Virus record (IMG/VR): IMGVR_UViG_3300045988_118025 | Coordinates: 3,783 to 67,782 of that record | Source of the DNA: a virus | Length of the DNA: 64,000 nt | Strand: one strand, 5' to 3' | Shown: piece by piece, positions 1-64,000 of the stretch | Position numbering within the stretch: the first letter of the stretch is position 1 | How the letters are laid out: each line of letters begins with the position of its first letter | Made by a program: the position numbers and the translations under genes | Notes under the pieces: generated by a model | The model's input: the letters and a program-made list of their open reading frames with translations, nothing else | Databases searched by the model: none | Told to the model about the DNA's origin: nothing

Positions 1-119
1 CTAATTATCGGTCGGTACCAGGATACATCTTTTTAGGGCCTGAAGATTTAAAGGAATTTGAAAAGAAAATAATAGAAAGAAAGTCGGATTCTGGATATGA
101 TGTAACAATATTATTAAAC

Positions 120-431
120 ATGTATCTAACTTTGGCTTTTGTAAAAGAATTTGGATTTAAAGCCGGAGAAGCATGGAGTGAAATAACAGAATATGCTTAC
201 GGATGTTTGTCGTATTCTGATTTTGCAACAACAGAGATGCTTATACCAGAAGGTTCGGAGCATTTATTCAAAGACATTTACACGGCAAAGGCCGACGAAT
301 TATATCATCATGTCCTGGATAAATTCGGATGGGCGTGGCGTGATCCGAAATATAAATCAGAAACAGAATTATGTTCGATGTTAAAATGGGCAAAAGAAAA
401 AGGCTTGACCATTGAAGAGTTAAGTATTTAA
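120..431 (+). CDS. hypothetical protein
   Basis: 103-aa ORF, co-directional with the tightly packed + strand gene block. Confidence 0.45.
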   Translation: MYLTLAFVKEFGFKAGEAWSEITEYAYGCLSYSDFATTEMLIPEGSEHLFKDIYTAKADELYHHVLDKFGWAWRDPKYKSETELCSMLKWAKEKGLTIEELSI

Positions 432-494
432 TTGTTAAACATAAGGCAGTAGTGGTGCGTGAGTATAGGTGCTGCCGTTAAAATATTTTATAAG

Positions 495-743
495 ATGAAA
501 AAAGAAGAGATTCAAACTATTTTATACACAATCAAAGAAGGAGACAGTATTAAAATCAAAGTACAAGACAAAAGTGAAGAGATAAGACTGCGGGATCATG
601 TAAGAAGAGTACAGAAATACGGATACAGGTTTTGTTTGTCTCATTTACATGATGGAATTTTCTATCTGGAGAAGTTGAAAGAAGGGGACAAGGATAAATA
701 CTATAGAGTAATAAACAGAGGAAATGGAAAGACCGGAGTATAA
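495..743 (+). CDS. hypothetical protein
   Basis: ORF track 459..743 uses a GTG start; first ATG at 495. Conserved ATAGGTG-containing motif lies just upstream. Confidence 0.45.
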   Translation: MKKEEIQTILYTIKEGDSIKIKVQDKSEEIRLRDHVRRVQKYGYRFCLSHLHDGIFYLEKLKEGDKDKYYRVINRGNGKTGV

Positions 744-1017
744 TAAGCTACGCAAAATGGTTAAGACTACTCCAGGTCTGATAGTGGACGAGGTGCAAAA
801 CATGATGCGTGTATCGCTATACGATAATGGGGAACTTAAGAAGGTGGTAGTAGTAATGAAATGCGATTCTTTTTTACAGTCAAAAAGTAACATAGAAAAG
901 ATAATGTTATTATCATCTTCTATAGAAGATAGAAAAAACAAAGAAAAAAATAAAACAAAATCAGAAAATGAACAGAATAACAAAAATAAGAGAAGAAATA
1001 GGAGGAAAACAGGTTGA
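724..1017 (+). CDS. hypothetical protein with Lys/Asn-rich C-terminal tail
   Basis: 97-aa ORF overlapping both neighbours; low-complexity basic tail. Confidence 0.35.
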   Translation: MERPEYNKLRKMVKTTPGLIVDEVQNMMRVSLYDNGELKKVVVVMKCDSFLQSKSNIEKIMLLSSSIEDRKNKEKNKTKSENEQNNKNKRRNRRKTG

Positions 1018-1351
1018 TTTGACCTTTTACGGGCGCTTTTGCAGCCTTATCGAAGGTGATAGGAAGATAATACTAAGGGCGATAAAAAACGGTCGTAAAA
1101 AAGGCGTAATCGGAGCTATTCAGCCTGGGAGACATGATAGAATTTGGACCACATGGTCTATTGCTTTTGATGATCTGAAGGTAGGGGATACGGTAGAGTT
1201 CAGTACATCTGGAAAATACAATCCCGGATTTCATGCTACGGAAAAGTATGTAGGGTGTGTAGAATGGATAAAAGGATCGGAATGTGCGATAAAAACAGGT
1301 AAGGGGATGGCAGTAGTATTAATTAAACACATAGAAAGGGTAGTAAAATAA
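968..1351 (+). CDS. hypothetical protein
   Basis: 127-aa ORF; its stop overlaps the next start (1351). Confidence 0.4.
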   Translation: MNRITKIREEIGGKQVDLTFYGRFCSLIEGDRKIILRAIKNGRKKGVIGAIQPGRHDRIWTTWSIAFDDLKVGDTVEFSTSGKYNPGFHATEKYVGCVEWIKGSECAIKTGKGMAVVLIKHIERVVK

Positions 1352-1632
1352 TGGATTTAAGGATGTTTATAGACCTATTTCAGGAGATTGAGGTAGAAAA
1401 CTTGTTTAAAGCGTTAGATTTATGTATGGAATATGTAAGATTAGATTTACATGTGTTTAATGTAGGAGCTCATGTAACGTGTTCATACAGCAATGATCTT
1501 GAATCTCTTTCACAGGCAGAAGGTTGTAATGTGAATATGATAATAGAGGTACCCTACTTATTCGAAGCATTCATGGAATATGCTTCACCGGAAATGAAGT
1601 TGTATTATGAAAAACTAACAGAGATAGTATAA
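1351..1632 (+). CDS. hypothetical protein
   Basis: 93-aa ORF in operon-like packing. Confidence 0.45.
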   Translation: MDLRMFIDLFQEIEVENLFKALDLCMEYVRLDLHVFNVGAHVTCSYSNDLESLSQAEGCNVNMIIEVPYLFEAFMEYASPEMKLYYEKLTEIV

Positions 1633-1633
1633 T

Positions 1634-2107
1634 ATGAAAGAAGAAGTAGAACGGATAAAGAAGTTGGTAGGCATAGATCATAACAGATGGGAGCAACCTT
1701 GTACATGTGATAAATGTAAAAACATGTGTAAAGTTCCTTGTATTGGTACGCCAAAAGACATAGAGGCTATCATAGATGCCGGATACGCTGACAGGTTAAA
1801 AGAAACAATGTGGATGGTAGGGTATCTTGCAGTGAAAGAAAAACCAATAGCGATGATCCAGCCAACAGAGAAAGACGGGTGGTGCGCATTCCGCCAGCCG
1901 GGCGGTCTCTGCGAGCTGCATGACCTCGGACTAAAGCCGACCGAAGGAGTTCTGGCTTCTTGTAAGGTGGTTGAAGAAGACGATATTCCGACATACGAAA
2001 CATCCGTACTTAGAGCAGTAGCTCACGAGTGGGTTAAGGTGGAGAACTTTGGAAATGTAATGAAGGTCGTTTTTAAATTTTTGCATGAAAATGAACGTAG
2101 AAAATAA
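1634..2107 (+). CDS. hypothetical Cys-rich protein
   Basis: 157-aa ORF containing CTCDKCKNMCKVPC cysteine cluster. Confidence 0.45.
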   Translation: MKEEVERIKKLVGIDHNRWEQPCTCDKCKNMCKVPCIGTPKDIEAIIDAGYADRLKETMWMVGYLAVKEKPIAMIQPTEKDGWCAFRQPGGLCELHDLGLKPTEGVLASCKVVEEDDIPTYETSVLRAVAHEWVKVENFGNVMKVVFKFLHENERRK

Positions 2108-2495
2108 ATTAGATAAAGTGGTTAAGATCCTAAAAGAAAAAGGATTTGTGGTATATAGAAAGGGAGGAAAGGAGCCGGGTGTATTTTACGCCAAAGAAGG
2201 TGACAGCCGGATAGGATTCGTTTATCCCAACAACGGATATATATACGACAGGATAAAAATGTGGTCTTTTTCAAGGGTGTATAAACCGCATAAGAAAACC
2301 GGGTCTTCGTGCTTAATGTGTGTCAGCGACGAATTTACGATAGAGAATGCGATTAAGAGCATAGAGGATAGACTGTGGGTAAATTATATAAAAGACGGTA
2401 ACAGAAAACGACCAGAAGAATATAAAAATATAAGAGAATTTGTTGGTAGCTTCACTAAATTCTACAACTCTGTAGAATTAGTTGAGGTTAAGTAG
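2085..2495 (+). CDS. hypothetical protein
   Basis: 136-aa ORF. Confidence 0.4.
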   Translation: MKMNVENKLDKVVKILKEKGFVVYRKGGKEPGVFYAKEGDSRIGFVYPNNGYIYDRIKMWSFSRVYKPHKKTGSSCLMCVSDEFTIENAIKSIEDRLWVNYIKDGNRKRPEEYKNIREFVGSFTKFYNSVELVEVK

Positions 2496-2568
2496 TTTTC
2501 CATGCGAGTTAGTTGCCGGCACTGGTCTGTGAAGATAGGTGTCGTTTTTTTAAGAAAGGAGGATAAAG

Positions 2569-2820
2569 ATGGAGAAAAGAGACAAGGAAATGCCTTACGA
2601 GGTAATCATACAGGAGAGAAACAAAGTGGATTTATACGGTAACGTAGTATATTATATCTATTGGTTTGATAAATATGGGTACAATATCACAAACGAATGG
2701 AAATTCTGGAGCAAGGGTCCGAAAAAGAAATACGATAGAGTTAATCGTTATCTAACGGATAGTTGGCTGAAGGAATACTGTGGGAATAACAATTTAAAGA
2801 TAAGTAGAATAAAGGAATGA
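2569..2820 (+). CDS. hypothetical protein
   Basis: 83-aa ORF with AGGAGG RBS 7 nt upstream; ATAGGTG motif at 2523-2543. Confidence 0.45.
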   Translation: MEKRDKEMPYEVIIQERNKVDLYGNVVYYIYWFDKYGYNITNEWKFWSKGPKKKYDRVNRYLTDSWLKEYCGNNNLKISRIKE

Positions 2821-3332
2821 AAACGATAAAAGTAGACAAAGTGATATTATATTACATGGATCGGGTAGACCCTGACGGGAACTTATACCGGTTCTATGTG
2901 TATAAAGGAATGGCATCTGAAATAGAATACTTTTGTACTGAAGAGGCAGGTAATATGACCATACCAATCGGAGAAGGAAAGTATGTCAAGATCGTACCAA
3001 AAGAAATAGAGAAAATACCAGTAAGGGGATATAGGAAGCTTGTTGGAATATGGAATCGTGAAACATGTAACGGGAAGGGATGGTATAGGCTTTTTAATTA
3101 TTTCAAATACAAGCCGACCCTGTGTTATTTTAAAAAAGCGGGATATGATAAAAATGGGAACACAAGATACGAAATATCATTATTTAACAACATTATAAAT
3201 GTGACAAGGTATTTTGATCTGTGGAGAATGAAGCCAGGAAAGTATGTTATGGTAACAAACGAGTGTGGCGCCTTGGATGTTATAAAAGAAAAATTTGATA
3301 ACATAAATATAGTGGAATATGGATCTGAATGA
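2817..3332 (+). CDS. hypothetical protein
   Basis: 171-aa ORF, ATGA overlap with upstream gene. Confidence 0.45.
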   Translation: MKTIKVDKVILYYMDRVDPDGNLYRFYVYKGMASEIEYFCTEEAGNMTIPIGEGKYVKIVPKEIEKIPVRGYRKLVGIWNRETCNGKGWYRLFNYFKYKPTLCYFKKAGYDKNGNTRYEISLFNNIINVTRYFDLWRMKPGKYVMVTNECGALDVIKEKFDNINIVEYGSE

Positions 3333-3678
3333 ATTGTACAAAGAAATAGAAAAAGCAGAGGTTGATCTGAATGCAAAAAGATTAAAGTACATCAAAGAGG
3401 CATTAGTGGAGAACGGTGGAAGTATAAAGCTAAAATTTAAAAAATGGGGAGAAGATAATAATGCGTTTGACTTTGATGTTCAGTTTCCGGTGATAATAGA
3501 AATTGCTGGGATTCCTATGTTTTTAACGGAGGTGTATGTCAAAAAAAACGATTTTTGTATGGTTCTGCTGGATTATGATGATATGACTTTAGGTGATTTT
3601 GATAATACAGGGGAAAATGAACAGGTTGCTTATTTTATTAACTATTGCTTAAATCAAGACAAAGATGGGAAAGAGTAG
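3319..3678 (+). CDS. hypothetical protein
   Basis: 119-aa ORF. Confidence 0.4.
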   Translation: MDLNELYKEIEKAEVDLNAKRLKYIKEALVENGGSIKLKFKKWGEDNNAFDFDVQFPVIIEIAGIPMFLTEVYVKKNDFCMVLLDYDDMTLGDFDNTGENEQVAYFINYCLNQDKDGKE

Positions 3679-3853
3679 AAAAGATTATGAGAAGTTTCTT
3701 AACTCAATATCTCCAGATAGAGACGATGAGGCATGGATCATTGGAGGAAAGAACAGGTATTGCGGTAGAGAGAATTATGGCACTATGATCAAAAGGTACG
3801 ATCCTATTGGTTTTAATGTAGGGTACAGAGAGTGGGTGAAACAGCCAGAGTAA
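3665..3853 (+). CDS. hypothetical protein
   Basis: 62-aa ORF followed by GC-rich hairpin. Confidence 0.35.
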   Translation: MGKSRKDYEKFLNSISPDRDDEAWIIGGKNRYCGRENYGTMIKRYDPIGFNVGYREWVKQPE

Positions 3854-3878
3854 GACGGCGCCCGCCCTGCCATGAGGT

Positions 3879-3905
3879 CGGCCTGGCTGTCTGTGGCCAG
3901 GGCCG
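3879..3905 (+). terminator. GC-rich imperfect hairpin (terminator candidate)
   Basis: cggcctggc ... gccagggccg imperfect inverted repeat in an otherwise AT-rich intergenic gap after the 3665..3853 ORF. Confidence 0.3.
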
Positions 3906-3946
3906 TATATTAGTCAGATAGTGAACGACGAAAACAATACAAATAT

Positions 3947-4426
3947 TTGTTAATCATGAGAGTAGAAGATTTAACGAAGTTTGAAGGGGAATGTCCTATT
4001 ATAGTAGTATTTAGCACATATATGGATATACGGATTCCTTTAACAAAGAAATGGAAGAAAATCATTAATGAGAAAGAAGATAAACCAAACACATATCATA
4101 ATAATCTGATTGATTATATTTCAGGACAGATAGAGTTGTCCGGATTCAACATGAAAAGCATCGGGAACCTGTTAATAAAGAAAATAGTTTTCAATGAAAA
4201 CAATTACTACAGGTATAACAACATAGAAGGATTCCCGATAACTATCAACGATTTGGGATATTGGGATAAAAACAGAGTAAGGCTAAATGAAGATTTTCAC
4301 ACTGTTAGGCTGTTTAATACGGTAAGTGTATATGGATTGATATTTGAATCCATAAAACAAAATAATTTCATTATGCTTGAAAACGATATAATGCAGATCA
4401 AGGTTGGAGGAATAACTTACATCTAA
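3947..4426 (+). CDS. hypothetical protein
   Basis: 159-aa ORF. Confidence 0.45.
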   Translation: MLIMRVEDLTKFEGECPIIVVFSTYMDIRIPLTKKWKKIINEKEDKPNTYHNNLIDYISGQIELSGFNMKSIGNLLIKKIVFNENNYYRYNNIEGFPITINDLGYWDKNRVRLNEDFHTVRLFNTVSVYGLIFESIKQNNFIMLENDIMQIKVGGITYI

Positions 4427-4437
4427 AGAAATAAATC

Positions 4438-5193
4438 ATGAAGCTATTATACTTAGTAGAGTCAGGAGAATCGAAGTTCCTTGTCTTCGACGAAATGCCT
4501 GATAAAATTAGCACAAAGTACGGAGATGATACCATTATTGGAAGGATAGGAGGTATATTCTATGATTTCCTTGCAAAGAGGAATGAGAGAAGAGAAGCTT
4601 TCGGAGGTAGAAAGTTCGATATCGTACTTGACAACGGAAAGGTAGAGAAGTGTGAAGGACAATGGTGGGATGAGGTGACAGACAGATCCAAGGAAGAATT
4701 GGAAAAAGAAGGGAATCCATTTTCTAAGATGATGTTGATCGGTGTTTCTTCAGTAGATAGATTATTGGATTGCTATGTGTATTGCGGGCTATGGGCATCC
4801 GAAAGCAAGATTGAAGAAATGATAGCTGATTACAAAGGTCGTATATATGAGTATTACGAATTTAAGGAAGAGGTCATTAATAAGATAAATGAGACCCTTA
4901 GAAAATCATATATTCAATCTTGGAAAGAACGGATAATACGATCTGGGATGAGACAGAAAAAGAAAGACGTGTTTGAATCACCGGATGGATTGTATATTGA
5001 GATGGTATATGAGAACAAAGCGTTTGTGCCATATAGACCTATAAAAGAAATCCAGGATTTACCTATAGATGCAAAGTACATACCGCTTCTTACAAGGATA
5101 TTTGGAAAGAACATACTTGCGGAGATAGGAGGAGGTAAGATATTTATAACTACCGGGAAATACGCTGTAAATTTTTGGTGCTGGGGAAAATAA
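4438..5193 (+). CDS. hypothetical protein
   Basis: 251-aa ORF. Confidence 0.5.
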   Translation: MKLLYLVESGESKFLVFDEMPDKISTKYGDDTIIGRIGGIFYDFLAKRNERREAFGGRKFDIVLDNGKVEKCEGQWWDEVTDRSKEELEKEGNPFSKMMLIGVSSVDRLLDCYVYCGLWASESKIEEMIADYKGRIYEYYEFKEEVINKINETLRKSYIQSWKERIIRSGMRQKKKDVFESPDGLYIEMVYENKAFVPYRPIKEIQDLPIDAKYIPLLTRIFGKNILAEIGGGKIFITTGKYAVNFWCWGK

Positions 5194-5243
5194 AATTATG
5201 TATATAGTTATATTGCTGAATTTTAATTTATAAATAAAACAAT

Positions 5244-5939
5244 ATGGAAAGAAAAGTATCAGTTTACCCGTTCCCCTTTGGAACAAGGGTATTTATGCAC
5301 AGAAACGGAGTGATTCATGAAGCAGAATATCGCGGCATGAGAATAAAAGATACCGGTATTTGTGGAAACAACGTGGATACCGAACATATCTTTTGGTTTG
5401 GCAGCAAATTGGGAGAGGAAAAATTTAAGGTAAGTATGCCCATATACAAAACCGCTGAAGATGCAGCACAAGAAACCAATCCTGTACAATATGAGGTGTT
5501 GAATATAGAGTCTTTTTCTTTAAAATACTTACCGTATCTTGTCTGGGATGGCATACAGTTCTGTGGTTGGCTATGGGATGGTTCAAGACCGGTAAAGAGA
5601 GCAACACGGGAACCTTTAAGGGTTTGCAAAATTTATGGAGGTAAAGTTACCTTCGTTGATTATAGCGGAAACGAGTATTATGCCGAACACTTTCGGCGAT
5701 TCTATCAGACCGCAGAACAATGTCGGGAGGCAAACAAACCAAAAATTGTCATGCTGGATAAAGAAGAGGGTGATTTTGCAAAACAGAAGCGTGATGAATT
5801 TTATGCTTACATCAAGCATTATTGTCCCGGCTTTGAGGATAAAATCGAGTGGGAATATTTCCAAGCATATAAAACTATGCCGTGGAATCTGTCTCAACAA
5901 GTAAAGTTTTGGAGTAATTATGGAATTGCCTTTAAATAG
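5244..5939 (+). CDS. hypothetical protein
   Basis: 231-aa ORF. Confidence 0.5.
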   Translation: MERKVSVYPFPFGTRVFMHRNGVIHEAEYRGMRIKDTGICGNNVDTEHIFWFGSKLGEEKFKVSMPIYKTAEDAAQETNPVQYEVLNIESFSLKYLPYLVWDGIQFCGWLWDGSRPVKRATREPLRVCKIYGGKVTFVDYSGNEYYAEHFRRFYQTAEQCREANKPKIVMLDKEEGDFAKQKRDEFYAYIKHYCPGFEDKIEWEYFQAYKTMPWNLSQQVKFWSNYGIAFK

Positions 5940-5946
5940 TTAGTAT

Positions 5947-6261
5947 ATGACATTTAAAGAATTTATGCAAGAGAACGGCTATGACCTGATAACTACCTTT
6001 TGGGAAGATTTCAGCATAGCCGACAAGTATGGTATAGCAGGTGTCAAAGATACTTACAGACGTGCGTTTAGTGAATGGAAAGACGATTATAAGTTCTTTA
6101 CAGAATTGACGCTGGTATTGAATCATAAAATCTGGCAACATTATAAAAGCAATCGTGAACTGGCTGCATTGTATGACCGGTTGTGGCGGGAAGCTGACGA
6201 GTATGCCATGAACAACTTTAAGGGAGAAGAACTTGATTATTATTACAGAATAACAGATTAG
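5947..6261 (+). CDS. hypothetical protein
   Basis: 104-aa ORF. Confidence 0.45.
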   Translation: MTFKEFMQENGYDLITTFWEDFSIADKYGIAGVKDTYRRAFSEWKDDYKFFTELTLVLNHKIWQHYKSNRELAALYDRLWREADEYAMNNFKGEELDYYYRITD

Positions 6262-6264
6262 CTA

Positions 6265-6444
6265 TGTTATATCCGTTTTCATTGACGCTTGATTTATATA
6301 TACAAGCCGAATCGTTTGAAGAAGCCAAGAAATTAGCGGAAGCATACGTTCAAGATGCTTCGTTAGATACGACTAACTATCCGGAAATAGTGCAGGATGT
6401 ATTGGAAGTAGCAGAGTATGGGATTATTGATGTAGAACAATAAA
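6265..6444 (+). CDS. small hypothetical protein (59 aa, below ORF-track cutoff)
   Basis: ATG at 6265 to TAA at 6442-6444 (MLYPFSLTLDLYIQAESFEEAKKLAEAY...); fills an otherwise empty 188-bp gap in a compact operon. Confidence 0.3.
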
Positions 6445-6449
6445 CAATC

Positions 6450-6770
6450 ATGGAAGCGAAAATCAAAATAGACGTATTATGTTTTGACGTCTCAGATATC
6501 GATATTATCACGGTAAACAACAGATTAATGGAAACACTAAAACAGAATATAGATCTTCCAGAAAAAGAAAAGTTGAGAAGATTGAAGGAAGCCAAGGGAG
6601 GGACATGGTATGACGGATGGCGCCCATACTGTATGATGTGCAACAGAAATGACAGGATGGTTAGTGAACCTTATGGTTTTAGGTGTCCACAGTGTGGGAA
6701 TATGATAGGATTTAATCTAAAGAGATTGAAGGAATCATCATTAAATAATGCTTCCAAGGAGGTTGTTTGA
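6450..6770 (+). CDS. zinc-ribbon protein
   Basis: CMMCNRND ... CPQCGN four-Cys arrangement. Confidence 0.45.
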   Translation: MEAKIKIDVLCFDVSDIDIITVNNRLMETLKQNIDLPEKEKLRRLKEAKGGTWYDGWRPYCMMCNRNDRMVSEPYGFRCPQCGNMIGFNLKRLKESSLNNASKEVV

Positions 6771-6809
6771 TACAAGATGTGAAATATAATAAACAAAAAA
6801 AATAGCGAA

Positions 6810-7094
6810 ATGAAAGAATTTATATTTGAAGTAGAAAGAAGGGTTTATGGATGGATGAAAGATAGATTATCCATTGAAGCAGAAACACCAGAAGAGGCTT
6901 TGAAAAAGCTTAAAGAAATGGCAGAGGATGGAACCAAAAATGGATGGGATGAAGATAGGGTCGGATTAGAGAGCTCTGAATTTGACTATTATGAGGTAGA
7001 GTATCCTACTGTAGAAGAAAATAAGGGAGCTACAATTTTTATTTCACATTTAGATTCTTGTTTAGGATGGGATAATGAGGAGGAAGAAAAATGA
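6810..7094 (+). CDS. hypothetical acidic protein
   Basis: 94-aa ORF. Confidence 0.4.
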   Translation: MKEFIFEVERRVYGWMKDRLSIEAETPEEALKKLKEMAEDGTKNGWDEDRVGLESSEFDYYEVEYPTVEENKGATIFISHLDSCLGWDNEEEEK

Positions 7095-7543
7095 AAGGAA
7101 CGATAGTAACAGGTAGCCTAATTGTGTTCAGTGACGGATTTGTTTGGAAAAGATTATCCAACGAAAAAGCCTACAAGATATGGGTGTCGGCAGAAAATGA
7201 AGATTTTGAGTTATACAAGGTGAGAGTAGATGATGAGTCTGAGTCATTGATAGAGAGTCTTGAAGACTTGCAGGATGCCTTTAAACAAGGTCATTATGTA
7301 TGTATAGAAGTAGGTAAGCTGCCATATAGCATAGATTTGAATTATTTACGAAATCTGCAAGAGCTATCGGCGGAAGCCGTGGAGTATCTACCAGGACTAA
7401 AAGAATGTAGCAGGGAAGAGGCATTTAACATCATTCGAGAGTGGGCTAAAGAGTTTACAGAGAAATATGGGAATTGTGATTTTGATGGATCATACTATGA
7501 TGAAATAGATGAATTTATTGATAAAAAGTTAAGAACTATTTAA
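7091..7543 (+). CDS. hypothetical protein
   Basis: 150-aa ORF, ATGA overlap. Confidence 0.45.
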   Translation: MKGTIVTGSLIVFSDGFVWKRLSNEKAYKIWVSAENEDFELYKVRVDDESESLIESLEDLQDAFKQGHYVCIEVGKLPYSIDLNYLRNLQELSAEAVEYLPGLKECSREEAFNIIREWAKEFTEKYGNCDFDGSYYDEIDEFIDKKLRTI

Positions 7544-7554
7544 AATATAAAGAC

Positions 7555-8364
7555 ATGGAAGACAACCTTATTACAACAAAAGAAGTAGGCGATTATCGCA
7601 TTAAAGTGTATTATTGCCGTGATTCAGAATGCCCTATAACTAATTGGGGTTTGTTTGGGTCATTCTTCTTTGAATACTCTGATATGCATCGATTGCATGA
7701 TGAATGCAATTGGAAAACTTTCTTCTACGATAACAAGCATAATCTTAGAGATGTTATTGATGCTATTGTAATGAAGCATATAGAACAGAAAGACATTATA
7801 AAATATTTAAAGAAAGGGGAAGCGAATGGGATCTCATTCACATACAACAGAGGTAGCAATGTATGGGAGTTGAAGCATAAGACAAGTCCATATATAGGTC
7901 AAGAGTTTTTTCCAAGTGATTTGACGGACTTTGATTACAGAGGAGAATTAATAGAGGATCTGGATGACGAAGATTTGTTAGATATCATATCCAAATACGG
8001 AAAAGATGTGGTGGCTATAGAGTGGTCAACAAGGGGTTATAGTCAAGGTGATTATATAAAAGGGATAGCATACGCTACAAAAGAAAAATATGATAATGAA
8101 GTCTGCGACAAAGAAGGAGATTGGAGAGAAGATTGTGTCAAAATTATAGATAATGAAGTAAAGTCCATAGGTATGTGGATGTGGGGAGATGTAAAAGGGT
8201 ACGTTCTTGAAAAGAAGGTAGCATTTACCAAGAAATACAAAGACGAATCAAGGGAGGATGAAGAGGGAGAAGAATGGGAAGAGGTTGATTCTTGCTGGGG
8301 ATGTTACGAGGAGACAGATGAATTGATAAAGGAAGTCATGATAGAGAATGGCTTAGAAGAATAG
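7555..8364 (+). CDS. hypothetical protein with acidic C-terminus
   Basis: 269-aa ORF. Confidence 0.5.
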   Translation: MEDNLITTKEVGDYRIKVYYCRDSECPITNWGLFGSFFFEYSDMHRLHDECNWKTFFYDNKHNLRDVIDAIVMKHIEQKDIIKYLKKGEANGISFTYNRGSNVWELKHKTSPYIGQEFFPSDLTDFDYRGELIEDLDDEDLLDIISKYGKDVVAIEWSTRGYSQGDYIKGIAYATKEKYDNEVCDKEGDWREDCVKIIDNEVKSIGMWMWGDVKGYVLEKKVAFTKKYKDESREDEEGEEWEEVDSCWGCYEETDELIKEVMIENGLEE

Positions 8365-8380
8365 GTTATAATGGCTGATA

Positions 8381-8923
8381 GTGACGGACGCCACAGGAGA
8401 CAGGTGGGTAAAGTGCGAAGAGCTCCGGTTCAGGGGAGACGGGGCCTGCTTTGCGTGGCGTAAGGCTACAGTAGATGAAATTGTTGAACATTTTAAAAAA
8501 CAGATAATTATGGGATATATATGTACAAGATGTGGTGGAACAAATGTTGCCTGTGAAGCTATAGTAAATCCGAATACCAGAGAAATAATAGATTATTTTG
8601 ATGAATCTTTCGCGCATGCTATTTGCGGGGATTGTGAAAACGAGGTAATAATATCTAACGTTGAAGAAGTCAAACATGAAATTGATTTAAGATTTCATGA
8701 ATTTGTAGAAAAAACAGGTAAGGAGCCTGAATACGTAGAATGTCAGATTGTGTGGAAGAAGACAGGAGACGATAAAAGAGTGACAATCAAACTATCGCTG
8801 AGTATCAACGATGATGATAATGATGATGTTTTTTATTATTGTAATGGGATAGAATCGTTTCAGCAGCTTGCTGAATACGGAATGAGGGAATTTATTGTGA
8901 CATATTGTTGGAGTTTCTTTTAA
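8381..8923 (+). CDS. hypothetical zinc-binding protein (start uncertain)
   Basis: 180-aa ORF with a GTG start in the track; CTRCGG...C...C motif; the 5' end lies in an unusual GC-rich island (8385-8470). Confidence 0.4.
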   Translation: MTDATGDRWVKCEELRFRGDGACFAWRKATVDEIVEHFKKQIIMGYICTRCGGTNVACEAIVNPNTREIIDYFDESFAHAICGDCENEVIISNVEEVKHEIDLRFHEFVEKTGKEPEYVECQIVWKKTGDDKRVTIKLSLSINDDDNDDVFYYCNGIESFQQLAEYGMREFIVTYCWSFF

Positions 8924-8935
8924 ATAACATGCCTT

Positions 8936-9328
8936 ATGAAAACACAAGAAGAATATGCCCGTGAGATTGACGAGATCGTTCTAAGGGATGTAGAAAGTTG
9001 CCAAAGTGATTGGTTTAATATTGATAAAGAGATATTTATGCGGCCAGAGAATAAGAACAAGACATTCATCTTAGGGACCCGGAAGACCGGATGTGATTTA
9101 ATAATACTGGGTGGCACTAATTGTGATGAAGGTAGTATGGATTGGCTTTTTGGGAGTCTTGGCAATGAAAATTTCTATATATGTCAGCCGTTATCTTTCT
9201 ATAAATCACAGCGAGAAATTAAGAAAGTGAATCCGCTGTACGCTTTTAAGTTAGCTACTGCTTATTTCAGGGGACAGGGCATGGTCCCTGTATTTGAAGA
9301 TAGTAATTGTAAACTAATGAAGATATAA
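8936..9328 (+). CDS. hypothetical protein
   Basis: 130-aa ORF. Confidence 0.45.
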   Translation: MKTQEEYAREIDEIVLRDVESCQSDWFNIDKEIFMRPENKNKTFILGTRKTGCDLIILGGTNCDEGSMDWLFGSLGNENFYICQPLSFYKSQREIKKVNPLYAFKLATAYFRGQGMVPVFEDSNCKLMKI

Positions 9329-9329
9329 A

Positions 9330-9635
9330 ATGAAAGAATTTGATAAATATATAACCATATCATTTGATTATGATGGGTGTAACTATAATCACAAAATAGA
9401 TAAAAAAGAGATTGAAATCCATGAAGACAATAATGTCTGGTTCTCTTATTTTGATTTCGGAAAATATCATTTTGAGGTGTGGGGTGGGTTAGATGAGGAT
9501 AATAACCCCATCACTGGAGGAGAATCAAAAAATGGTTTCTGTTCGCCTTTTGCAGTTAATATATATATCATAGAAAACGACGAAGGTGTGCAGGTTGCTC
9601 AAATTGATGATGTGGATATAATAGAATGCGTATAA
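9330..9635 (+). CDS. hypothetical protein
   Basis: 101-aa ORF. Confidence 0.45.
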   Translation: MKEFDKYITISFDYDGCNYNHKIDKKEIEIHEDNNVWFSYFDFGKYHFEVWGGLDEDNNPITGGESKNGFCSPFAVNIYIIENDEGVQVAQIDDVDIIECV

Positions 9636-9880
9636 ACGAAGGTAGTATGATAGAAATAATAAGATACAGGCTTACGGTTTATTGGGCTTGCGCTCTGATA
9701 AACGGTGATTATTCAGGACTGTCTGAAGAAGAAATACAGGAAATAGATGCTTTTTTGAGAAATGCAGAAGGTTATGCGGTGGATGTGGACTGGGAAACAC
9801 AAGGATTCTACCGTTGCAATGACGCAGGAACACTTCCTGGAGAGTGTGCAGATTTTATTTTTCATAAGTGTAATGATTAA
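9626..9880 (+). CDS. hypothetical protein
   Basis: 84-aa ORF. Confidence 0.4.
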   Translation: MRINEGSMIEIIRYRLTVYWACALINGDYSGLSEEEIQEIDAFLRNAEGYAVDVDWETQGFYRCNDAGTLPGECADFIFHKCND

Positions 9881-9891
9881 ACTAAAATAAT

Positions 9892-10788
9892 ATGGAAACT
9901 GCAAACAAATTGTTTTATTCAGGTACAAAATTCTTTACAGAAAATGAAGAAGATTATAGAATAACAGTTAGAATCTCTTTGGATGATGACTGCAAAAATA
10001 ACATATGCGACTGGAGCATAACAGCCGACGTTGACTGGAAAAACAAGCATGGAAAATACGAGGATTACTTAGGAGGCTGCTGCCACGATGAAGTTGCAAA
10101 ACATTTTCCGGAATTGGCGAAATTCATATCGTTGCATCTTTGTAACCATTATGGTGCTCCTATGTATCCGGTGGAAAATGGCATATATTACGTTAGAAGA
10201 AGTGGTATGTCTGTGGCAATGGAGTATTTGCGTATATCAGAACAAGAATGCGTAGAATTATATAAAGCCTCTGAGGATAAGATGTATTTCAAGTATCTGC
10301 TTTTCAATCTGGGGATTGTGGATAGATGGAAACGTGAATCAGACGAGCTTCTTGTTGAACTTGAAGACCTGTGTGGCAAGAAATGGGTAAATCCGTATAC
10401 GCCGGAAAAGGAAAGGCTTACTTTGACATTAACGGACGAGGAACGATCTCTTATTGAAGATCGCGTTAAAGCCGGGTATTATTCCGCAGAAAATATCGAA
10501 AAACGTAGGGAAGAGGATCATAAGGCAGAGATGTTGAAAAAGCGTGCTGAAATTTGTGAGCGATACGATAAGAGAATCAGACAAGCAGAAGCAGAAAAGA
10601 AGATAATGCTCTGTGTGTTTGATTATGGGTTGTCTATTGATAATGCTATATATTACCCTCACTTAAATACTTTATCTTTCAACTGGAACAGTTATGGAAA
10701 AAAAATCACACAGGAAGAGTTTGATGATTTTGTGAACAAGGTGGACCGCTCTCAGTTGCCGGAAGGTATCAAGTTTGAGCTTAAATAA
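9892..10788 (+). CDS. hypothetical protein
   Basis: 298-aa ORF. Confidence 0.5.
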   Translation: METANKLFYSGTKFFTENEEDYRITVRISLDDDCKNNICDWSITADVDWKNKHGKYEDYLGGCCHDEVAKHFPELAKFISLHLCNHYGAPMYPVENGIYYVRRSGMSVAMEYLRISEQECVELYKASEDKMYFKYLLFNLGIVDRWKRESDELLVELEDLCGKKWVNPYTPEKERLTLTLTDEERSLIEDRVKAGYYSAENIEKRREEDHKAEMLKKRAEICERYDKRIRQAEAEKKIMLCVFDYGLSIDNAIYYPHLNTLSFNWNSYGKKITQEEFDDFVNKVDRSQLPEGIKFELK

Positions 10789-11089
10789 AATACAGGATAT
10801 GGAAAGATTGAATTTCGAAACACTGTTTCGTGTCGTAAGATGGGATTACAACCGCTGCTTTAAGGATGAGTCGTTGGACAAAGATTTGTTCATGGAAAAA
10901 TACGGGAAAGTTATGGGGGAACATTATTACAACAAGTTTGTCCATGAGTTTAACGGGAATATCCTGAAGATGATTGGTTACTTCAGAGGTTCCGAAAAAG
11001 AAGGGCAAGTGTTCTGCGATATGATAACCGAATGTATTGAAAAATATGAACAAAGAGGATTATATAGTAGAGGTAAGTTAAACAATTAA
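10775..11089 (+). CDS. hypothetical protein
   Basis: 104-aa ORF. Confidence 0.4.
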   Translation: MSLNKIQDMERLNFETLFRVVRWDYNRCFKDESLDKDLFMEKYGKVMGEHYYNKFVHEFNGNILKMIGYFRGSEKEGQVFCDMITECIEKYEQRGLYSRGKLNN

Positions 11090-11101
11090 AAAGATACTTA
11101 T

Positions 11102-12166
11102 ATGAACAATTTAATGGTCGCTCACTTGTGGGCAAACGAAAAGCAAGAATCGGCAAATGGTAGTAACTTCTATTTTGAAGGAGAAAGTATTTACTCCTAT
11201 GGAAGACATTTTGAGGTCGGAAGAATCGTGCGAAACAAGCGTGGAGAAAAGGCGTATTTGATTAATGATACATATTATTCTTCTACTACAAGCAAGCATC
11301 AATATTATGTTCGTGAAGCAATACCAACTGGCTCAAAGGTATTCTATGTTGAATGTAATATATCATATTGTATCGGCAACATGCTCTTTGTTACCAATAT
11401 GTTGGAATCCATTAAAGATGCTATTGAAAAATACAAAAAAGCAAGAGCCGAATTGTCCTATCGAGATATTTGGGGAACGTTTAAAAATCTGATGGATTAT
11501 ATTGAGTTTTTCGATATGGGGACTCCCAAGAGTCTTCTTAAAAAGAGCGCAAACGAATGGATTGGAATTAATCATGAATTATCATATAAATCAGATAAGA
11601 TTAAACGTGAACATGCCCGTGAATTGAAACGTATTTTCCAGATATTGTTGAATCATCAAGCACTGGAAGTCCTTGGAACCGTTAATGTGATTGTAGATGA
11701 AGTTTGTGGTGAAGGAACTTGGTTGAAATATTGGGAAAGAGTTGAAAGACTTAGAGTAAATATAGAAACAAAACAGGAAAAAAAGCGTAGGGCAAGGGAA
11801 GAAGAATTAGACAAATTTCGTAAGGATTTTTATGAAAGATTAGAAAAATGGAAGTCAGGAGAACTTAATTTCTTGCATTCATATTATTTTATTGATATTG
11901 CTGACGTAAATGCTTGGATGCGTATAAAAGAAGGAATTATTGAAACAAGCAAACAAATAAGAATTGGGATAGAAGAAGCCAGAAGGATGTGGCAGGTGGT
12001 GTCGCTGTTGCACCAGGGAGGCCAGTTCCGGCATGGCCTGGTAGAGGATGTGAATGGCAATAAGTGGAGCATAAACCGGTATGAAAACGATATACTGACA
12101 GCCGGGTGTCATCGTATTGCGTATAGCGAAATGGAAAGTATTGCAAAACAACTGGGATGGGTGTAA
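11102..12166 (+). CDS. hypothetical protein
   Basis: 354-aa ORF. Confidence 0.5.
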   Translation: MNNLMVAHLWANEKQESANGSNFYFEGESIYSYGRHFEVGRIVRNKRGEKAYLINDTYYSSTTSKHQYYVREAIPTGSKVFYVECNISYCIGNMLFVTNMLESIKDAIEKYKKARAELSYRDIWGTFKNLMDYIEFFDMGTPKSLLKKSANEWIGINHELSYKSDKIKREHARELKRIFQILLNHQALEVLGTVNVIVDEVCGEGTWLKYWERVERLRVNIETKQEKKRRAREEELDKFRKDFYERLEKWKSGELNFLHSYYFIDIADVNAWMRIKEGIIETSKQIRIGIEEARRMWQVVSLLHQGGQFRHGLVEDVNGNKWSINRYENDILTAGCHRIAYSEMESIAKQLGWV

Positions 12167-12206
12167 GTAGCTCATCCTGTTTTATAACAATTAAAAACGA
12201 AAAGAT

Positions 12207-12947
12207 ATGAAAAATTCAATTATTGTTCCGTTTGATTTAAATACGGCGAGAAAAATTAAAAGCGGAGAAATAGAAGGTTCAGTATTAATTGGTAATATTG
12301 AAATAGAATTTGTATATGAGTCGAAAGACTGTGCAGGTCCTTATAATTTACTTTTTGTAAGAAAAGATGAATATGGAATAAGCGCTATATATGCTAACAC
12401 AGAAGGTTGTGCTCTTGACGATACCACTCTGGAATTGAGGGTAGAGGCTGGAGCGTATTTTAAGGAAGGAGATATATTAACAAGCACTAAAGGATGTCAA
12501 TTCATATATGATGGACTTATTACCGAAGGGGCAATGGGAAGTATATGCGGAATGACAACATATGGAGATCTTGAGTTTGATCGTTGCACATTATGGACTG
12601 ATGTGTATGACAGAGATAAAAATCGGAATGTAAGAAAGGCTATAGAAGAAGAGAAGAAATTTTTAGCAGAAAAGATTATAAAAGCCGAAGACAGTAGAAA
12701 AATAAATATAATAAAAAGATATTTAAGTGAATATGAGCATCTATTAGATGAGATGCCGAAACACGACTTCAAACCATTTGAACGAGTGCTGGTGAGAAGA
12801 ACTAACCAAGAGAGGTGGAAATTGCATTTATTCTCCAGAGGATCAGGAACATATGACGAATATGAATGTTTGGGAGGCGTAACATTTAGTCAGTGTATCC
12901 CATACGAAGGGAACGAACATCTTTTAGGAACTAACAAACATTTTTAG
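12207..12947 (+). CDS. hypothetical protein, paralog A of a duplicated gene pair
   Basis: 246 aa. N-terminus (IVPFDLNTARKIKSGEIEG) and C-terminus (HDFKPFERVLVRR...EGNEHLLGT) are clearly homologous to the 13297.. gene. Confidence 0.5.
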   Translation: MKNSIIVPFDLNTARKIKSGEIEGSVLIGNIEIEFVYESKDCAGPYNLLFVRKDEYGISAIYANTEGCALDDTTLELRVEAGAYFKEGDILTSTKGCQFIYDGLITEGAMGSICGMTTYGDLEFDRCTLWTDVYDRDKNRNVRKAIEEEKKFLAEKIIKAEDSRKINIIKRYLSEYEHLLDEMPKHDFKPFERVLVRRTNQERWKLHLFSRGSGTYDEYECLGGVTFSQCIPYEGNEHLLGTNKHF

Positions 12948-13296
12948 GAACTAAGGCGATTATACACCATTTTATATCAAAGATGAAAAATGATATACAT
13001 TTGTACGAAGCATCATACTGGGTATCACCAATACCCTCTACCGGTTGCTCAAAAGTGAGATCACCGGATTCTTTTACCGAACAAAACGTTTTTGATTTTA
13101 CCCATCTTACGTTTTCAAGATGGAACCTTATATCAAAGACCTCTTTTACTCAACCGTCTTGTCCGAAACAAGGGACTTAGTGATTCGATTGAGTGAAACA
13201 AAGTTAGAAAAGAAGAATATGAGATTAATTATCATCCGTATGTTTTACAACATAGATGTCGTAAAATAGTATATAATTACTAAAACAAATAAGATT

Positions 13297-14035
13297 ATGG
13301 AACATAAAATGGTGACAATACCGTTTGATTTAGAAACGGCGAAGAGAATAAGAGAAGGGGAAATAGCAGGTCGTATTGTGACAGAGAAAGGACAAAATAG
13401 AGCAGAAATCGTATATGAAGACAATTCGTCAAATTGTCCGTTATTGGTTGTAATTCATTCGATTTCTGTATCGGCAGACTGGTTTTCTGCTACAGGAAAA
13501 GCACTTAGCAGCGCAAATCGACTCCTTCTTGAAGTTCCAGAATATACTACGTTTAAAGATGGAGAGGTGTTAAGTAATAAAGATGGTAGCTATATCTTTA
13601 TTTTAAATACACATGGGAAATATTTAACGTCTTTTTATGCCTCTTTAAATCAAAAAGGTATTCTTAAAATAGAAGATGGTTTATCTGCTTGGGAAAATCA
13701 GATAGAAAAATACAGATTTGCCACTGAATCCGAAAGACAAAAGTTGGTTGACGCATTAAAGGCAAGCAAAGAACCTGAAGCTAAAGAGTATCTGAAACGC
13801 TTCTTCGGGATTGAAGAAAAGCTGAAATATGATTTTAAGCCGTTTGACAAAGTGTTGGTAAGAAAAGAAGGAAATAAAAAAATGGAATATCAGTTTGTTT
13901 GCAAGGGAAATTGTGGACGATTATAATGGATTGCCTTATAAGTACGAATGTTCCAATGGAACATTATGGGATTATTGTATTCATTTTGAGGGTAATGAAT
14001 GTCTTTTAGGAACTACTGAAAATCCAGAAAAATGA
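13297..14035 (+). CDS. hypothetical protein, paralog B (needs +1 frameshift at A7 run 13876-13882)
   Basis: Frame-A ORF 13297..13926 ends ...KGNCGRL. The +1 frame continues ...WNISLFAREIVDDYNGLPYKYECSNGTLWDYCIHFEGNECLLGTTENPEK to the stop at 14033-14035, and matches paralog A's C-terminus. Confidence 0.45.
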
Positions 14036-14505
14036 AAATGGTAAAATTATCTGATTTTTATCCTTATGACAGAAACAAAGGAGGAATACAGGAATTGCAT
14101 CATAAAATTGAGTCCAAAACACTTCAGTATTGGGGTGAAGATAGTGGTATTCTGATCGGCATCACTCCGATATATAAGAGACGTTTGTGGAGCGAAGAAG
14201 TGAAAGTTGTAAATGATAAAATGACAAATATGAAAACAAGAACATACGAAGGGGTGCAGCACGGAGACTGGGTAAGATGTGTCTTATGTGGGGCGCAAAT
14301 GCTTCTTCCGTGTGGGGCAGATAAATGCCCGGAATGTGGAGAAAATGGCACTTTAAGGTGGGTCGACGAAGAGAAGCAGGAGATGGATGCTAAAGATTTG
14401 GATTGCTTAGGTTATGTAAGAGAGTTGAGGATAGATGATTATTTATCTCCAACAACATTAGAAGAGATCGCGGAAGAAATAAAGAAAAAAGTAAATAGAG
14501 GATAA
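14032..14505 (+). CDS. zinc-ribbon protein
   Basis: CVLCGAQ...CGADKCPECG; ATGA overlap with upstream gene. Confidence 0.5.
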   Translation: MKMVKLSDFYPYDRNKGGIQELHHKIESKTLQYWGEDSGILIGITPIYKRRLWSEEVKVVNDKMTNMKTRTYEGVQHGDWVRCVLCGAQMLLPCGADKCPECGENGTLRWVDEEKQEMDAKDLDCLGYVRELRIDDYLSPTTLEEIAEEIKKKVNRG

Positions 14506-14630
14506 CTCTAATGAGAAAATTATTAAAGATAAAATTTATTCAAAAATGTGCATGCGGGGCGATCACTATCAGATTTGATAATGACCGCTGAATTAAGTAA
14601 CATAGCTAAAAATTGTAAAATATAGAAAAT

Positions 14631-14885
14631 ATGTATGAGAATATTTTAAGCAACATGTTAGGATGTCAGACATATTGTATATCAGACAGTCCTTCAAATA
14701 GGTACTGTTTTATTGGACCTATTGAGTGCAATGAGAAGTTAATAGAAGTGTTTAAGAAGGGGATAACAGTAAAACTCAAATACGTGGAAAAACGGGTCCT
14801 GGATACATTTACGGACAACGGAATCGACCTGAGTAATTACACTCATTGTATTATCGTAAAGCGGAATTTTTATCTCGCTTGGTAA
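14631..14885 (+). CDS. hypothetical protein
   Basis: 84-aa ORF. Confidence 0.35.
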   Translation: MYENILSNMLGCQTYCISDSPSNRYCFIGPIECNEKLIEVFKKGITVKLKYVEKRVLDTFTDNGIDLSNYTHCIIVKRNFYLAW

Positions 14886-14903
14886 TAGTAAAATACAAAC
14901 AAT

Positions 14904-15566
14904 ATGAACAATTTTGTAATAGATACTCCAGATAATTTCTGGCAAATAAGATGGCTTGACAAGTATATGGAAGGTCACAAGGGGTTCATAGCTGGTGGAT
15001 GTTTTAAGAATATCCTTTCCGGAGAAAGAGTAAAAGACATTGATATTTTCTTTGAAAGCGAAAGCGATTTTCAGGAGGCTGTTGATTTGTTCAATGATGA
15101 AAAACATCAGAAAGAAGGATGGAAATTTAAATATAGAAATAAGAAGGTATGCGCATTCCAGAAAGAGGGAGAAAAGGTATGGGTAGAGTTCATAGAGTCA
15201 GAGTTTGGAAAGCCGAAAGAGATTCTTAGGAGCTTCGATTTTACTGTGGCAAAAATGGCTTACTATAAGGAGCCTAAATACGAAGAAAAGGAAGATGATT
15301 ATTTTCCATTCTCATCCGCAAGCATAGTAGCATACGAATATAAGCTACTCTATCATGAGAAATTCTTCGAACATCTTCATATGAAGAGGCTGGTAATTGA
15401 CGAAAATATTCCTTTTCCGGTAAGCACATGGGAGCGCTCATATCGGTATAAAGGATATGGTTACAATATGTGCCGGGAGACAAAGAAAAAACTTCTACAG
15501 GCTCTTAAAGGTGTAAATGTAGAGGAGGAAGATGTATCTTTGTACACTACTGGAGGATGGGATTAA
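14904..15566 (+). CDS. Pol-beta superfamily nucleotidyltransferase with CCA-adding/poly(A)-polymerase-like head motif
   Basis: IAGGCFKNILSGERVKDIDIFFESE matches the GG-x-[VF]-[RK]-[DN]-x-L-x-G-x4-D-I-D signature of the class II tRNA nucleotidyltransferase head domain. The protein is only 220 aa, so it lacks the full body/tail. Confidence 0.5.
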   Translation: MNNFVIDTPDNFWQIRWLDKYMEGHKGFIAGGCFKNILSGERVKDIDIFFESESDFQEAVDLFNDEKHQKEGWKFKYRNKKVCAFQKEGEKVWVEFIESEFGKPKEILRSFDFTVAKMAYYKEPKYEEKEDDYFPFSSASIVAYEYKLLYHEKFFEHLHMKRLVIDENIPFPVSTWERSYRYKGYGYNMCRETKKKLLQALKGVNVEEEDVSLYTTGGWD

Positions 15567-16024
15567 CCTATAAAACAAAATTGCTTATGAAAACATTAGA
15601 ACAACTTAAAGAATTAACATCAAAATGTTTAGACGGTAGAGATTTTAATAGACTGGCTAAATTTGTTCCATATAGCATGATAAAGGATTTCGGTATGGAG
15701 CCGAATGAAGAATATGACAACGAGGAAAAGTGGAACAGTACTGTAGTTGAATTTACCAGAGAAAATGTCCTGAAACAGCTTGAAGAAGACGTGAGATTCG
15801 GTTTTGAAAAGGCATTAAATCAGAGAGGAATATCAGCCAGTTTAATGTTTGAATGTGTAATGATGTGGAACTACATCCTGGAAGAAGGTCTTGAAGACTG
15901 GGATGAGGATGATTATAGATTTTACGGGCTACCTCTATTTAAAGCTACGGCTGTAAAATACGGATGGGATAATCCTATAGGGGAAGACAGCGGGAGAGAA
16001 AGAAAATATGATTCACAGTATTAA
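15557..16024 (+). CDS. hypothetical protein
   Basis: 155-aa ORF overlapping the upstream stop. Confidence 0.45.
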   Translation: MGLTYKTKLLMKTLEQLKELTSKCLDGRDFNRLAKFVPYSMIKDFGMEPNEEYDNEEKWNSTVVEFTRENVLKQLEEDVRFGFEKALNQRGISASLMFECVMMWNYILEEGLEDWDEDDYRFYGLPLFKATAVKYGWDNPIGEDSGRERKYDSQY

Positions 16025-16035
16025 ATGGGCATATC

Positions 16036-16890
16036 ATGAGCACAAGTAAAGAATACAAGGCAGTAAGGAACTGTATATTAAATGAACTTCACCTTACCAA
16101 AGAAGATATAATCAAAAACATAGAGCCGTTATTGGAGAAACACGTAAAACGGTACATGGTTAATACATATGGAGGTGACAACCAGATAGAAAACTGGATC
16201 AGATGCATGGTGAATGATGAACTCAAACGAAGAGATCATGATTTTGTAAGAAAAACGTGCGAGAGCGTCATCAGGGATCATGTATTAAATGAGTTGAATA
16301 TAATCGTAAGATCCAAAAGTGAGAAATGTACATGTGAAAACAGAGTACCATCCGAAGAGGATAAGAAAGAGTCAACTGACGGACTGTATATAATCTACAA
16401 AGACGGACATGTAGAGCCGTTTACCGGCAATAACTCCAAAGATTGTGTACGATACATTGGGTTGAAGCACAGATACATGTCATTTGCAATCTCACTGACG
16501 GAGCATGATATCATACAATTGCTTGACGATGATAGCCGTGAAGAATCCGGAAGTGAGACATATTACGAATGTGAATGTGATGCGCTGTTTGACATTAATG
16601 GACGCGGCAATACGGAACGCCTTGTAGTCAGAAATCCAAAATTGAGAAATCTGCTGGAAGATGGCGAGTATATACCATCTCTTGGTCAATTAAATTTAAT
16701 GGCCCATTATATGGACGAACTAAACAAAGCATTCGCTTATGTTTCGGCATCTCCCCTCTCCTCGGCGTGGTATTGGTCCAGTACCGAGTACAGCCAGGGC
16801 AGCGCATGGTTTGTGAGCTTCTCCAATGGCATCACGAGCTACAACTACAAGTACAATAGTGGCAGGGTTCGGACGGTAATTGATTTTTAA
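16036..16890 (+). CDS. protein with C-terminal DUF1566 (Lcl C-terminal-like) domain
   Basis: C-terminus SAWYWSSTEYSQGSAWFVSFSNGITSYNYKYNSGRVRTV matches the WWSSTE...AW.V.F.NG...K....VR.V pattern common in Bacteroidota. Confidence 0.5.
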   Translation: MSTSKEYKAVRNCILNELHLTKEDIIKNIEPLLEKHVKRYMVNTYGGDNQIENWIRCMVNDELKRRDHDFVRKTCESVIRDHVLNELNIIVRSKSEKCTCENRVPSEEDKKESTDGLYIIYKDGHVEPFTGNNSKDCVRYIGLKHRYMSFAISLTEHDIIQLLDDDSREESGSETYYECECDALFDINGRGNTERLVVRNPKLRNLLEDGEYIPSLGQLNLMAHYMDELNKAFAYVSASPLSSAWYWSSTEYSQGSAWFVSFSNGITSYNYKYNSGRVRTVIDF

Positions 16891-16902
16891 AAAGGATTAC
16901 AT

Positions 16903-17700
16903 ATGATAACATTAGTAAAAATAAAAGACAACACAAAAACTCCTTTTGAATATGCTTCTGACATAGAAGCGTTTGAAAATGGCAGAGAATTTATTTTCAA
17001 GCCAGGAGTGAATGTGATTATAGGGAAAAACGGTAGTGGAAAATCAACTTTGCTTAACATCATATCAATGTATGCGTTGTGCGAGAAATCCATGTGCTCT
17101 GAAATGCCGGCTGAGGCGCTGGATTTTCCACCTATATTTGATGATGATGACAAGGTTCTTGATGGGATTGATATATCATCCGATTATATAGGGAAAGTAT
17201 TCCGTTTATTGCCGTCAACGGAGACAAATCGAGATAGTGTATTAAAAAACATCAGCAATTTCGATTTGTATGCGAATAGTATTCAAAAATCTTATGGGGA
17301 AAAAGTGGTGTTATCATTGGAATCACTTTTCAATTTAATGTTCAGCCAAAAGGATTATGCGTTTCCAATGCAAGATCTTGCAGAATACAAGAAAAAATCA
17401 AATGCATTTTGGATTAAAAGAATTGACAACCTGTTGAAGTATTATAGAAGGAACTGCATAACATTAACAGAAAGCAGTTTTGAGTACACGGTTCTCATGG
17501 ATGAGCCAGACAGGAACCTTGACATTGACAACATAATGCAGATTCACAATGTATTGTCATTTCATAAACCACAAACACAAATTATAGCCATAATACACAA
17601 TCCGGCATTGATTTACAAATTAAGTAAATTAGATTGTGTGAATTTCATAGAGATGACAGAAGGGTATCTTAATAAAACTTGTACATTTGTGTCTAACTAA
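16903..17700 (+). CDS. small standalone ABC-type ATPase
   Basis: Walker A GKNGSGKSTLLN, candidate signature SYGEKVVL, Walker B/D-loop VLMDEPDRNLD, H-loop AIIHN; 265 aa with no transmembrane or coiled-coil insert. Confidence 0.65.
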   Translation: MITLVKIKDNTKTPFEYASDIEAFENGREFIFKPGVNVIIGKNGSGKSTLLNIISMYALCEKSMCSEMPAEALDFPPIFDDDDKVLDGIDISSDYIGKVFRLLPSTETNRDSVLKNISNFDLYANSIQKSYGEKVVLSLESLFNLMFSQKDYAFPMQDLAEYKKKSNAFWIKRIDNLLKYYRRNCITLTESSFEYTVLMDEPDRNLDIDNIMQIHNVLSFHKPQTQIIAIIHNPALIYKLSKLDCVNFIEMTEGYLNKTCTFVSN

Positions 17701-17711
17701 TTAAAGGTGAG

Positions 17712-18026
17712 ATGAACTGGAAGAAATTCAAAGAGGAAAAACCTTCAGAGGGAGAAGAAGTGTTGGCTTATCACCCAAGTTGGATAGATGAAGATTTCAA
17801 CCCAAGAGGTATAAGAATAGGGTTTTGGAATGGAGGAGACGATTTTAAATCGGCTCATTGGTGGGATTATCAAGATTGTTATATCACAATCTCTCATTGT
17901 GATTGTGATGATAATTCTCTTTTCAGTGATAGAATAAAAAACAGCATAGAGCCAGAGTTATGGATATCACTTGATGTTATTACAAATTACTTACCTGATA
18001 TAAAACAAAATCACTTATCACAATGA
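17712..18026 (+). CDS. hypothetical protein (DUF551-like N-terminus)
   Basis: MNWKKFKEEKPSEGEEVLAYH resembles the W-x-P-x-GEEVL start of phage DUF551 proteins. Confidence 0.35.
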   Translation: MNWKKFKEEKPSEGEEVLAYHPSWIDEDFNPRGIRIGFWNGGDDFKSAHWWDYQDCYITISHCDCDDNSLFSDRIKNSIEPELWISLDVITNYLPDIKQNHLSQ

Positions 18027-18406
18027 GCTATTTTATATTAATGGGAAGAAGAATCCCCAAGCAAGCCATAACAGGCTTCAAATTTCAAAATGAAACAGAT
18101 AACATTCGTCCTTTCTTGTCAATCAGGATAAGAGGGAAGGAGGAAATTATACCCTTTAAAGATAAAAGGGAAATACTGTCTGTAAAAGCGCATCTGTGTT
18201 CTGTCTTCTCCGAATTTGTAAAAATAGGCGACTGGTATCTCAAGATGTCGGAGGTTAAGGAATATAAGCCGGTGACTGCCGAAGACATGAACCCCTACAT
18301 CTTGTTTAAGACATCTAAATTCGGGAATATAAAAGTTCGTTTTCTGAAAGACGAAGATATGGATGCCGAATTATTGGTGTTAGATCAACTTTTTGATGTA
18401 GAATAA
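18023..18406 (+). CDS. hypothetical protein
   Basis: 127-aa ORF, 4-nt overlap with upstream gene. Confidence 0.45.
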   Translation: MSYFILMGRRIPKQAITGFKFQNETDNIRPFLSIRIRGKEEIIPFKDKREILSVKAHLCSVFSEFVKIGDWYLKMSEVKEYKPVTAEDMNPYILFKTSKFGNIKVRFLKDEDMDAELLVLDQLFDVE

Positions 18407-18430
18407 ACTATTAATCATCTTTTAAAAATC

Positions 18431-18682
18431 ATGACCTGGAAAGAATTGAAAGACAAAATATCTCTTATGACAGAAGAAGAGCAACGACAAGAAGTTGCAG
18501 TATGGGGAGAAAATATGAATCTAATGAAAGATTGTTCCTTGGAGAAAACAGACGAGGATATGTACTACAACTCTGAATGGGATTATACTTGTGAAGAGAG
18601 TGAATTGGAACCGGAAGACAAGAATGACCCTGATGTACATAAGGTATATGAAGCAGGAATGCATTATATTTATTCAAATTGA
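18431..18682 (+). CDS. hypothetical acidic protein
   Basis: 83-aa ORF. Confidence 0.4.
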   Translation: MTWKELKDKISLMTEEEQRQEVAVWGENMNLMKDCSLEKTDEDMYYNSEWDYTCEESELEPEDKNDPDVHKVYEAGMHYIYSN

Positions 18683-18700
18683 TTTTAAAAAGATCTGATT

Positions 18701-19447
18701 ATGGCAGTATTAACAACACTAAATATAACGGAAAAGAATGATAACAACAGTTTATCTGTAACTGTTAAAGTGAATATCACCAAAAAAGGAGTGGTTACCA
18801 CTACTTTATCAAAAGAAGATGTGGATAAGATTCGTTCTTATGGGATCAAATTACCTACAAACAGATTAGGTAACGAAGGATATTTCAATAGCACATCATT
18901 TTCTGATCTGGTGAGTCAAATCAGGAAAGTTCTGAAGAGATGTTTGAGTTATAAAATAGTAGAAGAAGTACCTGTTATTAAGTATCAGTTAGAAACTCTC
19001 TGTTCATTTGCCTATGACAAAAACGGAGACATTGTTCCTAACCCCTCTGTGGAATGGACAGGGAACTATGAGAATGGAGAATGGAGAGATGGAACTTCTC
19101 GTTTAGATGCTTTAAATGCCGAACCTTTCGGTTTTAGTATTTATGCAAAACCATTTCTAAAAAGAGTAATTAAATATGGAAATGGAGAGACAAAAGTAGA
19201 ATACGGCAGGTTAAATACAGAAAAAGGAACTTATGCGCACTGGCTGAATTGTGTAACGAGCATATCATACAATAGACATAAACAGGTAATGGAAGTGGAG
19301 TGTAATGAATGTACCTCGAAATTATTCGTTGATATGATCAAGTCCATTTGTAATATAAGCGAACAAGTTAAGAGTTTTATCAATCCAGAACAAATAAAAG
19401 CAATTGCGGAGTCAAATGAACCGATTTTGCTTTTATCTAACAACTAA
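18701..19447 (+). CDS. hypothetical protein
   Basis: 248-aa ORF. Confidence 0.5.
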   Translation: MAVLTTLNITEKNDNNSLSVTVKVNITKKGVVTTTLSKEDVDKIRSYGIKLPTNRLGNEGYFNSTSFSDLVSQIRKVLKRCLSYKIVEEVPVIKYQLETLCSFAYDKNGDIVPNPSVEWTGNYENGEWRDGTSRLDALNAEPFGFSIYAKPFLKRVIKYGNGETKVEYGRLNTEKGTYAHWLNCVTSISYNRHKQVMEVECNECTSKLFVDMIKSICNISEQVKSFINPEQIKAIAESNEPILLLSNN

Positions 19448-19454
19448 AAAAATC

Positions 19455-19595
19455 ATGAGGTATGTATGTGTTTTTATCTGCTTTCTGTTATGGCTTATTT
19501 TTACGTTGTTATTATCATTCACTGTCATAGGATTGGTTATAAGCGTGAGTAATAAATGGCAGGAAATGGGTGACAAAATAATAGATAAACTTTAA
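19455..19595 (+). CDS. small membrane protein
   Basis: MRYVCVFICFLLWLIFTLLLSFTVIGLVISV: one or two predicted TM helices; trimmed to the first ATG after the upstream gene. Confidence 0.35.
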   Translation: MRYVCVFICFLLWLIFTLLLSFTVIGLVISVSNKWQEMGDKIIDKL

Positions 19596-19601
19596 AAAGT
19601 T

Positions 19602-19823
19602 ATGAATGATTTATACTTCAACGATAAACGCTTTGTCGGCTACAGTAAGATTAGTGATGTATTTTTTCTGCTTCCGGCAATAATGTGGTACATGGAGCGA
19701 GAAAGAATTAAAGATGCAGACTCGCTCGTGATATGTGTGCATTGGCTCTGTTTTCAGTGCGGGTTATTTATTAGGTGTAAAAGAAAAATTAAAATAGGTT
19801 ATGAGAAAGATAATAGCAATTAG
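19602..19823 (+). CDS. hypothetical protein
   Basis: 73-aa ORF. Confidence 0.35.
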   Translation: MNDLYFNDKRFVGYSKISDVFFLLPAIMWYMERERIKDADSLVICVHWLCFQCGLFIRCKRKIKIGYEKDNSN

Positions 19824-19886
19824 TAGATGCCATTCCATAGGTGGGGGAATAATGAGAAAGTGTAGAATTAAAAAACATAAAAAGAT

Positions 19887-20150
19887 ATGAGCAAATACAG
19901 AACAGAAGCCGGAATAGAATGCACGGAAGAAGAATGCAAGCTAATTGATTCATTTAAGAGGCTTGCCAGAAAATGGAAGAAAGATGGGAAACGATTATGG
20001 ATATATTCAGCAAGCGGAACATTACATGTAATGATGCATGGAGATACAAACTATAATCCCACACCGGAATTTACGCAATATGGAGGCAGTAACATTGAAA
20101 ATAGTATAACCATCATTGATGGAATACCAAATGATGGCGGAGATTGGTAA
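19887..20150 (+). CDS. hypothetical protein
   Basis: 87-aa ORF; ATAGGTG motif upstream (19835-19841). Confidence 0.4.
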   Translation: MSKYRTEAGIECTEEECKLIDSFKRLARKWKKDGKRLWIYSASGTLHVMMHGDTNYNPTPEFTQYGGSNIENSITIIDGIPNDGGDW

Positions 20151-20203
20151 TAATATAAAAATAACTGAGCCTTGGGCGGCTTTGTAAAACCTATATTCAT
20201 AAT

Positions 20204-20521
20204 ATGTGCTGGGCATGCATCGAAGACTTGCTCCCATGCAAAGAAGAAGAGGAGGGGAGGGTGATAATGAATAAAAGATTAAGAAATGCCATAAAGAAAG
20301 CAGAAAACAAACAAAATGAAGCAGACCTTGCACTGCAATCCATTTGGAAACATCTTGCTTTCTCAGGATTTAGAGATATTGAGCCTAACTTGAGCATGAC
20401 TCCAGGAAATGAAATCATGCTTGAATGGAACTGTTCAGAAATGAATGCGAATGAGATTATAGACTGTATGGAATCAGCAGGATATATAACTCCCGATGAT
20501 TTTATTGGAGTGTTAGATTAA
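20204..20521 (+). CDS. hypothetical protein
   Basis: 105-aa ORF. Confidence 0.4.
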   Translation: MCWACIEDLLPCKEEEEGRVIMNKRLRNAIKKAENKQNEADLALQSIWKHLAFSGFRDIEPNLSMTPGNEIMLEWNCSEMNANEIIDCMESAGYITPDDFIGVLD

Positions 20522-20629
20522 AGTATAAAATTATGAAGAGAGAAGATATTGAAAAAGCAGCAAAGACTTATCAAGAAAAAGACATGATATCTGGGCGGGT
20601 AAGGGCTTAAGAAGAAAATTTGAAAGGTT

Positions 20630-20833
20630 ATGACTGACAGAGAACTTCTTGAAGAAAACAATAAGATGTTAAAGGAAATTCTAAGTTTTGTGAGAAAAGT
20701 CGATTCTGTTGAATATAGGGATCGTCAAGACTTTATGGAATTTCTTAGAAATGTGGCAGCCGATATATGGGTAGAATATACGGAGCCTGAACAAAGGAGT
20801 AAGTTGTTTAATTTAATAAATAAAGAAAAATGA
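20630..20833 (+). CDS. hypothetical protein
   Basis: 67-aa ORF, ATGA overlap with next gene. Confidence 0.4.
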   Translation: MTDRELLEENNKMLKEILSFVRKVDSVEYRDRQDFMEFLRNVAADIWVEYTEPEQRSKLFNLINKEK

Positions 20834-21504
20834 AAACAGTTTTTGATTTAAGCAGAGATGAGATTGTGGCATTGACAGACGAAGACATAAGTCTGTATAT
20901 AGACAAAGAGCTTGCTAATAAAGGTATTCCAATTGAAGCTAAAAACTGGAATATAAAGAACAAAAAAGAAATTTCGTACCCCAAAACAGGAGTTCCATTA
21001 TTTGTATTAAGAGATATCGGCATCGGTTTTAGAACCATAGAAGGTGCAACTGAGGTGGCTAATTTGCTTGTCAAGTATAATGCATTTAAAACAGAATCGA
21101 GATATCTGGCAGGATCGTATGAACAGTTTTGGATCATGAAGGAGGGTGTTTGCCCGGCTGTTAAAGGAGAAACAGGATATAGCGAGGAAGAGTTTAATAA
21201 GATAGATGAGAAAAATAAAAACCCTGAATTGACAAGTATAAATACCTTCAATGACACCGTGAAAAAAGCCAATGAAATCAAAGATAGGGTATTGAAATAC
21301 GTGTACAATATAAAACAAGAGCGTTCATATAACAACGACATGGTTGGCATCTTTGAGAGGTATAAGGATATAGCAGATGGCGACATGGAGGTAGCTATGA
21401 ATTTTATCAAGGAGGCCTATCCATTCAATGAAGAAACAGAGGTGTTTATCAGAAAAAAGTTCGACATGTCTATACCAGTTCCTATACCTGACGAATTAAA
21501 ATAG
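20830..21504 (+). CDS. hypothetical protein
   Basis: 224-aa ORF. Confidence 0.5.
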   Translation: MKTVFDLSRDEIVALTDEDISLYIDKELANKGIPIEAKNWNIKNKKEISYPKTGVPLFVLRDIGIGFRTIEGATEVANLLVKYNAFKTESRYLAGSYEQFWIMKEGVCPAVKGETGYSEEEFNKIDEKNKNPELTSINTFNDTVKKANEIKDRVLKYVYNIKQERSYNNDMVGIFERYKDIADGDMEVAMNFIKEAYPFNEETEVFIRKKFDMSIPVPIPDELK

Positions 21505-21584
21505 CAGCAATTAAGCTAAATTAAATCATTTTGAATCTTTTTTATTATCAAAAGACATATCTTTGTCCAAAAAAAACAAACAGG

Positions 21585-21839
21585 ATGGAAGAAAAAGAGA
21601 TAAAAGAAGCTATGATTGAGGCTCTGACGCACTTAGAGGGATGTAAGTATTTCGTGGCTACGATAGTAAATGAAGAGGAAAGAAGATTTGATATGAGCCA
21701 AAGAATGTCACAGCATCAATTGGCGTTAGTTATAAAAGGTATCTTATCTAATAATGAGATGATGATGATGGACGTTTTGCAGTGGTGTTCTGAAAGATTT
21801 AAAAACAGTATAGAGAAAGGAAAGAAATCAACTAATTAA
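21585..21839 (+). CDS. hypothetical protein
   Basis: Track ORF 21531..21839 trimmed to the ATG at 21585 (MEEKEIKEAM...). Confidence 0.4.
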   Translation: MEEKEIKEAMIEALTHLEGCKYFVATIVNEEERRFDMSQRMSQHQLALVIKGILSNNEMMMMDVLQWCSERFKNSIEKGKKSTN

Positions 21840-21850
21840 ATATTAATACA

Positions 21851-22321
21851 ATGAATCGCTGGTTTGAAATTACGGTAAAAGCCGAGATTGATAATATCGA
21901 GAACGGCAAAAAAAAGAAAGTAACTGAAAAGTATTTGGTGGATGCCTTGTCTTATACAGAGGCAGAATCAAGATCGTTGGAAATCTTTAAAGATTTGTAC
22001 AATTCTTTCGAGGTTGTAAAAATTAACCCTATTAAAGTGTCGGAAATCTTCTTCAACGGAGAAGCTGAGTACTGGTATAAGTGTAAGGTAAATTACATTA
22101 CACTGGATGAAAAGAAAGGTAAAGAAAAGAAAACGCCATGCTATATGTATGTCCAAGCCGGCAATCCTAAAGACGCCGAAGCTGTGTTGACTAAAGGTAT
22201 GCAGGGTACGTTGGGAGACTGGAATTGCGAGTCTATTGCTGAAACAAAGATCATTGAAGTGTTTAAATACGATCTGCAAAAAGGTGTAGAAAAATTGGGA
22301 GAAAAGAAAACTGATGAGTGA
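21851..22321 (+). CDS. hypothetical protein
   Basis: 156-aa ORF. Confidence 0.45.
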   Translation: MNRWFEITVKAEIDNIENGKKKKVTEKYLVDALSYTEAESRSLEIFKDLYNSFEVVKINPIKVSEIFFNGEAEYWYKCKVNYITLDEKKGKEKKTPCYMYVQAGNPKDAEAVLTKGMQGTLGDWNCESIAETKIIEVFKYDLQKGVEKLGEKKTDE

Positions 22322-22544
22322 TGTTGTTTCCCGTGTAGCACTTGCGACGGCAATTGTATTATTGGTAGTAGCAGGTGCTACTTTGCTGATAGTGATTAAG
22401 ACCGAAGAAGTACCGAGATGGTTAATGAACTTACCATATACGTTATCTTTAACGGCAGTATCCTTTTCAAGCATATCACTTGTATTGAAATATAAAGAGT
22501 GGAAAAGAAATTGTACGTCTGCGAAAGATGCGGACGAAAAGTGA
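22314..22544 (+). CDS. small membrane protein
   Basis: VALATAIVLLVVAGATLLIVI and LTAVSFSSISLVL hydrophobic helices. Confidence 0.35.
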   Translation: MSDVVSRVALATAIVLLVVAGATLLIVIKTEEVPRWLMNLPYTLSLTAVSFSSISLVLKYKEWKRNCTSAKDADEK

Positions 22545-23011
22545 TGATAAGAAGTCATGGCTTATGCCAGGCTTGCAGGAGCAAAGAGTTGACTCCGAAG
22601 AAAAAAGACAGAATTACATCCATTAAAAATAGCAGCAAGAAGAAAAAGTTAGAGAACCCGGATTTATCCGGGTTTTTTCGTCTTATGTTGGAGGAGTTGG
22701 GTAGCATTCGAATGTCTATGACTGGTAAGGCTATTCATTTTCCTACAGTATGTAACGTCTGTCACATACTTCCGAAAAGGTTATATAAGTCGGTTGCCAC
22801 TTGCAGAGATAATATAGTTTTCCTACATGAATCGGAGCATACGGTATTTGACATGTATCTTGACCGGATGGAATTTGATAAACTTGAAACAGAATTTCCT
22901 TTTGTATGGAAGTATGCGGTAAAGAAGGTACTGGATATGGAAAGCAGGGGAATGATTAAAGAAAGAGGTAGATTAATTATTGAAATAATTGACAGATATA
23001 ACCCCAAATAG
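22499..23011 (+). CDS. zinc-ribbon protein
   Basis: N-terminal CERCG...CQAC four-Cys zinc ribbon. Confidence 0.45.
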   Translation: MEKKLYVCERCGRKVMIRSHGLCQACRSKELTPKKKDRITSIKNSSKKKKLENPDLSGFFRLMLEELGSIRMSMTGKAIHFPTVCNVCHILPKRLYKSVATCRDNIVFLHESEHTVFDMYLDRMEFDKLETEFPFVWKYAVKKVLDMESRGMIKERGRLIIEIIDRYNPK

Positions 23012-23287
23012 TATTAAACTAATATAATTCTATTATAAAAGTTTAATACATCTCTTTAAGAGATCGGGTTATTAGCCTAAGCCTTGAAACAAAGGCTACG
23101 TTATTTGAGAATAAATAGTTACCAAGGAATGTTTACCCAAGTTTCTTGCTCTAAGGATGGTGATTAAACAGGAGTAGTGTATTTGACGAAACAGTGTTGC
23201 CATTATATAAAACCTCAAAATAACATTGGCGATGGGTACTTACAGGAGAAATCCTGACTTATCCCTAACGGGATTTACATCTACCAA

Positions 23288-23305
23288 GGAGACCGAAAGG
23301 TCTCC
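23288..23305 (+). ncRNA. perfect 7-bp stem with GAAA (GNRA) tetraloop inside a structured 344-bp non-coding region
   Basis: GGAGACC-GAAA-GGTCTCC; no downstream T-run, so not a classic terminator. The surrounding 23012-23355 region has at least two further stem-loops. Confidence 0.35.
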
Positions 23306-23355
23306 GAGGGGATGTATTAAAACGGATGAATAGCTTTAAATATATTTAATAGAAT

Positions 23356-23538
23356 ATGGGATATGAAAAAAAATATAAGGTTACAATAGAAGCTGACGAT
23401 GAAATTATTTTCATTGCCAACGTAAAAAGAGGAGAGAGTGAGAGAGAAATTGATTTTGAGGGAGCAGCCGCAGATATGGATGAGGCTGAAACTGTATTGT
23501 ATTATATTAAAGAAGCATTAATTGGGAAATTGAGATGA
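23356..23538 (+). CDS. hypothetical protein
   Basis: 60-aa ORF; ATGA overlap with next gene. Confidence 0.35.
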   Translation: MGYEKKYKVTIEADDEIIFIANVKRGESEREIDFEGAAADMDEAETVLYYIKEALIGKLR

Positions 23539-24854
23539 TAGAACAGAAAATAAAAATATTGACAGATTTAGGGTTTGTGCCTATGGTAGAAGGAGAAGGA
23601 AATACGTTGTTTAGAATGAACGATGTTGTGATGTCGGTATCAGATCCTAATCAAACACCAGAGCAGTTAAAAAAGGAAGTTATGACTTTGATAAAGAATA
23701 AAGACATAGCCGAAAGAGGTGGACAGGTTCCAGTAGTTGAAGAACCGGCGCCTGAGTCAGAGCAGGCCCAGAAGGAGGAACCGGAAGCTCCGGAGGAAGA
23801 AGCCGCTCCTAACCCTGGAGAAGAAGATTTGAATCCGTTTACAGAAAATCAGGAAACGTTAGAGCCATTTTATATCTGTGATGAATTGAAGAAGATTGAG
23901 ACTCCCAAATTCGTAAGATTGACATTAGACGACAATCGTTTTTATGTAAGGAAGATGGATGATGGGACAGCCAAGATATATGCTTCGGTAACAACCTTAA
24001 TCAAAGACGGATTCGTAGATGATAAGACAGCACTTCAGGAATGGAAGCAAGAGATAAAGATGCTTGGTTGCAATCCAGAAGAGGTAGCGCAGTATGAAGC
24101 CGATAAAGGAACGATCATGCATTACCTATATGGATTGTATCTAATTGGAAGAGATATGGTCTTAAATCGAAGTTTTATAGTTAAAACCGTACAAGAAGGG
24201 AAGCTTAAGATATCGAAGAAAAATCTTGACCGATTCTTTAACAGCATAGATGATCTTGACGATATGATTGTTAGGGTTATGAAGTTTGCTAAGTTTTGTT
24301 CGGAGTATAAGGTTAAGCCGATGATGATTGAAAGAATATTATCATTAGAAGATTATTTGGTAGCTACGCCGATAGATGCGATGGTTAAAATGACATTCAA
24401 GTACAAAGAAGAAGGTTATTTTGGAGCCGTATATCAAAGGGCTACAGGGCAGTTCAAAAAAGGTGATCCGAAAAAGGAGGTAAGAGAAGTGGAGAAGGAA
24501 GAAGTGGTCATTCTTGACTTTAAATCGGGAGGAATATGGGAATCATACGCATTCCAATTAGAAGCTGAAAGAAGAATGGTTAAAGCATGGTACGGAATTG
24601 ATGCGCGTATTATGAACTTTTCTCCAAAAAGCACGAGCAGTAAAGGATATACGCTGAAAGAATGGACAGAAGATAGTGTAGCACTTGAAAAGGCGGACTG
24701 TGTGTTCCAACAAGGGATGTTGAATCACCTTAGAAAAGACAAGAGGTTCAAAGTGAGAAAAGGAGTGCTGAATATCAATAAGCCTTACAATGAAGAGGAT
24801 CATATTGTTGTATATGATATTGCTGAGGAAATGTCTAAAAGATTCGTAATATGA
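23535..24854 (+). CDS. PD-(D/E)XK superfamily nuclease-like protein with acidic/Pro-rich linker
   Basis: C-terminal region ...VATPIDAMVKM...EVVILDFKSGG gives a D...D-x-K arrangement typical of PD-(D/E)XK (YqaJ/lambda-exo/RecB-like) folds; N-terminal EEPAPESEQAQKEEPEAPEEE linker. Confidence 0.5.
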   Translation: MIEQKIKILTDLGFVPMVEGEGNTLFRMNDVVMSVSDPNQTPEQLKKEVMTLIKNKDIAERGGQVPVVEEPAPESEQAQKEEPEAPEEEAAPNPGEEDLNPFTENQETLEPFYICDELKKIETPKFVRLTLDDNRFYVRKMDDGTAKIYASVTTLIKDGFVDDKTALQEWKQEIKMLGCNPEEVAQYEADKGTIMHYLYGLYLIGRDMVLNRSFIVKTVQEGKLKISKKNLDRFFNSIDDLDDMIVRVMKFAKFCSEYKVKPMMIERILSLEDYLVATPIDAMVKMTFKYKEEGYFGAVYQRATGQFKKGDPKKEVREVEKEEVVILDFKSGGIWESYAFQLEAERRMVKAWYGIDARIMNFSPKSTSSKGYTLKEWTEDSVALEKADCVFQQGMLNHLRKDKRFKVRKGVLNINKPYNEEDHIVVYDIAEEMSKRFVI

Positions 24855-25084
24855 GTGATATTGTTATTCCTAAAGGAGATTATGTGGAAATCGTAAAACC
24901 GATATGTATCAATCCTTTTGGTGATTATTTTATTAACATCAAAAGGGGTTCAAGATTAAGATTATCGAAAGATTTGAAAATAGGGGATAAGTATGCAATA
25001 TGCATACTCACATCTTACGAGAAATATGGCAAGACTGTTAATGTGATAATGCCTATACTGGTTAGAAACACAAGAAGAGTATGA
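24851..25084 (+). CDS. hypothetical protein
   Basis: 77-aa ORF. Confidence 0.4.
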   Translation: MSDIVIPKGDYVEIVKPICINPFGDYFINIKRGSRLRLSKDLKIGDKYAICILTSYEKYGKTVNVIMPILVRNTRRV

Positions 25085-25431
25085 AAAGAAAAATTAGAAG
25101 AACCGGGGAGATAATAGACATAATTACCTTCAGCGGCTCAACTATAAGAAGCGACTATGACAAAATACAATTCTATGACAGTAACGGAAGTGTGATAAAT
25201 GAGAGTTTAAATTATTATCTCGATACCCTTCCTGTGGATGATGAAAACAAAGACGTAGACTGGGAACAACGTAGATTCGATCTTGTTAAGGCTTATTCTA
25301 TTGAGTTTATCAAAACACTGCATAGAAAAGGAGAGATAGATTGCGGAGTATATGTACCAGATGTGGTGTCATGGTCTATAACTATAGCAGATAGAATCAT
25401 AGAAGCAATGAGAGGAGTTCAAAATGCTTGA
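25081..25431 (+). CDS. hypothetical protein
   Basis: 116-aa ORF. Confidence 0.4.
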   Translation: MKRKIRRTGEIIDIITFSGSTIRSDYDKIQFYDSNGSVINESLNYYLDTLPVDDENKDVDWEQRRFDLVKAYSIEFIKTLHRKGEIDCGVYVPDVVSWSITIADRIIEAMRGVQNA

Positions 25432-26437
25432 TTTCAGAAGATACGAAAACGTACCTCGGTTTCAACTTGACCGCAGGCCCGGAAGGAGCCGACTGAAGCT
25501 AACCTGCCCGGCTTGCGGAAAAAGCCGGTGCCTCACTCCTTATATTGATGTGGCAACAGGTCAGGTTGTTGGCAACGAGTTCGGAAGATGCGATCATGAA
25601 CGGACTTGCGGTTACGATAAACGACCTACTGGTAAGGATGTAGGTGACAAAGATCTTTGGATTTCAGGAAACAAGTGTATAAGAGCTTATCGCCCTCCTG
25701 TAAATCCTGACGTTGTAAATTACATACCTTTTAGCGAGTTTGAGAGGACTGTAGTTCCAGACGATAGAAACACTGTATTTAGATTTTTATCATCTCTATG
25801 GGGAAAAGAAAGGGTGTCTGATGTATTCAGGAGGTATCATGTAGGAACAATGGACTTATGGGGATGGAAAGGATGTTGTATATTCTGGCAGATAGACAAA
25901 GATTTTGTATGCAGAACCGGCAAGATCATGGACTTTTATATAAAAACCGACGGCCAGGGGAATGAGATTGATGTAAAAAGAGTGAAGGAAAAAGACGGCG
26001 ACAATGAGCGGCCTCATGTTATGTTTTATCACTCGTTGCATGCAAGAGACTTCTTGTTTAGACAATGCCTGTTCGGAGAGCATCTTCTAAGCCAGTATCC
26101 GGATAAGGTGGTTAATTTGGTGGAATCAGAAAAGACGGCTATTATATGCGCTGTGAATAAACCAGATGAGTTATTTGTAGCTACTGGTGGGTTGCAGAAT
26201 CTAAGGCCGGAAGTGATAGATGTTTTAAAAGATAGAAAGACCGTAGCTTTTCCGGACAAAGGACAAGCATTTGAGACATGGAGTAAAAAGATAGATGGGA
26301 TGATGATGAAGTCAAGGATAAAAGTATCGGACTATCTTCAAAATGTTGAAAATGTAGGAGACGGAGATGATGTGGCAGATTTGATAATTAGTAACAAGGT
26401 AAAAGAAAAACAGTATGAGCCTGGACGTTTATATTAA
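25424..26437 (+). CDS. putative DNA primase (zinc finger + TOPRIM-like region)
   Basis: N-terminal LTCPACGKSRC...GRCDHERTCGY zinc-binding motif; central VNLVESEKTAIICAV acidic motif; lies next to the DnaB-like helicase. Confidence 0.4.
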   Translation: MLDFRRYENVPRFQLDRRPGRSRLKLTCPACGKSRCLTPYIDVATGQVVGNEFGRCDHERTCGYDKRPTGKDVGDKDLWISGNKCIRAYRPPVNPDVVNYIPFSEFERTVVPDDRNTVFRFLSSLWGKERVSDVFRRYHVGTMDLWGWKGCCIFWQIDKDFVCRTGKIMDFYIKTDGQGNEIDVKRVKEKDGDNERPHVMFYHSLHARDFLFRQCLFGEHLLSQYPDKVVNLVESEKTAIICAVNKPDELFVATGGLQNLRPEVIDVLKDRKTVAFPDKGQAFETWSKKIDGMMMKSRIKVSDYLQNVENVGDGDDVADLIISNKVKEKQYEPGRLY

Positions 26438-26768
26438 AAGTAAGAAGAAAGAAGAGGATTGTAGATGGGTTGCAAACATCACCCACAACATGAACAAGAT
26501 GGCACAAAGGATATTCGTATCAGAAAATAAAGAAACGCTGTACGATTATGTTTGGAGACCAGAAGAATTGTATAGAGAAATATATACCAATGAGATGAAG
26601 AATGTACTTACAAAAGGTATATGCATTATGATCTCCAAGAGAAAAAATCTTTTGAAATACGAGCCAGAAAATGGATGGGGGTCTTATGATTCATTTCTTA
26701 AGTTTCTTATCGAATATAAAGAGGCGTGCGAAGATCATCCGGGTTATATAATTGAAGCAAGTAGATAA
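26415..26768 (+). CDS. hypothetical protein
   Basis: 117-aa ORF. Confidence 0.4.
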   Translation: MSLDVYIKSKKKEEDCRWVANITHNMNKMAQRIFVSENKETLYDYVWRPEELYREIYTNEMKNVLTKGICIMISKRKNLLKYEPENGWGSYDSFLKFLIEYKEACEDHPGYIIEASR

Positions 26769-27027
26769 TATGGAAAATTACAAAAACACTTTAAATGAGG
26801 TAGTGGTGATCGAATCGTCACCAGAAACGTATTTTGTTTATGCTATTCGTAATGCTATTCGTATCTCTAAATGTGCGTATCCGACAGCCAAGAAAGTAAT
26901 TTTCAAAAGAGAGGACGTAGAGGTAGAGATCTCAGAAATGGAAACTGAAAGCAGTTTGTATGAAAAGTTTAAAGAAAAACAAAAGAATAGGGTATGGAAC
27001 TTAATGAGCGCCAACAACGGGTTTTAA
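26752..27027 (+). CDS. hypothetical protein
   Basis: 91-aa ORF. Confidence 0.4.
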   Translation: MKQVDNMENYKNTLNEVVVIESSPETYFVYAIRNAIRISKCAYPTAKKVIFKREDVEVEISEMETESSLYEKFKEKQKNRVWNLMSANNGF

Positions 27028-27560
27028 GAGGCGAAATTTGTCCTTATTGCGGAAGGGAAACCGAGCTGGTCAATGCCGATAAAATATATAGCAGAAAAGG
27101 CTTAGGTATGGTTATGATGTGTAAACCATGCAATGCTTATGTCGGTGTTCATGAATCAGGACCGAATAAGGGAAAAGCTAAAGGTCGGCTTGCGGAGCCA
27201 TCACTGAGGTCTCTTAAGATAAGAGTCCATGCCGAACTTGACAGACTATGGTCTACGCCGGAGGAACGGAAAAGGATGTATAAAGATTTATCTGAATTTC
27301 TCGCTATACCGGAAGAGTACACACATATAGGTATGTTTGGCGAGAAGACGATGGGAAAAGTCTTTCAGTTCTGTCATGCAAACAAAGAACGATCAGGTTC
27401 GAGAATAGAATGGCATAAGCCTGGAGATAAGTGCCCTAATAAGAACAATCAAATAGTGTCAGGAAGTAGCGCATGTAGAGGATGTCCTGAGTATCTTCAT
27501 GATGAGAAAGACGGGTATGTCTGGTGTGATCCTGATATGAGCTACGGCAGGTTGAAATAG
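26994..27560 (+). CDS. zinc-ribbon protein
   Basis: CPYCGRE...CKPCNAY and C-terminal CRGCPEY cysteine pairs. Confidence 0.45.
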   Translation: MELNERQQRVLRGEICPYCGRETELVNADKIYSRKGLGMVMMCKPCNAYVGVHESGPNKGKAKGRLAEPSLRSLKIRVHAELDRLWSTPEERKRMYKDLSEFLAIPEEYTHIGMFGEKTMGKVFQFCHANKERSGSRIEWHKPGDKCPNKNNQIVSGSSACRGCPEYLHDEKDGYVWCDPDMSYGRLK

Positions 27561-27568
27561 GGAGCGAA

Positions 27569-27892
27569 TTGCCTATCTTTGTGCTATTATTCATCAAAAA
27601 AAAATATAAGCACATGGGTAGATCGACAGAGTACTACAGGACTCATCCCGAAGCCAGGAAGAAAAAGGCTAAAAAGGACAAGGAGATAAATGCCAGACCA
27701 GAACAGAAAGCCAAACGCCGAGAGCTTGGTCGTAAAAACTACGAAACGGACAAGAAGAAGGGTAAGGGCTGGAGAAAAGGCAAGGATTGTTCTCATACCA
27801 AGAACGGTCTTAGGTATAAATCAGTAAAAGCTAATAGGGGATCCAAATCGGATACAAAAGGTGACAAAAATGCACGAGGAGATAGCAAATAG
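27569..27892 (+). CDS. highly basic Lys/Arg-rich small protein (possible nucleic-acid-binding)
   Basis: 107 aa, roughly 35% K+R (ARKKKAKKDKEINARPEQKAKRRELGRKNYETDKKKGKGWRKGKD...). Confidence 0.4.
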   Translation: MPIFVLLFIKKKYKHMGRSTEYYRTHPEARKKKAKKDKEINARPEQKAKRRELGRKNYETDKKKGKGWRKGKDCSHTKNGLRYKSVKANRGSKSDTKGDKNARGDSK

Positions 27893-28988
27893 GATAGATA
27901 TAAGAAGGATATTCAAAACCTCTAAACAGGTTATGGAAGAGGCGTATGAGAATATCTTGAAATACAGGCGGGGAGAGCTTATCCCCGCTAAAACCGGATA
28001 CGATTATATTGATGAGGCTTTGCTTGGAGGTATTTTCCCTCAGCATGCTATTGCCATAGGAGCCCGCCCGTCTGTAGGTAAATCGTATGTGGCCCAAAAG
28101 ATATTGGAAAATGTGATGAATCCGATGATCAACCCGCAAGCAGAAGATTATTTTCTTGTCAATTGCGAGTTCGAAATGAATCCTCAAGATCTTCTTCTTC
28201 GCAGAATGAGCCAGGATATGAAAAAACGAGCTCCTGAAATATTAAGAAGGCAAGATTCTAATACAGTAGAAGAGATGAGGATGTTTGAAATCCTTCAAGG
28301 TGAAATCAGAAATAATATAATATACATCGATGCTCCGTGTACGGTAAAAGAGTTTGAGGCGGCTGTGTATCATATAGCTACCAAACACAAAGACAAACGT
28401 CTTATAATATTTAAAGTCGATCATATTGCTTTGATAAAAAGAATGGGGTTAGATCCTAAGTCGGCTATAGATGATTTGGTGGCGGTTATGAACGAGGCTA
28501 AATTAGTATATAAAAACATATTTTTCCTCATCATATCCCAATTCAACAGAGAGATAGAAGGAAGGATAAAAAGCCCACAAGAGCAGCCTCCGCGTCTTTC
28601 TGATTTTTACCAGTCTGATACGCTGGGTCAGTTATGTACGTTAATGATAGGTTTGCACAATCCTCGTAGGTACGGGCTGGATAAGTATATGATATTTGGG
28701 AAAGATTGGTATCAGACTCTTGATAGGTTTAAAACTGAAAACAAAACATCATTCAGGACAGCCGGACTGGTGTTTCATCATATACTGAAGGTAAGGCAAG
28801 TTAGTATGGAAGAGCTTACTAATACAATCCACCCAGAGATCCTGCCGGGGCATGGATGGATGTACGGGGAGGGCGGGACGAAGTTCGTGAACCCCAACCA
28901 GCCGCCGACGCCGCCCAAGCTCTATACTGTGGAAGACGTTACGGACAATCAGGAACAAGAGACAAAAGAAGAACAGTCATTGTATTAA
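27861..28988 (+). CDS. DnaB-family replicative helicase (RecA-like C-terminal domain)
   Basis: H1 GARPSVGKS (Walker A), H1a VNCEFEMNPQDLLLRRMS, H2 LIIFKVDHIALI, H3 FLIISQFNREIEGR (compare DnaB SQLNR), H4 LSDFYQSDTLGQLCTLMIGLHNP. Confidence 0.75.
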   Translation: MTKMHEEIANRIDIRRIFKTSKQVMEEAYENILKYRRGELIPAKTGYDYIDEALLGGIFPQHAIAIGARPSVGKSYVAQKILENVMNPMINPQAEDYFLVNCEFEMNPQDLLLRRMSQDMKKRAPEILRRQDSNTVEEMRMFEILQGEIRNNIIYIDAPCTVKEFEAAVYHIATKHKDKRLIIFKVDHIALIKRMGLDPKSAIDDLVAVMNEAKLVYKNIFFLIISQFNREIEGRIKSPQEQPPRLSDFYQSDTLGQLCTLMIGLHNPRRYGLDKYMIFGKDWYQTLDRFKTENKTSFRTAGLVFHHILKVRQVSMEELTNTIHPEILPGHGWMYGEGGTKFVNPNQPPTPPKLYTVEDVTDNQEQETKEEQSLY

Positions 28989-29002
28989 AAAAAATAAGAA
29001 CC

Positions 29003-29605
29003 ATGAGACTAACAGTAGAAGAAAACGAATACCTGATAAGTAAGTTCCTTTTGGTTCTTACTGAGTTTGCAGGGGATGAAAGAGAGATGTTTTTAATCAA
29101 CTCCATACATGATAAGGCGGTGGCGGATATGAATTATCGTCTTCCGTCTTTAATAAGCAGAGAACGTAAAAGACGAGTTATTGAGCTCCTTAAAGAAGGA
29201 ACCAGAATAATCAAGGACTTTTCTGGCTATGCTGGTGATATGGGTATGATTAACGAATACGATCGTCTAAAGAAAGAAATAGGAACCGTCCAAGACCAGC
29301 TTGGTGACGTAGAAGGTCAACTTCGGGCAGCAGGAGAAGTTATTAAAAAAGAACTTGATATGATTGCTGACCGAATCAAAGAAGATCTTCTTGATCGAGA
29401 ACTGGCTAAAAGTAATGCCGAGGCTGAAAGAAAAGCCAAAGTAGATCCGAGATACGAAGTAGCTTTAGGTGATTACAAGGAGATGCTGGAAGTGATTTTT
29501 ACAACCAGAAACAAGTATTCTACGGTAGATTCTGTACATGACGATCTTCGACAGTCGGTATCTACCGGTAGAAATTCGATTATTAAAGAAGGGTACAACA
29601 GTTAA
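29003..29605 (+). CDS. hypothetical protein
   Basis: Track ORF 28856..29605 trimmed to the ATG at 29003, directly after the helicase stop. Confidence 0.45.
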   Translation: MRLTVEENEYLISKFLLVLTEFAGDEREMFLINSIHDKAVADMNYRLPSLISRERKRRVIELLKEGTRIIKDFSGYAGDMGMINEYDRLKKEIGTVQDQLGDVEGQLRAAGEVIKKELDMIADRIKEDLLDRELAKSNAEAERKAKVDPRYEVALGDYKEMLEVIFTTRNKYSTVDSVHDDLRQSVSTGRNSIIKEGYNS

Positions 29606-29620
29606 AAACAAGGAGGGAAT

Positions 29621-29818
29621 ATGGAAAAGAAGGAATTTAAAGTAGGAGAAGTGTTTACTGCCGGACTTGTAAGATTAAAATGTGTGGAAGGTGATACATG
29701 CGATAGGTGTATATTTGAAAAATACAATTATTGTTCATGTACAGACATGATTATTGGTCCATGTGAACATATTGATAGACAAGATAACAAGGATGTTATT
29801 TTCATTAAAGCTGATTAG
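29621..29818 (+). CDS. small Cys-rich protein
   Basis: CVEGDTCDRC...YCSC...GPCEH. Confidence 0.4.
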   Translation: MEKKEFKVGEVFTAGLVRLKCVEGDTCDRCIFEKYNYCSCTDMIIGPCEHIDRQDNKDVIFIKAD

Positions 29819-29820
29819 GT

Positions 29821-30534
29821 ATGTACATCAATTTCAGACAACTTGCAGCATCAGACATGACTCCTAATGATCTTGCTAATCTTCTTGCCATAAGACAGAA
29901 GGATACGGTTATGATCGAAGCCATGCCGGAAGAAGATGCTGGGAGGTATATAGAGCTTGGCCTGGTTGAGAAATTAAAATCAGGCGTGATGAGATTGACC
30001 AACAAAGGAACGTCTTTTGTGAATTATATAGAGACTCCGGAAATGACAGACGAGGTTCTGGAAACGTTGAAGATTATGATAGGGATGTACGAATCATATT
30101 CAAAAGACATAGGTGTCAGCAGAAAAGAAGCGGAATCCAGATTGTGTTGGTTTATGGGTAACACCTCATTCAAGAAAGAGGTCATACTTCAGGTAACGGA
30201 ATCTTATATAGCAGAGTCAGGAGATTATACAATGAGCTTATGTAACTTTATATGGAAACCGCCTTCTCAGGCTTTTTCAGTCCATATGAACCTTAAAAAC
30301 TCAAAGCTCTTTGACTTAATAGCTGAAAAATTTAAAATCGCTACCGAGCCTTATTTGGAGTCTAAGAAGAATAAGGAAATGGATTGGTTGTTTGCCGTAT
30401 CTAAATTGCCTACGCCGCCGGCTAAAGGCAATCCGGATTATTTGTTTACCGGAAGTTCGGAAACAGACAAAGAGAGGTTGAAAAACATAAAAACGTATTT
30501 ATTTAACAAAATTAGAAAGCAATGGAAAAAGTAA
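29821..30534 (+). CDS. hypothetical protein (upstream of ACP-like gene)
   Basis: 237-aa ORF. Confidence 0.45.
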   Translation: MYINFRQLAASDMTPNDLANLLAIRQKDTVMIEAMPEEDAGRYIELGLVEKLKSGVMRLTNKGTSFVNYIETPEMTDEVLETLKIMIGMYESYSKDIGVSRKEAESRLCWFMGNTSFKKEVILQVTESYIAESGDYTMSLCNFIWKPPSQAFSVHMNLKNSKLFDLIAEKFKIATEPYLESKKNKEMDWLFAVSKLPTPPAKGNPDYLFTGSSETDKERLKNIKTYLFNKIRKQWKK

Positions 30535-30773
30535 GAATTAGAAAGATAATAGAGGATATAATTATTACTCAGTTTCTTAATTCGGAAATGGATATAGTTC
30601 ATGAAGAAGATGTGTCGTTTAAAGAACTTGGATTAGATTCTATTGATCGAATTGAGCTTGATGTGATGGTGGAACAAAAATTCAATATCGTTATTATTGA
30701 TTATGATACAGAATCCATCAAAGATATGACTGATCTTGTTTACAAAATAATAACAGAAGGATATGGGAAATGA
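30522..30773 (+). CDS. acyl-carrier-protein-like protein
   Basis: SFKELGLDSIDRIELDVMVEQKFNIVIIDYD aligns with the ACP core [32 protein letters not shown], including the DS(L/I) phosphopantetheine-attachment serine; 83 aa. Confidence 0.6.
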   Translation: MEKVRIRKIIEDIIITQFLNSEMDIVHEEDVSFKELGLDSIDRIELDVMVEQKFNIVIIDYDTESIKDMTDLVYKIITEGYGK

Positions 30774-31257
30774 TATAATTTTATGCATGGCTTTAATAGC
30801 GTCATTTGCTTTTGTTATACAGTTTTTATTGTCGATATTAGGATCTGATCTGGATACGGATATTGACATTGATAACGCTTCTGATTTAAGCATGTCTTTG
30901 TCGGACATCATATCATTCAAGGGCATAACACATTTTATTCTTGGATATAGCTGGACCACATACTTTTCGGGTTCCCATTTAGTAGGGGTTGTGATAGGGT
31001 CGTTTTTCTTTATCGTTTTGTTTTACGTATATAAATTACTTCTTAAGTTAAAACAAGAAATGGTGTACGAATGTCCGGAAGATTTGAATGGCAGAGAGGT
31101 GGAGATAGTATTTAGATCAGGGAAGAATCATTATATGGTAAATATTTCGAAAAATGGAAGACAGGAGCAAATGAGAGTAAGATGCTTGTCTGGAAAAACT
31201 TACAAAAACGGTGACAAGGCGAATATAAAATATGAAGAAGGAGAATTAAGTATCTAA
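30763..31257 (+). CDS. NfeD-like membrane protein (short NfeD/YuaF type)
   Basis: Two or three N-terminal TM helices, then a soluble C-terminus GREVEIVFRSGKNHYMVNISKNGRQEQMRVRCLSGKTYKNGDKANIKYEEGELSI consistent with the NfeD OB-fold. It sits immediately upstream of an SPFH gene, as in bacterial nfeD-floT operons. Confidence 0.5.
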   Translation: MGNDIILCMALIASFAFVIQFLLSILGSDLDTDIDIDNASDLSMSLSDIISFKGITHFILGYSWTTYFSGSHLVGVVIGSFFFIVLFYVYKLLLKLKQEMVYECPEDLNGREVEIVFRSGKNHYMVNISKNGRQEQMRVRCLSGKTYKNGDKANIKYEEGELSI

Positions 31258-31289
31258 TTTTTTTTATCAACAATTAAATTTTAAAAGTT

Positions 31290-32991
31290 ATGACAACAAT
31301 CATGTACGTGTCAGCTATCTTAGCTGTAGTGATTATTTTGACAATCATCGGAGTCTTATCAAGGTATCGTAGATGTAAGCCTAATCAGGTCTTGGTCGTT
31401 TACGGTAAGACAGGTGGGGAAAAGAAGTCGGCAAAATTATATCATGGTGGAGCGGCATTTGTCTTGCCTATTATTCAAAGCTATGATGTTTTGTCAATGG
31501 AGCCTATGCAAATAGATTGCAAGCTTACCGGTGCTTTGTCATCTCAGAATATTAGAGTAGATGTACCTACGACCATTACAGTAGCTATCAGTACAAATCC
31601 CGAAATCATGCAAAATGCGGCAGAAAGACTTTTGGGGATGGATACCGAATCTACTGAAAATCTTATTACGGACATCGTTTACGGTCAGATGCGTTTGATT
31701 ATTGCTGAAATGACAATCGAAAAACTTAATTCTGACAGGGATGAGTTTTTGGATAAGGCAAGAAAGAACATTGATAACGAGCTTAATAAGTTAGGTCTTT
31801 ACCTCCTGAACATCAACATCAGTGACATCAGAGACGAAGCCGGTTATATTATGAACCTTGGTAAGGAGGCTGAAAGTAGGGCTCTGAACGAAGCACGGGC
31901 TAATATCGAAGAACAGGAGAAACTGGGTGCTATTAAGATTGCTGTACAGCAGAAGGAGAAAGAAACGGCTGTAGCTAATACCAAAAAAGAACAAGAGATT
32001 CAAATTGCTTGTACTGAAAAAGAAAAGGAAACGATAGTAGCTGAAACGAAGAAAGAAAAAGAAATAGCCTTGGCTTTAACCGATAAAGAGAAACAGATCG
32101 GCGTAGCTCAAGCAGATAGAGACAGGGCTGCGGTTATCGCAAAAACTTTAACCGACAAGGAATCGGCGATTGTAAGATCTAAGGCAGAACTTGAAGTAAA
32201 TAAAGCCGAGGCTGAAAGGATGGAAGAAGTCGGAAAGAATAAGGCTGAAGCTGACAAGGAAGCAGCTATAGCAATACAAGACTCTGAAGCTCAGATTAAG
32301 AAGGCTGAGGCTGAGAAAAATGCGTCTATAGGATACAACAATGCCCAGAAGGAGGTTGCTGTGTCAGTATCAGAACTACAGATTATCAAAGCTCAATCAG
32401 AGAAGAAGGCCGGAGAAGAAAAAGTTAAATCGGAAGCGGCTGTAAAAACAGCAAAAGAGCTTGCCGACAAAGAAGTGGAAGAAGCTAAGGCTAAGAAAGT
32501 TCAGGCTGCGCTTAAGGCTGAAAAGATTGTGCCGGCTGAAACCCAGAAGGAAGAGGCTATATTACAAGCTGATGCTGAGGCAGAGAAGATCAAACGCCGG
32601 GCTGAGGCTGAGGCGGCAGCACATTTGGCAAAAGCTGAGGCAGAGGCAAAGGCTATTCAGATGAAACTGGAGGCAGAAGCCGAAGGTAAGAAAAAAGTCG
32701 TTAATGGCAGAAGCCGACGGATTTAAGGCTATGGTGGAAGCAGCAGAATCCAATCCTCAGATCGCCATCCAGTACAAGATGGTTAATCAGTGGAAAGAAA
32801 TTGCCGGAGAACAGGTTAAGGCATTTGAGCACATTAACCTCGGAAATATCACGGTATTTGACGGCGGTCAGAACAGTACCGGTAATTTTCTTAACAATGT
32901 TGTTAAGACCGTCGCTCCGGCATTGGGAGTCATTGATCAGCTTCCGATTGCAGATACTTTAAAGAAGTTAAAAGGAGATGACAAAAAATAA
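31290..32991 (+). CDS. flotillin-like SPFH/band-7 protein (FloT/YqiK type); ORF interrupted by a +1 frameshift at A6 run 32691-32696
   Basis: N-terminal TM helix. The SPFH core matches B. subtilis FloT by eye (GGAAFVLPIIQSYDVLSM ~ GGGAFVWPVVQRAEVMSL; ISDIRDEAGYIMNLGKEAESRA ~ IKDISDKNGYLDALGMPRIAE). A long Ala/Glu/Lys coiled-coil repeat region follows. The flotillin C-terminal segment (FKAMVEAAESNPQIAIQYKMV...NITVFDGG) is encoded by the +1-frame ORF 32704..32991. Confidence 0.7.
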
Positions 32992-32998
32992 ATACAAT

Positions 32999-33020
32999 GG
33001 CCCAAGGTTACACTTGGGCC
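32999..33020 (+). terminator. perfect 8-bp hairpin after flotillin stop
   Basis: GGCCCAAG-gttaca-CTTGGGCC 8 nt after the TAA; no T-run. Confidence 0.3.
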
Positions 33021-33199
33021 TAATTGAAGAAGCAAAAGCAGCATTCATAGATTTCCTGCCGGCAGGGACAGTGATTTTAAGTGCTTTACTAATTACGATA
33101 TTTTTAACATGGATTTTGGACAAGATTTAGAACCAGAAGAACTGACCAAGCATTATGATCAGTGTTATGGAATTGATTTTGAAACAGAAGAAGAGGAGG

Positions 33200-33514
33200 A
33201 TGAAGAGTATGACTGACGAGGAATTTGTATTGGATAATAAGAAAAAGGTTGTTGTAAGAAAAAGAATATCTTATTTAAACAAAGGAGATAAAGTATGGAT
33301 TGTGTCTTCCGACGGGTATCTGCTGCACACGGACGTAGTTAGAGCCGAACGCGGACGGTCTTATGTGGATATAGACGGGATTCTGTATTGGAAGCGAGGA
33401 TTAGATGGTAAGCATCGTAATCGTAATAACTACATGCAGTTTGCCATGACACCAGAAGACGGTAAGAAGTATGTCGTATATTACCCGGAAGGATTTAAAG
33501 ACAATGACTTATGA
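33200..33514 (+). CDS. hypothetical protein
   Basis: Track ORF 33155..33514 trimmed to the ATG at 33200, which has an AGGAGGA RBS. Confidence 0.4.
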   Translation: MKSMTDEEFVLDNKKKVVVRKRISYLNKGDKVWIVSSDGYLLHTDVVRAERGRSYVDIDGILYWKRGLDGKHRNRNNYMQFAMTPEDGKKYVVYYPEGFKDNDL

Positions 33515-34530
33515 TGGTCCCGGAAACACATTTGCTATATAAGGAGTTTAATGGTGTGAAACGTCTTGCCATATCTTATTCCCAGATAGATACGTTTCTT
33601 ACTTGTCCAATGAAATGGTATAAGACTTACGTGGAGGGCAAAAGGTCTACGGAAAAACAAGAAGCTACGTCTTATGGTACGGTTATTCATAAGACACTGG
33701 AATACTTCTTCAAGAACGGAAGACAGCCTTCTGGCAAAGACCTGGGGGAAGCTATAAGTTACTATGCTTACCAAGAAGACATACCTTGGCAATCACCGGA
33801 AAATATGATGATAGCCATGAAGCAATCTGGAGAGCTTCTTGCTTGGATTGTGGATCTGTTCAAAAAAGACGGCAATAGGTTTATGATAGCTGATAGTGAT
33901 CTTAATCCCTGCGAGAAACTTATCAGACACGGCGCTATAGTTGGAGTCGAAGAAGATTTTGTGCTGCCGTACCGTCTTCCTAAGCCTGTTGATATAAATG
34001 GGACCGTTCATACTCATGTGTACATAGTAGGATCGGTAGACCTTCATCTGGCTATAAAAAGCAAGAACGTAGTTCACCATTATGTCATAGATTGGAAATC
34101 AGGTAATAAGGTTTTTGATTCTAAGAAGTTGGAAACGAATTTACAGCATCCTATATATTCATTTTACATCTATAGAAAATATGGTGGAGTTCTACCAGAT
34201 ATGAACATCTATTTCTTTACCAGAACCAGACAATACCAAAAGGTTAAGGTGGATGAGGAACGTAAAACAAAATCTATAGAGATGCTAAATGACACTTTGT
34301 CTAAAATGTATGATTTTGAAGATAATAGTGTAAAAACATTTCAGGCATACATCCAGGGGGCAGAAGGAGCCAGGTATAGCAAGCGGCGTGCCACCCTAAG
34401 CCAGCCTGTTTCGCAAAACAAGCTACCCTGCCCGTCAGCACTGTGTTATTATTGCGACTTTGGATTACATAACAAAAACGAATGCCCTTTCTCTTCGGAT
34501 TGGGATCCGTCTAAAAAGATAAAACGATGA
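33511..34530 (+). CDS. Cas4/RecB-like PD-(D/E)XK nuclease with Fe-S cysteine cluster
   Basis: N-terminal Cys in FLTCPMKWY; motif II VGSVDLHLAI; motif III HHYVIDWKSGNK (D-x-K); C-terminal CPSALCYYC plus NECPF cysteines, as in Cas4/AddB 4Fe-4S nucleases. Confidence 0.6.
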   Translation: MMVPETHLLYKEFNGVKRLAISYSQIDTFLTCPMKWYKTYVEGKRSTEKQEATSYGTVIHKTLEYFFKNGRQPSGKDLGEAISYYAYQEDIPWQSPENMMIAMKQSGELLAWIVDLFKKDGNRFMIADSDLNPCEKLIRHGAIVGVEEDFVLPYRLPKPVDINGTVHTHVYIVGSVDLHLAIKSKNVVHHYVIDWKSGNKVFDSKKLETNLQHPIYSFYIYRKYGGVLPDMNIYFFTRTRQYQKVKVDEERKTKSIEMLNDTLSKMYDFEDNSVKTFQAYIQGAEGARYSKRRATLSQPVSQNKLPCPSALCYYCDFGLHNKNECPFSSDWDPSKKIKR

Positions 34531-34700
34531 AATACGATGATGTTCAAAAGTTAAGAACAAAATACCGGCAAGATCCGGAAGTTATAAACGTAGAATACAA
34601 GAGAGACGTTGCTGTAAGATGTGGGAATTTCAAGAAAGCATTTGAACTTCAGGAGAAGCTGGAGGATATATGGTTTAACTACTTAAAGGGAGTCCAATGA
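34527..34700 (+). CDS. small hypothetical protein (57 aa, below cutoff)
   Basis: ATG at 34527 overlaps the upstream stop (ATGA) and runs to the TGA at 34698-34700, which overlaps the next start. Confidence 0.3.
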   Translation: MKYDDVQKLRTKYRQDPEVINVEYKRDVAVRCGNFKKAFELQEKLEDIWFNYLKGVQ

Positions 34701-35026
34701 AAGAAGATCTAATATGTGGAGTAGCGATCCTTTTGTATTTAGTTTTATTATACTTACTCACGACAGCTTTCATAAAAACAGGTAGAGCAGTAGATCGTTA
34801 TAAGATGAAGAAGAAAACTGACAAAATCAAAGTAGGTCAAAGATACGAACATAAGAACTACTTTGAGGATCCATTTGAAAGAGGCAAGCATGTGATTAAG
34901 ATATTAGACATAAAAGAAGGGTACGCTCTATATGAGTACGAAGAAAAACTATATATACGTTCTTCTGTGAGTCTTGAAGATATTGTTAAAAAATACATTT
35001 TAATTACTGATGTTAAACACAAGTAA
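34697..35026 (+). CDS. hypothetical membrane-anchored protein
   Basis: N-terminal hydrophobic helix ICGVAILLYLVLLYLLTTAFI. Confidence 0.4.
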   Translation: MKEDLICGVAILLYLVLLYLLTTAFIKTGRAVDRYKMKKKTDKIKVGQRYEHKNYFEDPFERGKHVIKILDIKEGYALYEYEEKLYIRSSVSLEDIVKKYILITDVKHK

Positions 35027-35029
35027 GTC

Positions 35030-35407
35030 ATGAAAAAAGAAGTCACAATCAAGGAAGATATGGCTGTGTTTTATAAAAATACAGGAAAAGAACTATGGAT
35101 TTATAACGGACTTTTCAGAAACAAGGTGTTGTCTATAAAAAAAGATAAAGCCATTATCATGTGTGAAACTGATGCTGAATATGCTGTACTGATAGAAGAT
35201 AATCAGTTTATTGCCGTAGCAAAAAACATGGATTATGATTACTGCTGCGCATTCACATTAGGTAATGCCGAGGCTTATGGGGATCGTATGGGCATATCGT
35301 GCAGTGTATGCTTGCTTGAAGATAACGAAGATAAAGCAAGGGAGATGTTGAAAGAGGCGATAATAGAACTTTCAAAAAACAGTAAAATAGATTGCGATGG
35401 GCTTTGA
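35030..35407 (+). CDS. hypothetical protein
   Basis: 125-aa ORF. Confidence 0.4.
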   Translation: MKKEVTIKEDMAVFYKNTGKELWIYNGLFRNKVLSIKKDKAIIMCETDAEYAVLIEDNQFIAVAKNMDYDYCCAFTLGNAEAYGDRMGISCSVCLLEDNEDKAREMLKEAIIELSKNSKIDCDGL

Positions 35408-36818
35408 ACTTAGACCTTACCAAAAAGAGGCAGTAGATGCCGGGCTTAAGTTCCTTACAGGAAGATCTAAGAAGCCTGGCATAGAAGTCTTGCCGTGTGC
35501 AGCGGGGAAGTCTTTGATAATTGGCAAGATAGCTCATGAATTAAAAAGACCTATCCTTGTATTACAGCCATCTAAAGAGATTCTGGAGCAGAATTATGCG
35601 AAGGCTGTATCATTCGGTTCTAAACCTACCATATATTCTGCTTCATGTAAAAAAAAAGAGTTATCGGCTATGACTTATGCTACACTTAAAAGCATAAAGA
35701 AAGACGTAGCAAGGTTGAAAGATATAGGGATAGACACATTATTGATAGATGAGGTGCATAGCGGGTATTCTCCTGAAGAAGGTTCTGAATTTATGGAGTT
35801 TATGAACAGGTTCCCAGAGGCGAAGGTGCTGGGCTTCACCGCCACTCCCTGCCGCCTCCGAACCTACAGTTCCATGCTGGAAGGAAACTACAGCAAACTC
35901 AATATGCTGACGAAAGACGAACATAACTTCTTCAAGAAAATAGTTCATGTAACTCAAATACAAGAGCTAACTTCTCAAGGGTTTTGGTGTCCACTTAAGT
36001 ACGAACGATGGTCGTTTGATGAATCGGCTCTGATGTTAAACAGCACTGGAGCCGAATACACCAACGAATCTATTAAAGAAAGTATTGTACGAAACGGCTT
36101 AAACAACTCTATCTACAAGCGTCTTCTTCAGCTTATGAACGAGCGTAAAGCCATTTTGGTTTGCATGGATTCTATCGAATCATGTAATAGAATATCAGAG
36201 TTCATGAATGCCAGGATGGGAGCCATAACCGGTGTCGTAACATCGCTAACAACCAAAAAGAAAAGAGAGCAAATCATATCAGATTTCAAAGAAGGTAAGT
36301 TGAAGGTGGTTTTTAATTATTCAACGCTTGCTACCGGATTTGATTTTCCTGAACTTGATTGTGTGATGTTTGGTCGACCGACTTTCTCATATTCAACGTA
36401 TTACCAAATATTAGGCCGCGCCGTCCGCATCCATCCTGACAAGAAAGAGGCGCTGATTATTGATTGCTGCGACAACATGAGGCGTTTCGGTCGGATAGAA
36501 GACTTGACAATCGAGCAATTCCCTTCTAAGGGCTGGTGTATGTTTGCCGGAGATCAACTTCTGTCCAATATAAGGATGGGTGATATTATTACCAAAGACG
36601 AGATCCTTCGCCGGGCAGCCTCGCTTAAATCTGTGAATGGAGATGGTAGGAGAGAAGACGATCTTGACAGTATAATAATGTGGTTTGGAAAATATGAAGG
36701 AATTAGATTCAGGGACATACCGGTGTCGTATTTTAGGTTCTTGGCTGAGAATATGGCAGTAAAACCAGGAGATAGAAAAGAAAAGATTATCGAATATTAT
36801 AATAGGATAAAGGCATGA
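35397..36818 (+). CDS. SF2 DEAD/DEAH-box (ResIII-like) DNA helicase
   Basis: Q-motif LRPYQKEAV, motif I PCAAGKSLI, motif II LLIDEVH, motif III GFTATPCR, motif VI QILGRAVR. Confidence 0.75.
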   Translation: MGFELRPYQKEAVDAGLKFLTGRSKKPGIEVLPCAAGKSLIIGKIAHELKRPILVLQPSKEILEQNYAKAVSFGSKPTIYSASCKKKELSAMTYATLKSIKKDVARLKDIGIDTLLIDEVHSGYSPEEGSEFMEFMNRFPEAKVLGFTATPCRLRTYSSMLEGNYSKLNMLTKDEHNFFKKIVHVTQIQELTSQGFWCPLKYERWSFDESALMLNSTGAEYTNESIKESIVRNGLNNSIYKRLLQLMNERKAILVCMDSIESCNRISEFMNARMGAITGVVTSLTTKKKREQIISDFKEGKLKVVFNYSTLATGFDFPELDCVMFGRPTFSYSTYYQILGRAVRIHPDKKEALIIDCCDNMRRFGRIEDLTIEQFPSKGWCMFAGDQLLSNIRMGDIITKDEILRRAASLKSVNGDGRREDDLDSIIMWFGKYEGIRFRDIPVSYFRFLAENMAVKPGDRKEKIIEYYNRIKA

Positions 36819-37171
36819 ACAACAAGAGAAGAAAAAAAATATCAGATGTTGTCAAAAACGTAAATAAGTATAAAACAGATTTTGAATACATCAAATCAAA
36901 GTTATCGGAGTTGAAGTACAACATAAATTCAGCCAAGGATGATGTTGATATGATTTTAGATGAAGAGACTGAGGCGAGAGATAATATACCGGAATCGTTA
37001 CAAGACTCAGAAAGATATTGGGAATCAGATCAGGCTGTAACTGATATGGAGGAGGTGGTTGATGACATGGAAAGTATTATAAATGATATAGATGATGTGA
37101 TTTCGACCATAGATGGGAGCATTAAAACCATAAATGGTTCTATAAAAGTAAATTTGGTAGGAATAATGTGA
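36815..37171 (+). CDS. hypothetical acidic coiled-coil protein
   Basis: 118-aa ORF. Confidence 0.4.
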   Translation: MNNKRRKKISDVVKNVNKYKTDFEYIKSKLSELKYNINSAKDDVDMILDEETEARDNIPESLQDSERYWESDQAVTDMEEVVDDMESIINDIDDVISTIDGSIKTINGSIKVNLVGIM

Positions 37172-37223
37172 GTCCATAAAAACACTATAAGTAAAATTTA
37201 ACACTATAATTTTTTATTGATGT

Positions 37224-37251
37224 ATCATGATGTATATATTTGCATCATGAT
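37224..37251 (+). promoter_or_regulatory. inverted repeat ATCATGATG-N10-CATCATGAT enclosing a TAtaTTTG Bacteroides-type -7 box
   Basis: Perfect 9-bp inverted repeat arms at 37224-37232 and 37243-37251; the spacer contains TATATTTG (37235-37242); direct repeats ACACTATAA at 37182-37190 and 37201-37209. Confidence 0.45.
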
Positions 37252-37272
37252 ATTTTTTTAGTGTTATATTTC

Positions 37273-38028
37273 ATGAAAACAAATGTTACAATGGTATCGA
37301 AAGATCGGGAACTGTTTGGTGTTATAATTAAACAAGACACCAAAACATCATTTATGTCCTTAACAGACCTACAAGAGGCTTATACGAGAAAAAGGATAGA
37401 AATGGGATGGAATGAAAAGAGAATAGAGAACATTCTGTCCAATAAAGAAAGTGCTGAACGAATATACTATATCCTTGAAAAACAGGGATATACGATAGAA
37501 GCAGGATTTCCTGGTTTTATCCAATCTGTTGAAAAAGAATCACTTATAAAAGTGATGAAAAAGATGGGAGCTTATAAAACTATGGGAAGAGGAGAGAATA
37601 GGAGGACGATGTGCAATCCTTATATATGGGTTCTTGTAGCTATGGAGCTTAACCCTATGCTGTATGCTGAAGTAGTAACATGGTTGACGGACAAACTTAT
37701 TTTAAATAGGATAGAAGCAGGAGATAAATATAATGTCCTATCAAGGGCCATATCAAGATTTCCTGATGCTGATTATACGAGAATGGCTAAAGGCCTCAAT
37801 TGGATCGTTTTTAACGAACATGAGAGCATGATAAGAAACAGAGCAACTCAAGAGCAGTTAAAAGAACTTGAAATGCTTCAATCCAATCTTGCATTTTGTA
37901 TAGAAATGGGAACCATATCTTCTTTTTCCGATTTAATAAACATGATGGGGGCTATATATAAGAAAAAGTGGGGATCGGGAGCAGTATCTTCTAAAAATAT
38001 AAAATCTTCAAATAATGGAAACAAATGA
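37273..38028 (+). CDS. putative KilA-N-like DNA-binding protein
   Basis: Track ORF 37240 uses a TTG inside the promoter; first ATG is at 37273. N-terminal FGVIIKQDTKTSFMSLTDLQEAY weakly resembles the KilA-N/APSES core. Confidence 0.35.
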   Translation: MKTNVTMVSKDRELFGVIIKQDTKTSFMSLTDLQEAYTRKRIEMGWNEKRIENILSNKESAERIYYILEKQGYTIEAGFPGFIQSVEKESLIKVMKKMGAYKTMGRGENRRTMCNPYIWVLVAMELNPMLYAEVVTWLTDKLILNRIEAGDKYNVLSRAISRFPDADYTRMAKGLNWIVFNEHESMIRNRATQEQLKELEMLQSNLAFCIEMGTISSFSDLINMMGAIYKKKWGSGAVSSKNIKSSNNGNK

Positions 38029-38320
38029 ATTAAGGGAAATACTTAAATTGTATGGTCTTCAACATGATGTTGTTATCAACAAGAGTTCAAGAAGGTATTC
38101 TATTATCTTAGATAATAACATAATAGGAACCAATCACGACAAAGAGAGGGTGGTTGTGTTCCGTTCTATACCGGAAGGGAAAAACACATTCTGCATGGAG
38201 CGAGATAGGTTCTACACGGAGTTTGAAGAAGCTTTTGATGACGATAAAGCCATAGAAGCCGTAAGACAATATTTTGAAAACAATAAAACAGAAAGTCATG
38301 AACGAAAACGAAGTATTTAG
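38015..38320 (+). CDS. hypothetical protein
   Basis: 101-aa ORF. Confidence 0.4.
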   Translation: METNELREILKLYGLQHDVVINKSSRRYSIILDNNIIGTNHDKERVVVFRSIPEGKNTFCMERDRFYTEFEEAFDDDKAIEAVRQYFENNKTESHERKRSI

Positions 38321-38639
38321 ATTAAAGGGCAGAATAGCTATATCCAACCTATCACGTGAGGACAAGGATATGATAAATAGCATCCTTGATGGTATCAACA
38401 AAAAGGATGAAGAGGAAAAAGGATATGTCTATACCGTGAAAGTAAAACTAAACAACGGAAGTCTTGCACATGCTACTTTATTTTTTAAAAGCAATACAGG
38501 CCCTACATTTGAAGACTTAAAGAAGGAGCTTGATGACATGGGAATTAAAGATGATGATTATAGTGATAGCGGCATAATTATCATTAACCGCATTGTTATG
38601 AGCGGAGAAGAATTTGATCGCTTTATAGGCGAAGAATAA
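38274..38639 (+). CDS. hypothetical protein
   Basis: 121-aa ORF. Confidence 0.4.
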   Translation: MKTIKQKVMNENEVFRLKGRIAISNLSREDKDMINSILDGINKKDEEEKGYVYTVKVKLNNGSLAHATLFFKSNTGPTFEDLKKELDDMGIKDDDYSDSGIIIINRIVMSGEEFDRFIGEE

Positions 38640-38688
38640 AATAATGGGCTATATTATTATACTAATTGATTAAAACAACGATAAAACG

Positions 38689-39255
38689 ATGGAAAAGATG
38701 GACAATAATACTAAAAACATCCTTTATCCAAAAGGATCTATTTTTCGTACATTGAAAGATGATAAAATAGATAAAAGTACTATAATGTACAAAGGATCTA
38801 TAGTAGTTGCAGTAACAAATATAAAAGAAAATGACAAGTTTGCTGAAGTTTGTTACAATGGAAACACAATTATTATAGAAACAGATATTATGGAACTTGT
38901 TCTTGTAGGAGATCCAGAAAAAAGTACTTCAATAAAATCAGTGAAAAATGACATCATTGACGACAAACTACGATGGGATTTGCTTCCGATGGAAGAGATT
39001 GAGGACATTGTAAAAGTCTATCATGCCGGAGCCAAGAAATATGGGCCTAATAATTGGCAGAATCTTGACAATGGCTTTGAACGGTATCGTGCGGCGGCTG
39101 CCAGGCATATAATGGCATACCTGAAAGGAGAGAGAACGGATAAAGAGACGAACGTGCACCATTTAGCTGCGGCTGCATGGAATGTGATAACTATGTTGTG
39201 GTATGATAAACACGGAAAAGGATTAATACCATTAAATAAGGAGGAAAAGAAATGA
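38689..39255 (+). CDS. phage dATP/dGTP pyrophosphohydrolase-like protein
   Basis: LRWDLLPMEEIEDIVKVYHAGAKKYGPNNWQN...YRAAAARHIMAYLKGERTDKETNVHHLAAAAWNVITMLWY matches the W.L.P...YGA.KY..W...RY.A..RH......GE.D.E....HLA..A.N pattern of the phage dNTP diphosphohydrolase N-terminal domain. Confidence 0.45.
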   Translation: MEKMDNNTKNILYPKGSIFRTLKDDKIDKSTIMYKGSIVVAVTNIKENDKFAEVCYNGNTIIIETDIMELVLVGDPEKSTSIKSVKNDIIDDKLRWDLLPMEEIEDIVKVYHAGAKKYGPNNWQNLDNGFERYRAAAARHIMAYLKGERTDKETNVHHLAAAAWNVITMLWYDKHGKGLIPLNKEEKK

Positions 39256-39560
39256 CAAAAAAACAAATGATTCAACTGTTAGACGACGAGCTTGATGCAA
39301 TGAACAAACATAGAAGTAATATTGAAAGAATTAAAAAGGAATATTTCGATTCTGTTTATGGGTTAAAGAATGGAGATAAAGTGAGTGTTCTTTACAAACG
39401 TTCGAAAGAGCCTCTTGTTGATTTCTTTAAGAACGTGCAAATCACAAATACTGGAACAGTTATATTTACAATCCAGAAAGCTAATAAAGAAGGAAGACCT
39501 GGAAGAGGATCTTATTTGGTGTATGAAGACGATTTGAGCGAAATCAAAAAAGTAGAATAA
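39252..39560 (+). CDS. hypothetical protein
   Basis: 102-aa ORF. Confidence 0.4.
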   Translation: MTKKQMIQLLDDELDAMNKHRSNIERIKKEYFDSVYGLKNGDKVSVLYKRSKEPLVDFFKNVQITNTGTVIFTIQKANKEGRPGRGSYLVYEDDLSEIKKVE

Positions 39561-39561
39561 C

Positions 39562-40092
39562 ATGATTAGAGCAAGATTTTACATTAGAAAGGATGACTGT
39601 GACAATGATTACCGTCCAGTCAAATGGCCTATAAAATATCCATATTGGTGTAGTGCAGAATCCAGTAATTCATTTGTATTGGTGGCGTATGCTGAAGATG
39701 AAGACAGCATAAAAGAACTGTGGCCGGAGGCGTATGATATTAATGTCTTAGAAAAAGATACCGAGATTAGATTTACATTAAGATTTCCTAAACCGGAATG
39801 GTATGAATTGTACGAAAGGGAATTAGAAGAATGTGATAGGTTTATATGGATTACAGATGCGTGCATGAGAGACGGTGTAATAAGAAAAGTAAAAGCTAAA
39901 ATAGAAGAGTATGGTGGTCTTTTGTTAGCCGACATTCCTGATAGGATCACTTCTTATGAAATAGGAAGGGATGCTTTTGAGAGCAAAGAAGAAGCTTTAA
40001 AACATGCAGAGGAACGGAGAACGCACCTGATCGAGTCAATTAAGAAACAATTGAATGAACTTGAAAATCTAAAATTCGAATGTGATGATTAA
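39562..40092 (+). CDS. hypothetical protein
   Basis: 176-aa ORF. Confidence 0.45.
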   Translation: MIRARFYIRKDDCDNDYRPVKWPIKYPYWCSAESSNSFVLVAYAEDEDSIKELWPEAYDINVLEKDTEIRFTLRFPKPEWYELYERELEECDRFIWITDACMRDGVIRKVKAKIEEYGGLLLADIPDRITSYEIGRDAFESKEEALKHAEERRTHLIESIKKQLNELENLKFECDD

Positions 40093-40798
40093 CTACGCAG
40101 CAAAAGCCAGGAAGGCTTATTTGATAAACAATTTCGATAAGATTCTTAACAGTCTTAACACGCTTCATTCAACGGTTGAGACTATGACGTTGTTCGTAAA
40201 CGACCAGGCTTATAATTACATTCTTAAGCTGAAAGAAGTGGTTAAAGACGGCCCTATGTACAGACATAATGTCAAACGATTCTTGAATGATATGGATAAG
40301 GAGATAAGGAAATACAATGCTTCTATCTACTACATAAATAAAGAGCGTAGTGAGGTTATAGCTGATATAACACAAGCGATGGAAGATTGCCTCATGCCAT
40401 ACATAGACGACCTGGCCGGCGCTATAAGGGCAGCCGTGTGGTCGAAGGGCGTGTCCGAGGAGCGGACGGAAGCGGCGGTACTGTCCCTAATCGTATCCTC
40501 CTTGGCCATGACATCAGGCAGACTTATCTCAGGTGGATATCAGATCATGAAAGAAATGGGTGGTGGCTGGGGTGGTAATCCATTTACGTTTATGAGCATT
40601 GATAAGATAAGACACTTATCTACATTATTATCTGATGCTATTACCGGTGGAGAAATAGCTCTTGAAGAAAAAGAAGCCAATGACATAACTAAGGCAATGG
40701 ATGTTTTTATTGAGAAAATGTCTGATTCGGATATTGTTGACAAGGTAATCAGCATACTCGAAGAAGCAGAATCTAAAAATAAGGAGGAACGATCATGA
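40082..40798 (+). CDS. hypothetical protein
   Basis: 238-aa ORF. Confidence 0.45.
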   Translation: MMINYAAKARKAYLINNFDKILNSLNTLHSTVETMTLFVNDQAYNYILKLKEVVKDGPMYRHNVKRFLNDMDKEIRKYNASIYYINKERSEVIADITQAMEDCLMPYIDDLAGAIRAAVWSKGVSEERTEAAVLSLIVSSLAMTSGRLISGGYQIMKEMGGGWGGNPFTFMSIDKIRHLSTLLSDAITGGEIALEEKEANDITKAMDVFIEKMSDSDIVDKVISILEEAESKNKEERS

Positions 40799-40986
40799 AT
40801 TATTTGGATGGGTATGTAGAAGAAGTTCTTTCTGAGCCGTACTATGATGATTATGGCTCTGGGATTTTTAAGTGGTGGGTGGAAGTGTCTTACGTTTGTG
40901 AAGGTACAGAATCAACTACTATCTTAATGTTTGATACAAGAGAAGAAGCAGAGGCAGTAAAACCAGGTTATAAATTTTTATGTTAA
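40795..40986 (+). CDS. hypothetical protein
   Basis: 63-aa ORF. Confidence 0.35.
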   Translation: MNYLDGYVEEVLSEPYYDDYGSGIFKWWVEVSYVCEGTESTTILMFDTREEAEAVKPGYKFLC

Positions 40987-40993
40987 AAATAAT

Positions 40994-41230
40994 ATGAGGT
41001 ATTTTGTTTTATTGATAGCACTTGTGTTATCATCATGTTCGCATGATGATAATCAGATTAATGACGGATGGGTTATATATGATCTACGTCCTTTAGATGG
41101 TGAATGTGTGATATATTATGGTGAAGACGGAGGATTTTCAATATTTAACAGTAATAGATTTATAAAATTCGTTGGATACCAAGGGGAATACAATATCGGA
41201 GATTCTATTAAGATCGTGAAAGTAAAATAA
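40994..41230 (+). CDS. small lipoprotein
   Basis: MRYFVLLIALVLSSC: signal peptide with an LSSC lipobox. Confidence 0.45.
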   Translation: MRYFVLLIALVLSSCSHDDNQINDGWVIYDLRPLDGECVIYYGEDGGFSIFNSNRFIKFVGYQGEYNIGDSIKIVKVK

Positions 41231-41231
41231 T

Positions 41232-41720
41232 ATGGAAAATAATTTAAAACTCGTATGTCCAAAATGTGGCACCCCTCACCAGCCTCATTCTCCGCACACG
41301 ATGGATGCAGATGGATTTGAAAGGTGTGAGATAAGAACTGTTATGGAAGACAGGGGATGGTGCTACGAATGTTCTTTTTGGCAAAACTTGTACGACAAGC
41401 ACAAAGACGATCCTGGATGGGTTAGGATAGACGGTGTAAGCTGGGTGCTTAAGCCTATGGTGGAAAACGTACCGAGCGGATGGAACAGCCTTGGATGTGG
41501 TGGAAGAAAAATGTATATCAATATCGAAGGGAAAGGCATTGTTACATCAAATAACTGCTGGTGTCAAGGTGATGTTTCGGACGCATTCAAGGATCTTATG
41601 CCTGATAATGCTACTTGGGCTACGAAGGAGGAATTTGACAAAGCTCCTGTAGTAGGATATATTGTAGAAGGTATTGGTTTAGTTTTCACAGATAGGGAAG
41701 GTCATGAAGTTAATGCTTAG
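41232..41720 (+). CDS. Cys/His-rich hypothetical protein
   Basis: CPKCGTPHQPHSPH...CYEC...C...C. Confidence 0.45.
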   Translation: MENNLKLVCPKCGTPHQPHSPHTMDADGFERCEIRTVMEDRGWCYECSFWQNLYDKHKDDPGWVRIDGVSWVLKPMVENVPSGWNSLGCGGRKMYINIEGKGIVTSNNCWCQGDVSDAFKDLMPDNATWATKEEFDKAPVVGYIVEGIGLVFTDREGHEVNA

Positions 41721-41757
41721 AGACTTAGGTAATTATATACCTTTTTCATAACAAAAG

Positions 41758-41794
41758 AAACCGGTTCTCTATCATCTCTGACTGAGAACCGGTA
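41758..41794. terminator. bidirectional rho-independent terminator between convergent + and - strand gene blocks
   Basis: AACCGGTTCTC-(14 nt loop)-GAGAACCGGT perfect 10/11-bp stem, with A-rich and T-rich tracts on either side. Confidence 0.6.
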
Positions 41795-41929
41795 AGAAAA
41801 CAATTTCAGAAAAAATTAAACCTACATAATCTTTCAAGTAAGAACAAAAAACGTACAATCTACTCTTTGACGATGCTAATATAGCATATTGAAATCATAC
41901 AAAAACAATACAAGTCTGATATTCTTCGT

Positions 41930-44900
41930 CTATTTGTAACTAACATCATCGTCTCCTTCCGAATCAGGAGTGGCGCCGATGAAGAACATCATTGACTTGT
42001 TGTTCGTCTGCTGCCACCAATTATAGGCGCGCGCTACGTCTTCCGGCGTCTTAATGTTATACCATTGTTTGATAAACGTCTGTTTGGCGAGTTGCCTAAA
42101 TAACTTAGACTCTCCCTTGTATGTACCAGATGTTACTTTGTCAAGTGAATAATTCCTAAGATCGGTAAGATCCTTCAGCTTCCGTCCCATGACGAACGGG
42201 TCGTTAATGATATCTACCACGTTAAGCTCCATAATAAACGGCATCTGTGAAGCTATTTCGTTTATGGTTCTGAATCCGACATAGGATCCGAATTGAGTAA
42301 GCCGACTTTCTTCGTTTTCATCATCATCACGCCATCCGGCAAGAAGCATAGATACGGCCTGCATGATAAGGAACGTGCCGGCATAGACACTGAGACGTTT
42401 GAGATTAGTTTTCTCTACCTCATTCATATTGTCTTTATTTTCGTTCCAGGCATCTATGATGTTTTTCATACCAGACTCGGAAGCCAGGCTAAATGTTTTG
42501 GCTATCATATTCTTTAACGTAATTGACAGTCCTTCCTCTTCTTGCATTGTCTGGAAATTGAAGCCACGTCTTTTCCACAGACGTTGAGCCGCCAGCACCA
42601 ACCATCCTCGGTGGGCGGTCATGAACCTGGCTATCCAGTTGCGCGATGCGGCAGTTCGGTTTTCTTCATTCAAAGATCCGTTACATATCTGCGACAAGCT
42701 ACGGACTTGATTTCTGGTTATAGCCATCTGGGTTTCAACTTCCTCAACAGTAACACCTGATCCGGGCTTTACAACCACCTTCCCATCCACGACGTCTACC
42801 ATACTCCATAAAGTACGATCTTTTAATGCATTCCATTCTCTTTTTATGGTACTCTGTTCTTTATTGCGTTCTTTTTCCATCTTGAAATCTTGGAACGTAT
42901 AGAACCGGCCTTTGTAATAACGAACATTGTCCATAGTAGCAATCATAACCTGCGGATTAAGAGGGTAGTTCAGGATTTCCATAAAAGCATACATAGGTGA
43001 ACGCATTAAGGTCCTGGCTACTCTATTGTATCCGGCACCATACATACGATTTCGGATATTGAATATTCCCATTCTCTCACCTATGACATATAATTTGCTT
43101 TTTCTATCTATATCTCCGGTTTCTGCTATACAAGATGGCGCAAGACGAGAAAACTCAGCCGATGCGTATTTAAGGGAGTCTTTGCTTATATACTGTCCTA
43201 CGGCAGATTCCATGATGAGGTTGATATGACCTGTTAAGGCGCCGGTAGCTGCCACAAACGGGGACAGCGCCAGGTTCATAACCGACATAAATCTTTCAAC
43301 GGCCATCATTATCCTGGTAAGGTCTACCGTATATCCTCCGATGTTCACCGTAAGTTTTTTGGTGTTCATCCTAATGCCATAATAATGGTCATTGAAGAAG
43401 TCCCTGAACATCTGATATGCTTGGGTTGCTTCAGCCTTCTTACCGCCTTCAAATTGCTTATTCAGTAACATCTGCTCCAGTCCTTGGGCAAGCTCTATAG
43501 ATTTCTGCTTTTCGTTGTATAATGATGATTGCATCATAAGCATCGAATAAGAGTAACCAAAATCATGAGATACGTCATCTTGGTTCTCTAATTCATATAT
43601 GTAGTATTTAGGTATGGACCGAACCCTATCTTCCGGATCATATACCTCACCCTGGCGTGTTTTACCATACAGGGAGTCATCTACGCGGTCAAGACATAAG
43701 TCGGATACGAAGTTCCTGACCGTACTTTTAAGGCTGATACCTAACCCTTCTATACGTTCTATATCTTGTTTGGATATCTGTGGAATAGCATACAGGTTCG
43801 GGCTCTGCTCTTTGTATAGATCAAGGGATTGTCTTTTTATTTCCTTGAGTTTTTGAATCATATTCCACTGCTCTACGTTTTTAGTAGCGACCTCATTACC
43901 ATCAGCATCATATTTGATACCAAAGTCATTGAAATACGATTCATCACGATACAGGCTTTTCTTGGGCATACGATGACCATACCCATGATCTTTTACATAA
44001 TCAGGATTACGACCGCTATTTTCGGCTTCAGATTCAGCCACCCACGCTCTTGCAGGGTCGAAAGACAGGTACGATATATTCATACCATAATCTTGTGTAG
44101 ATGTCCCGTTCTGTACGTCTTTAACCATCTGTGCCACGTCTATCTCACCTCGACCTATTTTACTAATCATAGCCGCATATCCGGTAGGTGCCATGCGTTT
44201 ATAGTACGAAAAGACCTGGCTCCTGGCAAATTCATTAACGATCGCATTAGCTTCTTCTATACCTGATTCTCTTGTGTTATTTAAAAATAAGCTGGCCATC
44301 TTAGCATTGACAGCATTCCTAAAATCTCTACCATCTAATTCTTTGCTTATTCCAAGCTTTTCTGACAGGTAGTTGATTTCAGATACGGTAAACAGATATC
44401 GGTTATCAGCAGCCTTAAACAGCTTATCCCTTAAAGCCTGAATCCTTTTTGCTTTCTTTGCCGTAGTATGACGTTGCACAAACTTCCATTCCACTTCCTT
44501 GGAGTCAGCAAGAGCATTTAAATAAGACTGATTTACTTCGTTTTCAGCCTTACTGCTTTTAGTAAGGTACTTATCAATATCTTCAAGACCCACCATCTTA
44601 GCATAATCTATTAAGATAGCGTAATCGGTTTCAATAGCTTCGGATGCAGCCCTAAAAGCATCTCTTTCAGATGAGGTAAATGTTGCTTCATTGATTTCTC
44701 CGATATCAGCCACGTCACGGTTGTTGCCGATTATTTCCTTGATAATAGCCTTATTTTTTTCTATATCTTTTACAATCGAATCCACGTCAGTTGCATCTCT
44801 ATCACTTGTCGTAGAACTAATGATGTCTTGTGCCATTTTAAGATACGAAGCCTTGTTATTTGATTCGGTACGCGCCGATTGTTCTGATTCTACGTCATTC

Positions 44901-47900
44901 CAAAACCGATCGTTGAATGACAGGTGCCCTCCCAACATAAGTGTCTTCAGCGCAGCTTCCCCTCCAGATTCACGCTGAATAGTTCTCAATTTTTGCAGAA
45001 ATGATTCTGATACGGCATTAGTGACATTATTTGATTCTTTTCTCCAAACTTCATTTATGGCTTGTATTTCTTTAGCCATCTTGAGTTGATCACCGGTTTT
45101 ATCTACTCTCCTGGTTCCTACGTATATGTATTCTGAAGCTGCTTCCTTACGTTGTTTACGAAGCAGTCCTTCTTCTTCGTAGTTACTACTCTTATAGTAA
45201 GCAACCTCATCAAAATTACCACCGCTATCAATAAAAGGCTGCCTCAATATCCGCTTCTGCCGAGAAAGAGCATTAAGGTATTCTTTGGTTGTTTGAGAAA
45301 CCGGATGCCCTAATTCTTCTTCGGCCTTTTTGTATATGGATTCCATTCTTGTGGCATAACTTTCACTAAATTCCAGTTCTGAATTTTCAGCATCCCACTT
45401 CTCCATCTGTTCTGTATAAATCTTTTCCTGCTCGATGGTAAAAATATCGGTATTAACCCTATCGGACGACGGTTTAAATTTAGCGTTCTCAGTAACCGTA
45501 TTTCCGTCCTTGTCAACTACTTCTCTTTTAAATACGTAATTACGGTTATTGTCAACCACATCATTGATTTCTTCTTCTGATATCTCTATGTTCATGGCGG
45601 TCGCAAACGCTCGCATCTGCGCCAGCTTCTTATTACGATCGTATTTAGCCATATCAAGGGCACTACGAAGGTAATTAGAAGTTTTGCCGTCTACTTTCTG
45701 AAGCAGTTTTTCAAATTCAGATTTGTTAAAACCATGCTTTTTCGCATATGCCAGGAAATCGGATATGGCGGGCTGGGCATTCACCATCGCATTGTAATTG
45801 TCTTTGGCAATCATAGCTCCAAGAGCGTTATTGAACGGGCTGGAAGAATGCTCTAATATACCGAACCACCTACTTATCCAAGAAACATCGTGTTGAACCT
45901 TATCAAAGAACTCTTTTACTCTCTTTACCTTATCTGCCGGCACATGAAGTTCGTTCATTAACTTATCAAGCAACGTACTTTCATCAAGGTCTTGTACTGA
46001 TTTAATATCAGACTGAATACCATTGATGTCGGCAATGACGGTATTGATCCTATTTGTATAATCCTGCTTTTCACGCTCATCAAATTCGGTACTTCTGTTA
46101 CGGATATATCCTCGAAGATCGTTCATGATTGGAAGAACCTGGTTGTTGATAATATCTACGTTCTTTCGATCATTGGTATTGAAGTGAAGCTTGCCGTCTT
46201 TGGTATCACCATGAAGGATGGTGTTCACCACATTGCTTAAGTATCTAACCTGAGCTTCGGCTGTAGAGATCATGCTGTTCATGGCAGCCGCCATCTCATT
46301 CTTGTCTATTTCGGTCTCTACCTTATTTATCTTATCTTCTATAGTCTTAAGCTGAGCAAGGGTCATAGACGTAGTTACAGCCCTGTCAGAGCTTATCTGA
46401 CGTAAGTCTCTTAACGTTTTTCTCAATGCCCGGATCTTAGACTCAAGAAACTTGTTCTTGTTCATAGAAGAAAGGGAGTATAATGTAAAGTCATTATCCT
46501 TCAAAAGAGAAGTATCAAATCCTTTATCTATGTCGGTAATAGCAAGATCACGAATATTTTTAATAACGTTATTCAAATCCTGTCTTTGGGTTGATAAAGC
46601 TGATTTAAGCCAGTTTACAATTCCAGAGAGAAGCTGCCGGACGCGCCCCAGGAAGGAGGTGGGCTCTACCGGCGCCTGTGCTGTGCCGGTCTGCATCTCC
46701 CTGGCGAGGATCTTTCCAAGAATTTCTCTCCTAACAGCATTATCAAGCTCAGAGCCTTCATATACCTTACCGTATGTATTATAATACTGACCTGCATACT
46801 GATTCCATTCTTCAGTGCCTTCTACATCTTGCAAAACAGATTCAACAGCATTCTGATCTCTGTACGCCTCTACGAGAAAGTGTGCTGTTTCTTCTACTAA
46901 GTCAGACAAAGTAGCATCTTCACCGACTGCTATTACGTTATTGGCAATATCCGCCAATGCTTTAGCAGAAGGTTCGTGTCCGTATTTAGTTTGGTACTTC
47001 TCTATATAATCGGTCATGCCAACGACACTAACGCCCAGCGTTTTCAGTATCTCAACAATAGAATTTCGTTGATTACGTTCCTCTTGGCTATAATCCGATA
47101 CTATCTTAGCTTTAGTATCAGCATAAAGATCATTGTCTTCTAATATAAATGAAACTACAAGCGCATCAAAGTGATCGTATTTAGCATCCAATTCATTGTA
47201 TCTTCCAGACTTAAGATCGCTCTTTATCTGCTCCTTGCTAACTCTTTCTGTTCCTCCGGTGGCGAGTCTCATAGTTACCTTACTATTATCCAATGAATTT
47301 ATGGTTATCATACCCTGGTCGTTCATGGAAACATCAGAACCAAAATGATTACGGAGCTCAGTGTAGGATAATGCTGAATTGAAAAGTCTAATTTGTCCTG
47401 TATGTCCTTCTCCTGTAATATAATAGCTTCTTGTTTCCGGATCGAATATCTTGGATCCGGACAAAAGACCTTTCTTTATAAGGTAGTTTATTATCCCACC
47501 TTTTGTTGATAAAGAAGTGGAAGCAGAAGCGGTCATGACCGGTATAAAAGACTTGGGATTATTAAGAACATACTTTCCAGCCTTGTAAGTAATGTCTGCC
47601 ACTCCATCCACGGTAGATTCTTGAACGATGCCTGATAAGAATCCTATTCTAATATCATTCCCTCCAGAGCGAAGAGCTTCTCCGTAATCTTCAAATAATT
47701 GATTACGATCGTTCATGAAAAACAAACGAGGCTCTCCAGTCTGATACGTTACACCCACAGGATTAGAATCTGCCTCTGGTAGCTCTTCTGGGCTAAATAT
47801 CTTAAGACCGTCTTTTATGACCATATAATCAACACCCTTATCCTGTACCATAGATACGGGAGTGAAGTCTGAAGATATAGCATCTTGCAGATACTGGCCG

Positions 47901-48352
47901 GCGTCTATTCCCGGTCCTTCCGGTACGGAAATATCTGACGGAACCATAGCATCCACCAACATAATATTATCACCCAGATCCTGGCTATAGAATCCAAAGC
48001 CTGATTCTTGAATCCCATAAGGTGCATCTGATTTCGACACAAGAATAGGGTTGCTCATCTTAGAAGCCTTATCCAGCACCCTTTCTCTATAGGCTTCCGG
48101 AATAAGGTCGATATTGGATTTTACCTTATTATAAGCCTGTTTGTTAATAGGTACCCTCTTTCTCCAGTCTCCAAAAGCCTTTAAGAACTTATTAGAAAAT
48201 ACGGTTTTAAAAACAGTAGTAGCCCGTTCCCTGTTCTCCATAAGAGGAATAGATGCTATTTTATCAAATAACATAGACCTGTCCCCTGATCTGGTAGAGA
48301 CAGAAACAACTTTCTTTTTATTATCTCTTTTAATAATACACGTTGATACCAT
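41930..48352 (-). CDS. giant hypothetical protein (2140 aa), probable virion-associated/internal protein
   Basis: Uninterrupted 6.4-kb ORF, TAG stop; no catalytic motif recognised; preceded by its own terminator and -7 box. Confidence 0.7.
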   Translation of the reverse strand: MVSTCIIKRDNKKKVVSVSTRSGDRSMLFDKIASIPLMENRERATTVFKTVFSNKFLKAFGDWRKRVPINKQAYNKVKSNIDLIPEAYRERVLDKASKMSNPILVSKSDAPYGIQESGFGFYSQDLGDNIMLVDAMVPSDISVPEGPGIDAGQYLQDAISSDFTPVSMVQDKGVDYMVIKDGLKIFSPEELPEADSNPVGVTYQTGEPRLFFMNDRNQLFEDYGEALRSGGNDIRIGFLSGIVQESTVDGVADITYKAGKYVLNNPKSFIPVMTASASTSLSTKGGIINYLIKKGLLSGSKIFDPETRSYYITGEGHTGQIRLFNSALSYTELRNHFGSDVSMNDQGMITINSLDNSKVTMRLATGGTERVSKEQIKSDLKSGRYNELDAKYDHFDALVVSFILEDNDLYADTKAKIVSDYSQEERNQRNSIVEILKTLGVSVVGMTDYIEKYQTKYGHEPSAKALADIANNVIAVGEDATLSDLVEETAHFLVEAYRDQNAVESVLQDVEGTEEWNQYAGQYYNTYGKVYEGSELDNAVRREILGKILAREMQTGTAQAPVEPTSFLGRVRQLLSGIVNWLKSALSTQRQDLNNVIKNIRDLAITDIDKGFDTSLLKDNDFTLYSLSSMNKNKFLESKIRALRKTLRDLRQISSDRAVTTSMTLAQLKTIEDKINKVETEIDKNEMAAAMNSMISTAEAQVRYLSNVVNTILHGDTKDGKLHFNTNDRKNVDIINNQVLPIMNDLRGYIRNRSTEFDEREKQDYTNRINTVIADINGIQSDIKSVQDLDESTLLDKLMNELHVPADKVKRVKEFFDKVQHDVSWISRWFGILEHSSSPFNNALGAMIAKDNYNAMVNAQPAISDFLAYAKKHGFNKSEFEKLLQKVDGKTSNYLRSALDMAKYDRNKKLAQMRAFATAMNIEISEEEINDVVDNNRNYVFKREVVDKDGNTVTENAKFKPSSDRVNTDIFTIEQEKIYTEQMEKWDAENSELEFSESYATRMESIYKKAEEELGHPVSQTTKEYLNALSRQKRILRQPFIDSGGNFDEVAYYKSSNYEEEGLLRKQRKEAASEYIYVGTRRVDKTGDQLKMAKEIQAINEVWRKESNNVTNAVSESFLQKLRTIQRESGGEAALKTLMLGGHLSFNDRFWNDVESEQSARTESNNKASYLKMAQDIISSTTSDRDATDVDSIVKDIEKNKAIIKEIIGNNRDVADIGEINEATFTSSERDAFRAASEAIETDYAILIDYAKMVGLEDIDKYLTKSSKAENEVNQSYLNALADSKEVEWKFVQRHTTAKKAKRIQALRDKLFKAADNRYLFTVSEINYLSEKLGISKELDGRDFRNAVNAKMASLFLNNTRESGIEEANAIVNEFARSQVFSYYKRMAPTGYAAMISKIGRGEIDVAQMVKDVQNGTSTQDYGMNISYLSFDPARAWVAESEAENSGRNPDYVKDHGYGHRMPKKSLYRDESYFNDFGIKYDADGNEVATKNVEQWNMIQKLKEIKRQSLDLYKEQSPNLYAIPQISKQDIERIEGLGISLKSTVRNFVSDLCLDRVDDSLYGKTRQGEVYDPEDRVRSIPKYYIYELENQDDVSHDFGYSYSMLMMQSSLYNEKQKSIELAQGLEQMLLNKQFEGGKKAEATQAYQMFRDFFNDHYYGIRMNTKKLTVNIGGYTVDLTRIMMAVERFMSVMNLALSPFVAATGALTGHINLIMESAVGQYISKDSLKYASAEFSRLAPSCIAETGDIDRKSKLYVIGERMGIFNIRNRMYGAGYNRVARTLMRSPMYAFMEILNYPLNPQVMIATMDNVRYYKGRFYTFQDFKMEKERNKEQSTIKREWNALKDRTLWSMVDVVDGKVVVKPGSGVTVEEVETQMAITRNQVRSLSQICNGSLNEENRTAASRNWIARFMTAHRGWLVLAAQRLWKRRGFNFQTMQEEEGLSITLKNMIAKTFSLASESGMKNIIDAWNENKDNMNEVEKTNLKRLSVYAGTFLIMQAVSMLLAGWRDDDENEESRLTQFGSYVGFRTINEIASQMPFIMELNVVDIINDPFVMGRKLKDLTDLRNYSLDKVTSGTYKGESKLFRQLAKQTFIKQWYNIKTPEDVARAYNWWQQTNNKSMMFFIGATPDSEGDDDVSYK

Positions 48353-48374
48353 GATAAAACATTTTTGTTATGAG

Positions 48375-48382
48375 ACAAAGGT
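48375..48382 (-). promoter_or_regulatory. Bacteroides-type -7 box TAccTTTG upstream of the 2140-aa gene
   Basis: Reverse complement of caaaggta at 48375-48382, about 22 nt upstream of the ATG at 48352, directly downstream of the terminator hairpin. Confidence 0.4.
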
Positions 48383-48400
48383 AGCTAAAAATCAAGCATA

Positions 48401-48442
48401 TCATAAAAAATTAAGCCATCTAACTTCTCAGTCTGATGGCTT
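48401..48442 (-). terminator. rho-independent terminator (- strand)
   Basis: 9-bp stem TAAGCCATC/GATGGCTTA followed on the - strand by TTTTTTATG. Confidence 0.5.
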
Positions 48443-48493
48443 AAAAATAATATGAAAAAAAATTATAATCTGACGCAAATCGTCAAGTTACGC

Positions 48494-48817
48494 TTATGCA
48501 TTGTATTTATACCCATTTCTATGAATAAACCTTCCTGATTCGAACCTTTCCACATCATCCGGTCCAATAGGTCCGCAGTCTTCCCTCCTTGCCTCATACC
48601 ACAGCCCCGGCTTACGAAGTCGGCAAGTTATGATATAATTGAAGCAATTGTGCGTAAAATGGAAAACAGATCCTACAGGGAAATACCTATCAGCTTGAAA
48701 TACGATTCTTTTTCGTTTAGTATCAAACGTGATATCTCCTACTATCTTAGCCACGTAATAGCTTCTGCCATTTAACGTTTCATCTGTTTGTGGTATCCAA
48801 TAATAACCTCTTGCCAT
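48494..48817 (-). CDS. hypothetical protein
   Basis: Track ORF 48494..48886 trimmed to ATG 48815-48817 (MARGYYW...), because the annotated N-terminus would encode a terminator hairpin plus promoter. Confidence 0.4.
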   Translation of the reverse strand: MARGYYWIPQTDETLNGRSYYVAKIVGDITFDTKRKRIVFQADRYFPVGSVFHFTHNCFNYIITCRLRKPGLWYEARREDCGPIGPDDVERFESGRFIHRNGYKYNA

Positions 48818-48821
48818 GCCA

Positions 48822-48829
48822 CAAATATA
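48822..48829 (-). promoter_or_regulatory. Bacteroides-type -7 box TAtaTTTG
   Basis: - strand TATATTTG located between the terminator hairpin and the ATG at 48817. Confidence 0.35.
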
Positions 48830-48830
48830 T

Positions 48831-48860
48831 AAAAAAAGTCGGACAAGACACATGTCCGAC
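48831..48860 (-). terminator. rho-independent terminator (- strand)
   Basis: Perfect 8-bp stem GTCGGACA/TGTCCGAC (48838-48860) followed on the - strand by TTTTTTT (forward A7 at 48831-48837). Confidence 0.55.
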
Positions 48861-48866
48861 TTTATA

Positions 48867-49037
48867 TTACTTTGATTCATTTTCAAACCGCTTTATAAGA
48901 GAAGCAATATCATCACCACAAACAAACATCATTCGACGTTCTTCTTTTGGTTTATGAGACACTGGGATGGTTTTGTTTATCTTAATCTGATTCGCCAGAC
49001 CTCTGCCTAAACGAATATCAACTTTTTTACCTTTCAT
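48867..49037 (-). CDS. small basic hypothetical protein (56 aa, below cutoff)
   Basis: MKGKKVDIRLGRGLANQIKINKTIPVSHKPKEERRMMFVCGDDIASLIKRFENESK; its start overlaps the upstream gene end; its stop lies just before the terminator. Confidence 0.3.
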   Translation of the reverse strand: MKGKKVDIRLGRGLANQIKINKTIPVSHKPKEERRMMFVCGDDIASLIKRFENESK

Positions 49038-49344
49038 GAATTATTTGTTTAAAAAGACCAATTCCATCTATTATAATATGACCGCTTTGCATACGACCAT
49101 TATTAGGATTGTGTAGAAAATTGAAACCACTTTCTTTTTCCTGTCTTTCAAAAGAACTGATATCCTTTCCTCTACGGGCTCTTTCAAAAGCTTTCTTGAA
49201 CAACTTGCCTCTAAAGGTCTTGACGAGGATCTTGGTAGCGTTATTGCCGGCTTTTACCATTGCTTTCCTTGCCTGGTCCTCCGAGACAAAACTGCTTCGG
49301 AAAATATACGATGCTGCTGTTTGTATGTCCTGCTTGGTAATCAT
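49027..49344 (-). CDS. hypothetical protein
   Basis: 105-aa ORF. Confidence 0.45.
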   Translation of the reverse strand: MITKQDIQTAASYIFRSSFVSEDQARKAMVKAGNNATKILVKTFRGKLFKKAFERARRGKDISSFERQEKESGFNFLHNPNNGRMQSGHIIIDGIGLFKQIIHER

Positions 49345-49697
49345 ATGATAAACATTTCTTTCAGAATACTGATCTTTATTCCGTATATCAATTTCATCTC
49401 ATCTCTATCATATACGTCAAAAAAGGATTCACTGGGGTCCTTTGGATTTACGTTCAATTGAATTATGCAATTACCAGTATAAACCTTAAGCTTATAATTA
49501 TCAGAATATATATCCTGCAACATGATTTCAAATGTTGCAATTAATTGTTTAACAAGGATTACGTTAAATGAAAAAGACTCTTTGCCATCACCCTTAAATG
49601 TAATATAATCAAAATCCTTGGTATTGTCAAATTCGTACTCTACCCGACTGCCGTCCATCATATCATAAAATATTGACTTTCTGATTATAAATCCCAT
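49341..49697 (-). CDS. hypothetical protein
   Basis: 118-aa ORF, ATGA overlap. Confidence 0.45.
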   Translation of the reverse strand: MGFIIRKSIFYDMMDGSRVEYEFDNTKDFDYITFKGDGKESFSFNVILVKQLIATFEIMLQDIYSDNYKLKVYTGNCIIQLNVNPKDPSESFFDVYDRDEMKLIYGIKISILKEMFII

Positions 49698-49714
49698 ATT
49701 GTTTTATTTTTTAG

Positions 49715-50020
49715 TTAATACAAATCTTCTGAATACAATTGTTCTCTAATAGCACTCCTATCTACTACCATTTCCTGATTATTGTTTCTAACAAGTTCAG
49801 ATGCTTCTTCTCTTGTTAAAAACCGATTCTTGCTCGTCAAAAATCCTTGAACACTGCGGTTTTTATGAGCAATACCGTATGCAGCAAGTTGCGATATTAT
49901 AGAACAGTGTCTCAATCCACAAAATACGGTTCCGGATGGTATGTTTACTGGACCGTGAGGCTTGTTCTTGTGATCTTGAACCCATATAGCTGCGCATACA
50001 ACAATTTCCTTATCACACAT
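49715..50020 (-). CDS. hypothetical protein
   Basis: 101-aa ORF. Confidence 0.45.
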   Translation of the reverse strand: MCDKEIVVCAAIWVQDHKNKPHGPVNIPSGTVFCGLRHCSIISQLAAYGIAHKNRSVQGFLTSKNRFLTREEASELVRNNNQEMVVDRSAIREQLYSEDLY

Positions 50021-50023
50021 AAA

Positions 50024-50299
50024 TCAATAATTTAAAATACCATTTTTACCAATATGCTTCTTTTCTTCTTCAGTAGGCCATTCTTTCTTGAACTTACCGT
50101 GCCGCGTTCCAGGAACCACCACCAGCTTATCATCCTTATGATATTCAATAGCGGCACATTCAGAACAAAGAGGCTTGCCTTCATATCCCTTTAGCGACTT
50201 ATCGTAAATACGATTCTTACAAGGTCTTATAAGAGCCCAATAACAGGATGTGGCTGTATTATCTATACAGCCACATTTTGAACAAACAAACAAACTCAT
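50024..50299 (-). CDS. zinc-ribbon protein
   Basis: CSKCGC...C...CSEC. Confidence 0.45.
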   Translation of the reverse strand: MSLFVCSKCGCIDNTATSCYWALIRPCKNRIYDKSLKGYEGKPLCSECAAIEYHKDDKLVVVPGTRHGKFKKEWPTEEEKKHIGKNGILNY

Positions 50300-51159
50300 C
50301 CCGCAATCTCCCAGTCATTAGACATAATATCATGTTCGGTTGGATTCCAATTTGATGCTACTTTTTGACCTGTATCTATCATCAATATATTTACGTCAAA
50401 CATACAGATATACTTTTTACCCCAATCGATTCTTTTTATCTTACGACCTAATTTAAGCCGTTCTAAAGCCTGTTCGAATGTCATGCCATGACGAGGCAGT
50501 TTGAGATACTTTTCAAGTCTGTCGGAGGCTTCATTTGGTGTATGACCATCGTATTCGAAAGCGGTTTCTCTTTCAGGAACATCAAACAAATCCCAGTATT
50601 TGCTTTCATAGTGATTAGATACCTGACCGGTAGGTAGGATCGCCATCACAATAAACCAATCATCAGAACCGAAGCATTTTTCTCCGTCGCTGTGTCTCCT
50701 TGATTTGCAAACTTCAACCTGTCCGCTTCTGGCTAATAGATTAAAGAAGGCAGCGTTATACAACATGCGATACCGATACAATTCATTGAAAGTGTGGTAT
50801 CCGTCAGAGACTTCTCCCACGTCTACAGGCTTCTTGTTTTGAATACTACCCAAAATATTCTCTATATAGAGCTGTATTTTATACATACCCATTTCGGTGT
50901 GGCCGTATTTGTTCAAGATATTATTGACATCGTATTGTATATTAAAATCTTTTTCAAATTCTACTTCAGGATGATTAGGATAGTAGTAATCTACTGATGC
51001 TTCTAACACAGACTTGATATGCTCTACTATCCTCGTGGCATCATCATGTTTTAAGAAATTCTTGAATCCCTCAACGAATTTAATATCTTCTTCGATTGTT
51101 GATTCGAACTCTTCTTTTGTCATTACTCTAACCACATCTTTAAAATCTTTTAATTCCAT
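50296..51159 (-). CDS. hypothetical protein
   Basis: 287-aa ORF, ATGA overlap with downstream gene. Confidence 0.5.
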   Translation of the reverse strand: MELKDFKDVVRVMTKEEFESTIEEDIKFVEGFKNFLKHDDATRIVEHIKSVLEASVDYYYPNHPEVEFEKDFNIQYDVNNILNKYGHTEMGMYKIQLYIENILGSIQNKKPVDVGEVSDGYHTFNELYRYRMLYNAAFFNLLARSGQVEVCKSRRHSDGEKCFGSDDWFIVMAILPTGQVSNHYESKYWDLFDVPERETAFEYDGHTPNEASDRLEKYLKLPRHGMTFEQALERLKLGRKIKRIDWGKKYICMFDVNILMIDTGQKVASNWNPTEHDIMSNDWEIAG

Positions 51160-51182
51160 GATTTGTTTTAAATTAATTGTTA

Positions 51183-51815
51183 CTATACTTTCTTTATCCT
51201 ACAATACAAACCCCACAAAAACTCAGCGGAGAAACTATCCCATACATTATTCTTCTGCCAAAGTTCTACTTTGTTAACAAACCAAGACCATGTGGGACCC
51301 TCATATGAAGAATCAGATGATGATCCCAATCCGATTTTCTCCATTTCATTCGCCACATCAGAATAAGGATCTAAATCGACTCCCCTAATCATGTTAATAA
51401 TATCATCCTTGTCTAACGTAAATTGAAACCGCTCCTTATTAGGTAAATCTTGATTTATTTTACCGGTTGTAAGCAAATCTTCATCATAGCATAGCTTAAT
51501 AAGCTTCTTTACTTTCTTTTCAAGAAAAGGAAACTCTTGTATGACTTCCACAAAATTGGATTCGTCGGCTTTGCCTTCTATGAAAATAACAGTTTTGCTT
51601 CCAGGTCTATGATCGTCTAAGCTTACCGGGATGCCAAATATCGTCCATCCTTTAAACTCAGCTATCTTAAAACGCATAACGTCAAACACCTTATAGAAAT
51701 CATCACAATCTATAGATTCTATTACCTTAACATCCTCTTCCGTAAATTTACCTCGTATTGGAATAACGTGATGACCGGGGCAGCCATCGGTTCCGAAATA
51801 TGCGATTCTAACCAT
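51183..51815 (-). CDS. hypothetical protein
   Basis: 210-aa ORF. Confidence 0.5.
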   Translation of the reverse strand: MVRIAYFGTDGCPGHHVIPIRGKFTEEDVKVIESIDCDDFYKVFDVMRFKIAEFKGWTIFGIPVSLDDHRPGSKTVIFIEGKADESNFVEVIQEFPFLEKKVKKLIKLCYDEDLLTTGKINQDLPNKERFQFTLDKDDIINMIRGVDLDPYSDVANEMEKIGLGSSSDSSYEGPTWSWFVNKVELWQKNNVWDSFSAEFLWGLYCRIKKV

Positions 51816-51816
51816 A

Positions 51817-52020
51817 TTATCTATAATATTTTAATTGTTCTGAAATCCTATATTTACTTATATCATCACACAAATTACACCCTCCTGTGCATCCATAAAT
51901 CGAGCAATACGAGTCTCTTTCTGCCTTCGATCTGGATTGAAAATCTCTTACGGCTTTAATCCAGGTAGGAGAAATAATCTTACCAGAGAAGGAAGGTACG
52001 TTTAAAAGTAGTGTTTTCAT
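51817..52020 (-). CDS. small Cys-rich protein
   Basis: Trimmed to MKTLLLNV (ATG overlapping the upstream TGA at 52017-52019); CSIYGCTGGCNLC. Confidence 0.35.
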   Translation of the reverse strand: MKTLLLNVPSFSGKIISPTWIKAVRDFQSRSKAERDSYCSIYGCTGGCNLCDDISKYRISEQLKYYR

Positions 52021-52235
52021 GATTTTGGTAAAACATTCATATAACACGGTACATCTACCACATCTCTTCTGCAAAGTTCCTTCTCAAAATAGGAAACCAT
52101 ATAAGTGCTTTTACCTTCGTAATCAGGTTTAGGATCAAAGCATTCAAAAACGAATCTTGTTCTACCTTCAAGATGACCAAACATGAAAACAAATTCGCCA
52201 CCGTATCTTTTGTTAGCCAATTCTTCTACTGTCAT
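52017..52235 (-). CDS. hypothetical protein
   Basis: 72-aa ORF. Confidence 0.4.
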   Translation of the reverse strand: MTVEELANKRYGGEFVFMFGHLEGRTRFVFECFDPKPDYEGKSTYMVSYFEKELCRRDVVDVPCYMNVLPKS

Positions 52236-52459
52236 AACCTGTCTCCTCCCAATCCTGAATTGATACTCACATACTTAACACTGACACCATTTCCACGTCC
52301 AAGCTGACCCCAGCCGGGCGATGGCGTTCCCTTAGCCGGAGCAGCGACAGCCCTAAGCCGAGACCAGTCCTGCTTTTGTCTCATGGCGTCAGCCTCTTTG
52401 TAATACCGGTTACACAGTTCTTGATCTTCGTAACCAACGTAATCTTCCTTATTTTCCAT
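52232..52459 (-). CDS. hypothetical protein
   Basis: 75-aa ORF. Confidence 0.35.
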   Translation of the reverse strand: MENKEDYVGYEDQELCNRYYKEADAMRQKQDWSRLRAVAAPAKGTPSPGWGQLGRGNGVSVKYVSINSGLGGDRL

Positions 52460-52529
52460 AAAAAATACTTTTTCAACAAAAGTACGACATTCATAAATTA
52501 ATTAGATTTAAAATAAAACAATATGAATT

Positions 52530-52564
52530 AAAATAAAAACCCGATACGTTAAAATCGCATCGGG
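52530..52564 (-). terminator. rho-independent terminator candidate (- strand)
   Basis: CCCGATGCG/CGCATCGGG 9-bp stem with one mismatch, followed on the - strand by TTTTTATTTT. Confidence 0.4.
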
Positions 52565-52587
52565 CCTGGTATTGAAAAAAAATAGGT

Positions 52588-52770
52588 TCATATCTTGGGT
52601 AAAGACTCGAGCCAATTTTTAACATCTTTATATTTAGGGTCTTTGTCTATTCTATCTCTCAGTTCATGCAATGCTGAGTCCATAACCGTATTCGGTACGC
52701 CAATCAACTCTCCTATTAAATACAATGGGGTTTTATTTGATTTAGATTCGTGTGCCATATTCATGTCCAA
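52588..52770 (-). CDS. hypothetical protein
   Basis: 60-aa ORF. Confidence 0.3.
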   Translation of the reverse strand: MDMNMAHESKSNKTPLYLIGELIGVPNTVMDSALHELRDRIDKDPKYKDVKNWLESLPKI

Positions 52771-52932
52771 AAAAAAGTTATGTGAAACAAACCGGCCACG
52801 GGTATTCTATTGCCCGCCGACCGGTATAACATTTTTTTTTATTCCTTTTTTTCCAAACGGGAAAAACGGGAATGCGGGAATCATATTTTTTACTATGGCT
52901 CCCGCACCACCGGAAGGGCCTGGGCCTGGATC

Positions 52933-53226
52933 TCAGGTCAGATCCTTCCAGTTTATTTTTTCGCCGAGGTAATCTTGCACGGCAAGCCATCTTATAAAGG
53001 CTACTCCTTCGGGAGCATCCGGATCATCCAAATACATTAACGTAGCTTTCACCAACTCGTTCTCACATTTGAAGACCTTCGGAAAACCATCCGAATAGTA
53101 CATTGCAAAGACATATTGGACATCGCCCCATGTCGCTTTATCCGGCTTCTTCGCTCCGCACTTTTCAAAAATATCTTTTATTTCCGGCTGCTTCCAGATC
53201 CTCTTGGATCCATCGACGTTGACCAT
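52933..53226 (-). CDS. hypothetical protein
   Basis: 97-aa ORF; in the same frame as the upstream ORF, separated from it by a single TGA and 31 sense codons. Confidence 0.4.
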   Translation of the reverse strand: MVNVDGSKRIWKQPEIKDIFEKCGAKKPDKATWGDVQYVFAMYYSDGFPKVFKCENELVKATLMYLDDPDAPEGVAFIRWLAVQDYLGEKINWKDLT

Positions 53227-53319
53227 CTTCTTTACCGCCTCATCAGCAAGAGCATTAGAAAAATGGTAGCCGTAAGTATCTACATATTTCTGATAAGCTG
53301 GATCCTCTGCGTCTGCTCC

Positions 53320-53691
53320 TCAATAAGAACGACCTCTGCCACGTCCGCGACCTCTACGCATCTGAGGTCCGTCACCGTAGTATCTGTCGTCTCCATAGTA
53401 ATCGGTCGGGTAGGATTCGTAACCCATCCTCCGGTATTCCCGGTCCTCCATTTCATGACGACGTTCGCGCTCCTCAAGCCTTCTTTCCCTTTCTTCCAGC
53501 TCGTTTTCGCGTTCTTCCATTTCCTTCATCTTCTCATGCATACCGTAATGATCATAAGGAGGAAGGAACCCATGTCCGTACTCCATGTACGTTCCATCAG
53601 CACGCCGGCTTCTGCCTCTGCCTCGTCTGTCTTCTATCTCGTCATATCCAGGATATTCTCTGTGTCCTGAATTTAAATCATATACTATCAT
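53320..53691 (-). CDS. Arg/Glu/Tyr-rich low-complexity protein with RG repeats
   Basis: RGRGRSRR...EERENELEERERRLEERERRHEMEDREYRR...GRGRGRGRSY. Confidence 0.4.
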   Translation of the reverse strand: MIVYDLNSGHREYPGYDEIEDRRGRGRSRRADGTYMEYGHGFLPPYDHYGMHEKMKEMEERENELEERERRLEERERRHEMEDREYRRMGYESYPTDYYGDDRYYGDGPQMRRGRGRGRGRSY

Positions 53692-53698
53692 ATTATAC

Positions 53699-54193
53699 TT
53701 ATTTCAAACGTTCTACAATTAACTTCTTTAAATCTTCGAATGAATCAGTAAGGTCATTCACCTTATTTTCTATACCAGCTATTTTACGATCCTGCTCTCT
53801 CGTTTGTTTGAATGCCGGATTGATGTCTTCTAATATAGATTCACAAGCCTCTATCTTGGCACGATGGGTATCTACGCTGTCTATTATGTCTTGACTGGTG
53901 CTTTTTATAGCATTCAGTTCGTTCATAATCGGATCTATGCTGGTAGATAATGTTATACCCATAGCCTTAGCCACATTCTGGGATTCCGGAACCGTATAGG
54001 TCTTGGTTTCGCCAGTGAGCTCTACCGTCAGATCCACCACGCGGGTCTGCATCGCCTGATACTGACCCGGCTGAGGAGGAAGATACCTGGGTTCGGATAC
54101 GGCTACTACCTTTCCCAATTCGTATTTAGGTACTGTATTAGTATCAAGGGTATGTACCTGAAACCCTTTCTTCAAATCTGAAAACATGATCAA
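53699..54193 (-). CDS. hypothetical protein (coiled-coil C-terminus)
   Basis: 164-aa ORF. Confidence 0.45.
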   Translation of the reverse strand: MIMFSDLKKGFQVHTLDTNTVPKYELGKVVAVSEPRYLPPQPGQYQAMQTRVVDLTVELTGETKTYTVPESQNVAKAMGITLSTSIDPIMNELNAIKSTSQDIIDSVDTHRAKIEACESILEDINPAFKQTREQDRKIAGIENKVNDLTDSFEDLKKLIVERLK

Positions 54194-54243
54194 AATATTA
54201 TTTAGGTGAAAATAGGGTGATGATCTCCATCACCCTACTGAAA

Positions 54244-54657
54244 TCATTTACCTGCTTTAACTTCAGACGCCTGGGCTGCCGCTACTGGAACACAGCAATC
54301 CATTAATCTTAACACGCCACGAACTTTATTGAAGTACAGAAGGCGTTCTGTGCCATTTACCATAGCAGCACCCGTTACAGCTACGTTAATAGGGTTCACG
54401 ACATTCACTCCCGTAACCGAGCAACAGGTGTCGGCTCCTACTGTTGAAACTGTGCTGTTTGCCGGGACCGCAATCTGTACCGGTAGAGCACTTCCGGCTG
54501 TGGGGACTACTTGCCTTATCTTAAGAAGGATAAGACCCTCACACGGAAGGGCGATCCAAGCCCGTGGGTTAATACCGAAGATTGTATTTGTCGTACTGAC
54601 AATAACATTCTTCGTAACCATCTCATACAACGATCCTATTTTAGAAACACAAGCCAT
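54244..54657 (-). CDS. hypothetical protein
   Basis: 137-aa ORF, Val/Ala/Thr-rich. Confidence 0.45.
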   Translation of the reverse strand: MACVSKIGSLYEMVTKNVIVSTTNTIFGINPRAWIALPCEGLILLKIRQVVPTAGSALPVQIAVPANSTVSTVGADTCCSVTGVNVVNPINVAVTGAAMVNGTERLLYFNKVRGVLRLMDCCVPVAAAQASEVKAGK

Positions 54658-54680
54658 ATTAGCCTCCTCTCTTAATAAAA

Positions 54681-55688
54681 TCAGACAGCAGCGTTGTTAT
54701 TGCAACATCCGTTGTTACATCCACATCCGTTATTGCAGTAACCTCCTCCGAATACCTGTCCCCAAGAATAAGCCTGGTAAGGAGAACAAGAGGGGTAGGC
54801 TGGGACGGCCGTCGGGCGTAATTGACCAACGATATTCTGGGTTTGTTGCTGAGATAATGCCGAAGCTGTCAAAGCCGCTTTTTCTTCACGAAGTTGAGCA
54901 ATAGTGTTCTGCATCTCCCTCATTTCCAACTGACAGAATTTGTCGTTGATCATAACGGTTTGAGCGTCAAGTTTCGCAGACAAGATATTGAATTGGCTTG
55001 TAGCTTGCTCACGATTGTTAGCCAGACCTTGGTTGAGACCGTTCTGCAAGATATTGGTTTGTTCCAACGTGCGAAGCTGGTTATCAAAACCTTGCTGAGT
55101 AATCATTCCCTGAGTCTGGCAAGTGCTTTGATTGATCAACGAACTCAGATTGCAGCAGCAAGAGCTGATTTGATTTCCTATTTCACAACCTTGTTGTTGA
55201 ACTGCGTTGATAACAGCCTGAGAAGTCATACCTACCTGACCAGCTACTTTATCAATAGCACCCTGTACGTTGCAGATAGCGTTCTGAAGTTGAGTAGTAG
55301 AACAGTTCAAAGCAGAAGCGATCTGATCTATGGCACTACGATTACCTTGAATTGCCTGCATCAAAAGTTCACGACCGTAATCGTTATTCAACTGAGCCGG
55401 CAAACCATTGGCGCAACAATCACCACCATTTCCAAAACCGTTACCGAAGCCGCGTCCACCCCACAGCCAGAACAAAACAATTATCCAGAGCCACCAACCG
55501 TTAGCCCCACCGAAACCGTCCTGGTTGTTACGACCGTTCATCAAAGCCGCTACCAGATTCGGATCCATTTTATTACCACCTATCAAATTAGCAAACATGC
55601 CGGGAATCATTGAAAGAAGACCGTTAGTGGCTGCACCACCACCGTTAGCCCCGGCTCCATCTAAAAGGACGATTTTATCACCACCCAT
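54681..55688 (-). CDS. Gly/Asn/Gln/Cys-rich membrane protein
   Basis: Trimmed to MGGDKIVLLDG. Gly-rich N-terminus, one W-rich TM helix (WWLWIIVLFWLWGG), a Q/N-rich coiled region with scattered Cys (CCANG, SSCCCNLS) and a C-terminal GGGYCNNGCGCNNGCCNNN. Confidence 0.5.
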   Translation of the reverse strand: MGGDKIVLLDGAGANGGGAATNGLLSMIPGMFANLIGGNKMDPNLVAALMNGRNNQDGFGGANGWWLWIIVLFWLWGGRGFGNGFGNGGDCCANGLPAQLNNDYGRELLMQAIQGNRSAIDQIASALNCSTTQLQNAICNVQGAIDKVAGQVGMTSQAVINAVQQQGCEIGNQISSCCCNLSSLINQSTCQTQGMITQQGFDNQLRTLEQTNILQNGLNQGLANNREQATSQFNILSAKLDAQTVMINDKFCQLEMREMQNTIAQLREEKAALTASALSQQQTQNIVGQLRPTAVPAYPSCSPYQAYSWGQVFGGGYCNNGCGCNNGCCNNNAAV

Positions 55689-55911
55689 AATTTTATAGTA
55701 TTTAATTGTTAAACATACGTGCATGAAGCACGTAACAAAGATCATGATTGCAGGGTGGAATACAGGTGTGTTTATTTCCTATAGAAGAGAAGTATTTTCA
55801 GCAAAAACGGAAGTATAATACACAATAATTAATTTTCCCCATTTAAGGTGAAAAACTGATAATCAGAAACTTACGCTTTTCCCATTTTAGGTAAAGCGCT
55901 GTAAATCAAAC

Positions 55912-55937
55912 CAGGGCCCGCATCACTGCGAGCCCTG
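55912..55937 (-). ncRNA. GC-rich hairpin downstream of a Bacteroides-type promoter (candidate small RNA 3' end or 5'-UTR element)
   Basis: CAGGGCCCGCA-TCAC-TGCGAGCCCTG (one mismatch) in a roughly 690-bp non-coding region; followed on the - strand by GTTTGATTT. Confidence 0.3.
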
Positions 55938-55989
55938 ATCTCTAAACTAATACCATGAAAAAACTTAAATCTAAAAACTAAAGAATACA

Positions 55990-56020
55990 CAAATGTATGA
56001 AAATGTACGCTTTTCACAAA
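55990..56020 (-). promoter_or_regulatory. canonical Bacteroides sigma-ABfr-type promoter TTTG-N19-TAcaTTTG on the - strand
   Basis: - strand: cTTTGtgaaaagcgtacattttcaTAcaTTTGtg; -33 TTTG at forward 56017-56020, -7 box at forward 55990-55997. Confidence 0.5.
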
Positions 56021-56355
56021 GAATCTGTATCCTGTTCTTTTGTGTGATTCAAGACATGGGATATAGTTCTGATACTTAATCCGGTTTGATTTCGTATCAG
56101 ATTATAAATATAGGATTTTGAAACTACAGTTCTTAATTGACCTAAATCATTCATAATGTTTTTATACATAAGATGAATGCTGTTATTACGTTTGATGGTA
56201 CTGATTCTCATTTCCTACCGTTATTAGTTACGTTCTGTTCTTACCTTCCCTATTTTCTATAATCCCTTCCTGAAACTAATATTGCAAACTTAATAAAAAT
56301 AATTCATAAACAACGAAAATCTAACTTTTCTTGTATGTTATTGATATACGTGCAT

Positions 56356-56390
56356 ATATAAGAAAAGTGAGACTTTCACAAGCCTCACTT
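56356..56390 (-). terminator. rho-independent terminator candidate after the 752-aa gene
   Basis: AAGTGAG/CTCACTT 7-bp stem with a 12-nt loop, followed on the - strand by TTTTCTTATATAT, about 45 nt past the TAA at 56436. Confidence 0.4.
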
Positions 56391-56435
56391 CCCAAATTAT
56401 AACTATGAAAAAACTATATTATATATATACAAAAA

Positions 56436-58694
56436 TTATTTGCATTCTAATTTGTTAAGATCATCCAATTCAGACTTGCTTATGGTCATATCTTGCGTCA
56501 AGCCAGATATGTTTTGGTATGGAGCGTAATCGGTTTCTACTGTCTTAGCCTTCTGGGTAGAATCGTATTTCACCTCCGATTCGGTCCCTGTCAGATTTTG
56601 GTAGATAGAGCCGGAACTACTTTCGCTTACTTTAGACCATATCTTATTACCTACTCTTATAAAATTATCATAAATACCTTCGGCTGTTATAACACCATCT
56701 TGCTCTACGATATTAGGGCCCGATTTTTCTTTTAACAGATACGGGTGCCTGGTGTAAAAATAGTGTTCAAAATCATTCTCGGCATACGAAGGGTCATACC
56801 TATCCAAATAAAACAATTTTGATAAAAAAGGGTCGGTGCTGGTCATGCTATAATCAAACAACATCAACCTGTCTTTTCCAGATAAAGATAATTCTATTGA
56901 TTTCAAAATATCAGGATCATCAGAAATAAGACCCAAGGATGGACCAGATTTGAAGTCAAGATACTTATAGGCATTATCATATAATTTTGTTTTATGGAGT
57001 TTGTTGTCAAGGTAATATTGGTATAAATCGAATAAGGATAATGGGTTTTCGCTATCTTGTTTTTTGTTCATGTACCGACTAAATTCCCGATCCACATCCG
57101 CGTAAGAAACATCAAGTACCGCCGGGTGCCCAAACGCCATCCTGGTCATTATCATGTCCTCCGTGTTCTGAGAATCCATGAACGATCTGACGTATTTTTT
57201 AATGGAATCCATGAGCGTATTATTATCTACGTTCCGTACTTTCTCTTTATCCAAAACGCCGTTCTTAAAACAAGATTCAGGATATATTTTAGCAGGAAAG
57301 TGAGTTAGGTTGTGCTTGGCTAACACTGTTGATATTTGATACATCTCGTTAAGATCATCTTTGCTGATCCTTTGATATAGATTATCTCCTACCTTAAGCA
57401 ATGAATGTTTCTCAAATGCTTCTACTGGGTCTATATTTGATTCAGAATAAACGATATTCAAATTATCCATATACTCCGGCAATAATCCAAAATAATAGTC
57501 TGTACTATCACCAAGAACATCATCAATAGAAGATGCCAACGTAGGAGCATAATTTACATCATTGTGCCTGGCCACATAAATATCAAGATCCAGCATCAAA
57601 TTATCTATCTTATTCAAAGATTCTTCTGTGCCATCATAAGTTTCTGACGCCCCTATTATATCTATGCCAAACCACGTACAAGCCTCTTCTATATCCCATA
57701 TCATGCTTCTTAAATCAGATTCGGTGTCAGCGTTAGCCCTATTTAAATAAGCTGATATACGAGCTCTTAGGAACTCTATTTTGCCAGGATTGTAATAAGA
57801 CAGATCTTGTAGCTTAGACAAGGATCTTCTCTTGCCTTCTACCACATCATCCCCTTCTATGTTTATTACCGGAATCTTATTCGTAGATAAAAACTCATCA
57901 AACATAGATTCGGCAAATTCTTTATCAGAAACAAATTTCTCAACCAGTTCAGGATATGAGTTTCTCAACGATTCAAAAGCAGATGAAAATTCAGAAAATT
58001 TTTTTATGCCGGCTACTGTTTTACGCATAGCATAATAAAGCTCAGAAGGATTATATGGTACTTTTTTACCAAATTGGTTAAACACTCCCTCCTTGTAAAC
58101 AATAGGACCATACTGATAGTCAACAGACATAAAATAATTATCTTTTTCCCTATCATGTTCGTTATTGGAATAATCCAATAACTTCCTCATGGATGTCGAA
58201 ACTTCATTAAGAACAGAAGGATCAGATAAGATTCTACTTATCTCTGTTTCATTATACAAGCCTGATCTTCTTAAATTCTGCTCATTCAGTATCAAACTAC
58301 CATCTACATAAAAATAATGAAGAATGATGTTGGATAATGATGGTGCCGTATAAACACCATAGGTAGATAAAAGAAAATCTCTTACATCCTTAACATCCTG
58401 ATCCGTTAGAGGATCGGCAAAATAAGTTTGACGCTTCATATACGACAGCACGTCTTCTAAAAGAGGTTCACCATTGGAATCGGTATTAAACATCTCCCCT
58501 GGAGCCGGGTTATTCCAATGACCGTAATACGACAAAAAACCAGGAGTGTAAGCCTTAGCCCATACCTGAAGGGCCCGCTCGCTGTTTCCTAATAATTTTA
58601 AGGCACTTTCGTAAAGAACGGAAGGCTCCCCGTTAGGAGCCTTAACCCGTTTTATTTCATTTTCCTTTTTTTCTATCTGACATTTGACACCCAT
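56436..58694 (-). CDS. hypothetical large protein (752 aa), possible virion/structural component
   Basis: Uninterrupted 2.26-kb ORF in the - strand module. Confidence 0.65.
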   Translation of the reverse strand: MGVKCQIEKKENEIKRVKAPNGEPSVLYESALKLLGNSERALQVWAKAYTPGFLSYYGHWNNPAPGEMFNTDSNGEPLLEDVLSYMKRQTYFADPLTDQDVKDVRDFLLSTYGVYTAPSLSNIILHYFYVDGSLILNEQNLRRSGLYNETEISRILSDPSVLNEVSTSMRKLLDYSNNEHDREKDNYFMSVDYQYGPIVYKEGVFNQFGKKVPYNPSELYYAMRKTVAGIKKFSEFSSAFESLRNSYPELVEKFVSDKEFAESMFDEFLSTNKIPVINIEGDDVVEGKRRSLSKLQDLSYYNPGKIEFLRARISAYLNRANADTESDLRSMIWDIEEACTWFGIDIIGASETYDGTEESLNKIDNLMLDLDIYVARHNDVNYAPTLASSIDDVLGDSTDYYFGLLPEYMDNLNIVYSESNIDPVEAFEKHSLLKVGDNLYQRISKDDLNEMYQISTVLAKHNLTHFPAKIYPESCFKNGVLDKEKVRNVDNNTLMDSIKKYVRSFMDSQNTEDMIMTRMAFGHPAVLDVSYADVDREFSRYMNKKQDSENPLSLFDLYQYYLDNKLHKTKLYDNAYKYLDFKSGPSLGLISDDPDILKSIELSLSGKDRLMLFDYSMTSTDPFLSKLFYLDRYDPSYAENDFEHYFYTRHPYLLKEKSGPNIVEQDGVITAEGIYDNFIRVGNKIWSKVSESSSGSIYQNLTGTESEVKYDSTQKAKTVETDYAPYQNISGLTQDMTISKSELDDLNKLECK

Positions 58695-58720
58695 AATGAT
58701 TAACTTTTTTGCAAAGTTAA

Positions 58721-59260
58721 TTATAAAACCGACTTATACAATAACGGATCCCAAACTCCTTCTATATAAATCTCTGGAAAACTTAAACCGCCATCACGAA
58801 GAGTAGTAACTTTCAAACTGGGAATATTAAAAACAGTGCAAACATCACCAAACTCACGGCTCAACTTAATAGCATTTCCGCTGTTATCAGCTTCATAATA
58901 ACAATAACAATAATTTTCATTAATGTTTGGATCATATTCGTACCAATATGTTAGATCCTGTATATGATCTTCTATATTACCAATTTTATTTTCACCTAAT
59001 ATAAAAATACCATTATTACTATGGTGATAAACTATAGATTCATAACCACCATGATTCCAATCACTATTAAACATTATATAACTTTCTTCGGAATCATTAT
59101 CTTTTAATACAGGTCCTATATGTATATGAATTTTATTAAACTGACATACATAAGATCTTTTTCCTCCAAGCCTTTTTATATCCTCATTAGATAACTTATT
59201 ATAACATCCTCCCACGAAATTATCCGCAGCATTAAAAAATCTCCTTCTCATACTCAACAC
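58721..59260 (-). CDS. hypothetical protein
   Basis: 179-aa ORF overlapping the giant ORF's stop. Confidence 0.5.
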   Translation of the reverse strand: MLSMRRRFFNAADNFVGGCYNKLSNEDIKRLGGKRSYVCQFNKIHIHIGPVLKDNDSEESYIMFNSDWNHGGYESIVYHHSNNGIFILGENKIGNIEDHIQDLTYWYEYDPNINENYCYCYYEADNSGNAIKLSREFGDVCTVFNIPSLKVTTLRDGGLSFPEIYIEGVWDPLLYKSVL

Positions 59261-62200
59261 TCTTTATTTAACTCATTTATCGAATCCGAATTATCAGAAC
59301 CTTCTACAAGATTCTTATTCCTATCTATCTCTTCCTGGCTCATGTTGCTCATCATATTTTGTATTTTTCTACCAGATTGAGATAAAGAGCGGATGAATGC
59401 GCTGGAGCTTATCTTAACTCCAAGATCCGGTTTCGCCCTAAACGCTTCACCGGTACTGATATTATACAAATCATACACACCTGAGTTCATATAGAATTTA
59501 TATATCCAGTTTCCACCAGCTTTTTTGTACCCTAATTTGGTTAGCTCAGTTACACTCATACCAAATTTAATACCATTACGACCCATTATCTTCTCCGGTA
59601 TAGGCTCTACCTTAGCCGGAACAGATGTATATGCTTCATCACCGCCGTACAGGAAATAAGGGGTTGTTACCCTTGATATGTGAGTAAGCGGCTCTTCGGA
59701 TATACGAAGCTCATCTTTCTCAGCCTTAGATTCTTTCCTTGGATTGGATATTCTAATAAAAGGATCGTATGTCAAAAAGGTTAAGCCGTATTCTACTTTA
59801 TAACCCGACACGCCGTTAAGATCCCTTATAGCCTTAGTCGTATGCGAGTGATTGATGGTGTCTATACCATACCTTGATTCCATATCGGTCATAATACTAT
59901 TAACCTCATCTCCCTCTACATAAACCTCTTCTCCTTCCGGGATAGAGGTTATGCCGGCAGCCCTTCTAAGTAGCCATAAAGTAACTTCAGCAATGTCAGA
60001 GAACTTATCTCCGTTCTTCCTATAGTTATCTACTCTTCCTTCTTCAGATCCAGGTAATTCGACATTTCTTTCAACTTCGACATTTGTTCTGGATTGTCCT
60101 TTGCCTTCTCCATCTCCCTTTTTATCGCCATCTTCCTCAGTGCGTACTGCACCGCCTTCTGCACTTCCTTCTTTTCCATTATTTAAAATATTATCTGATT
60201 CTGACTCTATAGACTCCACAACAGCATCATACTCTGGAATGCCGCTAAGGAAATCTGCTACGTTATTCAAAAACTCTATTTTTTCCTCGTTTGTCATATC
60301 AAGGCTTTCCACGGGCCCCCATATGGCGGGCAAGTTGTTTGATTTTATTACAGTAGAAACATCTTCTATAGTTTGGTTGTCCACCGTAGGCAAAACTTTA
60401 GAAACCAAACTATTGATATCAGATTCCATTTTTTCTACTTCCTCTTTTGTGCCATATTCTTTTAGGGTATCCATGCCATTGACTCTAAGAGAATAATTCA
60501 AAGCCTTGCTTGGAACAAAATTAATATATTTCAAAAAGTTTTTCAACTCTGATATAATTTGTTCGTCAGATCTTGGCCCAACATAATCCTCGACTACCTG
60601 ATCTGTTTGAGAACGAAGCCAAGAAACGTATTCTTCTAAAGTCTTACCACCTTTACCGGAAGGAGTGGATATTTTATCACCTACTGTTCCTTTAGGTTCT
60701 AATCCCATTTCCTCCTTAAGACTTTTAGGATTACCTCTCTCACGAAGAAATCTCAAATCACCTCCTACAATCTTCCTTGCTATAAAATCAAAAATATTAG
60801 CATAAGGCGGCAATCCCTCTTTTTCTATATGAGATTCTATTTCGTTTAACATAAGAGAGAAGTTTTTCCTGGAGGTACGCTTCTTGCCAGGTAAAGACTG
60901 CGCATCTTGTGCCGCAGGAGCCGGCTGAGCTAATGGCGCCGGCTGAGTCTCCCGGGCAGCCCCTTCCTCTGGCATTTCCTCTTCATAAACTTCCACATCT
61001 TCTACCTTAGAAGTAACGGTCTTACCCTCATCAGAGAAAGGAAGATCATCCTCTATAAGCGATTTAGGCCTGGAAGATGATTTGCCAAACTGAATCCTGA
61101 TCTTAGGAGCGACAAACATCTCACCTTCGAAATCTATTCCAGATTCTACTTCAGACGTCACAATGTCTTTCACGCTCCTACTTCCATCTTCTACCCACTT
61201 AACAACATCAGGAACCGTAGATAATTTTTCTATAGCCTCACGAGCTTTTCTAAGCCCTGAAATAGGATTCAAATACGATACTTGATACGAAGCCGGATCA
61301 AGACCTAACTTGGTTAGATACGCATTAAGATCTTGTATGTCATCTTGACCCATCTGTAGCAATTCAGAATCACCAGATTCAAGCAGCATATCTATAAAAG
61401 ACATCCATTTCTGCCCTTCCTCTGATTCTACAGAACGTAGGCTAACTGGGAAAAGATAATTAAGACCGTTTTTACCTTTGATGACGACTACCGGAACTCT
61501 TACATTTTTGTAATTATTCCCCTTGTCATTTAATATAGAATAAGCAAATGGGAAGCCTGTGTATTTAGATCCGTTCTTAAGCACGACTTTGCCATTTAAG
61601 ACATACCCCACATCAGATACTTTTTCAGCTCCTTTTTCGGTAATAGGGAGATTTTCTACCTGACCATATCCTTGACCGTTTACTCTCATGTTAAACACCG
61701 GTCTTCCAGGAAGGGTCTGGGCAACAACATGCGTGCCGACGTTGATGGTGGCCGACCGGCCGGCATCCTTCTTCCACTTGTTAAAAGCCGTTCTTCTTAT
61801 TTTACTTATACCATCTATGCCACCCGTGTCAGCTTTAACAACAGAAACGAATCTGTTTCCACTCATGACCTTGATAACCATATTGGATACCAGCTTATTT
61901 TCAGCAGATTCTATTCTTTTTTTATCACCGGACTGAACAGCGTCATTGTATTCGGCAAAAAGAGACTGATTATAGGTATCATTTGCATCTATCTCAAGAT
62001 TAACCTTATCTCCTTTCTTCAAAGAAGATAATGCTTCCTGATCTATTTTATCTACCTCATTCTCTCCGAACCCAACACCTGTTCTGTACGGAACCAATTC
62101 ATCTGAATCAAGACGCTTATAAACCAAAGAATAGGAATTACCCACGTCCTGAATAGACACATCTGTGTAACGGTTGAGAACACGAGCCGATTCTTTGTCT

Positions 62201-63993
62201 ATAGACCATCTCGCATGATAAGGAAGTTCTATCACGGTAGCTGTTTCTCCACCTATGTTAAGGAAATACCTTTTAGTCCCATTAGCGTTCGTTTCAGAGC
62301 TTATTTGAATAGGAACCAATGATTTTATAGAAGATATAAATTTATCAGCTCTAAGACCCGCAATTTCATACCTTTCGTTGCCATCATTGGAGATTCTTCT
62401 TACCATCAACATCTCTGGATTCTGGGCACTATCTATGTTAGCTCCAGGTGTATTATCAGATTCGTCTAATTCATTTACAAGAGAATCTATATTAGCATCA
62501 TCCTCCCCAAAATTACTTAACGTAGATTCGGAAATACGACCTTTGTCAATAATCCTGTTTTGTTCAATATAAGGAAGGAGATCTGTGATGTTTCCAACCT
62601 GACCAAGATCTTCTATGGTAAATACCGAATCAGCAAGCTTATCTTCGTCAACCTTCTCCCCTTTATCCCGTCTGTTCATTATATCAACATACGAAGAAAT
62701 AGCATCATCAAGTTCCTTCCTTTGATCTGGTTCTAAATTGGATTTAGCCATATCAATAATAGCTTTATTATCCTCATACACAGATCGAGGTTCAGTAAGT
62801 CTCCTAACTTTATCTGATAAATCTTTTATCATCTTAGCCGGACTATCACCAAGATTTGATATATAATCATCAATATCCTGTTTATACTTTTCATATATCT
62901 CCTTCTCCCTTGGAGATAAAAGATCTTGATTACCTGTATATATCTTATCTACGATACGTTCTTTAACCTCTATAGGTGCAGACAAAAGATCTTCCATTGC
63001 CGACTCATAATCAAAATCAGACAATATATCTTCTTTCGGCTTCTGAGTTATACCATCGTTTAGATGACCAAATACTTTCATGGTAAATGCTTCATCTGAA
63101 TTTATTTCTCCATTATTCAGAAGCTCATCTATTTTTTCATCCAAACTGATATTATTATCCTCTGTCTGGTAAAAACGATCACTTTCTATAGATTTAGTAT
63201 TAGAAGATACCATATCATTTAAGAACTTAGAAAATAAAGAAAAATCATGTCTCATGAATTTCTTATCCTGTATGGAGTTCATAAATGACCGTAAAACCTT
63301 ATATTGGGTAATGGCTTGCTGGTATTTCACCACCATATTTCTTAAATCCTCTGCTTCTTTCTTTCCTTTATTATTCTCAATATAAGTACTTAAAGAAGCT
63401 ACAGAGTCATAAGCCTTCAATATATCTTCAGCAGTTATTGTTTCGGATTTAAACAACTCAAGAGCTAATACTCCAGGATCAAAAGAATAAAATACTTCTT
63501 TATAACTACTAAGAAGATCTTCTGACAACCTTCTATATTCCTTATTAAGATTATCGTATTTAATAGTTTTTTGTTTTATAGCCTCTGCTTCGGTATCATT
63601 GCCATCCTCTACTCTTCTCGGAGTTGTAGCCAACCTCTCTATTTCAGCATTCAGATCATTAATCTCATTACGCAATTCCCTTAACTGATTAGCTGTATCA
63701 AAAGCTTGACTTGATAATGAATAAAACGTATTTATATCATCAAACAAATTATTGTCATTTACATAATCAGCAATATCATTTGATGCTTCCATTGCCATAT
63801 CCTCTGCATCCAACCCCTTAAACACAGCATTAGCAACATTAGATCGATAAAGATCAGATGAAGTCTCAGCAGTAATAGCCTCAGCAAAAGAAGAAGCTTT
63901 TTTATAATTGGCTAACTTCTTATCAAAATCTTTTATAATATCTTCCTTGTATTTTTTAACAGTTTCTTCATCTACTTTCATTTCAGAAGCCAA
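59254..63993 (-). CDS. giant hypothetical protein (at least 1579 aa), probably 5'-partial at the window edge
   Basis: The frame stays open to the last base of the window (the ORF-track Met is a TTG). Pro/Ala-rich and Gly/Asp/Glu/Lys low-complexity linkers; no RNAP DxDGD motif seen. Confidence 0.7.
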   Translation of the reverse strand: MASEMKVDEETVKKYKEDIIKDFDKKLANYKKASSFAEAITAETSSDLYRSNVANAVFKGLDAEDMAMEASNDIADYVNDNNLFDDINTFYSLSSQAFDTANQLRELRNEINDLNAEIERLATTPRRVEDGNDTEAEAIKQKTIKYDNLNKEYRRLSEDLLSSYKEVFYSFDPGVLALELFKSETITAEDILKAYDSVASLSTYIENNKGKKEAEDLRNMVVKYQQAITQYKVLRSFMNSIQDKKFMRHDFSLFSKFLNDMVSSNTKSIESDRFYQTEDNNISLDEKIDELLNNGEINSDEAFTMKVFGHLNDGITQKPKEDILSDFDYESAMEDLLSAPIEVKERIVDKIYTGNQDLLSPREKEIYEKYKQDIDDYISNLGDSPAKMIKDLSDKVRRLTEPRSVYEDNKAIIDMAKSNLEPDQRKELDDAISSYVDIMNRRDKGEKVDEDKLADSVFTIEDLGQVGNITDLLPYIEQNRIIDKGRISESTLSNFGEDDANIDSLVNELDESDNTPGANIDSAQNPEMLMVRRISNDGNERYEIAGLRADKFISSIKSLVPIQISSETNANGTKRYFLNIGGETATVIELPYHARWSIDKESARVLNRYTDVSIQDVGNSYSLVYKRLDSDELVPYRTGVGFGENEVDKIDQEALSSLKKGDKVNLEIDANDTYNQSLFAEYNDAVQSGDKKRIESAENKLVSNMVIKVMSGNRFVSVVKADTGGIDGISKIRRTAFNKWKKDAGRSATINVGTHVVAQTLPGRPVFNMRVNGQGYGQVENLPITEKGAEKVSDVGYVLNGKVVLKNGSKYTGFPFAYSILNDKGNNYKNVRVPVVVIKGKNGLNYLFPVSLRSVESEEGQKWMSFIDMLLESGDSELLQMGQDDIQDLNAYLTKLGLDPASYQVSYLNPISGLRKAREAIEKLSTVPDVVKWVEDGSRSVKDIVTSEVESGIDFEGEMFVAPKIRIQFGKSSSRPKSLIEDDLPFSDEGKTVTSKVEDVEVYEEEMPEEGAARETQPAPLAQPAPAAQDAQSLPGKKRTSRKNFSLMLNEIESHIEKEGLPPYANIFDFIARKIVGGDLRFLRERGNPKSLKEEMGLEPKGTVGDKISTPSGKGGKTLEEYVSWLRSQTDQVVEDYVGPRSDEQIISELKNFLKYINFVPSKALNYSLRVNGMDTLKEYGTKEEVEKMESDINSLVSKVLPTVDNQTIEDVSTVIKSNNLPAIWGPVESLDMTNEEKIEFLNNVADFLSGIPEYDAVVESIESESDNILNNGKEGSAEGGAVRTEEDGDKKGDGEGKGQSRTNVEVERNVELPGSEEGRVDNYRKNGDKFSDIAEVTLWLLRRAAGITSIPEGEEVYVEGDEVNSIMTDMESRYGIDTINHSHTTKAIRDLNGVSGYKVEYGLTFLTYDPFIRISNPRKESKAEKDELRISEEPLTHISRVTTPYFLYGGDEAYTSVPAKVEPIPEKIMGRNGIKFGMSVTELTKLGYKKAGGNWIYKFYMNSGVYDLYNISTGEAFRAKPDLGVKISSSAFIRSLSQSGRKIQNMMSNMSQEEIDRNKNLVEGSDNSDSINELNKEC

Positions 63994-64000
63994 CTCACTT

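Follow-up and report, generated by a model that had tools for sequence, protein, structure and literature searches.

Gad2, a predicted nucleotidyltransferase (NTase), is one of few validated anti-Gabija proteins. It sits in a dedicated anti-Gabija locus of SPbeta-like phages and is needed by SPbetaL7 for Gabija resistance, and one homologue abolishes Gabija defence. The verified proteins (SPbetaL7 ORF_159 and a B. laterosporus prophage homologue; Pfam PF26128) are 394–400 aa long and come from Bacillota phages, and a 214-aa S. suis prophage protein is among the Gad2 homologues listed by the discoverers of the family. Since it has yet to be explained how Gad2 works (2026 review), likeness to it predicts little about a new family member. 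For a second protein of the locus described here, a stand-alone ABC ATPase, the closest known systems are PtuA of Septu, the ATPases of the retrons Ec83/Eco7 and the heads of Rad50 and SMC proteins.

The locus consists of six co-directional plus-strand ORFs at positions 14904–18406 of a 64,000-nucleotide stretch of viral DNA (the window; Table 1). The source is a large human-gut phage of ~150 kb, 92.7% identical to phage csAssE-Sib, on which a literature search returned no paper. The phage is probably crAss-like, with a probable host in the phylum Bacteroidota. We are inclined, with some reserve, to read the six genes not as one system but as part of a hypervariable and presumably early accessory region with exchangeable slots, led by a short Gad2-family NTase with a probable role in anti-defence. 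On this model the slots, placed ahead of the replication genes, would hold small genes that are exchanged independently of one another, the ATPase of ORF4 would be distributed independently of ORF1, and ORF2, ORF3, ORF5 and ORF6 would be unrelated accessory proteins.

Results and discussion

Gene layout

The six ORFs are located upstream of the replication genes and belong to a one-strand block of small ORFs that are mostly without known function. An earlier note, made from the DNA sequence, had described an operon-like cluster of six overlapping genes. The only true overlap is the one between ORF5 and ORF6. For ORF1 and ORF2 to overlap, ORF2 must start at 15557; the ATG at 15587, which leaves a 20-nt gap, is preferred by other gene callers, by the GenBank relative and by alignments to PHROG and Klebsiella-phage proteins. 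The remaining junctions are gaps of 11–12 nt. As to the term operon-like, the tight one-strand packing does not single out these six genes, as the entire plus-strand block from 1 to 41.7 kb is packed just as tightly. A search of 12–21 kb against Rfam detected no RNA family.

Table 1. Positions of the ORFs and sequence motifs in the window.
Feature	Coordinates	Strand	Length or residues	Remarks
84-aa ORF	14631..14885	+	84 aa	In frame with the NTase ORF, separated from it by TAA TAG TAA
ORF1	14904..15566	+	220 aa	Predicted short-form Gad2-family nucleotidyltransferase; class II CCA/PAP-type head fold
NTase motif A, GGCFKNILSGERVKDIDI	14994..15047	+	ORF1 31–48	G31, G32 ... D45-x-D47; from alignment of homologues
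FDFT motif	15234..15245	+	ORF1 111–114	Invariant in homologue alignment
ORF2	15587..16024	+	145 aa (155 aa from 15557)	Phage protein family phrog_5706
ORF3	16036..16890	+	284 aa	Lineage-specific, fast-diverging
Weak Lcl_C/DUF1566-like segment	16759..16878	+	ORF3 242–281	Pfam Lcl_C, sub-threshold
ORF4	16903..17700	+	265 aa	Complete stand-alone SMC/Rad50/PtuA-like ABC ATPase
Walker A, GKNGSGKST	17023..17049	+	ORF4 41–49	Invariant in homologue alignment
SMC-type signature, S-x-G-E	17290..17301	+	ORF4 130–133	Invariant in homologue alignment
Walker B and D-loop, YTVLMDEPDRNLD	17485..17523	+	ORF4 195–207	Invariant in homologue alignment
H-loop histidine	17596..17598	+	ORF4 H232	Nearly invariant in homologue alignment
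ORF5	17712..18026	+	104 aa	Orphan
ORF6	18023..18406	+	127 aa	Orphan; 4-nt overlap with ORF5

The 84-aa ORF that precedes ORF1 has no Pfam or PHROG match. In some relatives the two reading frames form one ORF of 311 aa (homologues P0001 and P0005). Junction codons were compared in 80 loci, and contig L104 reads CAA CGG CAA, so that its fusion is genuine. Because this contig carries a real CAA codon, recoding of a stop codon was rejected as an explanation of the 311-aa homologues.

Relationship of ORF1 to Gad2

Precomputed tables assign Pfam PF26128 ('Gad2') to ORF1 and to all its homologues. A local Pfam scan of ORF1 did not report this family, so that the Pfam assignment comes from the precomputed tables, and the homology was checked directly with sequences from the supplement of the Gad2 paper. 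The ORF1 profile aligned to the verified B. laterosporus Gad2 over 142 columns (hhalign: 96.8%, E = 2.7e-10) and to SPbetaL7 Gad2 (hhalign: 95.8%), and pairwise BLASTP against the B. laterosporus protein gave E = 5e-12. Identity to verified Gad2 is ~24%, and to the 214-aa S. suis prophage protein 49%. Judged from these comparisons, ORF1 is a homologue of Gad2 and a further member of a short (~214-aa) subfamily already among the published Gad2 homologues.

ORF1 and Gad2, both phage-encoded, have in common a motif series (IAGG...D-x-D, FDFTV, HEDFxxH and ...P..S..R..KY..GY) that extends over ~140–175 residues. The GG...D-x-D of ORF1, in which G31, G32, D45 and D47 are invariant across 27 homologues, aligns to AGG...NDLDV of Gad2, and FDFT aligns to FDFTV. 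The alignment covers Gad2 residues ~22–177 only; the C-terminal ~200 residues of Gad2, which may carry target recognition, are absent from ORF1. The proteins differ as well in their hosts, and anti-Gabija activity has been shown for the long forms of Gad2 only, whereas ORF1 is a short form.

ORF1, an NTase-domain-only member of the Gad2 family, most likely acts as an anti-defence enzyme. The GG...DxD residues would form the Mg2+/NTP site, with E95 probably serving as the third carboxylate, and the enzyme would transfer a nucleotide to a 3'-OH or to a small-molecule acceptor. Such a transfer could blunt a host nuclease-type defence, for which Gabija is the precedent, and the target may be Gabija or another system. 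Short NTase-only forms have a wide distribution that takes in phages of dairy streptococci as well as abundant phages of the human gut, which suggests that Bacteroidota phages in the gut are exposed to pressure of the Gabija kind. These forms offer a minimal catalytic unit for working out the mechanism of Gad2.

Comparison of ORF1 with CCA-adding enzymes

Class II CCA-adding enzymes carry an RRD sequence in motif B and an EDxxR base-reading motif. The earlier note had assigned the first gene a CCA/poly(A) polymerase (PAP) head signature, while remarking on its length of only 220 aa. Motif and length are as described, and the resemblance holds at the level of the fold: in a moderately confident structure model (pLDDT 73; below 50 at residues 169–192), ORF1 adopts the class II NTase head, and the structures that resemble it most are those of CCA-adding enzymes and PAP. 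Stand-alone CCA-enzyme head proteins (e.g. PDB 2LA3, S. pneumoniae NP_344798.1; rank 30) and small phage 'nucleotidyltransferases', from T7-like phages among others, are further structural neighbours and, like ORF1, head-only NTases of ~180–250 aa. We take FDFT to correspond to motif B of the class II NTases, (R)RDFT.

The sequence profiles do not bear out the assignment. The PolyA_pol head family (PF01743), with 14.8 bits (E = 0.038), stayed below its cut-off of 23, and the ORF1 profile aligned to E. coli Cca over 23 columns at motif A, the only segment shared, with a probability of 0.5%, so that the proposed match to the CCA/poly(A) family was borderline to failed. PDB sequence searches with ORF1, both as single sequence and as profile, returned no match.

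The fold and motif A also count in favour of a different reading, in which ORF1 would serve as a minimal enzyme for CCA addition or repair and would restore tRNA 3' ends attacked by host nucleases or mature phage tRNAs. The annotation reads 'CCA tRNA nucleotidyltransferase' in one relative and 'polyA polymerase' in csAssE-Sib. A role at RNA ends would also suit a related complete genome that has six tRNA genes (all four of those checked are without an encoded CCA), a polynucleotide kinase/3'-phosphatase (Pnk) and a Ro60-like protein. However, tRNAs without an encoded CCA are normally served by host CCA-adding enzymes, the window has no tRNA gene, and the NTase family is abundant in small S. 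thermophilus and Listeria phages (31–40 kb). The protein itself argues against this activity too. Compared with class II CCA-adding enzymes and bacterial poly(A) polymerase I (PDB 3H37, 3AQL, 4WBY, 1MIV), ORF1, which ends at residue 220, has none of the neck, body and tail domains that bind tRNA or RNA, and no RNA-binding family was detected in it. At the candidate motif B and motif D sites, assigned by eye, it reads R-S-F-D-F-T and E-R-S-Y-R, so that neither the RRD arginines nor EDxxR appear to be kept. We therefore consider a CCA-adding activity quite unlikely. Of the earlier proposal of counter-defence by repair of tRNA 3' ends, the general idea gains from the homology to Gad2 and the repair route loses.

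Genomic contexts of the NTase family

NTase homologues occur in 141 GenBank phage records, are common in small-genome phages and are patchy among closely related phages. Some of their neighbours point to nucleic-acid metabolism: a homologue lies between dUTPase and dCMP-hydroxymethylase/ThyA-like genes (Bacteroides phage BF486P3, contig L082), and in S. thermophilus phage CHPC877 the homologue lies between RecT and SSB/Holliday-junction resolvase. In both settings a replication or DNA-modification role would fit. ORF1 might then serve phage DNA metabolism and not counter-defence, for example by adding nucleotides to DNA 3' ends in replication, recombination or packaging, or by acting on modified nucleotides, and any anti-Gabija effect would be a by-product. 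The presence of DNA-end sensing among the triggers of Gabija (2026 review) counts in favour of this possibility. Against it, the neighbours in the window and in several other phages are uninformative small ORFs, the patchy occurrence is what an accessory gene would show, unlike a gene of core replication, and the dedicated locus of Gad2 in SPbeta-like phages is one for resistance to Gabija. We judge a primary role in DNA metabolism to be unlikely, and favour anti-defence.

The ABC ATPase

ORF4 had been described as a standalone ABC ATPase with Walker A, Walker B, D-loop and H-loop and without a transporter partner, a description that our analysis confirms. Across 29 homologues, Walker A (G41–T49), Walker B/D-loop (D200–D207) and H232 are invariant or nearly so, and all of these elements, together with the signature, sit on an ABC fold. 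Between the signature and Walker B there is a helical insertion of ~45 aa (helices 156–164 and 168–184 in the model). The Pfam family ABC_tran reached 24.5 bits against a cut-off of 25, in the Walker A region only. No permease was found beside ORF4, here or in eight other contexts, nor any other membrane partner. The protein is soluble and presumably dimerises around ATP. The SMC-type signature S130-x-G132-E133 is absent from the earlier note.

The family comprises 182 clusters at 50% identity (E ≤ 1e-30). Its members are nearly all 245–290 aa long, and ORF4 is therefore not truncated; that it might be the N-terminal half of a larger protein was rejected on the same grounds. Sizeable and uncharacterised, the family is a reasonable target for an anti-defence screen.

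Among the PADLOC profiles that match ORF4 are mad3 (7e-17), AriA (7e-12), LmuB and PtuA, and some ORF4 homologues lie in prophage-like contexts. Both observations would accord with ORF4 and its neighbours forming a phage-carried exclusion or defence system against competing phages. Yet only mad3, AriA and two others match in two stretches, and for the profiles below these top few the best match comes down in essence to Walker A and its surroundings. PADLOC detected no complete defence system, giving generic P-loop matches on ORF4 and none on the other five ORFs, and no nuclease or effector partner is conserved beside the ORF4 homologues in the contexts examined. An exclusion system at this locus is accordingly very improbable.

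Conservation of the gene set

The initial scan for related loci returned only relatives of >92% identity, and distant synteny was assessed from divergent homologues and GenBank phages. Among the 81 close-relative loci, most retain the NTase, ORF3 and the ATPase, whereas ORF2 is full-length in 42, ORF5 is present in 35 and ORF6 in 63. In one relative that was read (L005) a Dam methyltransferase occupies the ORF2 slot, and in another (L012) a 56-aa ORF replaces ORF5; other slots likewise show insertions or replacements, so that the slots are mosaic even at >92% identity. Among divergent loci, nine with the NTase and eight with the ATPase were compared, and none of the other cluster ORFs was found in them. 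The ATPase family appears in only 2 GenBank phage records against the 141 of the NTase, and each gene of the cluster has its own distribution.

These distributions bear on the proposal that the six genes, or at least the NTase and the ATPase, act jointly as a counter-defence module. The retention of NTase, ORF3 and ATPase by most close relatives would agree with such a module, as would the likeness of the ATPase to ATPase heads found in defence systems (profiles of PtuA, the retron Ec83 ATPase, AriA and GajA) and the tight packing on one strand, with no plus-strand terminator-like site inside the span. However, the whole 41-kb block is equally packed, and the scan for σ70-type promoters and terminators, in which promoter-like sites were fewer than in shuffles, is uninformative for such a phage. 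Moreover, co-occurrence does not extend beyond the immediate lineage, and cassette insertions, replacements and deletions fall both between and within the set. Together with the lack of a PADLOC system, these findings do not sustain the earlier view of the genes as one module, whether for tRNA repair or for exclusion, and joint action is in our estimation highly doubtful.

A further scheme would make the locus an anti-defence island of a crAss-like phage, with defences that combine an ABC ATPase and a nuclease (the OLD/Gabija/Septu/PARIS kind) as the common target of the short Gad2-like NTase and the stand-alone ABC ATPase. Modification of the trigger or substrate (e.g., nucleic-acid ends or a nucleotide ligand) would fall to the NTase, while the ATPase, a minimal head, would heterodimerise with the defence ATPase and so serve as decoy or dominant-negative partner. 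If true, this would define a new class of phage immune-evasion protein, but we regard it as a long shot. Apart from its NTase and ATPase families the locus is ordinary, a mosaic early accessory-gene region and no new multi-gene system. Repeats inside the cluster are short matches at chance level.

The remaining ORFs

ORF5, which had been called DUF551-like (PF04448), has no Pfam family even at E ≤ 10, no precomputed Pfam matches and no PHROG, NCBIfam or PADLOC match, and that label falls away; among GenBank phages it occurs in csAssE-Sib only. ORF6 likewise matched no Pfam, PHROG, NCBIfam or PADLOC family.

The homologues of ORF3 are all at least 79% identical and spread over many singleton clusters, and residues 79–284 are common to Bacteroides phages F1, F2, F4 and BS-TP1 at ~35% identity. 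A DUF1566 domain had been placed at its C-terminus. The last ~40 residues indeed match the C-terminal third of Lcl_C (PF07603; profile positions 75–116 of 117, E = 1.8e-5), and the BS-TP1 homologue is annotated DUF1566, but the score of 25.5 bits does not reach the cut-off of 34.9, and the profile goes unmatched over two thirds of its length, which leaves a weak, incomplete match. The precomputed matches list Lcl_C on ORF3 as 'faint', and some close homologues carry a precomputed PF07603. The C-terminus also matches phrog_4245 (E = 2.3e-9).

ORF2 matches phrog_5706 at E = 1e-49 in an alignment that begins at residue 11, and homologues with 52–60% identity occur in ~157-kb phages that infect Klebsiella, Serratia and Erwinia.

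ORF1 and the Gad2 family

All six ORFs of the cluster are present where the earlier note had placed them, and the nucleotidyltransferase (NTase) motif that it had picked out in the first is real: ORF1 has an NTase head fold, and all 27 homologues compared keep its catalytic GG and DxD residues. Its proposed place among CCA-adding enzymes and poly(A) polymerases is weak by profile. The Pfam model PolyA_pol scored 14.8 bits (E=0.038; cut-off 23), and PDB sequence searches with ORF1, both as a single sequence and as a profile, returned no match. The structural neighbours of ORF1 in BFVD are members of the same family and assorted small phage NTases.

Precomputed Pfam tables assign ORF1 and all its homologues to PF26128, the family of Gad2 ('Gabija anti-defence 2'). 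Because our own Pfam scan gave no PF26128 match, ORF1 was compared directly with sequences from the supplement of the Gad2 paper. Gad2, 400 aa long, comes from Bacillus phage SPbetaL7; deletion of its gene leaves the phage sensitive to the bacterial defence Gabija, and a homologue from a B. laterosporus prophage abolishes Gabija defence. The paper predicted an NTase; a February 2026 review still describes the mechanism as unsolved. An ORF1 profile matched the verified B. laterosporus Gad2 over 142 columns (96.8%, E=2.7e-10) and SPbetaL7 Gad2 nearly as well (95.8%, E=7.6e-9), whereas the match to E. coli Cca (MG1655) spanned 23 columns, motif A only (0.5%). Pairwise BLASTP aligned residues 26-202 of ORF1 with residues 26-177 of the verified Gad2 (24% identity, E=5e-12), and against a prophage protein of S. 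suis, 214 aa long, ORF1 showed 49% identity (E=3e-64). Short forms of this length, from S. suis prophages and sharing the AGGCFKN motif, already appear among the homologues tabulated by the discoverers. Together, these matches and the listed short forms identify ORF1 as a short Gad2-family member that consists of the NTase domain only: the C-terminal ~200 residues of Gad2 are missing, and so are the tRNA-binding body and tail of CCA enzymes. The Gad2 family and its short forms were already known; what is new is a short form in a gut phage that is probably crAss-like.

The short NTase stands alone in many phages. Using tblastn, we found it in 141 GenBank phage records, including 54 from Streptococcus phages (31-40-kb S. 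thermophilus phages for the most part), Bacillus Basilisk-like phages, Listeria P35, and Lactococcus and Maribacter phages. Homologues from Bacteroides fragilis phages are 55% identical to ORF1, and more remote ones in Aeromonas, Vibrio and Klebsiella phages include long forms, one being a protein of 353 aa in Aeromonas phiA009. That the NTase is so common in small phage genomes speaks against a function linked to tRNA genes of the phage and, like the profile results and the motif-A-only alignment to Cca, weakens the suggestion that ORF1 repairs tRNA 3' ends. That suggestion does gain from the related phage csAssE-Sib (OR575929.1), whose complete genome has six tRNA genes, Lys and Tyr included; all four that were checked (Cys, Arg, Gln and Met) lack an encoded 3'-CCA, and a polynucleotide kinase/3'-phosphatase and a Ro60-like protein are encoded elsewhere in the genome. 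These tRNA, Ro60-like and kinase genes could constitute a toolkit that heals RNA ends or counters host defence at the level of tRNA. The first 100 kb of OR575929.1 showed no RNA ligase gene. The tRNA-Tyr and tRNA-Lys genes adjoin the gene for the Ro60-related protein, and the kinase/phosphatase gene adjoins one for an NrnA-like phosphodiesterase.

A competing explanation, that ORF1 works in phage DNA metabolism, draws on gene neighbourhoods: a Bacteroides phage homologue is flanked by dUTPase and dCMP-hydroxymethylase-like genes, and an S. thermophilus phage homologue by RecT and SSB. On our reading, ORF1 would transfer a nucleotide onto a 3'-OH or a small-molecule acceptor, and this transfer would counter a host defence, Gabija being the sole precedent. 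We consider an anti-defence role of some kind a serious possibility that falls slightly short of probable, and action against Gabija specifically rather unlikely.

The 84-aa ORF upstream of ORF1, for which no family was detectable, is separated from it in the window by three stops (TAA TAG TAA). Most relatives have a single stop at this junction (TAA CGG CAA), and some read CAA CGG CAA, which, read with the standard code, encodes a genuine fusion protein of 311 aa. Given the shared frame and the true fusions, the unit of interest may begin at 14631.

Coordinates of the features discussed (window positions unless another record is named)
Feature	Position	Strand	Description
Early/replication block	1-41.7 kb	+	small ORFs, then replication genes (helicases, DnaB-like helicase, exonucleases)
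First tandem paralogue	12207-12947		
Second tandem paralogue	13297-14035		
Upstream ORF	14631-14885	+	84 aa, in frame with ORF1
ORF1	14904-15566	+	NTase, 220 aa
ORF2	15587-16024	+	
ORF3	16036-16890	+	
ORF4	16903-17700	+	ATPase, 265 aa
ORF5	17712-18026	+	
ORF6	18023-18406	+	
Strand switch	~41700-41930		
Structural block	41.9 kb onward	−	large structural genes
Methyltransferase in ORF2 slot	L005 6682-7155		157 aa
tRNA/RNA-end genes (L098)	OR575929.1 2615-7027		outside window
tRNA/RNA-end genes (L099)	OR575929.1 72756-74725		outside window
Diversity-generating retroelement	L098 45751-47816		in OR575929.1

The ATPase

In ORF4, Walker A and the Walker B/D-loop segment are invariant and the H-loop histidine nearly so. 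Residues 130-133 form an S-x-G-E signature of the SMC/Rad50 type, with a helical insert of ~45 aa between this signature and Walker B; the Pfam models SMC_N, AAA_23 and AAA_21 score above their cut-offs and ABC_tran below, and the structure model is confident (pLDDT 85). An exhaustive profile search at E<=1e-30 gathered 182 clusters (50% identity), nearly all of 245-290 aa and aligned end to end, so ORF4 represents a complete stand-alone ATPase family and not, as the earlier note had considered, the N-terminal half of a larger protein. A rival reading is an exclusion system based on this ATPase. PADLOC matched ORF4 to ATPase profiles only (mad3, 7e-17; AriA, 7e-12; LmuB, PtuA and GajA), with the best stretch mostly across Walker A. 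It detected no system, and no effector was found, nor any conserved partner beside ORF4 homologues in the other contexts examined, which argues against exclusion. Some of the homologues lie among small early-type phage or prophage genes, adjoining YopX and an HTH/M78 repressor; the family is uncharacterised but not exotic. In another phage-like lineage (loci L101-L103; homologue P0203, 264 aa) the ATPase gene is the last of its block, directly 3' of two radical-SAM genes, and at locus L100 a TerD-domain gene lies near it.

Gene structure and mosaicism of the cluster

The genes had been described as overlapping. This holds for ORF5 and ORF6, by 4 nt, but no other overlap is firm: starting ORF2 at ATG 15587, which is favoured by a GenBank relative, independent gene calls, the PHROG alignment and Klebsiella-phage homologues, removes its overlap with ORF1, and the remaining junctions are gaps of 11-12 nt, comparable to those in the rest of the 41-kb block. 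A scan for σ70-type promoters and terminators was uninformative for such a phage.

We found no evidence that the six genes act as one system. The NTase occurs in 141 GenBank phages and the ATPase in 2, and at none of the divergent loci searched with tblastn, nine with the NTase and eight with the ATPase, did any other cluster ORF lie within several kb. Among 81 close relatives, 78 have ORF3 and 75 the ATPase, with full-length ORF2 in 42 and ORF5 in 35. Other relatives have an additional ORF of 117 aa behind the ATPase or a 56-aa ORF substituting for ORF5, and csAssE-Sib has an additional 73-aa ORF ahead of the ATPase. Such insertions, replacements and losses point to a hypervariable accessory or anti-defence region rather than an operon of constant composition. 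The observation in the earlier note holds in part, and its interpretation is supported in part: counter-defence is plausible for ORF1 through its homology to Gad2, but not by way of CCA repair or as a six-gene system.

In about 31 of the 81 relatives, ORF2 is cut to its last ~20%, which lies ~720 nt further downstream. Locus L005, the one at which the replacement was read, has a DNA N6-adenine methyltransferase of the Dam type in this slot (Pfam Dam, E=1.1e-15), immediately 3' of the Gad2-like gene. Dam methyltransferase is a classic anti-restriction gene, and its presence here fits an anti-defence cassette locus.

The remaining ORFs

ORF2 is a member of phrog_5706 (E=1e-49). Its homologues in Klebsiella, Serratia, Erwinia and Escherichia phages of ~157 kb share 52-60% identity with it, unusually high conservation for phages whose hosts belong to different phyla. 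ORF3 has close homologues only, in very many singleton 90% clusters, and these are 79-96% identical, compared with 90-98% for the flanking genes; both features suggest that it is diverging faster than its neighbours. Its residues 79-284 share ~35% identity with proteins of Bacteroides phages F1, F2, F4 and BS-TP1. The DUF1566/Lcl_C domain assigned to ORF3 does match its last 40 residues, but below threshold and with the rest unmatched, and the DUF551 label on ORF5 finds no Pfam support even at E<=10. Neither ORF5 nor ORF6 matched any family.

Phage and genome context

Phage csAssE-Sib, from the human gut (151,256 bp), is 92.7% identical across the entire 3.5-kb cluster span, and the same genes occur in many metagenomic contigs of 145-155 kb. 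Ring, muzzle and portal protein names in its annotation suggest that the phage studied here is crAss-like. The cluster lies in the upstream, mostly unannotatable portion of the + strand block. The window contains no tRNA gene, and no Rfam families or meaningful repeats were found at 12-21 kb. Both GC skew and AT skew change sign at the switch between the two blocks.

Upstream of the cluster lies a tandem pair of paralogous genes whose products share sequence at the N-terminus (PFDL.TA..I..GEI.G) and at the C-terminus (EGNE.LLGT). In the window an apparent frameshift has split the second copy into ORFs of 209 and 46 aa; among relatives, some (L089) have an intact gene of 245 aa and others (L090) one of 209 aa. 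Elsewhere in OR575929.1, an annotated diversity-generating retroelement (VR/TR/IMH and reverse transcriptase) targets a putative tail-fibre gene, and the structural genes are interspersed with two TnpB (IS605 OrfB) genes; in relatives L083 and L091, insertions of TnpB and IS1595 are found in the early regions as well.

Follow-up and report, generated by a model that had tools for sequence, protein, structure and literature searches.

The locus described here raises the question of which genes, among four that lie side by side in a phage replication block, belong together at the membrane. SPFH/flotillin-NfeD pairs are widespread in bacteria, and their function is still debated. The preliminary description of the window (the whole 64,000-nucleotide stretch analyzed) had joined genes for a 237-aa protein (p237), an 83-aa acyl carrier protein (ACP), a short NfeD-type membrane protein and a flotillin into one module, in which the ACP might supply acyl or lipid chemistry to a phage NfeD/flotillin microdomain. 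We consider it probable, at roughly 0.6, that the functional unit consists of two genes, encoding the NfeD-like protein (30763-31257) and a FloT/YqiK-type flotillin (31290-32991 once repaired), and that it is a Bacteroidales-type operon long resident in epsilon crAss-like phage. The analysis shows the domain content, fold and synteny of this pair, its Bacteroidales relationship, its purifying selection and recurrent independent loss, and its independence from the ACP and p237 genes. It corrects the attractive, unsupported idea of a phage ACP coupled to a membrane microdomain, and it places a flotillin/NfeD-like pair in a phage lineage that ranks among the most abundant of the human gut.

The features of the locus are the following.

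29821..30534, plus strand: p237, a neighbor gene outside the flotillin unit; modeled MarR-like winged helix and helical domain
30522..30773, plus strand: ACP-like orphan gene, 83 aa, a neighbor without link to the flotillin unit; PF00550, PHROG 5934
30763..31257, plus strand: NfeD-like flotillin partner, 164 aa; membrane helices, D-x-D-x-D loop, SFKG..HF, OB-type barrel
31261..33090, no strand: presence/absence cassette of 1.83 kb (flotillin and most of p50), with short A/T-rich microhomology at its ends
31290..32726, plus strand: N-terminal part of the split flotillin, 478 aa; membrane anchor, SPFH domain, a coiled-coil region rich in Ala, Glu and Lys, and 9 out-of-frame residues
32691..32696, plus strand: A6 homopolymer, the +1 insertion site that splits the flotillin; A5 in the alignment with the relative phage crAssE-Sib
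32704..32991, plus strand: flotillin C-terminal fragment, 95 aa, Flot domain (PF15975); +1 frame relative to the N-terminal fragment
32978..33130, plus strand: p50, 50 aa, coding status uncertain; C-terminal hydrophobic segment, lost along with the flotillin

The ORF list confirms the described positions, shared strand and overlaps of the 237-, 83- and 164-aa ORFs (13 nt, then 11 nt), with the flotillin start following at 31290; what did not hold is that the flotillin is a single gene here. The phage belongs to an epsilon crAss-like lineage that is very common in the gut, and crAssE-Sib is its 97%-identical relative. A DnaB-like helicase flanks the genes on one side, and a PD-(D/E)XK exonuclease and a helicase on the other, so that the claim of a bacterial-type nfeD/flotillin pair inside a phage replication block is borne out. 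Contamination by host DNA or a chimeric assembly might be suspected from the 62-67% identity of the flotillin to chromosomal flotillins of Bacteroidales, and a compositional break at the borders had been named as one possible sign of it. However, no break in GC, skew or GC3 is present at 29.8 kb or 33.0 kb, the GC3 of the flotillin equals that of the adjoining phage genes, and no host gene retrieved comes near the identity that a recent event would leave. Moreover, the same gene order with phage flanks recurs in crAssE-Sib, a complete genome of 151 kb, in the examined IMG/VR loci and in numerous contigs from independent metagenome samples. The contamination reading is already refuted. Relatives of the p237 gene occur in 202 IMG/VR stretches.

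The flotillin carries the SPFH domain that had been predicted for it, since Pfam places Band_7 (PF01145) at residues 30-211 of the N-terminal part with an E of 4.6e-26 (92.4 bits against a cut-off of 23.6), and it places Flot (PF15975) on the separate 95-aa ORF (28.2 bits against a cut-off of 27). An N-terminal hydrophobic segment spans residues 1-28 on the Kyte-Doolittle scale. Residues 196-470 are 63% Ala, Glu, Lys and Gln, a composition from which the coiled coil is read; the described Ala/Glu coiled coil is thus retained, in a gene that a frameshift splits in the window. Compared with B. subtilis floT, the protein reaches 142.8 bits against the FloT equivalog model NF058507, whose cut-off is 700, and it is therefore a member of the flotillin family, not a FloT orthologue at that level.

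The preliminary description had taken the window flotillin for an intact gene and overlooked the frameshift. In the alignment, the window has A6 at 32691-32696 and crAssE-Sib, with an intact flotillin of 566 aa, has A5; this one additional A divides the gene into ORFs of 478 and 95 aa. The N-terminal fragment is 99.6% identical to residues 1-469 of the crAssE-Sib protein, and the 95-aa fragment continues it at residues 467-556+. crAssE-Sib has a single uninterrupted frame, as have 53 of 78 relatives; the window lacks one, and its own copy is defective: as a result of the +1 shift, it would yield at best a truncated scaffold that lacks the C-terminal Flot domain.

Could the extra base be a homopolymer error of sequencing or assembly, so that this genome truly encodes an intact flotillin? 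A lone surplus A in an A-run is a classic error site, and both frameshifts of one related locus (L021) are likewise +1 in A-runs, but we regard an error as improbable. The same or neighboring disruptive alleles recur in independent samples: the identical 478-aa truncated product is found on 4-5 contigs, three other 478-aa variants in different sequence backgrounds on 3-6 contigs each, and the exact 95-aa C-terminal product is called on 380 contigs (667 index blocks). Other disruptions of this gene, seen in independent samples, are nonsense substitutions and a -1 deletion in a run of two G residues. Apart from the flotillin indel, no uncompensated single-base indel falls inside an ORF in the 11.8-kb block aligned around the module; the census of indels between the window and crAssE-Sib is noisy in divergent regions and so provides no gauge of the assembly error rate. 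Highly doubtful, too, is a functional or adaptive split form, be it a two-piece flotillin, a dominant-negative N-terminal fragment that poisons host flotillin, or a full-length protein restored by +1 ribosomal frameshifting or transcriptional slippage. Many distinct alleles do split at codons 450-478 with the 95-aa ORF kept intact, and host flotillin would be similar enough (62-67%, tblastn) for co-assembly. However, this clustering is expected because the loci were found by looking up the 95-aa product, and less biased samples are disrupted at codons 22, 233, 262, 267, 342, 405, 490, 500 and 527, besides loss of the whole gene. All 49 related loci with a recognizable site have A5 in one frame, so there is no conserved recoding signal of the kind that programmed frameshifting would leave as a conserved slippery site and a two-frame arrangement. 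An A6 run is also short for efficient slippage.

With regard to the partner gene, the claim of a short NfeD-type membrane protein holds for its membrane helices, its OB-type fold and its synteny with flotillin, not for the expected Pfam family. No PF01957 (NfeD) match at E<=1 was obtained for the 164-aa protein, nor for 7 homologues from bacteria and phages, and neither NCBIfam nor a direct PDB sequence search gave an NfeD match to the 164-aa protein; PF01957 matches 1 of 70 family members (E 6e-5), and the family profile reaches an E of 0.28 with YuaF (2k14). Since sequence searches are negative, the NfeD assignment rests on fold and synteny. The AF2 model predicts helices at 2-25, 52-69 and 72-101, and its C-terminal part is an OB-type beta-barrel that resembles solved NfeD C-domains. 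Hydrophobic segments cover residues 1-30 and 67-96; an acidic D-x-D-x-D loop and an SFKG..HF motif are also present. Genome scans for this protein used a 12-sequence alignment, the 70-sequence alignment being too diverse. The gene lies directly beside the SPFH gene in all 80 Bacteroidales loci, where its homologue (32-41% identity) is immediately 5' of the flotillin, and in 52 of the 53 loci that represent a second phage lineage, on IMG/VR contigs of up to 193 kb with a flotillin of their own. In all 16 genomes that cleanly lack the phage flotillin, the phage NfeD-like gene remains intact and under constraint (pN/pS 0.11 vs. 0.07), and its product may therefore act independently of that flotillin.

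The closest counterpart of the pair is the operon of Bacteroides, Phocaeicola, Parabacteroides, Prevotella and Paludibacteraceae, with which it shares the gene order, a gap of 30-60 nt and the motifs QFILS, D-x-D-x-D, SFKG..HF and LVGR. Bacteroidales flotillins are 62-67% identical to the phage flotillin by tblastn; among themselves the bacterial copies share 90-100% identity, and the phage copy stands much further off. The phage pair differs from the bacterial operon in its replication-block site, its extra small downstream ORF and its polymorphic presence. In a neighbor-joining tree, the phage flotillin branches within the Bacteroidales clade, and this tree is what suggests a transfer from host to phage. 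Compared with the short-NfeD/flotillin operons yuaF(nfeD2)-floT of B. subtilis and yqiJ-yqiK of E. coli, the phage pair has no significant Pfam NfeD/YqiJ match. A mechanistic model is provided by SPFH-NfeD cages, namely QmcA-YbbJ of E. coli, seen by cryo-EM, and FloA-NfeD of S. aureus (PMC13086221), in which an SPFH oligomer meets an operon-encoded NfeD partner at the cytoplasmic membrane; these differ in that the SPFH protein is of the stomatin or FloA type and YbbJ is a long NfeD. As had been claimed, this is an uncommon phage gene set, flotillin matches being found in just 11 of 50,697 INPHARED records. The one other annotated flotillin is that of Vibrio phage KIT04 (LC487410.1; 115 kb), whose host phylum is unrelated and whose flotillin shows just 29% identity across half the protein. 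PADLOC returned no defense-system match for six proteins of the locus and thus gives no support for a known defense system. The pair is already labeled in GenBank; no paper discussing phage or crAss flotillins was found in the literature searched, nor any analysis of this pair in searchable papers.

The pair combines purifying selection at the level of replication genes with repeated natural knock-outs. The dN/dS is 0.036 for intact copies of the flotillin and 0.054 for the NfeD-like gene, values close to those of DnaB (0.032) and the exonuclease (0.049). Among 78 informative near-identical IMG/VR relatives, the flotillin is intact in 53, absent in 17, partially deleted in 2, doubly frameshifted in 1 and interrupted by an amber codon in 5; it is missing or broken in about one third of close relatives, and DnaB (78/78) and the exonuclease (76/76) are intact throughout. 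Of 80 IMG/VR relatives, 16 lack the cassette 31261..33090, their junctions being nearly the same, and flotillin-less alleles are scattered over the tree of the upstream flank; two further loci (L002 and L003) have independent deletions with different junctions. Eleven loci from independent samples show at least 8 different disruptive mutations between them. Of 10 loci in a diversified Logan/ENA sample, 7 have an intact flotillin, and the commonest intact protein sequence occurs on at least 1,000 public contigs. Strong purifying selection, together with only 53 of 78 copies intact, means that these are selected but dispensable accessory genes. The natural allele series (intact, truncated, deleted, NfeD-like only) offers a probe of what a flotillin is good for to a replicating phage and, by extension, to a cell.

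The ACP-like gene is genuine. Its product exceeds the gathering score of the predicted family PF00550 (PP-binding; 25.9 against 20.8 bits) and matches PHROG 5934 'acyl carrier protein' with an E of 3.3e-8. Solved ACPs match at an E of about 5e-6, with the Ser of LGLDSID aligned to the phosphopantetheine Ser (LGADSLD in 3gzl), and the GLDS core including this Ser is invariant among full-length variants in 83 related loci. The score against the housekeeping AcpP equivalog TIGR00517 is 30.2 bits, under the cut-off of 70.45. By family match and Ser motif the protein resembles the phage ACPs of PHROG 5934 ('moron, auxiliary metabolic gene'), from which it differs in being very divergent, and tblastn over 50,697 phage records recovered it in crAssE-Sib only. 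The p237 model has an N-terminal MarR-like winged helix and a helical C-terminal domain without structural match. An Sfp-type phosphopantetheinyl transferase, an identity that the size of p237 and a KEA-like motif had suggested, was rejected, there being no ACPS match and the model being a winged helix with a helical domain.

What speaks for a four-gene module is that the ACP is genuine and that its gene and p237 are adjacent to and co-directional with the pair, and the overlaps of 11-13 nt make translational coupling possible. Their association is nonetheless limited to one phage lineage. No ACP or p237 gene lies within 5-6 kb of the NfeD-like/flotillin genes at any of the 80 Bacteroidales loci or the 53 second-lineage phage loci, and a remote homologue of p237 has neither an ACP nor an NfeD-like or flotillin gene as its neighbor. 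Losses are independent as well: every flotillin-deleted genome keeps ACP and p237, and stop or frameshift alleles of the ACP, present in 5 of 79 relatives, all stand beside an intact flotillin. Constraint on the ACP is much weaker than on the flotillin (dN/dS 0.46 vs. 0.036). The acylation or lipid chemistry that had been linked to the ACP likewise found no counterpart, since the ACP does not co-occur with the pair elsewhere and the crAssE-Sib annotation table, in which 122 ORFs are hypothetical, lists no other acyl or phosphopantetheinyl gene. The module is thus largely refuted by the missing co-occurrence, and an ACP that serves a phage microdomain is very improbable.

As for what the two-gene unit might do, intact flotillin would be anchored in the host inner membrane via its N-terminal hydrophobic segment and would oligomerize through the coiled coil and the Flot domain, giving an SPFH assembly with the NfeD-like partner as in known SPFH-NfeD pairs. 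The position in the replication block suggests that the pair is made with early or middle genes. Its likely role would be to supplement or replace the flotillin of the host, which is roughly 65-70% identical, and this could favor membrane organization and membrane-protein stability during infection; such a role in membrane homeostasis is suggested by homologues whose own function is debated. It may be an accessory function of the moron kind, with a benefit that varies with the host or the conditions, and not part of the replication machinery. A more specific possibility, which we find unlikely, is that the pair is a conditionally advantageous mimic of the host membrane scaffold that co-assembles with or replaces host SPFH assemblies, and so might blunt membrane-targeting abortive infection, exclude competing phages or retune FtsH-type proteolysis with a bearing on the lysis-lysogeny choice. 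The presence/absence polymorphism would then be maintained by selection that differs among hosts, and the NfeD-like protein would act directly on host flotillin.

Two smaller points concern the amber alleles and p50. The five IMG/VR amber alleles are all CAG to TAG changes, and CAG is the commonest codon one transition from a stop (20 CAG vs. 9 CAA). Recoding of TAG to Gln was considered for them and is rejected for now: the tRNAs of crAssE-Sib are Cys, Arg, Gln(TTG), Met, Tyr and Lys, the window has no tRNA genes, and the amber-allele loci have no in-frame stops in DnaB, p65, p237, the NfeD-like gene or the exonuclease. The p50 ORF, part of the flotillin indel cassette, has no family match in Pfam or PHROG; it is annotated in crAssE-Sib, and its hydrophobic segment spans residues 21-50. 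A GC-rich hairpin lies inside it, at 32999-33020.

In this study, we show that the inherited unit in this phage region consists of two genes, encoding a 164-aa NfeD-like protein and a flotillin, rather than the four-gene membrane and lipid module, including p237 and an acyl carrier protein (ACP), that was proposed in the preliminary description. The open reading frames called in the region are listed below.

Open reading frames of the region (window positions, strand, product)
29821-30534, plus strand, p237, 237 aa
30522-30773, plus strand, 83-aa ORF (ACP), overlapping p237 by 13 nt
30763-31257, plus strand, 164-aa ORF (NfeD-like), overlapping the 83-aa ORF by 11 nt
31290-32726, plus strand, 478-aa ORF, flotillin N-terminal fragment
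32704-32991, plus strand, 95-aa ORF, flotillin C-terminal fragment, in the +1 frame relative to the 478-aa ORF
32978-33130, plus strand, p50, 50 aa

The domain content of a flotillin is present, as had been claimed, but not in one gene: a frameshift in the window leaves the Band_7/SPFH domain on the 478-aa ORF (Pfam, E 4.6e-26) and the Flot domain on the 95-aa ORF (Pfam, 28.2 bits against a cut-off of 27). The 83-aa protein is indeed an ACP, with a Pfam PP-binding match of 25.9 bits (cut-off 20.8), a match to PHROG 5934 'acyl carrier protein', and the Ser of its LGLDSID motif aligned with the attachment Ser of solved ACPs. Neither p237 nor the 164-aa protein matched a family in Pfam, PHROG or NCBIfam, and the PF01957 (NfeD) match expected for the latter was found neither in the phage protein nor in seven homologues. 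A word-indexed search with the 164-aa protein returned close phage relatives only; an exhaustive profile search brought together 405 representative clusters as one family. Its members are mostly ~160-180 aa long and share the QFILS helix, the acidic D-x-D-x-D loop, the SFKG..HF motif and, ahead of a beta-rich C-terminus, an LVGR motif. PF01957 was matched by 1 of 70 family members, and the family profile aligned with YuaF in the right domain at E 0.28. The AF2 model (pLDDT 74, ~85 in the C-domain) predicts three long helices together with a barrel of six strands. We consider the 164-aa protein to be NfeD-like by its modelled fold, architecture and neighbourhood; sequence alone does not prove homology.

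This pairing is widespread in bacteria. A genome scan with one genome per species gave 105 relatives of the NfeD-like protein, and in each of the 80 loci retrieved (chiefly Bacteroides, Phocaeicola, Parabacteroides, Prevotella and Paludibacteraceae) the gene is followed ~30-60 nt on by a flotillin 62-67% identical to that of the phage. A second phage lineage, represented by 53 IMG/VR contigs, the longest 193 kb, and by two 'MAG' contigs (140 and 153 kb), carries its own pair, ~40% identical to that of the window. Of the two MAG contigs, L156 (CALEBD010000406.1, 153 kb) is assigned to 'uncultured Clostridium sp.' and L157 (CALUTN010000183.1, 140 kb) to 'Candidatus Gastranaerophilales'; both are probably mis-binned, near-complete phage genomes. 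In a tree, for which neighbor joining was the sole method, the window flotillin branches within the Bacteroidales with the second phage lineage as outgroup; it is ~71% identical over aligned columns to Bacteroidales flotillins, which are 90-100% identical to one another. Flotillin GC3 is close to that of its own genome in both phage lineages, a composition that points to a long history in phages. The sole neighbor common to both lineages is a 65-aa Cys-rich protein (29621-29818; 44% identity to its homologue at L157 3754-3960), for which dN/dS was estimated at >1 from very few sites. Some Bacteroidaceae, for example Phocaeicola vulgatus, have a second, divergent pair (L091-L096, L100, L116), with a 177-aa partner and a flotillin that shares 78% identity with the common type. 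Since at least one MAG holds both types (L088 and L091), this suggests a paralogue or mobile-element copy.

The four-gene lipid module takes its appeal from the adjacency of the genes and from a genuine ACP, but it fails the co-occurrence tests. No ACP or p237 homologue lies within 5 kb of any of the 80 bacterial pairs, and the second-lineage loci lack both; nothing links these two genes to the pair except adjacency in one lineage. The ACP is divergent (among 50,697 phage records, tblastn matched it only in crAssE-Sib), and its protein-database search gave 947 matches at E<=0.001, of which the 120 listed were all 95-100% identical to the query. Its Ser is invariant, yet it is under much weaker constraint than its neighbors (dN/dS 0.46). 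Disruptive alleles occur in 5 of 79 relatives (L026, L032, L037, L042 and L068: a TAA stop in two, a frameshift in two and a truncated match in one), all five with an intact flotillin.

The flotillin is both constrained and frequently lost. Among 80 IMG/VR loci fetched with p237, a sample in which one large dataset and near-identical genomes predominate, intact copies were counted at informative loci for DnaB (78/78), exonuclease (76/76), NfeD-like (77/79), ACP (74/79) and flotillin (53/78). Seventeen of the 25 loci lacking an intact flotillin have no trace of the gene, 16 of them missing 31261-33090 with near-identical A/T-rich junctions; two carry other partial deletions, one has two frameshifts and five have CAG-to-TAG stops from four distinct events. 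Deletions were first seen as fusion proteins in the protein database, and two of this type were confirmed on contigs with differing junctions, one at a GGTGGA microhomology. Independent samples gave at least eight different disruptive mutations across 11 loci, and the gene was intact in 7 of 10 contigs sampled by an identical NfeD-like protein. Flotillin-less alleles are scattered in the upstream-flank tree, which indicates repeated loss or recombination. For intact copies, dN/dS, as simple Nei-Gojobori averages on recombining sequences, was 0.036 for flotillin, 0.054 for NfeD-like, 0.032 for DnaB and 0.049 for exonuclease. All 16 genomes from which the flotillin is cleanly absent keep the NfeD-like gene intact, and it is still constrained in them (pN/pS 0.11 versus 0.07). 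The amber alleles (L035 and L041 at codon 490, L050 at 527, L070 at 405, L071 at 500) are 5/5 CAG to TAG with a T before each mutated C (TCAG). A gene for a cytosine-5 DNA methyltransferase lies a few kb further downstream in the phage, so these changes may come from deamination of methylated sites; chance would fit the pattern as well (20 CAG versus 9 CAA codons). TAG-to-Gln recoding was provisionally rejected: there is no suppressor tRNA, and the neighbor genes checked there lack in-frame stops.

The window itself carries a defective copy. Where crAssE-Sib has A5 and a single 566-aa ORF, the window has A6 (32691-32696), so that the last nine residues of the N-terminal fragment are out of frame and a separate ORF holds the Flot domain. 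The site is A5 in 49 of 49 related loci in which it is recognizable, which marks A6 as a mutation rather than a conserved site of recoding. A pure sequencing error in this assembly would account for a lone extra A, but is unlikely and leaves the many other disruptive alleles without explanation. A one-off error also seems improbable because 4-5 contigs carry the exact 478-aa product, another three 478-aa variants, in different sequence backgrounds, are each found on 3-6 contigs, and the exact 95-aa product is called on 380. Breaks clustering at codons 450-478 might speak for a split but functional protein or for recoding at the A-run, but the clustering results from finding loci by the 95-aa product, and breaks in less biased samples are spread along the whole gene, so neither is supported. 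A GC-rich hairpin with an 8-bp stem (GGCCCAAGgttacaCTTGGGCC, 32999-33020) just past the flotillin stop codon may serve as a terminator or in regulation; it falls within p50, which makes the coding status of that ORF doubtful.

Because strong constraint coexists with frequent tolerated loss, the pair stands out as accessory, with a benefit that depends on conditions, and we hold its identity and accessory status with high confidence. By analogy with known SPFH-NfeD systems (PMC13086221), the flotillin, made together with replication-block genes, would insert in the host inner membrane through its N-terminal hydrophobic segment, form oligomers via the coiled coil and the Flot domain, and act there with its NfeD-like partner. 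It may supplement or replace the similar host flotillin, such that membrane organization or membrane-protein stability would suit the phage. We give this specific role in membrane homeostasis a probability of roughly one in three.

Flotillin homologues are rare in phages (11 of 50,697 deposited records; these include several short fragments that lack annotation and, from Vibrio phage KIT04, an annotated flotillin), and no discussion of phage flotillins was found in the searchable literature. The gene label is nevertheless already public and not new. The module region is 97% identical to crAssE-Sib (OR575929.1, deposited as 'csAssE-Sib'), a 151-kb human-gut genome; this epsilon crAss-like phage is placed in a proposed genus, Epsilonunovirus (PMC11054128), and its GenBank record and Table S1 give 'acyl carrier protein' and 'flotillin family protein'. 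The 164-aa gene is 'transmembrane protein' in GenBank versus 'hypothetical protein' in Table S1, and the text of that paper mentions none of the three genes (PMC11054128). NCBI MAG entries name the intact flotillin 'SPFH domain / band 7 family protein [Bacteriophage sp.]'. What is new is the NfeD-like/flotillin pair as a two-gene unit with Bacteroidales affinity, the second phage lineage carrying such a pair, selection combined with recurrent loss of flotillin, and the defect in the window's genome.

The genes lie within the replication block, as first described, since a DnaB-like helicase and primase flank them 5' and a PD-(D/E)XK exonuclease and helicase 3'. The region is not a chimera with host DNA: GC, skews and GC3 run through without a break, and p237 has relatives in 202 IMG/VR stretches. 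Near 42000, GC and AT skew both flip sign, and genes change from the plus to the minus strand, as in the crAssE-Sib annotation. Small presence/absence cassettes make the block a mosaic: several relatives have a ~355-bp insertion between 33166 and 33168, just 3' of the flotillin cassette, and further indels or replacements occur at 24852-25403 and 37167-38014. The downstream helicase has 473 aa in the window (35397-36818) versus 817 aa in the relative L002 (7882-10335), where a Hom_end_hint (intein/homing endonuclease) match makes the difference look like an intein-type insertion, polymorphic in the lineage.
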